Shown: piece by piece, positions 1 to 64,000 of the stretch | How the letters are laid out: each line of letters begins with the position of its first letter | Position numbering within the stretch: the stretch's first letter is position 1 | Source: Trichosphaerium sp. ATCC 40318 | Taxonomy: Eukaryota; Protista; Tubulinea | Direction of reading: 5' to 3' | NCBI GenBank assembly: GCA_038496445.1 | Contig: JALMLS010000450.1 | Span: forward strand, 204,603-268,602 | DNA length: 64,000 bases | The notes under the pieces: generated by a model | What the model saw: only the letters and a program-made list of their open reading frames with translations | Databases searched by the model: none | Told to the model about the DNA's origin: nothing | Position numbers and translations under genes: made by a program

Positions 1-721
1 TTGATAAATAAAAACGTTCGTCGATTGAGCGAAGATTTTCAGTGTAAAACACGCGGTTTTGTACCAAGAGCTATCACAGGTGTTTCCTGTAGTGAACCAA
101 AAAAACTTGTGCGAGAAAAATTCGCACGTGACCTAAATTAGGCAATGAGACATAAGTCTTGAAATAATAGCACGAACTCATCTTTGAGCACCAAAGAACT
201 GTTTTCAAAAGTCACGGTATTAAACTCTACTAAGCAGTTCCCTGAAACATCAAACAGTACTAAAGTACACGTGAGTATTATGGTCACTTAGTTATTACGT
301 ACAATCGCTTTCTGGACCTTTAAATGTTATATCCTCAAAAGAAATATCACCACACATTACATCTAACACGGGGTGAGGCTTTATGAGAACCAATCGCGTA
401 AAATACGTGAGAATGCTTACGTATAGTAGAATAAACCTCCATTATGGTATTTACGCCCAAAAAATGGATACTGATGTGCGGAGGTAAGCAGAGCGGCATT
501 AAGGCTTCTATTGTAATATATCCATGTAGAGCAATTGTATTTTCACTTTCATTTTTCATCAAAACCAAATCAATAGCACGCTGTATAGTACTACAAGGTG
601 GGGATGTGTTGTCGCAAGTGTCATTACCCATCTCATTTACGTCTATTCTGTGACAATGAGCGCTGCTCGGCAACGTAGAAAGCACAATAAAGTAAAGTGA
701 TATCGCATAAAGCGGTTCCAT
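1..721 (-). CDS. Secreted/surface protein, 5' part only (runs off window start)
   Basis: ORF 347..721 has a hydrophobic signal peptide (MEPLYAISLYFIVLSTLPSSA) followed by GNDTCDNTSPPCSTIQRAI, the G-x-D...PC-x-TI-x-x-A motif typical of the N-terminus of right-handed beta-helix surface proteins. Further exons towards position 1 are likely. Confidence 0.55.
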
Positions 722-1318
722 TGAGGCACGTGACTTTGGTAAGAATTCAACAATTTTCTTGAAACGGGACGGTTTGGGACGTTTCTGTAACAGCGCTTTA
801 TACTTAAACGTACCCGGGTAGAAGAATACTTATTAAGTTGTATTCAAACAATGCAAAACAGTGAACATGTGATTCAGTTTTAGCTCATAACAAAGTAGCT
901 TTATTTGAACAAAATTTGCCTGCAGCCGCCATGGCTACTATATAAACACCTCCCTTGCCAACTGTAGCCGTTTTTATTTAAATAACTGATTAGTACAATT
1001 GTAGCGCAATTCACTGGCAAGGTTGGTTGACGCTCGAATTGTTACATGTATCCAGTAATATCGCGAAAATCTAAAAGACACATGTCACTTCTTTATTATT
1101 TTTTGGGTTGGCGCTTAGGAGACCATGGGAGTTGATGTATCTAACACCAAGTGTGAATGCTTACTGCATTGGCAGATTTATTTGAAGAACTTAAGCAAGT
1201 TAGCGCATGAAGCACCCAAGAACGCAACAGCGTTGGCGTTATAATTATTGCGTGCGATCAATGCGTTTGCGAGCGGAAAACTAGTTGTTGAGGGTTTGAT
1301 CGCACAATATATAACTAG

Positions 1319-3447
1319 ATGAGTACCGCAGTACTTAGAGAAGATGAAATAACAATAAACATCTCCTGGCAAGACCAAACCCCACAAGGCTCTCAGTTAG
1401 CACTAGATTCTACTGCAATAATATTTGATGGCGCTGGAAACGCTTTAGAGGCTGTATGACCGCTTATTCATAATTTTTTTGTTAAAATACACTTAGGTGT
1501 ACTTTAATAAGCCGCAAAATACTCAAAACAGCATAAGACATAGTCGATCGTACGAGAAAGGTACGTTGTAAAAAGAATAAACGTACTCATTACAAAACTG
1601 TCTATTTTAACGTGATTTAGACTTAGAACATACTGAATCAATTGTATTATGCCCACCGACGCTTCCCAAGAATGCCAGGGCAATAGCAATCGTGCTGAAC
1701 AATTTTGTTGGTGAAACATTTAGGTATTATTCGTCACGTGCTTTGACAATCCATTTTTCTTTTCAAAAAAACCTAAACTTTCATTCTTTAGCGTCGTTGG
1801 TGAGTGTGCTGTAACTATAGACGATGGAAAAGAATTAACTAGATTTACACATCCCTGTTGTGGGATGCACAGTGCAGTATTTATAGGTGTAGCGCTTCTG
1901 TAAGTGAAAATTCCATGTAACCTTTTGGCTCTTTTTGGATTTAAAGTTTTAACTGTTTTTTTGACGCTATAAAACTGATGTTATCAAAGGCAACCTGGCT
2001 ACGGAAATTGGTCATTTCATACACGTTGGCATTTCATGCAAGGGTCAGCGTTTGATGTCCTTATTCCTGAGATATTGGTAAAACTAAAACAGGATTTACC
2101 AAGTATTAAAGATGACGCTGTCATTTATTTTTTGAAATCTCAAGAGCTTACAAAAGTACGTTTTTATCAATGGTTTATGTTTATTACTATCCCTTCGCAA
2201 ACGCCCGTTAAATTAGCATTTAATGAAGAATTTTAATAGGACGATGTTCATAAATTAGATGAACGACTTTGGCTTAGTAGTATTAATGTTTCTCTTGCGT
2301 GGTCTATGAAGAATGATATTGACTTGATAGATCTTGATGCTTCTTGCGTACTTTTCGATGGAAGGGGTAGATATATTGAAGGTGTATTTTATGGAAAGTT
2401 AAAGAATAGAAATAGCTCTATTTCTCATAATGGAGATAATATAACAACACACTCTGATGATAGTAACGAAGTAGTATGATTTTTTTTATTTGTTTTTTTT
2501 GTTGACAACCACCTTCGTTGCACTCATGCCTTTTTATAGATTCATGTTAATTTACGGTGTGTTCCTGAAGAAGTCCGAACGCTTGTATTTTGTTTAAATT
2601 GTTATGGTCTTATTCCGTTCAAGCACGTGATGTCGTATTTTTATAGTGAATGGTTTTTAGTTAATATTTATGTTAGGGACGTTGTATCTACCATTATTCG
2701 TGTTTCAGATAGCTCTGATGGACAAGGTGATTTTACAATACGAAGGAGTTAATAATTGTTATTGATACCGTTTAGAACAAACGCGGTTTGAGTTAGAATC
2801 TGCTGGAAAACACACAGCAATGATAATGGCAGCAGTATGTATACTTTCTATTGGAGGTATTAAATTAATACTTGTTCCCAGTTGAGCCGTAGTGGTGATG
2901 GATGGTCATTTCTTCCTGTAGGAACTCCTGCAAAAGGTATTGTATCTATTATAACTTGATTGATGTATCTAATACAATGTAGGGAGGACTTTTCAAGATA
3001 TAATGCCTAAAATAAAATCTACAGTAAAAAGTGTATTAAAACGAGAAAAACCACCTTGGTTCGCGTTCATTTTTCGAACAAATAATGCTATCTCGTATAA
3101 CTAATTGTGGATTTAGGGACGCTGATGACTCTTCAGAAAATTGTATACTATGTTTGAAGAAATTCACAATACTTGAAAGAAGGGTACGTGCAATGAAATG
3201 AAAGAAATGCCATTAAAAAACCGAAGAGGATTTTTTTGTTCTTTGTTTAATCAAATCCGTTGAACTCATATTTATGTAGCATCATTGCCGCGCCTGTGGT
3301 AAAATATGTTGCCAGGAATGCTCACAACAAAAGAGACCTGTATTAAAGTGGGGATATGATGCTCCAGTAAGAGTTTGTGATAAATGCTATTCAATGAATG
3401 AGGCCTTGAAGTATGGCCAAGAAGATGACAGGAGAAAATTCGTTTAA
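1319..3447 (+). CDS. Tandem TerD-domain protein with C-terminal FYVE zinc finger (multi-exon)
   Basis: Spliced reading: MSTAVLREDEITINISW...LALDSTAIIFDGAGNALEAVYFNK (TerD 1); VSLAWSMKNDIDLIDLDASCVLFDGRGRYIEGVFYGKL...SISHNGDN...IHVNLRCVPEEVRTLVFCLN (TerD 2); WDADDSSENCILCLKKFTILERRHHCRACGKICCQECS...VRVCDKC (FYVE motifs WxxD, RRHHCR, RVC). Stop TAA at 3445-3447. Confidence 0.85.
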
Positions 3448-4215
3448 CAAAACAAACAAAAGAACACGAAAAAAAAATCCTTGTCAAATGGAATCATGTA
3501 CAGAAAATGAATTTATTTTTAGTCAGTCTTACCAAAAAAACTTTCGAAGAAAGAAATATCAATGTTATTTTTCAGCTCTATTTACTCAACTTTCTTGCTT
3601 TTTTTTTGCGTTGGATTGCACTTTATATCTGATTTTGAAAAGGACTAACAACTGTATCTGTCTAATTTTTTTTGACACATGTCATTTGGTGACACGCAAA
3701 AATTTTTCAGTCCTGAGTAAAAGAAAAGCTCAATAGTAGTTGTCAAAAATAAAACAACGATGGAAATACTGAAAAACATCTACGGGTCGTAAGTTGGGTT
3801 TTATTAGTAGCCATTATCGGGCAAAGATAGCATAGTGGTTGTAAACGCTAGTGCTTCAGCGCTTGGAAAACTGTTTGCAAGACGAAACGTTACTAATTTT
3901 ATCAGTAGCCTTGCAGCTCATTTGTTGTTTTGTCGCTGGGAACCGAACACAACGCTTGGCGTTAACGAAATAGCGCGGTATTAAGCGTTTTTGACTAAAA
4001 ATTAAAGAAGGAGGCATGTTACTTGCCTGTAGAGACGTATAATACCGTTTGTAACGCAAAGGTGGTGTCATAATATTCCCGATATAGCAATCACTCACTC
4101 TTACTCTTCCAACCTATAGTTGTGTTTATACAGCTCATATATAAACCCCGATTTTTCCCGTTAAGCTCACGTTATACTTCATTTTTCAAAATAAAAACGC
4201 ACCACGCATCCATAA

Positions 4216-7200
4216 ATGTCGTCAAAAGACGGAGAGCTGGCTGGCTGGGTTAGGTCGCAGAAACGCGTATGCTTCCGATAAACTAACAAAACAAGCATTA
4301 TTACTCACCATTACCGTTTTAGGCGTTTACTGGGTGGTGTAACACTCACCTTACAGAACATGGCATTGAAGTGAAAGATTTACAAAAAGACTTTGAAAAT
4401 GGTCTAGTGCTTATAGCACTACTGGAGGTACTAACAAACCTCCAATATCAATATAACGGTTCGATAGGAAATATCATCGCTCCCGTTTCCCAAATACAAC
4501 AAAAAACCGCGAATGCGCATGCAATACATGGAAAACATTGGAAAAGTACGGTTTTACGCGTTAGTTTGTAGAGTTGACACCATCTTTTTTGTAGGCGCTT
4601 AATTTTATAAAAGCGCAGGGTCTCCAACTTGTAAATATTGGTATGGTGCTGCACTGACGATGCAAATTCCACGTGGATGTCTGAAAACTGAGTATTAAAA
4701 TTTTGTGTTAGGCCCTCAGGATGTTGTCGATGGCAACTTAAAACTGATTTTGGGTATGATTTGGTACGTTTTAATGATTTTTTGTACTCATTCTGCATAT
4801 TCACGCTGGATAGGACCCTTATCTTAAGGTATCACATTAGTAAGGTACGTAAACGCGTTTTTAAGCTTATTCTGTAGTTTATCTTTTCATTTACCCAAAA
4901 AAGAATAAGTTTTAGAAAACTTCTCGATCTGTACTTGAGAAAGCGAGTTTTTTTCTACACTTCTCTTGATTAGATAAAACAAGTTCCTAACGTGTAGTTA
5001 TAGGGAGGTAAAGACGGGAAAGCGCTTAGTAAATCCGATGTCGTTACTTGGTTAAAAGAACATCTAGACGGTTACGATGTGCCTGTCAAAGGCCTTAAAT
5101 CAGGGTATAGTCTATATACTACGCGTATAGTAGCTAAATACGTTTAGTTGGCAAGATGGTAGAGTTTTCACGGCGCTTGTCGATAGTATGCAACCGGGTA
5201 TTTGTCCACTCGATGAAATGACCGGAGACCCATATAAAGATGTCGATAAGGCTATGAACAAAGCAAGGGACGAATTAGGCGTTCCGAAGATTTTAGAACC
5301 AGAAGATATAATCGATCACCCTGATGAGCTTGCTATGATAACTTACATCTCCTACTTTCAACAAGAGCATGTGAAAGCGGAAATAAGAGAAGAAGAAGCG
5401 CTAGAGTCCGCTCCAACATCACGTACGCGCAATATTCAGTTGTTTTCCCAAATAGGATAAAGAGTTTTAAACGAAATCTTTGCTGTTGTTAGTGTTTGTT
5501 TTATACGTTTTTGAAAGCTTGAGAATATTGCTAACGTTTTATCTAGCTCCGGATGTAAAAATTACTCTTCCGAAAAAAATCGTTGCTGGTGAAGAGGCTG
5601 TTGCGTCCCTAGCTATCACTGATAGCGAAAGTGGCGAAAATGTAACTGCGGAAGATCTGGATGAAATTACAGCCGAGGTTGGTGGTAAACCGTTAAAATT
5701 GGAGATAGCCGAAGATGGCTCAATCATTGCGAAGTTTACACCTTTGGAACCTGGTAAACAACTTCTTAAAATTAATCAAGGAGACGACACTCTGGCTAGC
5801 ATGGAGTTTGACGCTCTAGCACCTCCAGGTATACGAAACCAAGAATGTTGTGTTATGTAGCTTAATGTTACCTTAGAGCCAATATGTAAGGTGTTATCAA
5901 TGCCTGAAGTTATGAGAGCCGGAGAAGAAATTGTTTGTGAGCTTGCTGTTGTGGATAAGCTATCCTCAGAACCTATTCCTTTCGAGGTAGCTTCGCTTGT
6001 TTCAGATATCCCAGGCGCCGAGGCTCTTTCCTTAGAACCTGGTACTGGTGCTGAGCCAAGCGTAGTATTGAAGTTTGTACTACCAGAACCTGGTACGTTT
6101 TGTGTTTGGTGGTCAGTATATAGTTTATTAATTGTGAGGTGTAGGTGATAACCAAATCAAACTGAACCTCAACCAGGATGGAAAAGATTACCCTGTACTA
6201 GATAAGCCTATTAGTGTGCTACCTCCAATAAGTGCGCTTTTTTAATACTGTATTTTTGGATTTTGTTGACACCTTCTCAGCATTGGAAGCCGATGTACAA
6301 GGGGTAGATGGAAAGTTAGTTAAAGGAGAACCAGTGGCAATTGCTATTGCCTTATCTGAAAAGAATGATCAACTCGTTGATATCGATACAGATAAAATCT
6401 CTGTACAAATACTGGGTACTGAACAAGTTATTCCTGTCACCATAGACGACAGTGGTGCTTATGTTGCCACTATTCCTATGGATGTTGAAGGTCAACATGA
6501 ACTTGTTGTCTCTTATGATGATAAACCAGTATCATCAAAAAAAATCACAGTAGACCTTCCTCTTCGTAAGTTTTAGTACAAACGTTGTGCTGTGAACGCT
6601 TACTCTTATTAAGGTGTTGAGGCTAATTTATCTGAAGTGCCTACCATGTTCTTTGCGGAGGCTGACAGCGAAATTGAAGTTAAAGTTGAAGCTTTTAATG
6701 GAGATCTAGATAAAGATGCTATTTCTGCAGTACTGTGTGACGAGGACGGAAACGAGACACAAATTCCTGTTGTTGCTACAGACAACCCTCAAGTATTCTC
6801 AATGACTTTTGCTCCTCCAACGGCCGGTAATAACGCACTTGTCGTAAAATATAATGACGATGAGCTTGTTAAGCATGAATTTGCTGTAGAACCAAAGAAG
6901 CGCACGTCAAAGTTTTGTTGATACTTTATTGTTTTAACAACAGCTTTAGAAGTCGTAGCAAAAATTGATGTAACACCAGATGAGGCAAAGACTGGCAGCG
7001 AGTTGTTGGTTACTCTTGCTCTTGAAGAAGCTAATGGTCATCCATTTGACACTGATGGATGTCTTACTGTTGCTGTAAAAGGACCAGAAACTCCCTCTCT
7101 TGAAGTAAAGAAACAAGATGACGGCACATACACTGCTACCTTTGCAGTTAACGAACCTGGAGAGTATGAAATCGAAGCAACATACGATGATGAACCAGTT

Positions 7201-10200
7201 GGCGGTAGAACAGTTGTTATTGAACTACCTCTTCGTAAGTTTCTTAATATATTGGTAAAACCAAGCTAAATTGGATTTTTAAGGTGTTGAAGCTACTATG
7301 CACGATGCTGATAAGCCACTCATTGAAGGTGATGATGCCGAACTTGAAGTTGGTATCCAGGCGTTTAATGGTAAAGAAGATGATAGCTTATTGTCTGCTT
7401 CTGTTCTTGACTCTGAAGGAAATGAAACCCCTTTGGATATCGTAAGAAAAGGAGATAGTATTGTTATGGCTTTTAAACCTTCTTCTCTTGGTTCAAGTAC
7501 CTTGAAGTTGCAATACGATGGTGAAGATATTTTAACCCACGAAGCAACAATTGAGCCAAAAATAAGTACGTTATTTGAACACATGTATTGTACACACTGT
7601 TGATTTTGTCATTTAGGTATTGAAGCAGCATTAACTGTACCGGATGAAATTGTAGTCGGTAAAGAGTGCCCATTGACTGTTGAGTTTACAGAAGCTAACA
7701 ATCGCGAATTTGATGTTGAACCTGAAAAACTTGAAGTTGCGCTTGTTGGTCCCACAACAACTACATTACAAGTACCTACAACTGATGCTGAAGGACCTAT
7801 ATCTCTTTCATTCACACCTGAAGATGCTGGTCCATTCAAGTTAGTCGTTTCATACGATAAGGAAGAAATAGGAAGTAAAGACATCGAAATCTCCTTACCT
7901 ATGAGTACGTGCTATTGCAATTAATTGCTTGTTAAGTTCTTTTTTGCAGCTGTTGATGTTTCAGTAACCGAAGCACCTACTACTTATATGGTGGATAGCG
8001 AAGCAACTGTTGAACTTGAGGTTAAGGCGAAGAATGGCGAACTTGACGACAGTCTCTTGACAGCTTCTATTACGGATGCGGAAGGCAATACAAAACAGCT
8101 GGATGTAGTAAAGAAGGAGGGTTCTGATGACCAGTACACCATTGCACTCACTCCTGATGTTGAAGGCGATGGTGTTTTGACTGTAGCATACAATGACGAA
8201 CCATTGTTGAAGCACGAGTGCTCATTTGAACCAAAGAAAGGTACACATCTTTTTTATCAACATCAACAATAATATTGACTGTATTCGTAGCCATATCTGC
8301 TGAGGTAGATGTAACACCTGACGGTGTTACTGTTGGTAAAAAAGCAAGTGTTATAGTAAAGCTATCAGAGCTTCACGAACGTCCTCTAGATAGCTCTGAG
8401 ATGGCAAACATTGTTATAGAGTTGAAAGCTCCTGAAGGATCAAAAGCTAAATTAGGCAAATTGAAACAAGGAAAAGATCAGCAGTTGACAACTTCTTTTA
8501 AACCTGATGTACCTGGATCTTTCGAATTATCAGTTTCTTCTAATGGAGAAAATATTGGAGGTCGTAAAGTACAGATTGAATTACCTTTCCGTACGTGACA
8601 TGCTTTTTTTTCTTTCCGTCAATGTTTGTCAACTTATAATTTCGTAGGAGTTGAGGTTGATTTATGCGAAGCACCAACAGTTTTGTTCGCTGGCAATGAG
8701 ACCACATGGGAAATTGAAGTCAAGGCATTCAATGGAGAATGTGATCCTTCATTGCTGAAGGCTACAATAGTTAACCCTGATGGTACAACTAACGAGCCTA
8801 AAGTAATAAAGAATGATGACTCAGAAGAACAATATTCTATCACATTCACACCAACTGTTATTGGTGCTTCTCAAGTATCTATTGAATATGAAGGAAACCC
8901 AGAATTAGAATTTGTTTGCATGGTAGAACCTAAGAAAGGTACTGTCGAACGAAGAAAAGCATCTCAATGCTGTTGTTAACTTTTATCTTTAGAAATTGTG
9001 GCAAAGGTTGATATTACTCCAGACAATGTAGTTGTTGGTGATACTGCCAATGTATCTGTTGCTTTAACAGAAGCCAATGATCGCAGTATCGAACCTGATG
9101 TTCAAAAACTCAGTGTTACTGTTACTGCACCTGAAGGCTCTCAAGTACCACTTCTTTGTGCAGTTGAACAGCAAGAAGACGGTACATTCACAGTATCATT
9201 CAAACCGGAAGAGAACGGTACATATGAAGTCAGTGTGTCCTATGACGATGACAAGATCGGTGGACGAACATTGCAAGTTGAGTTGCCTTTCCGTACGCTT
9301 GCTTAAGTTTTGTTCTGTTGTTATACTAACAAATACGTACAGGTATTACTGCAGAGGTTGTTGAAGCACCTACCATGGTATTTACCGAATGTGAGACTTC
9401 TGTTGAGGTTAAGGTCGAAGCTTTTAATGGTGTCTGCGACGAAGCGCTACTATCAGCGAAGATTGAAGATCCTGAAGGAAATACGCAAAAAATTCCTATT
9501 ACAAAGAACGAGGATCAAGAACAGCAATACGCTGTTACTTTTACTCCTTCGGCAGTTGGAGAAAATGTCGTCACTGTACTATACAATGGAGAACCTATAA
9601 TGACGCATAAGTGCGCAGTTGAGCCAAAGAAAGGTACTATTCTTCTTTTGAAAGTTCGCTTCCTTACTTACCTTTTACCAGAAATTTCGGCTTCTATTGA
9701 CATCACACCTGATGATGTTGTCACTGGAGATACTGCTTGTATCAAGGTGACTCTAAAAGAGAACAAAGGGCTTCCATTCGAGCCAGAGGTAGAGAAGCTT
9801 CGCGTTTCTCTCTCAACTCAACCGGAAGGTGCTGATTGCACTTTGAGCGATATTGACGCCAAAGAAGATGGCTCTTTTGAAGTGACTTTCGCGCCTGAAC
9901 TCGCTGGTCCATATGAGATAAGTGTTGCCTATGATAGCGAAAAAGTAGGTGGCAGAGAAATAGAAGTAGCCTTGCCTATCCGTACGTGAATATCTTTGTT
10001 TTGTAGTATTTCTAAGGTTCTCACAATGTGTTGCAGAGTTGACAGCTGAAGTCTCAGTATCTCCAGATACGATTGTTGTAGGTGAAGATGCAACTGTTGA
10101 CGTTACGGTAAAAGAAGTTTACGAGCGCCCACTTGCTTCTACAGAGCTCGATAAAGTAACTATCGCAGTGAACGGTCCTGAAGGGTCTGCAGCTGAGATT

Positions 10201-13200
10201 CAAGATGTTAAAAACGAAGGAGATGCTTTCAAAGCTGTATTTACACCTGACTTACCTGGTGATTTCAAGGTAATAGTATCCTTTGGTGATGACAAGGTCG
10301 GCGAAAGCACTGTTAGTGTCGAGCTGCCATTACGTAAGTAGTAAACCTGTTTACGCTATTTTAACTTTCTTAGGTGTGGAAGCTACCTTTTGTGAAGCAC
10401 CAACTGTACTATTTGCAGAATGTCCAACAACTCTTGAAGTAAAGGTAAAAGCATTTAACGGTGACTGTGATACCGCTCTACTGTCAGCAAGCGTTGCTGA
10501 TCCAGAAGGCAATGTGTCAACACTACCAATCACCAAGAATGACGATAAAGAAGATCAATTTACAATTGAATTTACTCCTTCATCTGTTGGTGACAACAAA
10601 GTATCTGTAAAATACGGTGACGATCCAGTTCTTGAACAATCATTCAATGTTGAACCAAAGAAAGGTACGTTTACATTACTTTTGTACATTCTTCTTCGTT
10701 TACTTACAAATACGATTAGAAGTTGTCGCTTCACTTGATGTTACACCAGATAATGTTGTTGTCGGTGATGACACTCATGTTAAAATATCATTGAACGAAT
10801 CAAGCGGTCGTGATATTGACATTGATTCTGATAAATTGGTTGTAACATTGAAACATCCAGATGGTACCACAACAACACTTGAACCTCGTCAACAAGAAGA
10901 TGGATCATTTGATGCATCTTTCTCACCTGACAGTGATGGTGATTATGATATTGACGTATCTTACGATGATGAGAAAGTCGGAGGAAGATCAGTTCAAGTT
11001 GACAAACCACTCAGTATGCTTACGCCCTTATAATTTTATTACACTATTTTCATGCTTACAAGTCATAGAATTGGAAGTTTCTCTCATTGAAGTTCCAACT
11101 GTCTTATTTGTTGATGCACCAACAACTCTTGAAGTTGACGTTAAAGCCACTAATGGAGATTGCGATGCTACGCTATTAACAGCAACGATTGCTGATCCAG
11201 AAGGCAACGTTCAACAGGTTCCAGTTGAGAAAAACAATGAAAAAGAAGGCGATCAATTTACCCTTACCTTCACGCCTTCTCTCCCTGGAGACTCGAAACT
11301 CACGCTCCAATATGCCAAGAAGCCAGTGTTGGAGCATACATGCACTGCAGAGCACAAGAAAGGTAATATAGAATATAATTTACGCTGAGATCTGATTCGA
11401 TTAGAAATGGTTGCACAAATCGATATTACCCCAGATCACTTGATGATCAATGAAGATGCAACAATCTCTCTTACTATTTCAGAAGCAAATGGTCGCGATA
11501 TTGAACCTCAAGCTGAAAAATTGAGTGTTGTTCTTCGCAGTCCAGATGGTGCTGAAAACAAAACTGATCCATTGACTGCTCAAGATGATGGTACATTCAG
11601 TGTTGTGTTTGTACCAAAGGTCAATGGTACATACGATGTTGTCGCATTCTATGATGATGATAAAGTTGGAGGAAGAACTGTTGAAGTACACCGCCCTCTA
11701 AGTACGTACTGTAGAAAGTTTAACTACAGTTTGTATTTACTTTTAACCCAGAATTGGAAGCTCATGTTTGCGAATCACCAACTGTATTCTTTGTTGACAC
11801 ACCAACAAGTGTCGAGATTGAAATCAAGGCTTTCAATGGAAATTGTGATGATACCCTTCTATCAGCGGTCCTCAAAGACTCTGAAGGCAATGTACAAGTA
11901 CTTTCAGTAGCTAGGAACCCCCCAGAAGAGAGTGGAGATGAGGAACCTACTGACAAAGATACACAATATACAATCGCTTTTACTCCTTCTTCTTTGGGAG
12001 ACAATACTGTATCTGTAGTCTACAATGGTGGAAGTCCTCTATTACAGCACGTTTGCAGTGTCGAGCCACAAAAAGGTACTGAAAGCCAAAGATTTATTTT
12101 CTAATTTCGTACTTATGAACTATTCAGAAATCACTGCTAAGGTTGATATCACACCTGATGATGTGGTTGTTGGCGATAAAACTACTGTGACAGTCGTTCT
12201 ATCAGAAACTGGCGGTCGCGATATCTCTCCTGACCTTGATAAACTCAAAGTTGTTCTCGCCAGCCAACCAACAACTTCATCATGTCAAATCGATGATACA
12301 ACACAACAAGAAGATGGATCATTCACCACAACATTCACACCTGACGTTGATGGTGACTATGATGTATCAGTATCTTATGACGGTGATAAGATTGGAGGTA
12401 GAGCTGTAAATGTAGATCCACCATTCCGTACGTTACTTTTACTTATCTGTAATGTCAAACTAATATGTCTAAAAGGATTGGAGGTATCTCTTGCCGAAGC
12501 ACCAACAGTACTATTTGCAGAATGTCCAACAACTCTTGAAGTTGAAGCAAAAGCATTTAATGGTGACTGTGATGCCGCACTACTGTCAGCAAGCGTTGCT
12601 GATCCAGAAGGCAATGTATCAACACTACCAATCACCAAGAATGATAAAGAAGATCAATTTACAATTGAATTTACTCCATCATGTGTTGGTGACAACAAAG
12701 TATCTGTAAAATACGGTGACGATCCAGTTCTTGAACAATCATTCAATGTTGAACCAAAGAAAGGTACGTTTACATTACTTTTGTACATGCTTCTTTGTTT
12801 ACTTACAAATACGATTAGAAGTTGTCGCTTCACTTGATGTTACACCAGATAATGTTGTTGTCGGTGATGACACTCATGTTAAAATATCATTGAACGAATC
12901 AAGTGGTCGTGATATTGACATTGATTCTGATAAACTTGTTGTAACATTGAAACATCCAGATGGTACCACAACAACACTTGAACCTCGTCAACAAGAAGAT
13001 GGATCATTTGATGCATCTTTCTCACCTGATAGTGATGGTGATTATGATATTGATGTGTCTTACGATGATGAGAAAATCGGAGGAAGATCAGTTCAAGTTG
13101 ACAAACCACTCAGTACGCTTACACTCTTATAACAATCTTATTATTTTGTTCTAAGTAATTTGTTAGGATTGGAAGTTTCTCTCATTGAAGTTCCAACTGT

Positions 13201-16200
13201 CTTATTTGTTGATGCACCAACAACTCTTGAAGTTGATGTTCAATCCTTTAATGGCACTTGCAACCAGTCGCTGCTGACAGCATCTGTTGCAGACCCAGAA
13301 GGCAATGTTGAACAGATCCCAATTGACAAGAACACGTACAAGGACAAAGGAGATCAATTTACAATCACTTTCACTCCGTCTGTCCCTGGAGACTCCAAAG
13401 TATCCGTGAGCTATGATGGTGAACCTGTTCTAGAACATACTTGCTCTGTTGAAGAGAAAAAAGGTGCTTTACAACTATACTATTTACTTTCATTTACATT
13501 CTATTAGACCTTATGGCACAAATCGATATTACCCCAGATCACTTGATGATTAACGAGGATGCAAAGATTTCTCTCACACTTTCAGAAGCAAATGGTCGCG
13601 ATATTGAACCTCAAGCTGAAAAATTGAGTATTGTTCTTCGCAGTCCAGATGGTGCTGAAAACAAAACTGATCCATTGACAGCTCAAGATGATGGTACATT
13701 CAGTGTTGTGTTTGTACCAAAGGTCAATGGTACATATGATGTTGTTGCATTCTATGACGATGATAAAGTTGGAGGAAGAACTGTTGAAGTACACCGCCCT
13801 CTCAGTACGTATTGTGTAAAGTGTAACTGCAGTTGTACTTACATCTATTTAAGGATTGGAAGTGGAAGTGTGCGAATCACCAACTGTATTCTTTGTTGAC
13901 ACACCAACAAGTGTTGAGATTGAAATCAAGGCTTTGAATGGAAATTGTGATGATACTCTTCTATCAGCGACAGTTACAGATGCTGAGGGAAATAGTACAC
14001 CACTTACAATCTCCAAAAATTCAGAAAATGAAGATCAATATACAATCCCTTTTACTCCTTCTTCTTTGGGAGACAATATTGTTTCTGTAGTATACGGTAA
14101 TGAGAGTCCATTATTACAACACGTTTGCAGTGTCGAGCCACAAAAAGGTACAGGGCATGCTATCATTGACTTAGAAACTTACATCCATTAGAAATCACTG
14201 CTAAGGTTGACATCACACCTGATGATGTGGTTGTTGGCGATAAAACTACTGTGACAGTCATTCTATCAGAAACTGGTGGTCGTGATATCTCTCCTGACCT
14301 TGATAAACTCAAAGTTGTTCTCGCCAGCCAACCAACAACTTCATCATGTCAAATCAATGATACAACACAACAAGAAGATGGATCATTCACCACAACATTC
14401 ACACCTGACGTTGACGGTGACTATGATGTATCAGTATCTTATGACGGTGATAAGATTGGAGGTAGAGTTGTAAATGTAGATCAACCATTCCGTACGTTAC
14501 ACTTTTACAATACCTTTACACGTTCGCTAATATTCCAAAGGATTGGAGGTATCTCTTGTTGAAACACCAACAGTGTTATTTGCAGAATGTCCAACAACTC
14601 TTGAAGTTGAAGCAAAGGCGTTTAATGGTGACTGTGATGCCTCACTACTATCAGCAAGCGTTGCTGATCCAGAAGGCAATGTATCAACACTACCAATCAC
14701 AAAGAATGATGATAAAGAAGATCAATACACCATCGAGTTTACTCCATCATGTGTTGGTGACAACAAAGTATCTGTAAAATACGGTGATGATCCAGTTCTC
14801 GAACAGTCATTCAGTGTTGAACCAAAGAAAGGTGCGTTTACATTACTTTTGTTCACTCTTCATTCGTTTACTTACAAATACGATTAGAAGTTGTCGCTTC
14901 ACTTGATGTTACACCAGATAATGTTGTTGTCGGTGATGACACTCATGTCAAAATATTATTGAACGAATCAAGCGGTCGTGATATTGACATTGATTCTGAT
15001 AAATTGGTTGTCACCATTGTAAACCCTGATGGAACAAAAACACCTGTAGAGCCAGTCAAACTTGCTGATGGCTCTTATGATGTCGCTTTCTCACCAGAAG
15101 ACAATGGCAACTACAAGATTGACGTATCTTACGATGATGAGAAAGTCGGAGGACGATCAGTTCAAGTTGATACACCACTCAGTACGCTTACAGCTCTTGT
15201 AATTTTATTATTGTAGTTGAATTCTAAGTTTTCTTTTTAGGATTGGAAGTTTCTCTTGTTGAAGTTCCAACTGTATTATATGTTGACATACCTACAACTC
15301 TTGAAGTTGGAGTTGTGGCTTTCGATGGCGAATGCAATACTTCGTTATTGACAGCATCTATTGCAGACCCAGAAGGCAATGTCGAACAGATTCCAATTGA
15401 CAAGAACACGTACAAGGACAAAGGAGATCAATTTACAATCACTTTCACTCCAACAACTCACGGAGACTCCAAAGTATCTGTGAACTATGATGGTGAACCT
15501 GTTCTAGAACATACTTGCTCTGTTGAGCCTCAAAAAGGTACCTACAGCTGTAATGTTGTTTCAATATGCTGACGTTGTCCTAGACATTGTTGCTCAAGTC
15601 GACATTACACCAGATAGCATTGTCATGGGTCAAAAAGCAACAGTGAGCATTTCGCTTATTGAAGCAAATGGTCATTCAGTAGATTCTGAGTTACCTAAAA
15701 TATCAATCACCTTGGACTCTCCTGATGGATCCAAAGCGACAATAGCAGATTTAACCAGCATGCCGGATGGATCCTTTACTACGTCGTTCTTGGCTGATGT
15801 TGAAGGTCCATTTACCGTCACTGTGAAGCATGATGACTCTAAGGTCGGCGGTAGATCTGTAGTCGTTGACTTGCCACTTCGTACGCTTTTCAACCTTTCA
15901 AGTCTTTGTACTAAGTATTACTAGGGCTTGATGTTCAACTTCGGGATACGCCTGAAGAGTTTCCAGCCGATAAGCTTACAACTCTTGCATTTGATGTTAA
16001 TACAATCAAAGGCGTTATTGACCCATCTTGTCTAACAGCTTCTGTTGCTGGTTCTGATGGCGTGTTAGAGTCTATACCTGTTGATCAGATTAGCGATAAC
16101 CAATTCGCTGTTACTTTTAAACCAGCCTCTCTAGGAGATAATATTGTAACTCTAGTTTATGATGGAGAGCCAGTGTTGCAACATAGTTGCAATATTGAAG

Positions 16201-19200
16201 AACCAAAAGGTGCGTAAAAAATTATATGATTTGTGGATAGAATTTTGTTTGTTTTATTATTTTTGTTCTTGTTTGGTAGTCTAACTGTTGTATTTAGTTA
16301 TTAAAGCATCTGTTGATATCACACCGGATGATGTTGTAACCAACAAACCCACAACTGTAAATATTACCCTCAAAGAAGCCAGTAACCGTCCATTCAACAA
16401 TGACGTTTCAAAACTATCAGTTTCACTTGCTAGTATTCCTCCTGGTTCCAAGTGTTCCATTGGAGACGTTAAACAAGAAAAAGACGGTAGTTTTACCACG
16501 TCATTCACACCAGACGTCCCAGGCACTTTTGACTTGTCCATTACATACAATGATGAAAAAGTTGGCGGCACAAAACTTGTTGCTGAAACTCCATTGAGTA
16601 CATTTTGGTCCCATCACCGTTTTCTAATGTGATGTTTCAAGGACTCGACATACAACTGTGCGAAGTACCTACTGCGGTTTATGCCCAGTCTGTAACTTCG
16701 CTAGAAGTACAAATAAAGGCTTTTAATGGCAGCTGTGATGATTCTCTGTTGAGCGCTTGTTTCGTTGATGCTGATGGCAATACACAACCTGCCTCTATTA
16801 TCAAGAATGATGAGTCTCAAGAACAGTATACTATCTCATTTACACCAGAATCACCTGGTAAAGTGTCTGTATCTGTTCTTTATGATGATTCACCTGTTTT
16901 AAACCATGAGTGTAGTGTAGAACCTAAAAAAGGTAAGGAGGGGTTTTTTTTTGTGTTTTAGATTTTACGATATTCTAACTAAACTGGTTTCCTACAGAAA
17001 TTATTGCAAATGTGGATATTAGACCTGATGACATTAATGTTGGTACACCAGCAGTTGTTTCAATTGACCTTGTAGAAGCAGCAGGTCGAGAAATCGAACC
17101 TGATATGTCTAAATTGAACGTCGTATTGGTTGAACCTGATGGCTCTTGTACACCTTTAACTAATGTTGAAGTAAATCCAGATGGTACTATAACGCTTGGA
17201 TTTGTTCCAAAGACAGAAGGATCGTTCGACGTTGATGTTGTGTATGACAACGAGAAAGTGGGTGGCAGAAAAGTTGATGTTTCTCTTCCTTTCCGTGCGT
17301 TTTTAGCTAAAAAATCAAGACCTTGTTTGCTTAACTTTTGATTCATAGGAGTTGATGCTCAAGTCACTCTTCCTGATGATATTCTCGAAGGTGAGAAATC
17401 AACTATTGTCTTCAAAGTCAAGGGTGTCAATGGTGAAATGGACATTTCAAAAATTAAAGGTACCCTTGTAAAGGGTAACATTGATGATTACTCCGGAAAC
17501 CATGATGACTTGTCACCTGCTGAAGTATCACATAATGGAAACGATACTGTGTTTGTTGATATTAGGCCTACAAAAGTTGGAGACCATGCTGTTGCGTTAT
17601 CATATGACGACAAGGAACAAATTTGTCAAGTTCCAATAAGTGTCTCTCCTGATGTTGGTATGTTCTTTCTTGATATTTTATTCGAAATTGTTCAGTTACT
17701 AATACACATACAGCACCTCATGCTACCATTGGAGAACCAGAAATATATGTGGAAAGCAGTTCTGATAAATTGAGTGTACCTGTAAGCGTAGTAGACGCTA
17801 TCTCAGGTCAACCTGTATCAGATGTTTCCAACTTAAAAGCGTCAATAATCGATGCTGATGGCAATAAGTCGGAAGCTTCATTAGAACAAGTTAAGCCTGG
17901 TGAATTCCGAGCTGTTGGTTCTCCTCAAGGAAATCCTCCTTATGATGTTTGCATTGAATACAAGGACAAGGAGATAGCGCGCAAAGAGCTTGACCTTAAC
18001 AAACGTACTTAACCACACTATACAGTTCTAATCTTTTTACAGCTGCTGTAATTGTTATTGGTGAACATGATGTTGCTGTAGCTGGTGACCCAGTTTCTTT
18101 ATCTGTGTCTGTTCAAGATGACACCGGAAAAGCTGTAGATCCAGATGTTATGCGTCTAAAGGCATATGTTGTTAATGAGAACACTGGTGACACTGTACCA
18201 GTTGAGGTAAAGAAAGAAGACGGTAAGGTACTTGTATCATTTGTACCAACGTCTGCTGGAAAATTCCCTGTCGTTGTGACATGTGATAACGTCACAGCGA
18301 AGCAGGATGTTGCCGTATTTGACAGTAAAGATAAAGGTACTCATCACAAACAACTCGTTTTGATCTTTTTGGCTAACCTTTGCTTCAAATAGAACCGAAA
18401 CCTAATAAGAAGTATTACTTTGATATTGATATTGGCAATAGAGCACAGAATGATGTAAAGGTATTACTACTTTGTTAGAAATTTCGTGATGTTTACCTCT
18501 CTTTGTGCTAACTTGTAGTTTTTTAGGTTGAGTTGTTCACTCCTAGTAGTCAAAGATTGAAATGTGAACTTGTACCAACAAGCTCAACTACTATAAGATG
18601 TACCTATACACCTGAAGATGATGGAGACCATAATGTATCTATTGTATATAATGAAGAACTTCTGACAGATAAACCACTATCGCTTCAAGTGGCAGGCAAG
18701 TTTCAAACAACCAACAAGAACTATTTTTTGTTAAATGTCGGCTTAGGTGATGAGGACAGTACTGATGATACTGGTATGGTGAAGATGCCAGCAAGTACTG
18801 TTTGTATACCTTCAGAATATAGTGATATAGATATCAAGGGCGATGAAGTTATCGAGTTAAAAGAAGACTACAAAGCAGAGAACAAAGGTTCGCTATTGTT
18901 TTTTTTTTAGTTCAACTTGTTAAATGTTGTTTTACAGATGACCTTGCTCCACTATGGTCTTATATCATACCTTACTTGATTCTTGTCGCTATGACAGTAA
19001 TTACATCTACGTGGTTGGCCAGTGTGTACTTTAAGCATAAACCAACATGTGGTAACCTTGATACTTTCATGGTAAGATACTTGTATTTTTCTCATTAAGA
19101 TTTTAACTAACACGCTTTTTGTAGATTATTGCTTCCATTGTACAACTTATTGATGTGGGTCTGTTGGGTGGTGTGTTATTTAAAGTAATTAGACCACGAC

Positions 19201-19661
19201 ATAAAGCTAAAGTGTATAAAAGAAATCCAACACCGCTCACCAAAGCTGATTTGTACGTCAACCTTTGGGGTTTTTTTGCATTTTGATTTTGTGCTAACGC
19301 TCTTCAAAGGGCTATAAGCGGTTCCTGGATAGTTGGCACTCTTGGTTATATCGCTTGGTTCATAGTTGGTAATGCGTGGTTCTGGCAAGTGAGTAAAGCA
19401 GCGTGTGTTACGCCTGTGTATAACTCTATGCTTGGTACGTTATTGTGATTTTTTTTCTGGGGTTTTTTCTAAATTATCTTGTTAGTCTATGTTATCGCTA
19501 TGTACTTGGTAATGGCTCTTTCTGGAACTCTTATTGCTGTGTTTATTCTACGAAGAGTATTTAAGGAACCAACGCCTTATGTGACAGATAGAACTTTATC
19601 TACAATTGAGTTTGAAAGAGAGATTGACGTTCCATACGCTGATCAAACAAATGACTTGTAA
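4216..19661 (+). CDS. Giant filamin/ABP-120-like protein: two CH domains, about 38 filamin-type Ig repeats, C-terminal four-TM domain
   Basis: CH1: WVRSQKRAFTGWCNTHL...DLQKDFENGLVLIALLE...VDGNLKLILGMIW. CH2: SWQDGRVFTALVD...LGVPKILEPED...PDELAMITYISYF. Then about 38 acidic ~95-aa exons with motifs such as DGSFTxTFTPxxxGxYxVxVSYD, then hydrophobic exons at 18938-19661 joined in frame. Confidence 0.85.
10374..15537 (+). repeat. About 2.1-kb intragenic super-repeat of six Ig exons, present in about 2.5 copies
   Basis: Near-identical blocks at an offset of 2099 nt (ORF 10617 vs 12716; 10780 vs 12879). A third partial copy starts at 14541. The intron gtacgtttacattacttttgt...acgattag recurs at 10664 and 12763, with a close variant at 14832. 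Confidence 0.9.
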
Positions 19662-20614
19662 TTTATGAAATAAAATAAAAACCGAGTATTGTACAAAAAC
19701 AGAAGGCAATGGTATTTAAACTATCTTGAACTATATAGCACAGATAGAGCGTGTTCTAAAGTATTCAAATTAACTACCAATCTCACGCAGAGGCACAAAC
19801 TTAATTAAGTAAGTACGTGCGTACAAGATCCATCTGGCGAAGCAAAAAGCTCACTGAGTAATAAATCTTTGTTGGTGAGGCGATTTCTCCTTTTGTTTTT
19901 TTGTTTAGTAGCTACTTGTCCATACCCTGCCGGATAAAAAGGGGTATGGGTACTGCTTTTGGCTGTGGTTGAACACGATCATGCGATCGTCATCATAACT
20001 CAATTGTGGATATTCCTACCAGTTTTGGATACTTTGGATTTCAGTAACTACGACATTATGATATTCTTGACTTTTTGGTACAACAGCGGCTACGTTTAAG
20101 AACGTAGAAAATGAAAGCCCACAAGTTGTCCCTAAACAAAATGTAGGTTAGAATTCTCCTTTGAAATGTGTACCCAAATCCCGAAGTTAGTAGACGTCAT
20201 TTACAAGCGCCTTTGATGTGCTATTTACCTCGTTAAAAGACCAAAAAAGGTTTTTTCGGTAACGCGGCTTTAAAATGTCTCTAAAGAATTCTAACGTGTT
20301 TTGTTTCCTTTCATGCTGTTGCACGTTGTATTAATAACGTACACAACAGCCCTAACGTTCTAGAAACTGATTTCTTTTTTAAACTGTAGTACAGTTTCTA
20401 AAACAAGGTATTCAATTATATAGCGGGTGGAGTAGGTATTTGACTAAAATAAACAGAGTTTGAGTCAAAAAACGAGAATTATTGTTTTTCTTATTTTCTC
20501 AACTATCTCCTATGCGAAATCGACGCTAGGCATAGACACTGTACAATATGTACAAGCATATGGTAGAGTTTAAGCTTATTTCTCGTCAAAGACATTTTGC
20601 CTAATGTAGAAAAC

Positions 20615-20652
20615 AGAAAAACGCTCGCAAACAAGCTTGCGAGCGTTTTTCT
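20615..20652. repeat. Perfect 16-bp inverted repeat (hairpin) with 6-nt loop
   Basis: AGAAAAACGCTCGCAA-acaagc-TTGCGAGCGTTTTTCT in intergenic DNA. Confidence 0.9.
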
Positions 20653-20890
20653 TGGCGTTCTCCGAGAATCGTATTAAAAAGGAGGTGTTTCTCCTAAAAT
20701 TACTCTGAAGTCATTATTTCTGTAAACCATGCATACGGTTACATTGATAATGATACTGTTTATAACTATAGATACTTTAAAGCTCGTTTTCAAAAAATGA
20801 AATGAGAGAAAACACTTCAAAAAAGGCAAGAGCTCGAAATTTGGATGCTTTTTTGACCTAATTTAGAAACCTACTTACAGTTCAAGAGAT

Positions 20891-21319
20891 ATGCAGCTTC
20901 AGCAGTTCAACTTTGATGTTTTACAACCATTGGGATCTAATGGAAAGAATAAAGGTTCTCACAAACCGAGGCAAAAAAGAGAAAAGATGCCGCCTTTGTA
21001 TACTGTACATAAATTAGAGTGCAGCGACGGCGTTACTGTTTCTCTTACAATACAAGGAGTATATAGTAATCTAGACTTCGTTTCACCATCTACCGATACA
21101 AATGATGATATGGGATATGATACTATCCGAGCTAAACCAGCTACACATTTCGTACCAGTACAGAATATAACATTTAAGAAACAAAATAATAGCACAATCG
21201 CAAAGAAGACAAAATTACGCGTTTTGCGTCGACCTTTGGTGACGAGACTTTCTCCACCTCTTCCCGGGAACCGTAGCTATCTAGAACAAATATCTTACGT
21301 GCTATCCGGTAGGCGGTGA
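20891..21319 (+). CDS. Hypothetical basic protein, 142 aa, intronless
   Basis: ATG-initiated 142-codon ORF in otherwise stop-rich DNA. No recognisable domain. Confidence 0.5.
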   Translation: MQLQQFNFDVLQPLGSNGKNKGSHKPRQKREKMPPLYTVHKLECSDGVTVSLTIQGVYSNLDFVSPSTDTNDDMGYDTIRAKPATHFVPVQNITFKKQNNSTIAKKTKLRVLRRPLVTRLSPPLPGNRSYLEQISYVLSGRR

Positions 21320-21967
21320 TGAAAAATCTGCCAAACAAAAAAAACCCAACTCAGTCGGAAAAACTATTTTGAAAATCGAAGACTGCTAATGCTTATTGCA
21401 CACGTGTACACTTGTAAAAAGAAAAGAAAAAACAACACCTCTCACCTATATGTTTAACTATGGCGTAATTCAAATAAAAATACTTCAATGCTACACTTGC
21501 AGTTACTCCTTCTTTTTACTCCTTTTTTTGGAAAACAAAAAAACCAAATAGTCACTAATATAGTACGTTATCCTACAATATTAATAAAGTATACAATTAC
21601 TTTCGGGATTTGGCGTTAGAATACTTGTTGTAATAATTACATTATTTACTGGTTGCACTTGACTTAAGCCGCATAGCTATTTACTGGAATTTTCAGGCAT
21701 TTCCCTTAAAAGGTTACCCTTTTTCAGTTGAAGATAGAAACTAGCTGGAGTAAACTGCTAGCGTATTGAAGTTTCTTATATTAGAACACAATGTATAAAC
21801 TGGTAGCTACAGACTCACAGAAGATTTTGTGCGCGCACAGACAAGTTGACTTTGGAATTTCGGTGAATGCTCTATTTGTTGATTGTGGATATCCTGTTTT
21901 ATTCGTAGTACTGAATCAAGGAGGTAGAACTACTACCCAGCATATGTTAAGTTGCTTCAATAATGAG

Positions 21968-23130
21968 TTAACTTTCGGCTACTAACTTTAATCCTCTGAC
22001 AGAGAACGTTCCATCTGAAGCCAACTGAGTGCCGGAAATAGAAACAACTCGAACCTATAAAAAAAAACCATTAAATCACTTCAACGTGTATTCTACATAC
22101 CGAAGGTATTCTCCATTCCTTCAAAGTTATAGCATTGCCGTCAATAGTAGTCAATACGCTCTACCAAGGACAAGTCAACAGACCGTTACAATACAAAACT
22201 AATCAACTAAAACAGATTTAAAGTACTTACCAATACTATATCATCATAAATAAGTCTGCCACTTCTGAACGCAAGTGAGGATCCCATCCACAAACCAAGT
22301 TGCCCTCCAAAATCGCTTACAAGATTCACGACACTATAGACTTGGCCAGCTAAACAGTGTTAAATTGAGTTGGCCAAGCTGATTTTGACCACTTGCATGA
22401 GTCTGGAGTATACGTGTATCCTCCTGTGTACTGCATTCCTTCGAATACTGCGCTAAAAGTACTACTCCGCAGTGATACTTGGTAAGGAAATTGATGTGGT
22501 GGAGGCGGTGGCAGAGCATCTGTCGAAGATTGTGTTGAACCATGTGCTATTGGTTCAAAGTCGTCAAAAGAGAAAGTGATCCGTTGTACAGCACTATTTT
22601 GAGAAACCTCATAGGTGATTTCTTTAGGATAACACTGAAGCCTGAGATTAGACAATGAAAATCTTAATAGTTCGTACACCAAACAGCATGTGCGATACGC
22701 CATGAGTCGAACTAGACAAACCCCACTCTTTCTGAAGTGTCTTAGTACCCATGTTGTATTCATGAGAAACGTACCAAAATGACGTTTTTTCTACCTATTC
22801 TAGGAGATTGAATCATTTGGTTTTGCCAAGACTCAAATACATCGTCGTTGATTAATCCTCGTTCTAATGTAAAATCGCGAGTACTATATACTAAGAAGCT
22901 GTTAGAGCAGTTTGGACGATTAATAGTAGTAACAGAAGCTGCGCCTTACATCCATCAACGAACATAGCTTCAGGGATCTCTGCAATACCAGCAGAAAATA
23001 AATCAATGTCATTGGGATGATTATAATCTGAGCTTATAAACTGTAGCGTAAAGCGTGAAGAGCTGCCTTCTACTAACCATATTGTAATCGCAGAGTAGTA
23101 CGCAAACGTAAGAAGTGTTGCTAACCTCAT
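21968..23130 (-). CDS. Secreted protein (287 aa, 7 exons) with two tandem T4 gp19/Afp1-5-like phage tail-tube domains
   Basis: Exons 23130-22950, 22890-22775, 22740-22678, 22634-22397, 22349-22231, 22160-22101 and 22054-21968 sum to 864 nt with no internal stop. Signal peptide MRLATLLTFAYYSAITIWLVEG. Domain 1: RFTLQF...AGIAEI...FTLERGLINDDVFESWQNQ...RKNVILTLQKEWG...MLFGCYPKE...SAVQRITFSFDDFE. Then a Pro linker. Domain 2: YQVSL...AVFEGM...YSVVNL...LGLW...DIVLSVL...DG...EWRI...SISGTQLASDGTFSVRGLKLVAE. Confidence 0.7.
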
Positions 23131-23161
23131 TTCAGTATCTTCAAAAAACAATCAGCAATGT

Positions 23162-23220
23162 CACGTGAAATTATTGGAAGAGTATGTATATTCACTATCT
23201 ATCATTAGCTTGGTCACGTG
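23162..23220. promoter_or_regulatory. Pair of CACGTG (E-box/G-box) motifs just upstream of the tail-tube-like gene
   Basis: CACGTG at 23162 and 23215, 32 and 85 nt upstream of the ATG at 23130. The same motif lies upstream of several other genes in the window. Confidence 0.4.
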
Positions 23221-23526
23221 GAATTGAATTTCCGCAAACTCCATATTTTTTCAAGTAGCACTCTTGCTTGGACTAAATCGCTTCATTGAAAACCGTTGGT
23301 TAACAAATATATTTAGTCTACTGGGACATCTCTTAAAGCACTCATGACTAATATCAATCCACGCTATCATCATTCTAACAGGCTAAAATCAGAGCTGGCT
23401 TAAAATAATCTCTATACAGCTCATCGCCTTATATGTAGATCACAACACCAATATACACTATCTCGAACGACGCACTTGTATTTCTTTTTATTTTTCTATG
23501 TACACGTGACAAAAACCAAAAAGGTT

Positions 23527-24208
23527 TTACTGTGCACTTCCTTGCTTTTTTGTCAGCTCCTTTGCATCGTCGCTCGATATTATAGGTGGTGCAAACCAGT
23601 TATTACCATCCTTCATCTCTTCTTGAGCCCATTTATCAATCCTGGCACTAAGTCTTTGTTTAGATTGTGTAACAAAAAAAAAAAACGAGTACTTACAATT
23701 TCGTGCCATAAGCAAGGTCGTAGTTAAACGCTGTCACTATAGATAACCCCACAAATGGTCCCCACAAGAAAGGATTTTTCTGTACAATGTGTAAAGCGCT
23801 TGCAGCACATCCAACAAGAGCTGCACTGCCTAAAATGAAAATTACTAACTGCTTAAATAACGACAACCCGAAAACGTATTAGATTACGAAATGAAGCTCA
23901 TAAAAGCGTTTTTGTGGTAATAAAAGGCGTACCGCCGAACCACATTGTTCTATCTTTTGCCATTGCTTTTTGATAAGCCATTTGTTGCCTCATCATGCGT
24001 TGTTGCCCTCGCATCATGTTTCTAACCGCGAGTTAGTCAATTGTCGTTTGCTAGTCGTAAAATAGTTGGAGATAACCAATACATGGTAAAATAAGTGCTT
24101 TCTAGCATTAGTAGTGGTTACGTACATCCATTGAAGCTCCATCATCTCTTTTTGTAGACTCCGTTGGGTTTTAACCATTGACTCTGCTATTGAGTTACCT
24201 ATTCCCAT
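23527..24208 (-). CDS. PLGRKT: Plasminogen receptor KT (DUF2368) family small membrane protein
   Basis: MGIGNSIAESMVKTQRSLQKEMM...RQQMAYQKAMAKDRTMWFG...PFVGLSIVTAFNYDLAYGTKL matches the family pattern (RQMAMQIA...; P...L...YDLxYG). Confidence 0.75.
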
Positions 24209-24591
24209 GTTGCTTTATACGTTGTGTTATTTGTAGTTTGATTATTGCGATGTGTAACAGTATAGAAAACTCGTTTATTTTCGGCACTTTTGTTGTGCCA
24301 CCGGTGGATTTATTGTTCAAAATTGAAAAACTGTAGGACAGTATTCTCACAACTATTGTACAATAAAATTGTATTAAAACAAAAAAATACCAAACAAAGC
24401 AAGAATACGGGCAATACATTTGTCCAAAAACGAATAATTTTCATAAAAACGCAATATTATCAAAAAAAGGTGATTTTACCACGTGGATACTATTAGTAAC
24501 CAAAATATTCCACGTGGAGTATTGTGTACTAAAAACCTATTACCAACAATCTCAGGTACATGTACAACTTTATTTAATGATATATAATAAG

Positions 24592-27123
24592 CTAGAAAAC
24601 AACATCATCATTTCCGTATGTTGAACGCATTTCTTCAGTTTTAACTTCTCCACTCGTACCAGTAGTGACTACGTCACGAGCTCTTCTAGAAAAAGCCCAT
24701 CCTCTTTTATACGTATTCCTTACAGCAGCTCTAAACTGCCTGCCAGTCATCCAATAGCAGAAAAAAGTAATTCCAGGGCCTATGTAAAAAAATTGGTTTA
24801 AGTATTTTGTAGTTTTTTGTATGCTTTGATCTTTACCTGCGAACGTGTATGCTGCAATAAATGAAACAACAATGTGAATCAAATCTTTTTCACAATTTGT
24901 TTGTCCTGACAACAGACACGTAAATAATTCTTTAACTTTACTAACTCCATCTTTTCGCAGCTGTTTTTTTTTGGTTAGTTTTTCATTATTGAATTCGGAA
25001 CTATTTAATGTACTTACAAATTCTACGTATATGCGCCAGAATACTAAGGCGACACAATGAAACCAATATATAGCTACAACGCCTACAATTTGTTGTAGAA
25101 TATGGTCTCTACGTCTGGAATCTTTCTTTCCATATTTAGGCATCTAATAACATTTTAGGGATAATTTAATTATAGGAATTCTCAACTCAAGCACGTTCTC
25201 GTTGGATAAAAATTAAGCGTAAATATGCGTGGTAGGAACAAAATCAAAATAGCGTTTTATAGACCAGTTGGGTATTGATTGGATTTAAAAAAAACGTGCC
25301 TTCCAAAGCTTATAAAAAATATATGAAAAGCAGCAAGTTCCAATGGCTACTACGCAAGATATAGGATACCCAATAACAAATACCCTTAACATAGTATCAA
25401 TACATAGTTTAACACGACTATTTGGTTACTTACCAGTCCAAGCCAATACCGTAGCGTTTTTTTGCTTCGACAGAATCGGCTTAAAAATGTAAACATACTG
25501 TTACAATAAACTGCTCTTTAACGTACTGACGCAGAACGGAAATCCTATTATTTGCCCCAACGCACCCATTGACAGTGTTATTGTTACAAAAATACAAGGT
25601 AATACCCACGTGACTGCACATATAAACTAAACAGGTTAGTTGCACAGTTGTTAAAAGAAAAGGTTTCCTTGTGACACAAACGTACAATTTTATATGGAAG
25701 TGTAAATATGAGGGTCATATACTTAGAACCTACATATACGGCATACATAAGATTTATGGTCATAGCTAACCAAACGTATACAATTTGATGAGATGCAGCA
25801 ACAATTAAAATGGCTATTTTTGAAGAAAGTTAGGTGGAGGGTAAAACAAATGACAGATCTATACCTTGAATTGTACATAGTGGGAAAAATGGCCTAGCGC
25901 CAACTCCTTTACTCGCACAAAGCTATAAGAAAATCGTCAGGAAAGTACAAAATGAGGACAACGTACCACTGATTTAGGTGCAAACATAGACAAGCTTACT
26001 GCAAGAGCAAGAACTAAACTATCAATAGCCAAGATCACAACAAAGTGTGTTTGAAAGTGGTAATACCTTATTAAACTCTTAATAAGCGATAACTCTTATT
26101 AATCAGTTATTTTTTGTTACCTTGAATCTTGTAATAGTACGACAAGAGAAAATATCATGAGAATAATACTCAACACTGAAATAACACCAGTGACAACATA
26201 AATCATTAGGTATGTGAAATCTAATGATGTAATTATGTTATTTGGTTATCATTTTAAGGAATCATGGCATACCTGTCATTATAGGAGGGGGACATTGCCA
26301 GCAATTGGGTTCGACTTTAAAATGTGAGTGAGGCTTTTTTTTATCTTTTCATAGATACGTACAGTTCTCTAAGCCACGCGCGTTAGGATTGAAAACCAAC
26401 GGCTCTGGACAAGTATATTGGGGTATTGCTATGGTGAGTAATAAGAAACATGATTCTGTTGGCATAAAAATGAAAGAAAACGAAAACTCGGGTGAGGTTT
26501 CTTGTTGTTTAAAATACAATAATTGATAAACCTCAAATTTGAGCGTGCCTGCGTTGTTTGGAGAAGCAGAACAGTTTGTCGCTAGCGCGGGATTATTGCA
26601 ATCTGGTAGCGCAAGTTTTAACGCGTCAAATTCCACTTTGCATGCGTCTATGACGCCTAGGCACTGGTTTTTGCAGGGTATGCGAATGCCATCAATGCCA
26701 CAACCTTTTACTCAATTTAGAAGGTGCCTAACCAGGTTCGTAGCACGTACTAAGGAATATGCTTTCACAAGCGTATATAGTCGCTGCTGCTCTACACTCA
26801 GGAGACGCAAAGTTTATCAAGCCATTACGTAGCTGTTCATTTACTAGTCTTTTGTACGTTAGCCGCTTACTCTGGAAAATGAAAAAAAAAAATCCGAATT
26901 TTGTTGATCGTCACTGTAAAGAACCGCACCCGTTAGCTACCGCGAAAGAGCTTATATTAAAAGGATAAAAAACAAACGAGTTGTTTTTCACCACGATGTC
27001 GCATAGTCGGCCAGAACCTCCCGTTGCAATGTATGGTACGCATGGATTTACGTTTGGTGGGGCTGTTTGCGCATAGCAAAACGCTAAAAACGCAAAAAAA
27101 TACGTAAATAACGATAAACCCAT
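24592..27123 (-). CDS. Frizzled/Smoothened-like (Dictyostelium Fsl-type) GPCR with N-terminal cysteine-rich domain
   Basis: Signal peptide; Cys-rich domain (CVPY...LC...YACESIFLSTC...PCKNQCLGVIDAC...LPDC); linker CPEPLV...NCWQCPPP; then multiple hydrophobic TM exons ending in ORF 24592..25143. Confidence 0.7.
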
Positions 27124-27409
27124 TATCAGCAGCTTTTGTATTTAACTTCTATGCACCAATTTAATACGAGTTGATCTAAAGCGAAGTGTAGTAATTTGCG
27201 TTGTTGACCAATCACTGAACAATTGCCGTAAGCGCACTATCACTGCTTAGCTATTGCCAATACTTGCACTGTGGTTGTAGGAATAATTCGTTGGGTGACT
27301 AAATTGGTACCTCAAGTCATAAACGGCGACTTACCACTTACGTTATTTGGGACAACAGACAGGGCCTCACGCGTTCTAAACACAAGGCGCACGCAACTGA
27401 TCAGCACTG

Positions 27410-30400
27410 ATGTCCCAAAACGACTCTAAACGCGCCAAGGTACGCTCTCACATACTTTAATGTATTCCCGTTACCTCGGGTACAATAAACGTTACCTTTT
27501 GAACGTAATTATTGCCTCTTGTACCTTACTGTACAATGGCTTCATTGGTACAATGTACCATACCCACTGTAGAGCGTTGCTATCACAAAAAGCACCACAA
27601 GAACTGATCCTTTGTTTTGCACTAAACTTCCTTGCGTAGTTCCAGTCTGACTATGGAAGCTCACATAGCAAAAAGAGCGGTATTTTAAAGCGGAAAGCGA
27701 AAAAGAAATATTCTCAAGGCAAAAGCAGCAAGGTACAGTTCAAACACACTACAAACAAACCACACGTCAAAAACCAATACTAAACCTAAACTTAGGGAGA
27801 CAGTTCAAGTACAAAATCGGTAAGTGCCTTCAACATGCGATGTGTCAATTAACTAGCTCAACAGAAAGGAAGTGCCAAAAAATCGCCTCGTGTCTCAAAC
27901 GCTGTCAAGGTAGACACTGCGACTTCAGGATCTCCCACTACCCCGTACGCTTACGCTACGCCACAGTTTCATTTAATACGCAACCAGACGACCAAAACAT
28001 ACCTCACTCAGAGGCAAACCGCCTGCGACTGGTGGTGAGGTATCTAAATGGTTAAAGTACTATAAAGATGGTGTAGTGATTGCAGATGGTCAGCTACGGG
28101 TACGAGCGTCAGAATTGGGGTCGCAAAGCGATTTATCTTACTTGTAACACTAGGGTGGTCGTCTTCAAAATATTGTAGAGTACCTCACATCGTCTAAATC
28201 AAAAGTACATTTGCACAAAGAAGTTTTGACAAGTTTTCGGACTTTCACAACACCACGGGAGTTATTGGATTTGTTAATAGCTCGTATGGATATTAATAAC
28301 CCATCTAAAGTGAATGAACTATTTTTGACGCGTGTGCGGTACGTATAAAAATTGTTATTACGTCAGAGATTTTTTTATTATTTTTATTTATTTTTTTCTC
28401 TTGTACTCATTCTAATATCCTTTCTGTTCAGCTCTTTGAACTTTATTAAACAGTGGGTTGCTAAGTATAGAATCGATTGGCGGAATGATGAGATATTAAG
28501 AGAAAGTCTTCGTAAATTCTTACAAGGCGAAAGAGTTATGTCTATGTTTGAAACACAATGTAAAGGGGCACTTTTAAAACTAGATCTAGTGATGGAACAG
28601 GTATGTATACATTTAAATCTACGCCAACTATGTCAATAAAACACGTACTAAGTATGTATTTAGGCTACAAGACCTACCGTCAGTCATAATCAAAGGCCTC
28701 CGCCGTCTAGGGTATTACCGAATCTTGGTGCTAATCCTAGTACGCTCAGAATGAGTTTTGATGCCTTTTTGTACTTACAACTTTTAGCTATCGATGATTT
28801 TCACCCAGAAGAGCTTGCACGTCAAATTACACTCATGGACTGGGACTTGTATGTCAAAGTAAAGTCTTGGGAGTGTTTAGGTTGGAATCAAAGTCATGTA
28901 GACAAGAAAAAGGTTTCTCCAAATGTTAGTCGTGTGATAGACCACTTTAATAGGGTTAGTCAGAGTTTTATTTTAACTTTTCGCTTACAATTTTATTTTC
29001 AGATATCAGGGTGGACTATCTGTGTAATTTTAGATGAACCTGACTTTAAACAACGCGTTAAGGTCATAAGCAAACTTATTAAGATGGCTGCTGTACGTTA
29101 TATTTTTTCCTTTATTATTTTTCTTGTTGTTGTGCTGGTTAGGCGGTTTATGCGCAAAAAACAATTGTAAGCTTGATTTATTGCGTTGGCTAACTTTAGT
29201 TTTTTTACCCTTAGAAACTGCATTCTCTTAATAACTTTAACTCCTTGATGGCTGTTGTTGCTGGATTAAGTTTTTCAGCAGTTAATCGTTTAAAACACAG
29301 CTGGTCTCAAGTCACAAAACAATTGGTACGTAGTTGTTTTGACACTTAAACCTGCAGTACAATTGACATTTTGTATGCATAGACTGCTAAATTTGAAGAG
29401 TTGAAGCTACAAGCAAAACGAGATGCACTACGCGAAAGCATAAAGAACGCAAATCCTCCTTGTATACCATATCTTGGTCTCTATTTAACGTTGCTGAGAC
29501 ATATTGAAGAAGGTAATAACGCACAAAAATGAGATATTAGAATTAACGTTCTTTTACAGGAAACTCGGATTATTTAGTTGGATTACCTGATAGGAAGGTT
29601 ATTAACTTTAATAAGCGTAGAATGATGACGCGTACGGTTTTTTTTTTGGGTATCTTTCAATTTATTTTCTTTTAGAAGTTTTGGGGAGCTTCATGCCATT
29701 CCAACAAACTCCATATAATTTAGAACAAGTACGTAGTGGTTGCAAGAAGAAATTCTATTTTTCTCGACTTGGGTGATTTTCTATGCGTGCTGACAATGGT
29801 ATAAAAGGTCTTGTATATTCAAAATCATATAAGCGATTATCCACTTAAAACAGATGATGAGAAACACAAAATATCTGTAGTGTTGGAGCCAAGAAACACT
29901 ACAATCCGTGATATAATATCAGAATCTAAGGAGCAACGTAGCAGAGCAAAAACTGGATTTACTACTCCAGACTCAGTCTCAGGTAAGAAGGAAATTTTAT
30001 TTCGCCAAAAAAAAAAGTCGAATGCGTGACTTAGTATTTGGTATAACTTAACGATTGCTAGAAATTGACTCAATAGCGAAAAATGTTTCTGGATCATCAG
30101 AAGAAACTTATGATGGCTTATCATCGAGCACAGGTGTTGTAGGATCAGTCCAAAAGGATAGATCTGAGCTTCGAAAATCAAGAAGTTTTCAAAGCTTTAA
30201 AGTGTTTCCAGCTCCTGGAGGTTCCACAGAGTTGGCCGAGGTCACTAAGATTAAGCGTGCAAATACGATAAATCGAAGAAAATTTTATGATAGGCCACGT
30301 GGAGGTAGTACTTGGGGTGGCTTGGGATCTTCAAGTACGTGTCTTTTTTGCAATTTCGTAAAGATCATGTGCACAACCCTCACTCTGTTAATATTAAATT

Positions 30401-33400
30401 TTAGTAGGCGAGGATAAAACACTAAATTCTGGATCAATTATTCGCAGGGCACTAACTGTTAATTGTGACAAAAAGGATCTGGCAGCTAAGTACCCGTCTG
30501 TACGTGTTTTTTTTTTGAAAGTTTGACATGTCAAACCAAATCTCACTTACATTTTAGGAGAACCCTGATCAACTGGCCTGCAGAGCTCTTGTTATGGAGC
30601 TTTGTGTTACAGAACGTACTTACATCAAAATGTTATCAGCTTTGGTGCGATATGCGTACAAACCTCTTCGGTACGACTTGATCATGTTCCATGATATTCA
30701 TTAATATTATTTTTTAGCATGAGATCAAAACTGGTTACAGTAGAACAGCTCGAAGTACTGTTCCCTAATTTGGAAGAGATATTGGCTTTTCATAAACGTC
30801 AGCTTCCTGCATTAGAGGAGTGCGTTAAGCATTGGTCACCTACTACTAGTAGTATTGCAACAATCTACCTTGCCTGGGTATGTTTTTTTAAGACACTTTT
30901 ATTTTTCTCTGAAAATACAAGTAACATGCTAATGATTACGTATAGCAACCATATTTCATGTTGTATGCAGATATTATCAATAACCAATCTCGAGCAAGTA
31001 CGTTGCTCCGACATATCCTACAAAATGGTGCTTGTGCTCAAATTCAAGAGGTATAACAATTTTTTTTATGAAATACTTGCTTTAACTCACGTTTTTTAAA
31101 GCAATTGACCCATAATGCATCAATCAAGGGTCTCAACTTCAAATCTCTACTTTGCTTACCTCCTCGCCGTCTTATTCGTTACACTGAAATTTTGGCTGCT
31201 TTAAAGAAACACACACCGGATGATCACCAGGACGCTAAGAAATTGGTACTTTAAAATAATTTTATTGTAGGTTGTTTGTAACTTTGTTTTTTATTAGACT
31301 GAAGCAATTCGAGCAATGAAAGATGTATCTATTCATATCAAAAATAGTAGAGCAGAGCGTAAGCTTGTAAACAGAGCAAATGAAATAGAAAAGAGACTCA
31401 TGGAGGTAAAGGAAGGAGAATTATTTACAAAAGAAAGGCGTCTTGTTGACGAACTTGATGTTTACCTCATAATAAGTTCACAAGGTATGCTACTTGTCGT
31501 ACCTGTTGTGCTTTATAGAAGGTGTTAACCTTGCTTTATTAGATTCTCTTCACCACAGTGCAATATTCTTAACTGATGCGCTACTTCTCTTTCAATCAAA
31601 TGGGAACAGTAGTGCACATTACTCTGTTGTTGCTTATATGCCGATTTGTGATGTTGAAGTTCTTATTCTGCAAAGAGAACAAGGCATACCTATTAGTAGA
31701 GCTGATACAGGAGAGCCTATGGATAGTAACCATTTCCTTGAATTACGTTATAAAGACAGAAGTTATGTTCTAGCTATGACGAATGATGCCGACTTGAAAA
31801 GATTCATGACAATTTGTGCAAGATTACGACATTCGCTACAAACAAAGTTCTGGGATGCTATTATACCTAAAGGAGCTAAAGTTAAGCCTGCAGCCCAACA
31901 TACTTGTGCTCGTGTTGGCGAAGAATTCCTTGTCTTTGGAGGCCATATGGAGGGCACATACGATAACTTCTTGCATAGCTACAAAGATGGTACTTGCATG
32001 TTTTTTTTTCAAACAAAATTCTTTCTGTGTCTGTTTGTTGCTTTTATCGAAATTGATTGATTTTCATTTCGCTGTGGATCTGGTTATGGCGATATCTTCT
32101 GATATTTTTTTTAGGTAAAATGACGTATATTGAGACTACAGGGATAACACCTCCTCCTGTTGCTGAACATTCTATTGCTGTTTTAAAGGATCAAGTTATT
32201 ATTTTTGGTGGAGTCTGTGCTACAGATGTGAGTGGTTTTACTGATTCTGTTTACATATTACATACTTCCAACAACTCATGGATGGTCCCTTGGATAAAGG
32301 TACGGCTCATAAAGACAAGTTCTTTTTGTTTAAGGTGGTTACCTTTTTTTTTTTCTTTCTTTTTTACAAAACTTTATTTTGTTCACAAGTTGTCTTAGGG
32401 AAGCCGGTATAATAAACCAGTTGGTAGAGCTGGACATTGTAGTGTTGTTGTAGAATCCACTGAAGAATTAATTATGTTCGGTGGGTATAATGGCGTGAGG
32501 CTGTTTAATGATATTTTTACACTTAACATACCTAAAATGCGTTGGCTACGAGTTGAAGTCAGAACAACCTCCCCAAAGCCTCGTTATGGTCACTGTGCTG
32601 TAAATTTGGACGATAAGGTATACGTTTTTGGTGGAAAGCTTGAAACTGGTGCCTGTGCGAATGATTTATGGCTTTATGATCCAGGTACGTTTCTTTCTTT
32701 TTTTGTTGAATACCCAAACCTAAATTTTGAACTAGTTCAAGTTACTTGGACTGAATTAAAGCCTGATGGATTTGTTCCTGCTGCCAGATATTATATGGCT
32801 GCTACAGCTCTTAGTAAGACTACATTTGCAATGTATGGTGGTCGTGGTAATGACGTTTATTCTGACTTGTACATCTATGATGCTGGTGCGTTTCAAGTTC
32901 TTTTGTTTAGTTTCTTTTTGCGCTTTCTTTGTGCTAATTTTTTTTATCCAATAGTTACCAACACATGGCTAAGGTGTGATCTTCAAGTACCTCTGCAGCC
33001 AAAGTTTGGCCATACCTTAAGTGCGAGCCATGAAACACCAGCAAAGAAACTATACATAACAGGTGGTATGACAATCGATGCTATTACTGGTGAGCCTATT
33101 ATGACCAATGATGTTGTTGAACTTAATAACCTTGGTACGTTATTTGAACCACCACAAAGCATAGGTCGTAGAGTTAACACTTACCTTGTTTATAGCGCAA
33201 ATCAAGACATTTGGAGAAGAAAAGCTTGCGGTGAAAATGAACGCTGTTATCTCCGGGGAGGCTGAGCCTGTTGTACCTACCAGTTTGTACGTTTTTTTCT
33301 GATGTATTTATGCGACCTGATGCCGCTTTTTTTATTCACCGTAATGGTGTCTTATTGTTCTTTATAGTGTAAGTAAGCTATGTGGTGATGCACCTGCTGA

Positions 33401-35256
33401 TTGGCAGCTGAGACATTTCAGATTTCCTTCTGCTTTATCTCGACCTTGTTCTAGTATTTTTGTACTACCTATTGTACAAGAAGACTTGCAAGTGGATGAT
33501 CCAGGAGCATTTGAAATACATAAAAAAATAGGTAGCGGTAAATTTGGGACTATCTATGCTGCAAGGTACAACTATAGAACAACACCCAAACACCTTGGAA
33601 GCGCCTGAAGGCTAAACCTTTTTTTAAATCTTTGAAGTTACTCATTTTTTTTTCTTATAGATTACGTGATACTGGGTTTCCTATTGCGATTAGAGTCGTA
33701 GAAGTAAGCGCAGCAAAATCAAAGGCATTAGTAGAAGAATTCACATACCTAAATGAGTTTAAACACCGTAATGTGTTACAGTATTATGGTTCTAGAGTTC
33801 AAGTCACTGAAGGTTTTGGTAGTTGTTGGGTAAGCCGTCTTCGAGAGATGAAGTTGATTTATTTTATTGTTTATTTAATTGCTAACACAGTTTGTTTCTA
33901 TTAGATTGCCACAGAGTACTGTGAGCTTGGTTCTATAAGAGATATAATGGAGAATCTTAGTATTAATATGAGTGAATCTCAAGTGTGTAGTGTAGTAGCA
34001 CAAGTCCTTGAAGGACTTTCTTATCTGCACTCTCAAAAGGTTGTCCATTCTAATATTAAAGCCGCCAATTTTATGTTGACTTCTGACTGTACAGTCAAGC
34101 TAGGTACGTTAACTTCTTTTGTGGTGATTTTTTTTCTGCGTTTTTGCCTTTATTTAACTCTACTGCACTAGCTGACTATGGTATTATCCAAAACTTGGCT
34201 TTGGTTAACGGTGTAAGCCCAACAAGCTGTTCATACTATTGGCTTGCACCTGAAGTTCCTGAAAACCAAGAAAAGACTACAATGTCTGATATTTGGGCAC
34301 TCGTACGTTTTTTTTGAAATGACTTATTTTCAAAGCTTACAAGTGTTTAGGGTATTTCTATGATGGAGATGCTTGAAAATACACCTCCTTATCTTGCCCT
34401 TTCAAGAGAAAAGAAGTACTCAGACACGCTCCTGCACTTGTTACACAAGTGTCTAAGTAGTATACCAGAACAAAGACCAGCTGCTACAGAACTCCTACAA
34501 GTACGTCATTATCAATAAACAGCCGAGTTATGGTTGTCTTTCTTTTCAGACCTTTGTCAGTTTTATCTCTTCTGTTTTTTTTTATGTTACTTTTGCATTA
34601 GTACTATTGTGTTTGTTACTTATTTCTTTTTTCCCTCTCGTAGATGCCATTCATACAAGATAGACCACCTGAGTTATTTTGTTTCTATGAGTTACTGAAG
34701 GCATTATATCCCAAAGAAGAAGAGGAAGAAGATAATTCAAATACAGCTATTCCAGTATGCTTTTTTTTTTTTTGCAATTCACTTCTTATACTCCCCTTAG
34801 GATTCTCCTGCTCAAGCCGAAATGAGTTCGCCAACAAGTGATAGCACAACATCAAGAGGACAAGAATCCCGAACTCAGAGTATTTCAGACTCACCAGAAC
34901 CAACAAGGAAACCTCCTCCGCTTTGCCTCCTTGATGGTAACGCTACTCCTATAGCATCTGCCCCCAATAGTAGCAGGTCTTTAGAATCTGCTTCAAAGAA
35001 CCAATTAATACTTGAAGCTGTCGGTGAAGCCAACTTTAAGACGCATGTTGCTCCTTTGTTATCTGAAAATTCAAGAATGAAACAAGAATTAAGGTACAGT
35101 CTTTTAGTTTAGGTGGTTCTATTGTAAAACTAATGTTTGGATTTTTGTAGGTTCTTACAGCGTGAGCTTGCTCATTATAAAGCGCTCCAAAGAGACTTTG
35201 TTTCGCTTCAGAAAGAGATGGCTCAAATGAGCTTGAAACTATCAAATAAGGATTAA
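27410..35256 (+). CDS. Multidomain signalling protein: RasGEF_N, RasGEF (CDC25), RhoGEF (DH), PH, Kelch repeats, STE20-like pseudokinase, coiled coil
   Basis: REM: [23 protein letters not shown]25: [38 protein letters not shown]: [30 protein letters not shown]...LKKHTPDDH. Kelch: PRYGHCAV...VYVFGG. Kinase: [28 protein letters not shown]. Confidence 0.85.
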
Positions 35257-35814
35257 ATAAAAGAAGCGTCAAATTGTAATTTTAAACAACAAACCTGTAA
35301 ATATGTCAAAAATAAAAAAAAACCAAACAAAAAATCTAATATTCAATTTGGACAAGCTAAGACAACTGGTAGTTGCACGATTAGCTACTATAGAACCTCT
35401 TTTTTTTAGAGAATCTGTATGCAGGGTGTATGGAGAGGATTAAATTTGGAATGCTCTGCCAAGAGGCAACAACAGCAACAAGTGGATAGGTTATACTCAA
35501 GTTTTTAAGGCGTTTGTAATTTTGCTATTTGATAGCACGTTTTTTGATTGTATTGTTATGTTTCTCCGTGGTATAGCGCCTGACTAATCCATCAAAACGC
35601 AAGCGACCATGTAATTCATTATGTGAAAATCAAGCACACAGTGCCCTTGAGTCATATACGGAACTTGATCTAGTATTAGGGTTTCCAAAAGCATTCTTAT
35701 CTGAGAATTCCTGTAGCATTTATAAATTAGAACTTACATCAACGTTACGTACAACTGTTCTGTTACATTATCATGTGGTTTTTTCTACAATTGATTAGCG
35801 TATTGCTGTAGTAT

Positions 35815-35920
35815 AATACAATTAATCTTAGTGATACATAAGTAACTAGTGAAGGCACCAAAGCACTTGCTGGATACTTTTAACTTCAATTGCACTTCAG
35901 TAATCAACAAAGGCTTACAA
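35815..35920 (+). pseudogene. Degenerate LRR fragment related to the F-box/LRR family at 43468-44265
   Basis: Reads INLSDT*VTSEGTKALAG with an in-frame stop; compare IDLSDTNVTDEGLKALAG in the intact gene. Confidence 0.6.
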
Positions 35921-36006
35921 AATAAAAAAATTGAACATTCCTGAACTCGATGTTAGGTTTTTTCGTGTTTTTTTCTCAAGTTTTTGTTTAGCAATTGTAC
36001 ATATTT

Positions 36007-36201
36007 TAAAGCAGGTACAACTCCTTTGTAGCAACCTGGAGCGAAACTATCTGCTTTTATCGCTGGCCATCTGAATGACATCTTTTTTGAGCCTCCACCG
36101 TATGTGTTGGCAGAGCTTTGCAAGTTGACTTTAAGTACATGTCTGATGCCATCTTTGTTACTCTTTACAAGTTCTCCCAACCTTAACATTCCTAAGTACA
36201 C
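36007..36201 (-). pseudogene. N-terminal-side fragment of a bacterial-like hypothetical protein gene (continuation at 39431-40018 on +)
   Basis: LRLGEL...GIRHVLKVNL...FRWPAIKADSFAPGCYKGVVPALK. From memory of bacterial homologues this continues directly into MGALLAL. Confidence 0.55.
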
Positions 36202-36400
36202 TTCTTTAACAAAGCATTGAAATGCAAAAGAACAGTATCAAGTCATTTTGTTGAATTTAAAAGCCACGGTTGAAATTCCACAATTTTCAATTTTTCAGAG
36301 AATATCTTTTCGTGCATTAGTTATGCAGAAATAAAGTGGTATGATTAAATGCTGCCTTTTTGGCGCTGTCATTGGAGTATTGCTGTTAATAACAACAAGC

Positions 36401-36469
36401 GCCTGTATAGCTCAATTGGCAGAGCAGTGGTTTTCTAAGCCATTGGTTGCAGGTTCAATCCCTATAGGC
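36401..36469 (+). tRNA. tRNA-Arg(UCU)-like gene, probably a pseudogene (3' side of T-stem deleted)
   Basis: Acceptor stem GCCTGTA/TATAGGC; D-arm GCTC-AATTGGCA-GAGC; anticodon arm GTGGT-TTTCTAA-GCCAT; T-arm GCAGG-TTCAATC-CC, lacking about 3 nt (TGC). Confidence 0.7.
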
Positions 36470-36483
36470 TAACAATAGTTTCT

Positions 36484-36570
36484 ACATGAAAACGGAAACT
36501 TGAAGCATCAATGCGATCGCAAGGTGATGAACTAGTGGGTGAATACGGAATGGCATGAGAATGGAAATTG
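36484..36570 (+). pseudogene. MORN-variant (YwqK/MORN_2-type) repeat fragment
   Basis: HENGNLKHQC...ELVGEY...WHENGN with frameshifts. Confidence 0.5.
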
Positions 36571-37063
36571 GTTTGTTTTGAATACAATTTGTTACCACCT
36601 CTTGTATTCTCCTTTTTGCTTGTAGTTGATGTAAGCTGAGTCTAATCTAAACTTTACTACATATGATAGAATTTTCCATGATTTTGCAAATCTTGTGGTC
36701 CTGCTGTGTTTTGAAAGAAGTTACCAATGAATGTACAGTGATGAATCCAAATCAATAATATCGAGCTGAATCAACTGGAAGGTGCAGTAGATAGCAGTGT
36801 TCTGATTCAGATGTACTTTTCTCATTTGCAGGTGCTAATACCTAGGCATAGTGACGAGGTAAGGGAGTGTGCTGAGTAGAATGTAAAGCACTTGTTACTT
36901 GGGTGACAAAAGCAGGAGCGAGTTGCAAAGATTCACTAAGTGTTTGAAACGAAATCAATAAGTGATTTTTCAATGAAATTACAAGTTAAGCTATTCAATA
37001 CAGCTAAGTTACATCACTCGTTACTGAACTTACCATCGACACGTAATCTCAGCCTTATATACC

Positions 37064-39086
37064 ATGCTACGCACCATACCTAAACGTTTTACAACGACAA
37101 CACAACGAACGCGTAGTAACACTGTCAAATTACCTTCCAGATACTGTCAGACTGCTCATGCGTCACCAGACGTTAAATACGAGCATATAGAGACAGATGG
37201 CGTGCCAATAAAAATGTGGACTAAAGGCAAACTAATCTGAACTCACCATTTTGAGTTTTTTCGAAAAGTTTTTCTGTTCGTCGTGGCTGTTGACATTCTT
37301 TTTTTTTTAGGCGTTGAAGTTGACCCAAAGGCGCTCCAACAAGTGAAGAATATAGCGTCACTTCCTTTTATACATAATCATGTCGCACTTATGCCTGACG
37401 TAAGTCTAACTTAAACCCTTCATACTTAACTATTTTTGGTTTCACAAAGTCGTTTTTTTCTCAATTTCAGTATTTTCAAAGGAGTTTTAAAAGCGCCTTT
37501 ACTCTAGTATTTATTGATTTCTAACGTTTCAAAGGTTCATTTTGGTATTGGGGCAACGATTGGTAGTGTCATTCCGTCAAAATCAGCGATCATTCCAGGT
37601 ACAATCAATCAAAACAAAAAACCTACTTATCGCTCACTAACACTTCCAAAATAGCCGCTGTAGGTGTTGACATTGGTTGTGGTATGTGCGCCGTACAGAC
37701 ATCTATGACAGCTTCTGATCTTCCGGATTCTTTACGAGAAATGCGACTAGCATTAGAAGCAGCTATACCTCATGGTATCTTCAAATTTCCGAACCACTAT
37801 CTCCTCAGATTCTGACAAAGTTTACAGGTAGGACTGCTAACGGTAAAACAGGAGTAGACGAGGGAGGCTGGAGGAATGGTAAGACAGCTTTTAACACAAA
37901 AACCATGGGGTAATTATCGTAGATATACCAGAATATACACAAAGAACTTGGGGCTCAAAGCTCGCTGATGGGTATAATAAACTAAAAGCTAGACATCCAA
38001 AAATAGCATCCGGAAACTTTGTAACACAATTAGGAACTCTAGGCACAGGTAAGCGTTTGTAATCTTAACAAAACCAAACTTACCATTGAATCTGTCTAAC
38101 TTGTTAAGTAAAGGAAATCATTTCGTTGAAATTTGTCTTGATGAAGCTGATAGAGTATGGCTAATGCTTCACAGTGGCAGTAGAGGTGTTGGAAATGGTA
38201 TAGGTAGATACTTTATTGAACTGGCAAAAAATGTATGTGCCATACGATAAGAAGACGAAAACCGAAATTTAGAACTAACTTTTTTGAAAAGGATATGAGG
38301 ACACATATTCGTAACTTACCAAATAAAGACTTGGCATATTTTAACGAAGGTACACCCTATTTATTGATATGACTTGAATGTGTTCTTATGGTAATTGAAG
38401 GCACTAAACATTTTGATGATTATGTGGAGGCGGTAGAATGGGCACAAATGTATGCTTCAACAAATAGAGAAATAATGATGAATAATATGATTGATGCTCT
38501 ACAAAACTTAAATAATCTCCCACCATTTACAACTGTTAAGAAGGCAGTTAACTGTCATCATAATTATGTAAACAGAGAAAACCATTTTGGAGAAGACGTA
38601 TGGCTTACAAGGAAAGGTTCGTTGAAAGGAGATTTTTTTGTTGTTAAACAAACTGCCATTGTTGCTTCGATATTTATACCGATTAGGAGCTGTATCTGCT
38701 CAAAAAGGACAACTTGGAATTATACCTGGTAGCATGGGAGCAAAGTCTTTTATAGTCGAAGGCCTAGGAAACGCAGATAGTTTTCATGTACGTCCGATTG
38801 ATTTTGTTGGATTTTTTTTTGTTGTTGTTTTCACTGCTGTTGTGCTTATGACTCTTAGACTTGCTCTCATGGCGCTGGAAGGGTACTCTCCCGAACAGCT
38901 GCAAAGAAGAAATTCAGCATTGAAGATCACGTGAAAGCAACAGAAGGTGTAGAGTGTAGAAAAGATGCGAGTGTTATAGATGAAACACCTGCAGCTTATA
39001 AAGATATCGATGCAGTTATTGATGCTCAGTCTGATTTGATTAAGGTTCTGCACACCCTTAAACAAATAGTATGTGTAAAAGGATAA
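37064..39086 (+). CDS. rtcB: Bacterial (E. coli-type) RNA ligase RtcB with N-terminal mitochondrial-like presequence, multi-exon
   Basis: PIKMWTKG, HVALMPDVHFGIGATIGSVIP, AAVGVDIGCGM, QLGTLGTGNHFVE, LHSGSRGVG, NCHHNY, TRKGA, IIPGSMG, SHGAGR, DETPAAYKDID, LKQIVCVKG*. N-terminus MLRTIPKRFTTTTQRTRSNTVKLPSRY is Arg/Thr/Ser-rich with no acidic residues. Confidence 0.95.
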
Positions 39087-39161
39087 GCAATAGTTGAAAA
39101 CTATAATAAAAGTTGTTTGGTACTTTTTCCATCAATCAGAAAAAGTCATCTTCAAACCGTA

Positions 39162-39330
39162 TTGGCATGAAAACGGTCAATTGGAGGAGCAGTTCACCTA
39201 CATCAATGGTAAGCTAAAAGGAGAACATAAGCATTGCTATCAATGATAAACGGCAATGGCATGTACTTTTAGAATTACGTGTGAAAACAGCTAGTAGTGG
39301 GAGCAATGTACCTACCTCAATAATGAACAA
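39162..39330 (+). pseudogene. MORN-variant (YwqK/MORN_2-type) repeat fragment
   Basis: WHENGQLEEQFTYINGKLKGEHKHCYQ followed by stops. Confidence 0.6.
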
Positions 39331-39430
39331 AAGACCATGAGTATTTGTAGATAGCATCTTTGGACATTCTCCAAAATGAATCTAGAAGGAAAATAGAACA
39401 CTTATAAATGGAGTTCAACACAACTAAAAG

Positions 39431-40018
39431 ATGGGAGCGCTTTTAGCTCTCAATAGAACCTTCGACCTTGAAAAAATAGGATTAGAAACAGACCCTGCCA
39501 AAATGCTTGCTTGGACGTTTCAGAACTATGGTGCATAACTTGTGGACAGTACAGGTACTGTTTTTGTGATGTTTACAAAATGCCTATTATTTTTTTCTGA
39601 GGTTGGTCTGTGTATGCTATCGAGACTGAGTACTCTCCAAATGGTGATTTGATGGTTGAATTGAAAAGGAATGGGGTTTTCCTTTCTGGGAAAAAAGGTC
39701 GCGATAACCCATGATCACGTGGTACTGAATATTATAAAGATATTGTTGAATACAAATTCATCAGCCACATTCTTGCTTACTGCCATCAAATAGATATGGA
39801 TAGAATATTCATGAATCTTTGTGTTGTTAATAGCTGGAATTATGATATTTATCAGACAGTAAAAGTCGAAGGGCAAGCTTGGTGCTGGTACGAACAATCA
39901 GGTTTTTGACATCCAATTGTTTTTTAAATTCACCAATAAACTTTAATTTATCATACTTACTTACTGCTGCCAATAAGGTGGTGGAAAAGCCCTGCAACCG
40001 TGGCTCCCTGGGTTTTAA
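39431..40018 (+). pseudogene. C-terminal part of the bacterial-like hypothetical protein gene, intron-containing, with premature stop
   Basis: MGALLALNRTFDLEKIGLETDPAKMLAWTFQNYGA*LVDST/GWSVYAIETEYSPNG...DMDRIFMNLCVVNSW...GGGKALQPWLPGF*. In-frame TAA at 39536. Confidence 0.6.
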
Positions 40019-40111
40019 TAAATCTTTGTATACAACGGTGTATTAAATAAAGTAACCCACAGGCTTTTTTACCCAATTTCTGATTTATTAGAAACCTCTC
40101 GTTCTCCTACT

Positions 40112-41851
40112 CTACACACTCTTCTTAGGAAATAATGAGGGTAAGGCTACAACGGTTAGTGGCTCTAGTACAGCCCTTGATATTGTTGTTTACTAGCCAA
40201 CAAGAACATGCAAGTTTAAGTGCACTACATAATTAAAAACGCTAAATCCTCGGAATGTTGAACAGAAAAAGATTTGCACCAATACGTAGGACTTCAGTAG
40301 AACATATTTCCATAATAACTCCCAAATTCTGCCACTTTTATTTAGTTTATCTACATGTCTAGTTCTAGAAAACAACATTCTCCTTTCTCTTTAAAACCAA
40401 ATAGCTTTCTTCCACGAATCCAGAATAAGTAATTCTCAAAAACCAGGAAATGACGTTTGTTGGTTGGTTTGAGTGTTGCATGCTCACCAACTTTATGCTC
40501 TTGTAGTACCTTATAATTGCGCTCCACAAAATGTCCTTTTAACTGTATTTCTGTTGTACCTACTGAATAGCTTGCAGTAATATTTGACAAGTGCGTATCA
40601 ATGTAATCACAATGATCGACACTACCAGATTTATCAAGAATGAGTGAAGTTACTTCAAGCTTAGAATCCACATAGCTATTAGTAGGCTCTGTTCTCTCTT
40701 CAACCACTGCAGTGACGGCAGTTCCTTTGAAAACAAGTGATTGATTAAACTCTACACCTATAAAGAAATATCTCAATTATCATTTTAAAAACCACACGGA
40801 GTTAAGTTTTCGAGCCTTGTTTTAACTGTAGGCTTTGATTACTTTCTCAAAGATGTTATACTATTGGTGCGTACCATTTATATATTGTAAGAAAAGCTCT
40901 GGTGAATGTGTAACATCAGTGTGTACTAAGTATAAATATTTTGGTGTATTTAGTGATCCCCAATAAGTTCCCATAATTATAGACCCTTCTCCAAATGATT
41001 TCAAGACATAATAGGTGGGTATATTTATACCTGTACCCTCGCATACGCGATGTTCAACAATACTAAACAATAAAATAAATCTCCAATACAAAACACAAGT
41101 GCTCAGTCTAAGGAAAAAAAAAACAAGAAAAAAAAAGGAAAAAAAAAAGAAAAGAAATGTTCATACTATTTCTCCTGTTCTGCGTTTTCAAGCCTCCTTT
41201 GTTCGACACAAGACTTTGCCTTACATGGAGAAATTCTGTTAGATCTTGTGAAGTAAGCCCAAAAAAAGTTGCCGCTCCATTGTTCTGAGTCATCACAACA
41301 AATCAAAGCACCCATGTGATAATGCAAATAAGGAGCATTGTAAGTGCAATAACCCTCATACATCCCATTACATTTACGCAGTCTCTTGTAATACGACTTC
41401 CATGACTCTACAGTACTCTGTAGAGAGCTTGTATCTATTTCAAAAGAGTTCTGTATGAGTTGACGCCAAATAAGGTTGCTTGAAGCAAAAACGTTGCTTC
41501 AGAGATAAAATTAGTAAAAAAAACACAACTACACAAAGGTTTTATATGAGGTTTTTACGTACTACACTTTGCATGTGGTTGAAAACATAAGAAGAGAGTG
41601 AGCGTTTAGGAATGTCAGTACTTTTTCAGTTAATTCTGGCGGTAAATACGCTGTTAGAGTGTCCTACAGTAATTTAGTATTAAAAACGGCGTCAAAACGC
41701 GTTTTGTACAAAGAAAGGAACAAAAATGCGCGTTACGCTATAAACGCGTTTACTGAAGCTTTTTTACCTCCATTAATGGCGTAGATGCATCTTTTCGTGA
41801 TTTCGGACGTACAAATCGCTGAACAACACCAAAGAGGGATCTTTTCGCCAT
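40112..41851 (-). CDS. F-box protein, multi-exon (3' end approximate)
   Basis: Spliced LPPELTEKVLTFLNAHSLLMFSTTCKVY...SNLIWRQL...SWKSYYKR is an F-box. Downstream exons include ORFs 40861..41091 and 40351..40776. Confidence 0.65.
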
Positions 41852-42047
41852 TTTTGATAAACCTAGAGTCGTGGGAGGGGTTTCAGCAAGCTTCTAAAAG
41901 TCAGTAACAATAAACGGCTCGAGTGAACCAGCTTGTGAATCAACTGTTTGGTTATGGCTTATCCAATTCAACACAAGCACAGTAAAAACGTTTATTTGTA
42001 ACTTAAAAATTGTACAGTTGCCACAAAATATAATCTCTTCACAGCCT

Positions 42048-42498
42048 TTAGAATTTTATTATCCCTTCACCCTCGCACTGACTATGATTTGCAACTGAAA
42101 ATGTAGAGTCGTTTGTACAACCAAGGGCTGCAAAGCAAGGGCTACTACTGTTAGAACAGAGTTATAAGCACACTTGTGATGAAATTGCTTTCACTACACA
42201 CGTGCGTGGATCTGCTTGCAACAGTTCAGTGCTTGTAGTCACAAACAATGTATTTGTTGATGGTAAATATGACATTGAATTGGGTGTATCAGTAAAACTT
42301 TGACATGCTAAAAAATCGTAGATTAGAAAAGGTACTAGGGGTAATGCCTGTACTTTGTAGAACAGATGTTGGATCTCCTGATCGAAGTTCGAAACCTCTA
42401 CCATTTTCATTGTTAATAGCATACGCATTACTCCCTTGAGCGATTGCAAAAGCAAGCTGTGAGCAGATAGCGAATAATATGATAGCTGTGGTGTTCAT
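42048..42498 (-). CDS. Small secreted hypothetical protein
   Basis: Signal peptide MNTTAIILFAICSQLAFAIA. Exons in ORFs 42289..42600 and 42162..42455. The 3' end is uncertain. Confidence 0.45.
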
Positions 42499-43467
42499 TG
42501 GATGTTGTTTGTACAAAAGAGTTAAACAGCTTACAAAAAAAAACCAAATTACAAAAAAAGTTCGTTTGAAAAACATCATGCTAAGATTTTCCTTATACAA
42601 TTCACGTAACTAACTATCCAATGCCTAAAATCTCCTCATTCCAAAGATTAAATACCAGTATTCTAAGCATGTTTTTTTTTCGCACAGTATTAGTAAAGTA
42701 CACGAGTTTCTCAAGATTTTAAACGTCAAATTCACGCACTTGCTTAAACTGTCAATATACATGATGACAGCACAATGTACTCTTCTCTCCAAGTTCATGA
42801 CGATGCTAACGATTACAAGTAACAACTTTTTTTTGCTTACTACATTGATTGAATCGTCATTTTAATCAGTAACCATAAAAAAATGTACAAAAAAAGTTCT
42901 GAACTTTTTTTCAAAGTAACTTGGACAATAGCGCTACCCAAACGGCTGAATGGCTAGCAACACTTGAGAGTTCACAATACTTGCCTTTGGTGTATATCGC
43001 ACTAGCTTGACCTATTGTAACATCATTGGACGGACCTCTTCTATGCAGATGGTTTCACTACAACAGTACAAGAGGTGCTTCAAATAAATTTGTCACATGC
43101 TTTAAACCTTCGGTAAATGGTCATGTTAACTTCCTTTTTTTGTTTCAACCTTGGCACGCAAGTCACTTTTATGTGTGTTCGTTTATGTCAATTAACAAAA
43201 TAGAGACTTTTACAAAGTGTGCAGTGTAAATGCCCATACAGGAGGTGGACGATTTTGGGTCTTTTCCTAATTTCCACCCTTACCCTTCTGTGTACTTTGT
43301 AAAAAGTCATGTTATCAGATTTGCAAATTATTCCTACAGCACCAAATGTGTTTCATGGAGATAATAGTAAGTTTTTCTTACTGATTAATAGAACTTTACT
43401 AGAGCAACCTTACACAGATTAGACATATTGCACATGAAGCGAAATAATTTTGCTGAATGTTTCCAAG

Positions 43468-44265
43468 CTAATTAATTTTGCGCCTACCAGTGCACTTTTT
43501 CCTATAGCCATTATGATAGTAGATAGCGTGTACACCTGCCAATGCCTTCAAACCTTCATATGTTACATTTGTAAGTGATAAAGTAATCGTATGTACACCT
43601 GCCAATGCCTTCAAACCTTCATCTGTTACATTTGTAAGTGATATACAAATATCATGTACACCTGCCAATGCTGCAATGCCATTGTCTGTTATTGACTCAC
43701 AACTATACAAGGAGATTGAGTGTACACCTGCCAATGCCTTCAAACCTTCATCTGTTACATTTGTATCTGATAAATCAATCTCATATACACCTGCCAATGC
43801 TGCAATGCCATTGTCTGTTATTGATTTACAATTACATAGGTTGATAGTGTGTACACCTGTCAATACCTTCAAACCTTTATCTGTTACATTTGTAAGTGAT
43901 AAATTAATCTTATGTACACCTGCCAATGCCTTCAAACCTTCATCTGTTACTTTTGTAAGTGATAAATTGATATCATGTACACCTGCTAATGCCGCAATAT
44001 TGTCGTTTGTTAGCGCACATCGAGTGAGATCAATAGTTGTATTGTGGAGTAATGGACTACCAGAAAGCATTTGAACTTCGTTTGTGTTTTTAATACTGAT
44101 ACTACCATACCCAACATGGTTATGAACAATATCTTGTAAAAGATGGCACGTTTGGGCTGTACGAAGTGTATATGTCCCTTGTTTGAGAATATGGACTATT
44201 AACTCAATTGGTAGCGCAACAAGGTCGAATACTTGGTTGAACTGTGTTTGTTTTTTCTTTTCCAT
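43468..44265 (-). CDS. Intronless F-box/leucine-rich repeat protein
   Basis: LVALPIELIVHILK...AQTCHLL (F-box-like), then about 8 units of 21-22 aa (LAGVHxINLSxTxVTDEGLKA) encoded by 63/66-bp tandem repeats. Confidence 0.85.
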   Translation of the reverse strand: MEKKKQTQFNQVFDLVALPIELIVHILKQGTYTLRTAQTCHLLQDIVHNHVGYGSISIKNTNEVQMLSGSPLLHNTTIDLTRCALTNDNIAALAGVHDINLSLTKVTDEGLKALAGVHKINLSLTNVTDKGLKVLTGVHTINLCNCKSITDNGIAALAGVYEIDLSDTNVTDEGLKALAGVHSISLYSCESITDNGIAALAGVHDICISLTNVTDEGLKALAGVHTITLSLTNVTYEGLKALAGVHAIYYHNGYRKKCTGRRKIN

Positions 44266-45008
44266 TGTATGCTCGCCGTTAGTTTTCGTTGAGCAAATGT
44301 TATAAAGTAAAAGGAGAACTAGAGGGATAAATGCGTTTAGCTGGGTGATATTAAACACTTAATCACAGTTCTTACCGACATTAAGCCACGTTGTACACGC
44401 TTATGTAAACACGGGCAGAGTATGTTGTACCGGTTAATGATTTTGACTTTAAGATACTGTGATATAACAGTTGAGTGGTTTAAGTTTTTATTAAACACAC
44501 GTGTATCAAGACACTTGCTTTACATTACTCAAAAAGAAAACAAACAAAAGAACAACATACTACAACTTCATATACTTCAAACTCTAACTCCTTCTGCTAT
44601 ATCGTACCGTCTGGCTTGAGACCTTTCACAAAGAGTTAAATCACCAGGACGTAGTAGTATATCTATGTTATAAGCGCACTTTGTACTGTCCAGGGTTCAT
44701 TGTGAACCAATCACAAAGATTGAATCATCACTTGCTCCTGGTAAAAAACAGTTCGTGGAAATCACGTGACAAAAAACAGAGCTGCTTTAAGCACTGCGTC
44801 TTGCCTTCTCTGCTTCAAAAGTATCACATTACGGTATAAAACAGCATCTTGTTTGAGTTATATTGTGGGACAGCCTGTTATACGTTCTAAGCCTACAAAC
44901 AACCTAATAAAAGTACTCAAAAAAGGTAACTAGTACGAAATGGTGAACAATCTAATCGGTTGATTTTATTTTAGACAAGTGCTACAGAGGAAAAATTCAA
45001 GAATGGCA

Positions 45009-47442
45009 CTACTGTGATTTGGTATCGATATCCATACAATCACAAGTAGGGCCCCAAAGTCCACAAGACTCACAAGGACCATCATTACCAGAAAAAAGAT
45101 AAACAAACTCTTCGACCAGCTTGTCATACTGTCCTTTTCTTGCACATGAAATACAGTGTGCCCAGCAGAGTGGTGTTGCTTTGGCTCTCGCAGCAACTAG
45201 TTGTTGTCGCAACTCGTTCTCCCTGGCTTCGGTTGTTGACAGATTTGTAGCTTCTTCCAACCAACTAATGTAAGCTCTGTCTATAGCAAGTTTTTCTTCA
45301 GGATAGGTGATGTTTAGGTACGCCATAACATAGACCAAATTGAGCAGGTCATCCGAAGGACCATACGTGTGTACCATATCTGGTTTTAAGGCTTGAAGCA
45401 GTTTGAAGTCAGCAAATTTTAGCCCTCCTTCAACGGCCACAGGAGCACCATAAACCACAGCAGAGCCCCAATCTATCAGTAAAGGCTCTTTAGTGACATT
45501 GTTGATAACAATATTTGACACTGAAATGTCTCTAAGAAAATAGTAAGAATACGAAAGGTTCACGTGATAAAAAAACCGAGTAAAGAATTTTATAAACGAA
45601 CCTGTGAATTACTTTCCGCTTATGTGCCTCCTTTAGAATAGTCACAAGGCCTTCAAAGAACTTTGGAATATCTTCAATATCCCTGAACTTGCGTATTTTA
45701 ACGCCTACAGGTTCTGTTACTATTATGTTCTTTGTAGCCTGTATCTGTGGCAAGAAGCAGTAAGTAGATGAACTTATATGCAAAAATAACAAAGACGAAA
45801 CGTACCAGCTTTGGAACACCATTCACACCTTGCAATTGTTTCAAAAACTTGATCTCTCGCTCCATGGCTACCTTGTGAGGACTAGCTTCCCCAAAGTCTT
45901 TTACAGCGACTACGACTATCTCTTTACCTCTTTTAACAGGGACGGAATACGCTGTGGCAGTTGCACCAACGCCCAACACTGAGTGAGCAACACACATTTT
46001 GTTGTTGATCTTAAAAGATCGAACATCATGGCCGAGAGCTTCGGGGCTCTGAGAGAGCAAGCCAAATAGCACTCTTCCACCTTTGCCGTTTAGATTGTAC
46101 GGCCCGTACTTGTAGTACTTTTGACTTGAAGGGCTTTGAGGATCCATCTCCAACTTGAGAATCATTACACGTTTGTAGTTCATCAGAATACCATATGCGA
46201 CCTGTCTCGTTTTTTGGACGAGCATTACTTGGTTGAGGTAGTAAAATGTCTGTCCAATGTGCTTGGATTTGAGGGTGTTGTGACCTAATAGACAAATTAA
46301 TATACAAAAACAAGAAAGAAGAAAGGTAGAGAAGTTACGTACGGCCGGCCTTCATTTCCCACACAGCTATCAAATGGTACAGCTTCATTGTATTTTTTTC
46401 TGATACTACGATAGACTTTGGAAGAATCGATAGATCAGGCTTGGTCTTCTTTCCATCAGCACCAGGCTCTGTCAAAAGTATTTTATGTGTATTGTATACA
46501 CTCAAGTGATTAAGTTTGAACTCCTCGAAAATGGTAGCAACTGCATTTGTAAAGGCGTCTTCATTTTCCCACTCTTGCTTTCTGCCTTTTTTCAGCAACG
46601 CCGTGAAAACAGCCGGAGGAGCAACATCTGGAAAGGTAATTTTAAACCGCTCGATTACCTTAGCAATCACACTACCGTACTGGTCGTAACCTAAAAGAAA
46701 TGAGTGAAAATGCTTTTACAAAAAAAAAAAACTTGAAACGTACTGTGATATGTAAACTTTGAGCATGTAACATCGCGACCGTAACTTCCTAATTCTATGT
46801 ACAACATGATCAAATTAATGTTCATGTAATCGACTGCTTTTTTAGTTGCTTCGGCTGCTTTTTTAGTTGCTTCGGCTGCTTTTTTAGTTGCTTCGGCTTC
46901 AATTTTTTGCCTTTTTACTTTCGTTTTCACATTGAAAGCTCCCGATCTCGCTTTTTTTCACGATTTTTTGCCTTCTGTAACTCCTTCTTGTTGTTTTGTA
47001 ACTCAGTCTGAGTCTTATGTAATTCTTGTTTGTTTATGTGTAACTCTTGGGTGTGTTGTTGCAAGGTATCATTCATATGTTTTAAAATTTGTTTCAGATC
47101 AATCGATTCGTTTGCCAATTGATCATTATGCCTGAGGCATTTTTGTTTTGGAGACTCATTCTCGGGATCTAAACGAGTTGAAATAAGCAAAAAGTTTTTC
47201 GTAAAGCTAGTTACTAGAATTTGAACATAAAAAAATTTGAAAACTTAAAGAAAAGTTGAAATCACTTGAGGTTTCAAGTGCGAAGTTGCAGGATACCAGT
47301 ACGTACGTGTATAAGCATATATAGCCTCAACCAAAGGTATTTTATTCATTTTATACCCTTGGTGAATGCGCATAGTCTTTGCCATCTTCTTCAGGGCGTC
47401 CATGTTGAATTGCATCAAGTCGTTTTTTCCAAGGTCTGCCAT
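45009..47442 (-). CDS. Crinkler/CR-like effector, copy 1: Rho_N-like header, coiled coil, PD-(D/E)xK nuclease fold, FunK1-like protein kinase, Cys-rich tail
   Basis: Header: ALKKMAKTMRIHQGYKMNKIPLVEAI. Nuclease fold: KPDLSIL...VWEMK. Kinase: LGVGATATAY, VAVKD, EIKFL, IHRDISVSNI, LIDWG, DDLLNLVY. Tail: CESCGLWGPTCDC. Confidence 0.75.
46834..46896 (-). repeat. 21-bp tandem repeat x3 encoding the heptad EATKKAA
   Basis: ctgcttttttagttgcttcgg x3. Absent from copy 2. Confidence 0.9.
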
Positions 47443-48860
47443 TTTTGATGATTAGTTGCGTTGGTGCTGTGGATTGAGATTATGGTTTTTTCATCAAGAT
47501 TTACAGGAGATAATATCAGATATCACGTACGTTTGATATCATCGACACTATCAGAGTTGCTCATTTTACCTTGATAGAAATAGTTAATCACTGAACTTTC
47601 TCTTTTCTCAAAAAGTGTGAATGGAGTTTAGGAATTCCCACAAGCTTTCTATCACCAAACAGAACCTATGGGTAACACAAGAATGTAATTCTATACCTCA
47701 CAATAAAACGCATGAACTATATGTATCCAGATAAGAAAAATAAAGCGGGAGATAACCACAAAGATGGATAGTTTTACTATGAGTATAAGAGTATTCTAAG
47801 CCGTTAACGGTTTATCGGACTTTCTCTTAATTTGTACACAATTTGTTGCGCTTTATTTACTCTTACACTCTCATTAACCTCAATAGCGCACTGATGTACA
47901 TAACTGTGATGGTCTCGTAAGTACCTATTTCAGCGATTTGAAGCTCCGAAAAAAAAAAGTAGCTTTGAGAGGAAAGTTTTCACTGTAAAAAGACGTTAAC
48001 GAGGTCAAACAGTAATTGTTGTCATTCAACCAAACAAGTTTAAAATTTATACACAAAATACGCGTTCAGATCAATTTTATGGTTTCGTCAAGCAAAAAAC
48101 TTTGGTGTAGAGAGCGGTAGTAACCATCAAGTGTAAAGTTAAAAGTTACATGTTACGAAAATAAAAAAAATAAAGAGATAAAAAAATCACGACTCAGGTA
48201 TTCACTTTAAAATTTGTTTGGCCTATAAAACAAGCGACTGCAACAACATAGTAGTTCTTTCTAATGAACATAATTTAGCTGGGAAGATTAAAAAACTTAC
48301 GCGTTTAGCGTACTCAAACACTTTAAAAAACAAGTTTACGGAATAAAGCTACGGTTTGATAGATAAGACTTTGATGTTTGAAAAACTCAATAAAACGCAA
48401 GGTAAGAAAAGAATGTGGTTTCAGGAAAAAGCCTTTTGTGAGATTTAAACTCCATTCTACAACATCAAACTACTACGTACGTTATGTTTACAGCAGTTAA
48501 TACGCCCTCATATGTATTTAGTGTGATAAGCGCTGTCGCTTTGAAAGAACTATTTTCTGGTGTTAATTCTCAAATTTTCTTTATACTACAAGCCGTTGTG
48601 AGCGGTTTTGGTTGCGTATACTTGCCTTTTTGGATTATCAACTGTTAAAAAACTGTATTACACCCAATAACCTGTAATATCGTAATTAATCGCGTAGACA
48701 AGAGTAATAAACGTTTTTTGGCGGTCTTTTAAACAAATACGTTACCACGAAGTTAAAAAAGGTCAAACATAGTTGTATTCCAACAAATACTATGTGTAGA
48801 GGGTATTTATATGATTAGTTATGCAAATTACTCTTCATAAGCAATGTTTCCTTAAAAACA
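47440..48860. repeat. Non-coding direct repeat, copy 1 (upstream of kinase copy 1)
   Basis: 47440-48160 is nearly identical to 57061-57780. Weaker similarity continues to cataagcaatgtttccttaaaa (about 48836 vs about 58600). Confidence 0.9.
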
Positions 48861-49278
48861 AGTTTTCGAATTGCTTTTTTTCTTGTTTGTCTACAAAGTC
48901 TCTTTTTACACAGAGCGGAAGCCAACATGAAGGTACCATCGAAATCTTGCGGTTTGATTGTTGGTGCGTTGTTGGTGTATGTAGAATCGTCTTGGTTGCT
49001 GTAAAACAACTGCAAAAGCAACTTTTTTTCAGCACGTGAAAGTTGAGTGCCATGAGCTCGGCTGATATGAAAGCTAGCTTTACAAGCAAACTAAAATACA
49101 GAAGGCATATCTTGGGAGTACTCAGGTAACATGCTAATAGAGTTAAAGCACATTGTTTGTGCGCGGAATTTGTTCGCCTAGTACATTTCAGTGATTCTAA
49201 AAATAGAGTTGTTAATTAAGTTTGTCTTTCTCCTTCGGTTTTAATACACCCTTAGTGACAATTTGCAATAGCATAAAC

Positions 49279-50355
49279 ATGGAAGCCGTTAACACCAGTT
49301 TAACATCATTGACATTAAATACAACACTACTGGACGTTACAGACGACGGTATACTTGAAATCCTATCGAATTTAACGTACGATGAGCTTAGAGGCGTACA
49401 AATAGTTTCAAAGCGCTTCAGTACACTTGTACGAGTAGAAAGACGGCAGTACCCATCGCTACCTGAGCATTTAAGCATAAAGAGAGAAGGAACGGTCAAT
49501 AGACAAAAACTTTGCGTTAAAATAGAACCATTTAACAACAGCACGACATATACACTTCAAATAAGGCGTCAGCCGCACGTACATGATCGAGGCTATGATG
49601 ACTACTTTGAGGGGACCCACAAGGCTTATAAAGAACCTCGTGATATCGTCTTATCTCGTGACAAATGTGCCAAAGAAACAGAAGGTGGTTGCACATTTCT
49701 TGTTCCTGTTACTATCTATAAAGGCTTTATTGAGTTTACTTTGAATGTCTCTGTTGCATGTGAAAAGAATGGAAGGAAGCTATTGAGTAAAATACATAAC
49801 ATAGCATTACTATCGGACTTCTTTGATCCTGGATGCTTTGATGGAAACGCAAGAATTGCAATGTCAAATGATGGCGATACGAAAAAAGCTAAAGATATTC
49901 GTATTGGTGATAAAGTATTATCTTCTTCAGGAACAATGCAGACTGTTGTTCATGTTGACGCTATTCGCAGGAACGTAAAGAAACGTATGGTAAAGCTTGG
50001 AGACTTTTGGATAACAAGAGGACACCCCGTGCTAATCAGAGGAGAGTGGTACGCTTTGGTTACAAACATAGAGCAAACACAGTTGAAAATCAATAACAAC
50101 CTAATTACTAGGTACCGGCCTGATGAACTAAAGGATGATGTTCTACGCATATCTGATGGCTTGTATAACTTTGTTTTGGATGACGAACATACCATACTAG
50201 TTGGAGAACAAGAAGTATACACGTGTTGTACTTTGGGAAAGTACTGTGGTGAAAGGCTTGAACAATTACATCCTCAACAAAACGAAAAGTATGGAGCTAG
50301 CATTCTAAAAGTAAACTATGAACATCAGAAAAGGAATAGAAAGGTTGAATACTGA
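49279..50355 (+). CDS. F-box protein with C-terminal Hint (Vint-type) autoprocessing domain; one in-frame 63-nt intron (50049-50111)
   Basis: F-box: LLDVTDDGILEILSNLTYDELRGVQIVSKRFSTL. Hint block A: PG/CFDGNARIAMS...KAKDIRIGDKV. Block B: WITRGHPV. Vint C-terminal motif: LYNFVLDDEHTILV...CCTLG. Confidence 0.8.
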   Translation: MEAVNTSLTSLTLNTTLLDVTDDGILEILSNLTYDELRGVQIVSKRFSTLVRVERRQYPSLPEHLSIKREGTVNRQKLCVKIEPFNNSTTYTLQIRRQPHVHDRGYDDYFEGTHKAYKEPRDIVLSRDKCAKETEGGCTFLVPVTIYKGFIEFTLNVSVACEKNGRKLLSKIHNIALLSDFFDPGCFDGNARIAMSNDGDTKKAKDIRIGDKVLSSSGTMQTVVHVDAIRRNVKKRMVKLGDFWITRGHPVLIRGEWYALVTNIEQTQLKINNNLITRYRPDELKDDVLRISDGLYNFVLDDEHTILVGEQEVYTCCTLGKYCGERLEQLHPQQNEKYGASILKVNYEHQKRNRKVEY

Positions 50356-50875
50356 TAAACAATTCCGTATAACCTTTTTCATAAGAAGATTGCTATTCTG
50401 TCGATTCACGTGATTCTTTTTGACAACTCAAACAAGAACCCAATCTACTGACATTTATTTTTTCACTAAATCTCTTTGTACAAAATGCATAGAGCAATAA
50501 CATCAGCTTGTGTACAGTGTACCACTGTCTCTATAAAAAATAGCCTTTTTAAAGTGGAATACTGAAAATCTTGTAAGCGCGTTTCTACCGACTACAAACA
50601 CAAAAATTATTTTATAACCTTGTTCGCACAACTACTACTCCTTCAGGGACGTAGTAAAAATAAAGACCAATGAAAGAAAAAAGGACACTTAACATGACAA
50701 GTGGCAAAGTAGTGAAAAATGGCGATAATTGACAAGTTTTACGAGATTTCCTCTAAGTTCAGTTCAATATCCTAAAGATAAAACGTACTTGGTGATCAAA
50801 TCCAGAAATTCTAAATTGTCAACTTTACAAGGTTATTGAGGTATGATATTGGTGTATTTACTAGATACATCTGTT

Positions 50876-53800
50876 TTAAGCAACATTTATAAGTATAGGG
50901 GATGCATTCACAGTTATGGTCCATGAGTTACCGTTTGCAGTGAACAACTATTAAAACTGTATTAGAAATCACAAAAAAAACTCTAGCTTACATTTGCGAC
51001 TTTTTCTACACCTGCTTCTGTTCCTAAAAACTTCCATGCGAAAGTCTCTTGTGCGTTAATATTAGGAATTGTAACTTGCACTTTTTGTTGCGTTGCAGAG
51101 TTTCCATCTATAGGCAACCAAGCGACAATAAAAGTTGGTTTTTCTTTGTCAAAAAGTTAGTTGCATTCAGAGTCATGTAGTTAGTTCATACGTTGTGCGT
51201 CTCCAAGCAAATATATGTAAGCGTCTTCATCTTGTTTTACAACATCTAAAAAGTGCATATCACCTACAAGTCCGAGGAGAGCCTTTAAAGTACGTAAGAA
51301 AGAACAATCAACAAGAAGTACCTTAAAATTGTAATAAACCATTTTTTTCTTGTAATTGACTTCAGGAGAACCAGTTACACCACTCCTGCAGAAAAGAGTA
51401 GAACATCCTTTGGAGTTGGCGTAGAAAAACCAAAAGGCTTTATCGATTCCTTCACGTGCAGCCATAAACAACCCACGCACTATCGACAAACTTAGTGTTG
51501 AACAAAACCCAGCATCGAAAATAACTTACAACCGTAGACTGAAGAAGCCAACTCACTAACACATGAGTCATGATACCTATCAGGAACACAATACTCTCCA
51601 ACACCGTCAGAGTCATAACTAAGAAGCTGTTGTTAGTCATAAAAACGCGTGATTGACGATTATTCGTACCCCCACTCTGTAAGGTACACTGGCTTTCCTG
51701 GGAAGTTAACATCTCTGTAAGTGAGCATATTTCGAATTGCGTTAAAGTCGGATAGCCTAGCAATATTAGAAAAGCACGTGATTGTTTATTTTTCCTTGAA
51801 ATAGTTAAAAAGCGTACGGATCCTCTGGCATTGTTGCGACAAGAACATTTGTGCCGTTTCTGTAAGCAGAGTAAGCGTGAATATTTAGTCCATCTATGTA
51901 TGGAGCGTTAACTTCTGTAATACGTCCACCAACATAGTTTCCGCCCTGTAGGTATTTAATTTCAAGGTACTCAAATGTAGTCGTACAGTGAGAGGATCAG
52001 GATCTGGGAATGTGGCTTGCAGTGCACATGGGAATACTTGGAAATCAGAATCAGCGTCCTTAGCTCCTTTCGCCATACCACTGTCAAAAATAGTTAGAAG
52101 TGGTTGCAAGTTGCTTCAGTTTGGTTTTCGGTTCACCTTAATATTTTGGTGTAAAAGTCTGCTGGATACTTCCAAGGTTCGTTACCAACTATGGATGGAA
52201 ACTGTTATTTTAATATGAATATAATAGGTTTCGTACCTTCTAAAGTTTTTACCAAACCTCTTCCCTTTCCAGACGCGTTTGGACCAAACCATTCTGAATA
52301 CGCTTTTCCTACAGTCAACAGTTGAGTATAGTACAACAAAAATCCCAGCTACCGTAATTGTAAGCGTCTTGATAAGCATCTGTCCACTTATCTACTGCTG
52401 TAGCTCCGGAATTTGCAAACTGAATTGACGCCTCAACCGAAATACCAGCAGCCTGTTGCGAACATGTGATTATGTTAAGAATGTAGTGTTCAGACGTACG
52501 TTCCAAGCTCCATATTCTGTATCCCAGTTTAGCCATGAAAGTGATTCGGTACCATGACCTTCTGACATGTTTTTGTAGTTTGGGATGTGGTCGGGACTTG
52601 GAAAAGCACTAAGTCTAATGTCGTTGACAATGCACTTACGTTTTTACGTCCCACAACAAGTTGTGATAATTTCTTGCACTTGGAGCAACTGGAGCGTATA
52701 GAAGAGGTCCCATGGAATCATTTTTGAGGTTAGAAGAATCATAACCTGTGCCCCATCCCCAAATACCTAACGACAACAATAAGCTAAATAAATTATTGAA
52801 GACCACATTTCCGTGATGACGAACCGTTGATGCCTGCCAATGTATGGAAGTTGTTTGGGTTAAAAACTGGTTTTCTTGGAGCACCATAAGGACCATATTT
52901 ATCATACGCATTGATGACTTGAACAACTACTTTTTCGTATGGTTTTTCTACAATTTGTTTGATTGCTATTATCCGTGCGTTTACAGTCTTGCCCTACCAC
53001 GAGAATTTAAAAAATACAGTTTAAACAGGATAATTAGGGTACCAAGATGTAATCCACTTTCGGTTGAGTGTTTGGCTTCAAAGGTAATATGACTGAAAGA
53101 TCATCAATAGAAGATCCTGCCAATACATTTATTGAGCTAGCGCCGCTGAAAACACGAAGAGAAAGCCATCCTATGTCCATTGATTTACCCAAATCAACAG
53201 TCTAAGAAAAGAATAAGAACAGGTATTTCAATCATTTGTGTTGCACAAAAACTATCGTACAATTTGTTCGTAGCATTGCTGGTTAGTTACTGATACTTGG
53301 TTAAGTCCTAATTTCCCTGTAGAATTGACAACGAATCCTTTAACATTTGATAACATTGGCGTTATCATTATAAACTTGTAGCTTTCAGCAGATGTGTATG
53401 TTTTAAGGAGTGTGTTAGTTCCATCTTCCATAATAGCGTAAGCCGTGGCATCACCATTGAATGTGCCTGTTATAGAGTTATAGAAGTTCAGAAGTAAGTT
53501 ATACAAGAAAAAGGGGCTCAGGCAGGTACCTCTAAGCGCAAAGTCATGGACCATTGTTGGCGCCTTTAAAGTGACTTCAAAAGAAGCAACACCATCAACA
53601 ACGTTAATAGTTGTGCTAGTATACGCCACATTGCCGTCAGTAATTGTAGTAAGATTTGCGGATTTATCAGGGGACGAGCACTAAAGAAATAATTTAACAC
53701 GAAGTTTTTTGTCCAATTGTTTTGTGAACGAAAAATAAGATACACTTTTGGAGTGGGTAATTGTAGGCTCAAAAACACGTGACAGAAAAGTTTTCCACGT

Positions 53801-54206
53801 GATTTTCGGCGAGTTAAAACATTACGTACTTGGCTTTCAGCACATAGATTTAGAAGCGGGTTGATATCTGTTCTGACAACAAAGCCAGAAGGCAAACAAG
53901 ACCCACTTTCCCATTCTAAAAAACATTTCATAAATAAACTACAACAACTGCCGAAATTATATGATGCTACCACGTGCCTGTACTTATATTATCATCTAAT
54001 ACATTTTTTGGAACGTTTACAGTATTTAAAACTGACGTTGCTACAAAAACGGCCAATTAATAACACTGTTTTAAATTGTAAGGTTTATTTGTTTAAGACG
54101 TACCAGTCGCGGTTGCTTTTGAAGTGTATGAAGGGATCAACCCTGCATTCTCGTCAAAGGCACTAACAGATACTAAAAAAGCTATAATCAACACAATTAT
54201 ATGCAT
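50876..54206 (-). CDS. Secreted clan GH-A glycoside hydrolase with N-terminal discoidin/CBM-like beta-sandwich domains, multi-exon
   Basis: Signal peptide MHIIVLIIAFLVSVSA. NVLDDNISTEWES is F5/8-type-C-like. Acid/base motif VGNEPW, then GLNIHAY, nucleophile motif KPVYLTEWGY, and KAFWFFY. Confidence 0.75.
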
Positions 54207-54515
54207 TTGGTGGATGCTGTGGTGTTGTGACGTATAAATGAAAAGTTTTCACATGACGTGTACATTTTATTGTGAACCGTGTACACCACAGTGGATCACG
54301 GTGGCGAGTGTTTACTAATATTGGTAGAGAGATAAAACACTTTACGACAATTGTGACGTCCAACACAAGAATGAGCATAGAAGAAAGAAGTGACCATAAG
54401 AAAGTACGAAGTGACAAATTGCAAAAAAATATCAACAGGTACAAAAAGATGCGGACATACAGATGTTACATTATTTTCTAGCAAAGCGTGAAGGAAATTT
54501 AGCATAGATTGTTTT

Positions 54516-57063
54516 TTATTGAGAGTTTGTAACATCCATACAATCACAAGCAGGTCCCCAAAGTCCACAATACTCACAAGGATCACCACTACCAGAAACA
54601 ACATATTCAAACTCTTCGATTAGCTTCTTGTAGTTTGCTTTCTTTGCGCACAAAATACTGTGTGTCCAAGTGCGTGGTGTTGATTTGCCTCGAAGAGCAA
54701 GAAGTTGATTTCGTAACTTAAGCTCCCTTTTTTTGTTTCTTGGCTTCTTTGTTGCCGTTTCCAGCCAGCTGGTATAAGCTCTGTCTATAGATAGTTGTAC
54801 CTCAGGATCGGTGATGTGTAGATACGCCATGACATAGACCAAGTTGAGCAAGTCGTCCGAAGGGCGATACTTGTGTATCGCGTCTGGCTTGAAATTTTGC
54901 AGAAGTTTGAAATCAGCAAACTTTAGCCCTCCTTCAATAGTCACCGGCGCACCAGTCTTTACAGATGATCCCCAATCTATCAGGAGAGGCTCATTTGTAT
55001 CACCGTTAATAACAATATTAGATACCGAAATATCTCTAAGAAAATAGTAAGAATACGAAAGGATCACGTGATAAAAAAACAGTTAAAAAAAGTAAAAAGT
55101 AAAACGTGCCTATGTATTATCTCGAGGCTATGTGCTGTCTTTAGTATTTTCACTATACCGGCAAAGAACTGTGGCACGTCATTAATGTCTCTAATACGGC
55201 GTATTTTAACGCCAACTGGTTCTGTGATAATAATAGTTGGCGTGTACTGTACCTGTAACAACACGTTATTATTATGCGAGGTTAAGACCTTTAAAAGAAA
55301 AACAAAGAGCGTACCAACTGAGGAACACCGTCTGAACCTGCTAATTTCTTTAAGGACTTAACCTCACTATTTATGGCATCTCTATGGCTATCAGCAGTTT
55401 CACCAAAGTCCTTGACAGCGACTAAGACTCTCTTGTCACCTCGCTTAATAGGTACACCGTAAACAGTTGCAGTTGCGCCAATACCCAAAATGTTGTGAGC
55501 AATACACATTTCATTGTCGATCTCAAACGATCTAACGTCATGCCCCAAAGCTTCTGGACTCTGAGATAGTAAACCGAACAGAACTCTGCCTCCTTGACCT
55601 CTTAGGTTGTATGGGCCACAGCGATAATACTTCTGTTTGGTAGGATCTTCAAGATCCATAGCCAACTTGAGAACCATAATTTTTTCGTAATTCATAAGAA
55701 TTCCGTAAGCCACCTTTCTCGTTTTTTGAACAAGCATGACTTGGTTCATGTAGTACCATGTCTGGCCAACATGCTCTTCTGTAAAGTCACCAGCTATATA
55801 ATCAATAAGCACCAAGAATAAGAAAAAAAAACGAAAAAACTAAGAAAGAAAAAACAAGAGAAAACGTACACCCTTTCTTCATCTCCCAGATAGCTATCAA
55901 GTGGTATATCTTCATAGTGTTTTTGTCATTTATAACAACCGAGTTTGGAAGAACAGACAAATCAGGCTTTGTTTTCTTGCCATCAGCGCCTGGACCTTTC
56001 AAAATCATATTGTGGGTGTTGTATACGCGTAAGTGTTGGAACACAATCTTTTCAACAAATGCACCGACTGCATTAGTATAGTGGTCTTCATTTTTCCAAT
56101 CAGTCTCTAGTAACTGCAAAAAACCATCTGGAATAGCTACTTCAGGAAATTCAAACAACAGCCGAAGCATTTTATCCCATATCAGCCTACCAAGCTGTTC
56201 GTATGCTAAAAAACATCAGTTATTTTTTCAAAAAAAAAAAAAAAAAGGAAACGCCACAACGGAAAGAAATTGATTGATTGAGAAATATAAAAGATCAATT
56301 TTCAAACAAAAGGATTACTATAAAACAGATGAGGAAACGTCTGGAGTATTAGAGTTTTAGCTTAAGCGATAGTTTGTCATTTCAACAAAAAAAAAAGAGG
56401 GAAAAAGAAAAAGAAAAGGAAAATCACTCAAATGTTAACGTACAATGATATGTAAGACGTGTACACGTCAAATCTCGACCATAACTAGCCAAGCGTATAT
56501 ACAGCATGAGTAAGTTAATATTCATGTAAGTAATCTTTTCAGAATTCTCTCGCTGTGTTTTTTCCGCTGTTTTCTTATACCGCTTGAACGAAGTATCAAT
56601 CTGTTTAATATGTAGGTCTCTCTTTAGACCACGCTTTACTATATCAGCGTTTTGTTTTTTAATTTGTTTGTTTTCTTCTTTGAGCTCCTTTTCGAGCCCC
56701 TCGATCTTGTTTACTCTATCCATGAGCCTTTTAAAGTCCTGAGACTCATTCGCTAGCTGATCATTTACCCTCAACCCCCGTTGTTTTGGGGTCTCGCTTG
56801 TTGGGTCTATGAGAGCAAGTTAACAAAAAAAGTTTTTCACAAACTGGTTTGAAAAGATAAAAAATGTTGAATTTCTCTTTGAGGTTGGAAAGTGGTACAA
56901 AGTATAGATACACATCTATGTACGTACGCGTTATACTGTATATAGCGTCTATAAGCGGCCCTTTGTTCAGTTTGTAGTACTTGTGAATACGTAGACTACT
57001 TGCCATCTGCTTCAGGGCGTCCATTTTGAACTTCCACAAGTCGGCTCTTTCGTATACTGACAT
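54516..57063 (-). CDS. Crinkler/CR-like effector, copy 2 (same architecture as 45009-47442)
   Basis: ALKQMASSLRIHKYYKLNKGPLIDAI; KPDLSVL...IWEMK; LGIGATATVY, VAVKD, IIHRDISVSNI, LIDWG, DDLLNLVY; CEYCGLWGPACDC. Intron positions largely match copy 1. Confidence 0.75.
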
Positions 57064-58622
57064 TTTTGATGATTAGTTGCGTTGGTGCTGTGGATTGAGA
57101 AATTATGGTTTTTTCATCAAGATTTACAGGAGATAAACATCAGATTTCACGTACGTTTGATGTCATCGACACTATCAGAGTCGCTCATTGTACCTTGGTA
57201 CAAATAGTTAATCACTGAACTTTTCTCTTTTCTCAAAGTGAAAGGAGTTTAGGAATTCCCACAAGCTTTCTATCACCAAACAGAACCCGATGGGTAACAC
57301 AAAAATGTAATCCTATACCTCACAATAAAACGCATGAACTATCTGTATCCAGATAAGAAAATAAAGCGGGAGATAACCACAAAGATGATAGTTTTACTAT
57401 GAGTATAAGAGTATTCTGAACCGTTAACGGTTTATCGGACTTTCTCTTAATTTGTACACAATTTGTTGCGCTTTATTTACTCTTACACTCTCATTAAACT
57501 CAATACACTGGTGTAAATACCTGTGATGGTCTCGTAAGTACGTATTTCAGCGATTTGAAGCTCCGAAAAAAAAAAGTAGCTTTGAGAGGAAAGTTTTCAC
57601 TGTAAAAAGACGTTAACGAGGTCAAACAGTAATTGTTGTCATTCAACCAAACAAGTTTAAAATTTATACACAAAATACACGTTCAGATCAATTTTACGGT
57701 TTCGTCATAGCAAAAAACTTCGGTGTAGAGAGCGGCAGTAGTAACATCAAGTGTAAAGTTAAAAGTTAAATGTTACGAAGATTGATAAAAATCAGCTGAC
57801 AAAGTGGTTCAAAATTTGAAACAGGGATTGAAGGACATGAAAGGATCATTGTAATAAGTAAAACCAAATAAAGCGGACTTTTTCCCAAAAAGCACTAAAA
57901 TCTCAATTTGTTCAAGAATCTTTACGCTTTTGGTGTTTTGTTGGTACCAAAAAGGAAACTGACGGTTTACGCCCACAGCACCGATTCTTTCGAGCAATAC
58001 TGTTCAATGTACCTGACCAAACCATACGCGAGCATAAAAGAGCACAGTTTTTCGAACACGAGCGGTACAATGTTGTTACTCGATGAAACGAAAAAGCTAC
58101 GTATTTGTACTTCGTAAATGACCACAACGGTTTACGAAAAAAAAGCAGAGTTGATAATGCCTTTGATGTTTTAAAACTGGTGACTTCAAGAAAAACGCTT
58201 TTGTGGGATTCAAACTCCATTTCACAACGTCTTACTACTACGTACCTTATTTATACAATAACCAATGCCCATAGATGTATTTGGTTGATGATAAAGGAAG
58301 AATAAACTATTCGCCGTTAAAACTATTTCTGGCATTAGTATTCGGCGTTTATATCGCTATCCAACCGTTTTTATTGCGTATACTTGCCTTTTCGGTATAC
58401 AATCTATAAAAACTGTACTAAATCTAATTAACCTGCGAAAAACATAAGCACTCACGCGTAGGTAAACTAAAAACGCGTAAAAAACGTTTTGGCGGGTTTT
58501 TTTGTCAATTATGTTACCATACGAACTAGAAACGTCTACTTTATACTTCTTAACACTTGGCGTAAGCGTTGGTAATAATGATAGTGTTGTGCGTACAAAC
58601 ATAAGCAATGTTTCCTTAAAAC
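57061..58622. repeat. Non-coding direct repeat, copy 2 (upstream of kinase copy 2)
   Basis: Matches 47440-48860. Confidence 0.9.
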
Positions 58623-58858
58623 AGTTAGTTAACTTCTTTTGCATGCCGCTCTCAACTAAGCTCTTTTGGCAACGGCATTGATGCCACCTCCTTCGCACTC
58701 ATCATTATTGCAACTGCAAGTGGTACACTCCATCGGTGTGTAATCAAACTGACAGTTCAAAATGTCAATTGGGATAGAATTGGTATGACATGTTGCTGCT
58801 AAAAATGGAAGAAAACCATAACTTGTGTTTTGATGTTACTTAAAACGTGTACTTACAA

Positions 58859-61135
58859 ATGACAGCATCTAACCGTCGTACTGACTTATTTTTAAACATT
58901 CCAGTACGTTACAGACCCAGAAAACACAAATTGCGTTACGTTCATCTAAACGCCGGTGATAGATACAACAAGCAATAGGGAGAAGTACTAGAGACCGTAA
59001 ATTGCTTATTGTTTTATTGCAAGGTAAGAATTAATAACATTGTCCTAACATCGCTGATAATCATAGATTCTACACAAAACAGCGTAAACCTAACAAATCT
59101 ATACAAATTCACTCTAAATAACACAAAAGTAAACCTATAGCCTCATTCTCGTCGAGAACCACACGAATGAACACACAGTACGGCGCTTATACATATATTA
59201 GGTTCAACACGTTCTAAAAGAGGAAGTGATTTCAATCATTCTGGAGCGTCAGTCACCTGACGGCGTAAAATGCTACCAAAAATGTACGGAGAAGCATCTA
59301 ACGGTTTTTTTATTTTTTTTTTTTCTGTTTTTTTTTTGACAAACAAGACGTCAATAGATACTCCTCGGTCTATGCCTTGTATGTACTTCTTCGCTAATGG
59401 TTCACCTATTATTTCTGTGCAAGGTACGTGTACAACAATCTTGTTTGATGGTAGCAGAAGGGCATCATCTTAGGATTACACCAAAAGTTAATTTTTTTAT
59501 AAGGAGCTATTACTGTCAAAAGATTTGAACTTCAGTACAATAAAGCCATCGCTAAATACCAGCAAATGAAACCTGTAACACCTATACAACCAATAAAGGA
59601 AGCAACTAAGGAAGTCAGTACACCAAGTAATAGAAAGCAAGCCGGTAAAAGACGCCCAAGAGTGCAACATGCATGGAACCAACAATCACCAAAAACAACA
59701 AAACAACGTACGTTGTTTCATGCTCTAATCTGACCTAATACTCCTTGTCAGCTACTACCAACAACAATAATGATAACAATGACGAATGGGCTACAGCAGG
59801 TACAAAGAAAAGAGTCAAAAAACGACCAACAGGCAACGGAGGATTTGTACGATTTCTTGATACGTGATGCTTTTTTATTAATTGGAAATACTTTTAGACA
59901 ATACCAGAGAACTTTAAACATACCCAAGATACTTCTTGTTATATCCACAGACAAAGACGAAGCATTGTTTATGTTTCAACTCAAGGTAACAACCGCAAAC
60001 ACTCTTCTTCCCTTCTTATAAAGTCAGGATGGTCCAAAGAACGATCACGTAACAACCAACCTAAAGAGCCTACAGATGCTTTACAACAAAAATGGAAACA
60101 GTACGATCACAGTCACTATACCAGAATAGAACCTAACAATACAATCCTGTAGAGAACAACTTGCACTCCTTAAACGTGTTAATTTAACGCCAACTAAAGC
60201 TGCTATAAAGCTTATAGGCGGACTTGATATATCTTTTCCAAAAGGAAATAAGGTAGATGCTTGTGTTACTCTAGTAGTTTGCGCAAACCCGTCAATGCAA
60301 GTGCGTGGTAGAATTCCTTGTCATGAAGCATTACTAACTGGTAAACAACAGGTCATTTTCGAAGGATATAAAATGTGTAAGTTAGATGCTCCGTACATAG
60401 CTGGGTTCCTAGCATTTAGAGAGGTACTCAAAACTTCTTATTAGAATTGAACATTTACAAGTTTTTCTTTGTTACCTACAAAATGTAGCTCGTATACTAG
60501 CCGTCATCAATTAAGCTTGATGTTTCTTAAGGCGTATTGTTGCTTCGATATGTAACTTTTGTTGTTGTAGATACCTGGATACTTATCCTTGATGAAAGAA
60601 GTAAAACGACTTTTTCCAAGATGTTATCCTGATATAATAATGGTTGATAGTAACGGCATCTTACATCCTAGAGGTACCAACATCCATACATATATGTCTA
60701 TAAAGTCAAACTAACAAGTCTCAAGGGTTTGGTGCAGCATGCCATTTGGGTGTACTATTAAATGAGCCTTGTATGGGTGTAGCAAAAGCTCTGCATGTCG
60801 TTGATGGATTAAATCACCAACACGTTGACAGTCTTCTTGAATCTGCTTATTATGATGGCAAGCATACAGCAATACTTAAAGGCAGATCAGGGAAAACTTA
60901 TGGCCATGTACAATCAACAAACTCAAGAAGCGAAGGATCTAACTCAATTTCGTAGGTATATCAACCCGCAACTGGAGAGCCTGTCTTTATATCTCCTGGG
61001 CATAAAATGTCAGTTCAAATGGCTACCTCACTAGCACTTCGTTCAACAAAGCGTGCAAGACAACCAGAGCCTGTTCACCTTGCAGATCTTTATGGTAGAG
61101 AATACTTAGCTCATACATATAAATCACGCCGGTAG
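58859..61135 (+). CDS. ENDOV: Endonuclease V with N-terminal UAS/thioredoxin-like domain, multi-exon
   Basis: EndoV motifs IGGLDISF, APYIAGFLAFRE, IIMVDSNGILHPRGFGAACHLG, GVAK, PVFISPGH, RQPEPVHLAD. Upstream in-frame exons IQQAIGRSTRDRKLLIVLL...KVQHVLKEEVISIIL...SPDG...MPCMYFF...GAIT resemble the UBXN4/UAS thioredoxin fold. Confidence 0.85.
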
Positions 61136-61826
61136 AAATCAAATAAACTCACCTGCTGTTGTCACTTCCCGGGAATCCTTTTTTTTACTACCAGTCAACA
61201 CCAAAACCCACAATCCAGTAAAAATCATCCATCAACCTGCGCAATTTCACCGTTTACTGTGGCAGCCCAATGTGCATGAATAATGAATGATAAATAACCA
61301 ATAAAATTGAATACTTGTAGATTAATACTAGAACAAGTTAATGTGAAAAGAACAGGCTCAACGAAAGAACATAAGTCGTTCAAGTTCTCCAACCAACGCA
61401 GCTTTGCTGCCACAACAGAAGGTTTCATAATATATATGATTGATTCCTGTCAGTACATTCTAGTTTGACGTTTCATTAAAATAAATACAACTTATCACGT
61501 GATTTATTTATTCTGTTTCGGATCTCATATATCGCTACAGTCACCCACCGGATTAACCATTCTTTTAACATTTGTTATTCGTACGGCATCAAAACTGGGT
61601 CATGTAATACCGAATAGGTAGCTGTACTTAACCACATAACACGCCCTTAAAGACATTAGATTATACCACTTTATATCTTAGCAGATTACCTGTATTGTAA
61701 TATAAAGAACTGAAACGATTACTACGTGTCCACATGTCACAACAACGCAAATGTACGGCATATCAAAGGTATATTCGCTATTTATCTATTTAAGGTATCC
61801 AACGCCCTTTCAGAGAGCCAAAAAGC

Positions 61827-63330
61827 ATGTTGGACTTACCAACAGAGATTATAACTCTTATTTTACGGCAAACGACAAAAGCGAGATATGCAGCTTGTCA
61901 AACATGCCGTCTTCTTGCTTCTATCATTCATGACACTGTTGGCTATGAAAGTGCTATCATCCGGAGCTTATCTGAAGCTAAAGCACTGGTAAAACATGCC
62001 AGCACTCTTCGAAATACAAAAGTCATAATTGATACCACAACCAATATTGGACAAATTGTAAAAGAATTTTCTGGTGTTCATTGGATTGACCTTAGTTTTT
62101 GCAATGTTACAGATAAAGATTTAGCATCACTATCAGGCGTTCATACCATCAATCTTAGCGGTAATACACGTATTACAGATGAAGGAATAAAATATCTTTC
62201 AGGTGCAGCTTCAATTGATCTTAGTTTTTGTAATGGATGAATATGTCTGGCATTTCAGGCGTTTGAATTCGTGAGACTGAATCTGAACTCAAACTCAACA
62301 GAAGAAACACCAACACAATTAACGATGGCTAATATCAACAAACAAAATTTTTTTCTCTCTTTTCTTGTAAAATTCTTTTCTGTACAGAATGTATTATAAT
62401 TTCGCAACAAGTGTACTGTAGTGATGTAAATATATACACAACATCAGCGCACTACTGATAGCTACTAAGACATTGTCTTTCCTCCCAAACAGTCATGTAT
62501 TTATTGTCTAGCTGGCACAACGGTTATTCTAATGGTATTATGAGGGTATAGTGCCTTTAAAGTGTTCACTTTAGATCTTAGTTTTTGTGATGGTATTAAA
62601 AGCCGGTTGTCTATACGAAAAGGTGTAAAGGGAAGGTTCTATAATTGGTCACATATGAATGTATAGACCTCTTGAGTGGTAATAACTTTTATTGTCACTG
62701 AATACAGCTATAAGCTCTTTTGACACTGTTTTCAGTTTGTTGTTGAGCTATTGTCCGTGTCATTCAAGTTTGCTACAGGTTTGGCAGTAGTATCAAAGTG
62801 TAAGAGCCTGCAAGAACTAGCAGATCTGTCAGATCTTGTCAGCTTTGCTACAAACAACAACAAATAATTAATTAGTCTTCCATGCCAAACATTCTAATGT
62901 TCATTATCTTCCAAGAGCCGATTAGAAGTAATTAAGACTTTCTTTTGTGCGTTTCCAAAGTAACCAAGAGCTTTGGAATAATTATATTCCAACTACAGTT
63001 GAAACAACAACATTTTATATTTTAGAAAATGACTTGGTAGAATGTCTTCGCTTTTTATTGTACAAGTACAAATGTACATCTTTTTGTTGTGATTTTCATC
63101 GCTTTAATACATGGTGGGTTTTAGGATAGTACTGGACGGACCTTTCTAATAATATTCTGTGTATACCTTCTTCTGTAATTGAGTACACAACAACTTATGT
63201 AAGTGTATGTACCTATCAACGCCTTAAGATGAGTGATGAAGGATTAAAATCACTTGCTGGTGTTCTTTGGATAGATATCAGGGCTACAAAGTCGTTGATA
63301 ACAGTGTAAAATCACTCGCTGGGAGCTCAC
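61827..63330 (+). pseudogene. Truncated F-box/LRR gene with scattered downstream degenerate LRR fragments
   Basis: ORF 61827..62240 (MLDLPTEIITLIL...LSGVHTINLSGNTRITDEGIK) stops after about 3 LRRs. Remnants at about 62560 (LDLSFCDGI) and about 63230 (SDEGLKSLAGVLWIDI). Confidence 0.65.
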
Positions 63331-63490
63331 ATAAAATGATCAATATTGATTGTAAGTAATTCATGTTTTCATTTTTTTTTACATTAATAGCTTTTTGACG
63401 AGTACTTGAACGAAGTTTGTGGTTATGTACAATTTTATGATACATTTCAATAAAACCAATGTTTACTAGTTTATACGAGCGAATTCTAGT

Positions 63491-64000
63491 TTAAAACTCC
63501 CACCATTCTAGTAACAAAATAGTCAGAGATAGTGAGGTAAAAACATGTGATTAAAAAAAAATACAACCGAAATTGCAAGCTAATTAAAGATAACCTTATA
63601 GGTCTTATATGAGCACACTTACTCTTTTCATACTGTTGTCTTAACTTCTTAGCTACATTAGCAAAGTCTTCCGCCTGGTGAGCCATCTCAGCAGTCCTGT
63701 CTTGTAACTTTTCCAACTAGATAAAAAAACCCCATCAGAAAAAAATTCGAAAAACAAAAAAAACGTACAGCTTCACCACGCTCATTGAGCTTCTCTATGT
63801 TATCATTCATGAGCTCTTTAGTATCAGATATACCACTTCTAGTTGCTTCCGCTTTTCCTTTTCCTTTATTGGAACTCCTGTCGGAGCTAGCTTCGTTCCC
63901 ATCTTTACCAAAAAGTTCTTGTCTTTGTTCCTTTTGTGTTGGTTTCTTCGTTTTACCTCTAGAAGATAGACTCTCGCTTGATTTTCCCTTTAATAGTTTT
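63491..64000 (-). CDS. 3' end of a tomosyn/amisyn-like gene with R-SNARE motif and no TM anchor
   Basis: RQELFG...MNDNIEKLNERGE/LEKLQDRTAEMAHQAEDFANVAKKLRQQYEK/KWWEF*, similar to the tomosyn C-terminus (KKWYQF). Confidence 0.8.

What the first reader, a model, noticed from the sequence alone, without database searches (positions are those of the whole stretch)
21968..23130. Domesticated phage/eCIS tail-tube gene: secreted, 6 introns, two tandem gp19-like domains
Seen: a clean 7-exon, 287-aa frame with a signal peptide; the ORF track shows it only as fragments. Established: T4 gp19/Afp1-Afp5 family tube proteins carry the pattern F-x-L...AG(I/F)...ITLERG...D..FE.W.N...RK(D/N)(I/V).L....G...(R/G)C(W/Y)(V/P).E...A(I/V)Q.I...(W/F)E, recalled from memory. 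Domain 1 (FTLERGLINDDVFESWQNQ...RKNVILTLQKEWG...LFGCYPKE...AVQRITFSFDDFE) matches it in order and spacing. After a PPPPP linker, domain 2 repeats the fold pattern more divergently. Inference: a bacterial contractile-injection or phage tube gene was acquired, duplicated internally, intronised and routed to the secretory pathway. Three such chains could form a pseudo-hexameric ring. The long loop before TLERG that stacks tube rings looks shortened, so it may form capped rings, pores or a new filament type, for example in prey killing, extrusomes or the cell coat. No sheath or baseplate genes are visible in this window.
Basis: partly seen in the sequence, partly recalled or inferred. Interest (0 to 1): 0.92.

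Follow-up and report, generated by a model that had tools for sequence, protein, structure and literature searches.

The report
Spliced eukaryotic gene with phage-tube-like domain
A real, expressed, six-intron eukaryotic gene encodes a probably secreted 284-residue protein whose first half looks like a phage or injection-system tail-tube protein, while the supposed second tube domain is unproven and instead carries a short piece of a DEG/ENaC sodium-channel pore helix.

Summary
The gene is real. One spliced cDNA contig (run X1) covers window 23142-21898 on the minus strand with six introns. It gives one ORF of 284 aa (ATG 23130, stop ending 21968), not 287. Two junctions need correcting: the intron 2 acceptor lies 9 nt further on, so the quoted "TLQ" is absent, and intron 4 is GC-AG.

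First half (residues 23-150): the tail-tube reading is supported but not proven.
- Exon 2 alone hits Pfam Phage_T4_gp19 (E 1.3e-3, 19 bits, below the 28.2 cutoff) and NCBIfam TIGR02241.
- Protein-language-model neighbours of two separate exons are tail-tube families.
- My own tube HMMs give P 6.5e-8 and 1.4e-8 for residues 23-150, though the second model's members were picked by the motif.
- The signal sits mostly in about 35 residues around TLERG...W...RKNVIL.

Second half: it is not detectably a tube domain (P 0.01-0.4). Exon 5 carries a 24-residue DEG/ENaC pre-TM2/TM2a "GSS" motif above Pfam's ASC cutoff (26.9 vs 23.6 bits, E 3e-6).

I found no relatives of exon 4 and no sheath or baseplate genes in the window.

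The spliced protein has no reference, so it could not be folded or scanned whole. First-reader notes on other pieces of this genome describe phage tail-fibre-like spliced genes, but none a tube.

The parts
21898..23142 (-). Whole transcript: 7 exons at 23142-22950, 22890-22775, 22731-22678, 22634-22397, 22349-22231, 22160-22101 and 22054-21898. CDS runs 23130-21968 and encodes 284 aa.
   Evidence: A spliced RNA contig shows six joints, and a SMART-type template-switch oligo (recognised from my own knowledge) is attached at 23142. Translation.
23065..23130 (-). N-terminal hydrophobic leader, residues 1-22. Likely a cleavable signal peptide, with V-E-G before the predicted cut. A signal anchor is not excluded.
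   Evidence: Highest Kyte-Doolittle 19-residue window of the protein is here (1.41), and no second TM-grade window exists. SignalP is not available, so the cleavage site is by inspection.
22536..23064 (-). First half (residues 23-150, across exons 1-4): tail-tube-like (PF06841-like) domain.
   Evidence: Own three-clade tube HMM gives 18.6 bits, P 6.5e-8, 0 of 3000 shuffles. The 87-sequence HMM gives 20.4 bits. Afp1-clade HMM gives P 3.5e-4 and semi-global z 4.9. The signal is concentrated in residues ~59-125.
22778..22879 (-). Core tube motif in exon 2 (RDFTLERGLINDDVFESW...RKNVI).
   Evidence: Pfam Phage_T4_gp19 E 1.3e-3, 19 bits, profile 51-85 of 134. TIGR02241 E 4e-3 and CIS5_fam E 0.037. 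68 of 100 ESM Atlas neighbours are PF06841 clusters. The same motif sits at the same place in phage tube genes next to a sheath gene.
22536..22634 (-). C-terminal strands of the first half (start of exon 4: CYPKEITYEV...AVQRITFSFDDFE).
   Evidence: Every ESM Atlas neighbour that carries a family name is a phage tail-tube family: DUF2001, Tail_tube, Phage_tube_2, Phi812 and others. The Afp1-clade HMM aligns AVQRITF to NEIAVQEITL, P about 0.02-0.03. Not significant with the broader HMMs.
22482..22535 (-). Ser/Thr- and Pro-rich linker (residues 151-168, contains PPPPP).
   Evidence: Read directly from the translation.
22350..22396 (-). Intron 4, 47 nt, with a non-canonical GC-AG boundary, directly before the channel-like exon.
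   Evidence: The joint 22349/22397 has ends CT..GC on the + strand. Sequence.
22273..22344 (-). DEG/ENaC-type pre-TM2/TM2a motif with a 'GSS' filter triplet (residues 199-222, QVYSVVNLVSDFGGQLGLWMGSSL) in exon 5.
   Evidence: Pfam ASC 26.9 bits against a cutoff of 23.6, E 3.1e-6, profile 423-446 of 455. NCBIfam deg-1 E 7e-7 and ENaC E 1.9e-6. All 23 PDB hits are DEG/ENaC channels at the start of TM2. The motif is absent from 232 fetched proteins, nearly all of them tube proteins.
21971..22272 (-). C-terminal tail (residues 223-284: end of exon 5, exons 6 and 7). Family unassigned, with only a faint collinear likeness to the C-terminal half of tube proteins.
   Evidence: Semi-global PSSM z 2.2, 9 of 300 shuffles. 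phmmer against Afp5-like tubes P about 0.01. Afp5-clade HMM P about 0.05. No Pfam, NCBIfam or PHROGs hit for exons 6 or 7.

Best explanation
This is a genuine nuclear gene of a poorly sampled eukaryote. It is transcribed from about 23142, spliced at six short introns (43-70 nt) and encodes a 284-residue protein.

Shown:
- The exon structure, the single long ORF and a hydrophobic N-terminal leader.
- A first half whose core matches contractile-tail/CIS tube proteins (PF06841/TIGR02241).
- A 24-residue DEG/ENaC channel motif in exon 5.

Inferred:
- The first half descends from a phage or bacterial contractile-injection tube gene taken up by horizontal transfer. It was then given a leader and introns.
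- The second half is not a clean copy of that domain. At least part of it comes from the 3' end of a DEG/ENaC-type gene, so the gene is a chimera.
- The product most likely enters the secretory pathway and acts as a soluble or surface-attached beta-sandwich protein that may self-associate through the tube-domain interfaces.
- It cannot be part of a contractile machine here, because no partner genes are nearby and its inter-ring hairpin is shortened.
For: Gene model and 5' end.

Leader, single Cys and no second TM-grade segment.

Tube-likeness of the first half:
- Pfam PF06841 is the only hit of exon 2 (E 1.3e-3).
- NCBIfam gives TIGR02241 and CIS5_fam at the matching profile positions.
- ESM Atlas neighbours of two non-overlapping exons are tail-tube families.
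- phmmer against IMG/VR tube proteins gives P 3e-6 to 7e-6 across the exon 1/2 junction.
- Own HMMs give P 6.5e-8 and 1.4e-8, with 0 of 3000 shuffles reaching the first score.
- The nearest clade is a bona fide tube gene lying between a sheath gene and a baseplate gene.

Channel motif.

Eukaryotic setting: spliced neighbour genes with filamin, Kelch, LRR, Vint and DUF2368 domains.
Against: - No whole-protein profile scan or structure prediction could be run on the spliced protein.
- Exon 2's Pfam score (19 bits) is below the family cutoff (28.2).
- Outside the ~35-residue motif, the broad HMMs see nothing significant: pre-motif P 0.13-0.37, post-motif P 0.05-0.15.
- Exon 1 gave only LRR noise in the Atlas.
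- Solved tube proteins were not hit by phmmer with exon 2.
- The metagenome-derived HMM was built from sequences chosen for sharing the motif, so its score is biased upward.
- No orthologue is available to test selection.
- The chimera origin is inferred from one 24-residue motif.
Confidence: 0.55

Rival explanations
1. Both halves are tube domains (an internal duplication), three chains could close a pseudo-hexameric ring as in T5 pb6 or gp27/VgrG, and the DEG/ENaC-like stretch is a chance or convergent look-alike sitting in the second domain's hairpin.
For: - The last ~55 residues align collinearly with the C-terminal half of Afp1/Afp5-type tubes.
- Semi-global PSSM test of residues 166-284 gives z 3.2, with 2 of 300 shuffles reaching it.
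- The tail alone is reached by 9 of 300 shuffles.
- The two halves have similar lengths, joined by a proline linker.
Against: - hhalign P 0.36.
- hmmsearch P 0.045-0.12 with four different tube HMMs.
- The two halves show no significant similarity to each other.
- The head of the second half gives no signal.
- The channel motif is far too specific for chance: E 3e-6, and all 23 PDB hits are DEG/ENaC at one site. It is absent from 232 fetched proteins, nearly all of them tube proteins.
Confidence: 0.2
2. No phage ancestry. The gene is a lineage-specific orphan, or a strongly reduced DEG/ENaC derivative, and the TLERG...W stretch resembles tube proteins only by chance or convergence.
For: - The sequence signal is concentrated in about 35 residues.
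- The Pfam score is below the cutoff.
- Flanking parts are not significant with broad HMMs.
- Exon 4 finds no relative among 1.84 billion representatives.
- The DEG/ENaC hit is statistically stronger than the tube hit.
Against: - Two non-overlapping exons independently land on tail-tube families in the Atlas.
- Matches sit at the correct, collinear profile positions in three libraries.
- The ASC profile matches nothing in exons 1-4.
- There is one Cys and no second TM segment, so this is not a channel.
Confidence: 0.15
3. A transcribed but functionless young chimera: a fragment of transferred tube gene joined to a decayed DEG/ENaC 3' fragment, whose ORF is open by recency rather than by selection.
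For: - The channel motif is followed by charged residues where TM2b should be.
- No orthologues or paralogues were found.
- One non-canonical GC-AG intron precedes the channel-like exon.
Against: - One ORF fills 852 of 937 transcript bases across seven exons with all joints in frame.
- The contig is assembled at a depth similar to the neighbour gene's contig (11.7 against 12.9).
- A leader is placed exactly in front of the first tube strand.
Confidence: 0.1

Closest known systems
Contractile-tail / extracellular contractile injection system inner tube proteins (Pfam PF06841 Phage_T4_gp19; NCBIfam TIGR02241; e.g. Serratia Afp1/Afp5, T4 gp19, IMG/VR phage tube L150:2917-3429)
   Same: - The core motif (V/F)TLERG-x3-DD-x-F-x2-W, followed by R/K-K-D/N-hydrophobic strand, sits at the same profile positions.
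- A 'P-x-E/S' strand and an 'AVQ-x-IT' strand follow in the same order as in Afp1.
- The domain size is about 130 residues.
   Different: - It is eukaryotic, spliced and preceded by a secretory-type leader.
- The segment before the motif is about 12 residues shorter than in Afp1 (shortened hairpin).
- Its score is below Pfam's cutoff.
- No sheath, baseplate, spike or tape-measure genes are nearby.
- It is fused to a further 135 residues.
DEG/ENaC (ASC, PF00858) channels: FaNaC, ENaC, ASIC
   Same: Residues 199-222 match the pre-TM2/TM2a segment and the G/S-x-S filter. In the printed alignment to annelid FaNaC1, 15 of 23 positions are identical.
   Different: - There is no TM2b: R-S-G-R follows the motif.
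- There is no Cys-rich ectodomain (one Cys in all).
- The ASC profile matches nothing elsewhere in the protein.
- The length is 284 aa against 450-700 aa.

This is a fragment of the family, not a channel.
Tandem tube-domain proteins that form trimeric pseudo-hexamers (phage T5 pb6; T4 gp27/VgrG hub). Named from established knowledge, not tested here.
   Same: Two segments of similar length in one chain, the first tube-like.
   Different: The second segment is not demonstrably a tube domain here, and oligomeric state is unknown.
Horizontally acquired bacterial or phage genes that gained introns and leaders in eukaryotes (general phenomenon). Unchecked first-reader notes on the same genome mention phage tail-fibre-like spliced genes.
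   Same: A foreign-looking domain inside a normally spliced, expressed nuclear gene among ordinary eukaryotic neighbours.
   Different: In the held paper library, a search for the family's Pfam accession found five papers, none about a eukaryotic gene by their titles. Two broader tail-tube searches showed no paper on a eukaryotic tail-tube gene among those listed.

Membership tests
PF06841 Phage_T4_gp19 / CIS inner tube | Whole-domain score at or above Pfam's gathering cutoff (28.2 bits) | tested here: inconclusive
   Only single exons could be scanned. Exon 2 alone gives 19 bits, E 1.3e-3, and the other exons give no hit. The spliced protein has no reference and could not be scanned.
PF06841 Phage_T4_gp19 / CIS inner tube | Collinear match over the whole ~135-residue domain | tested here: inconclusive
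   Own HMMs align profile positions 57-122 of 151 and 60-143 of 149 in the Afp1 clade. The N-terminal 40 residues are not significant.
PF06841 Phage_T4_gp19 / CIS inner tube | Tube fold (beta-sandwich plus helix) assembling into hexameric rings | not testable with these tools
No model was made.
PF06841 Phage_T4_gp19 / CIS inner tube | Long hairpin between the SGL strand and the ITL-x-(K/R)G strand | tested here: not met
   By my count on the sequences, the segment is 22 residues here against 34 in Afp1.
PF06841 Phage_T4_gp19 / CIS inner tube | Neighbouring sheath, baseplate or spike genes | tested here: not met
   tblastn of Afp1-17 and eight T4 tail proteins against the window found nothing better than E 0.027. 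The phage relative L150 does have sheath-tube-baseplate order.
DEG/ENaC (PF00858 ASC) | Score above Pfam's gathering cutoff (23.6 bits) | tested here: met
   Exon 5 scores 26.9 bits, E 3.1e-6, but only over profile positions 423-446 of 455. NCBIfam deg-1 and ENaC scores are far below their full-length cutoffs.
DEG/ENaC (PF00858 ASC) | Two transmembrane helices flanking a large Cys-rich ectodomain | tested here: not met
   There is one Cys. The only strongly hydrophobic window is the N-terminal leader. The motif region peaks at Kyte-Doolittle 0.92 and is followed by R-S-G-R. No ASC hit in exons 1-4, 6 or 7.
Tandem tube-domain proteins (T5 pb6 / gp27-VgrG type) | Two recognisable tube domains in one chain | tested here: inconclusive
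   For the second half: hhalign P 0.36, hmmsearch P 0.045-0.12, semi-global test 2 of 300 shuffles. Similarity between the two halves is not significant.

The most novel reading that the evidence does not exclude
A eukaryote has domesticated a phage or injection-system tail-tube protein as a secreted, ring- or tube-forming protein. It has welded this to the pore-lining TM2a/selectivity-filter segment of a DEG/ENaC channel. The result would be a new kind of extracellular pore or filament protein built from a viral tube module and an animal-type channel module.
Probability: 0.1. Interest if true: 0.85.

Novelty: new variant of a known kind. Interest (0 to 1): 0.6.

Why it matters
Phage tail-tube proteins are the universal conduit module of contractile tails, type VI secretion and injection systems. 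My searches of the held paper library turned up no report of one as a eukaryotic gene. If the fold is confirmed, this would be a case of a viral structural module re-used on its own in the eukaryotic secretory pathway. Its fusion to a fragment of a DEG/ENaC channel would be a clear example of gene birth by joining foreign and host pieces. If the fold is not confirmed, the finding reduces to an orphan secreted protein with a channel-derived motif.

Tried and rejected
Searches that found nothing:
- phmmer of exon 4 against 1.84 billion representatives gave only a spurious repeat protein. The protein is therefore not in the collection, and no protein id exists for it.
- A word search with the exon 5 segment found no candidates.
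- tblastn of exon 2 against 50,697 phage records gave only chance hits.
- phmmer against PDB: exon 2 gave nothing, exon 4 gave chance KillerRed hits, and the exon 4 tail gave nothing.
- PHROGs gave no hits for any exon.
- IMG/VR scans with the exon 2 segment and with a strict motif pattern were blank.

Searches that were too narrow:
- The protein search with Afp1 and the genome-contig scan returned only close relatives of Afp1, too narrow for a good profile.

Ideas considered and dropped:
- That exon 4's tail continues the DEG/ENaC homology. This was my own reading of an F-E-x-x-Q-Y pattern. No Pfam or PDB support.
- That an ancestral TM2 continues in another frame of exon 5. No Pfam hit in the other frames.
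- That a weak tblastn hit at 31034-30942 is a paralogue. It spans an exon junction of the query, so it is chance.

Organism identification failed:
- Rfam and tRNA scans found only one tRNA.
- The F-box/Vint ORF has only four unnamed relatives.

Full report
**Gene model.**
- The region holds a minus-strand gene. The ORF listing shows it only as fragments.
- One public run (X1, kept as Logan contigs) holds 47% of the sampled words. When laid on 21500-23600 it gives a single 958-nt contig that skips six stretches.
- The exons are 23142-22950, 22890-22775, 22731-22678, 22634-22397, 22349-22231, 22160-22101 and 22054-21898.
- The introns are 59, 43, 43, 47, 70 and 46 nt. Five are GT-AG, and intron 4 is GC-AG.
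- The contig carries 21 extra letters beyond 23142. Their reverse complement is the 3' part of a SMART template-switch oligo (my own knowledge). So 23142 is probably the capped 5' end, 12 nt before the ATG at 23130.
- The joined sequence has one ORF of 284 aa ending with TAA at 21970-21968. It fills 852 of 937 bases.
The length is 284 aa, not 287.

**Leader.**
- Residues 1-22 (M-R, then 18 mostly hydrophobic residues, then V-E-G) give the highest hydropathy window of the protein, 1.41.
- Nothing else reaches transmembrane grade. The mature part has one Cys and no N-x-S/T site.
- A cleavable signal peptide is the likeliest reading. This is by inspection only, because SignalP is not available.

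**First half (residues 23-150).** The library tools therefore saw single exons only.
- Exon 2 (38 aa) has one Pfam hit, Phage_T4_gp19: E 1.3e-3, 19 bits, profile 51-85 of 134, below the 28.2-bit cutoff.
- NCBIfam gives TIGR02241 (E 4e-3) and the CIS5 inner-tube adaptor family (E 0.037) at equivalent positions.
- In the ESM Atlas, 68 of the 100 nearest clusters to exon 2 are PF06841. The rest include Phage_TTP_2 and TssD/Hcp.
- For the first 33 residues of exon 4, a separate piece, every neighbour with a family name is a phage tail-tube family. Scores there are 0.87-0.90, so these are leads and not proof.
- Exon 1 gave only LRR noise.

**Tests on the spliced protein in the sandbox.**
- I built the spliced protein from window.fa and compared it with tube proteins fetched by the tools: Afp1/Afp5 of pADAP, 120 Afp1 relatives, IMG/VR phage tubes and metagenome ORFs sharing the motif.
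- The Afp1-clade HMM gives 6.5 bits and P 3.5e-4 for residues 23-150. None of 2000 shuffles reached it, and the alignment is collinear from TLERG to AVQRITF.
- With the same HMM, exons 3-4 alone score P about 0.02-0.03 at the right place.
- A three-clade HMM gives 18.6 bits, P 6.5e-8, with 0 of 3000 shuffles reaching it.
- phmmer against single IMG/VR tubes gives P 3e-6 to 7e-6, with alignments that cross the exon 1/2 junction.
- That phage clade is a true tube: L150:2917-3429 scores 116.5 bits on PF06841. It lies between a sheath gene and a T4_baseplate gene.
- Caveat: an 87-sequence HMM gives 20.4 bits, but its members were chosen for sharing the motif. With it, the parts before and after the motif are not significant: P 0.13-0.37 and 0.05-0.15.
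- So the evidence rests mainly on about 35 residues, plus weaker and partly independent support from the C-terminal strands.
- I put the tube ancestry of this half at about 0.8.

**Second half (residues ~166-284).**
- Exon 5, translated with its true 5' boundary, hits Pfam ASC at 26.9 bits. That is above the 23.6-bit cutoff, with E 3.1e-6 over profile 423-446 of 455.
- It also hits NCBIfam deg-1 (E 7e-7) and ENaC (E 1.9e-6).
- Against PDB sequences, all 23 hits up to E 10 are DEG/ENaC channels, and all are at the start of TM2. One example is FaNaC1 YTRNQLVSDIGGQLGLWVGISLI.
- This is the TM2a helix and the G/S-x-S filter (family knowledge). Here it is followed by F-R-S-G-R, so no membrane helix is completed.
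- The motif occurs in none of 232 fetched proteins, nearly all of them tube proteins, and nowhere else in the window.
- The ASC profile matches no other exon, so the protein is not a channel.
- Tube tests on this half: hhalign P 0.36; hmmsearch P 0.045-0.12 with four HMMs; semi-global PSSM z 3.2 with 2 of 300 shuffles; tail alone z 2.2.
- The last ~55 residues do align collinearly with the C-terminal half of Afp1/Afp5-type tubes. A very diverged second tube domain is therefore not excluded, but it is not shown.
- The two halves are not significantly similar to each other.

**Context.**
- The window is ordinary eukaryotic DNA, 37% G+C, with exons of this gene at 40% and introns at 36%.
- The upstream neighbour, also on the minus strand, has its own RNA contig and a DUF2368 match.
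- Kelch, LRR and F-box/Vint ORFs lie further away.
- tblastn with Afp1-17 and eight T4 tail proteins finds no sheath, spike or baseplate relative in the window. There is no paralogue of the gene either.
- Exon 4 has no relative among 1.84 billion cluster representatives.
- The organism is unknown and thinly sampled.
- DEG/ENaC genes are known in animals and, by phylogenetic evidence, in a few unicellular heterokonts and Tunicaraptor (PMC10507113). So the motif says little about the host.
- Unchecked first-reader notes on other pieces of this genome mention spliced phage tail-fibre-like genes and phage-type enzymes.

**How it most likely works.**
- Shown: it is an expressed, spliced gene with a leader, a tube-like core and a channel-derived motif.
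- Inferred: a tube gene from a contractile-tailed phage or a bacterial injection system entered the genome and gained a leader and introns. It became joined to sequence from the 3' end of a DEG/ENaC-type gene. The GC-AG intron sits just before that piece.
- The product probably enters the secretory pathway. Whatever it does would rest on the tube module's ability to self-associate.
- With a hairpin about 12 residues shorter than in Afp1 and no sheath or baseplate, a contractile role is unlikely.
- Rings, short stacks or a new surface or filament role are possible but untested.

**Limits.**
- No structure prediction, whole-protein Pfam/HHpred scan, SignalP run or test of selection could be done.

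Noticed in passing
window 22350-22396 (-): Intron 4 of the gene uses a GC-AG boundary, while the other five introns are GT-AG. It lies directly before the channel-like exon.
   Followed up: partly
window 23473-24214 (-): The upstream neighbour gene on the same strand has its own RNA contig ending near 23473. One of its exons matches DUF2368 (E 1.6e-5). The gap to the tube-like gene's start is only about 330 bp.
   Followed up: partly
window 49222-50355 (+): A single long ORF with a Vint-type Hint domain (Pfam E 2.7e-13). Only four unnamed relatives exist among 5.8 billion clusters, one of them from EukProt.
   Followed up: partly
window 36400-36471 (+): tRNA-Arg (TCT), the only Rfam gathering-level match in the window.
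   Followed up: yes
window 31494-33265 (+) and 43471-44358 (-): Kelch-repeat ORFs (up to E 7e-29) and an LRR_6 ORF (E 6e-18). These are ordinary eukaryotic repeat proteins.
   Followed up: no
L150 1079-4325 (IMG/VR contig IMGVR_UViG_3300025070_000202): A phage clade whose tube protein carries almost the same VTLERG-x3-DD-x-F-x2-W motif as the eukaryotic gene. The gene order is sheath, tube, T4_baseplate-like. 93 metagenome stretches share the motif.
   Followed up: partly
P0001: The only hit of exon 4 in the representative library is a 990-aa tandem-repeat protein with no aligned stretch. It is a low-complexity artefact.
   Followed up: yes
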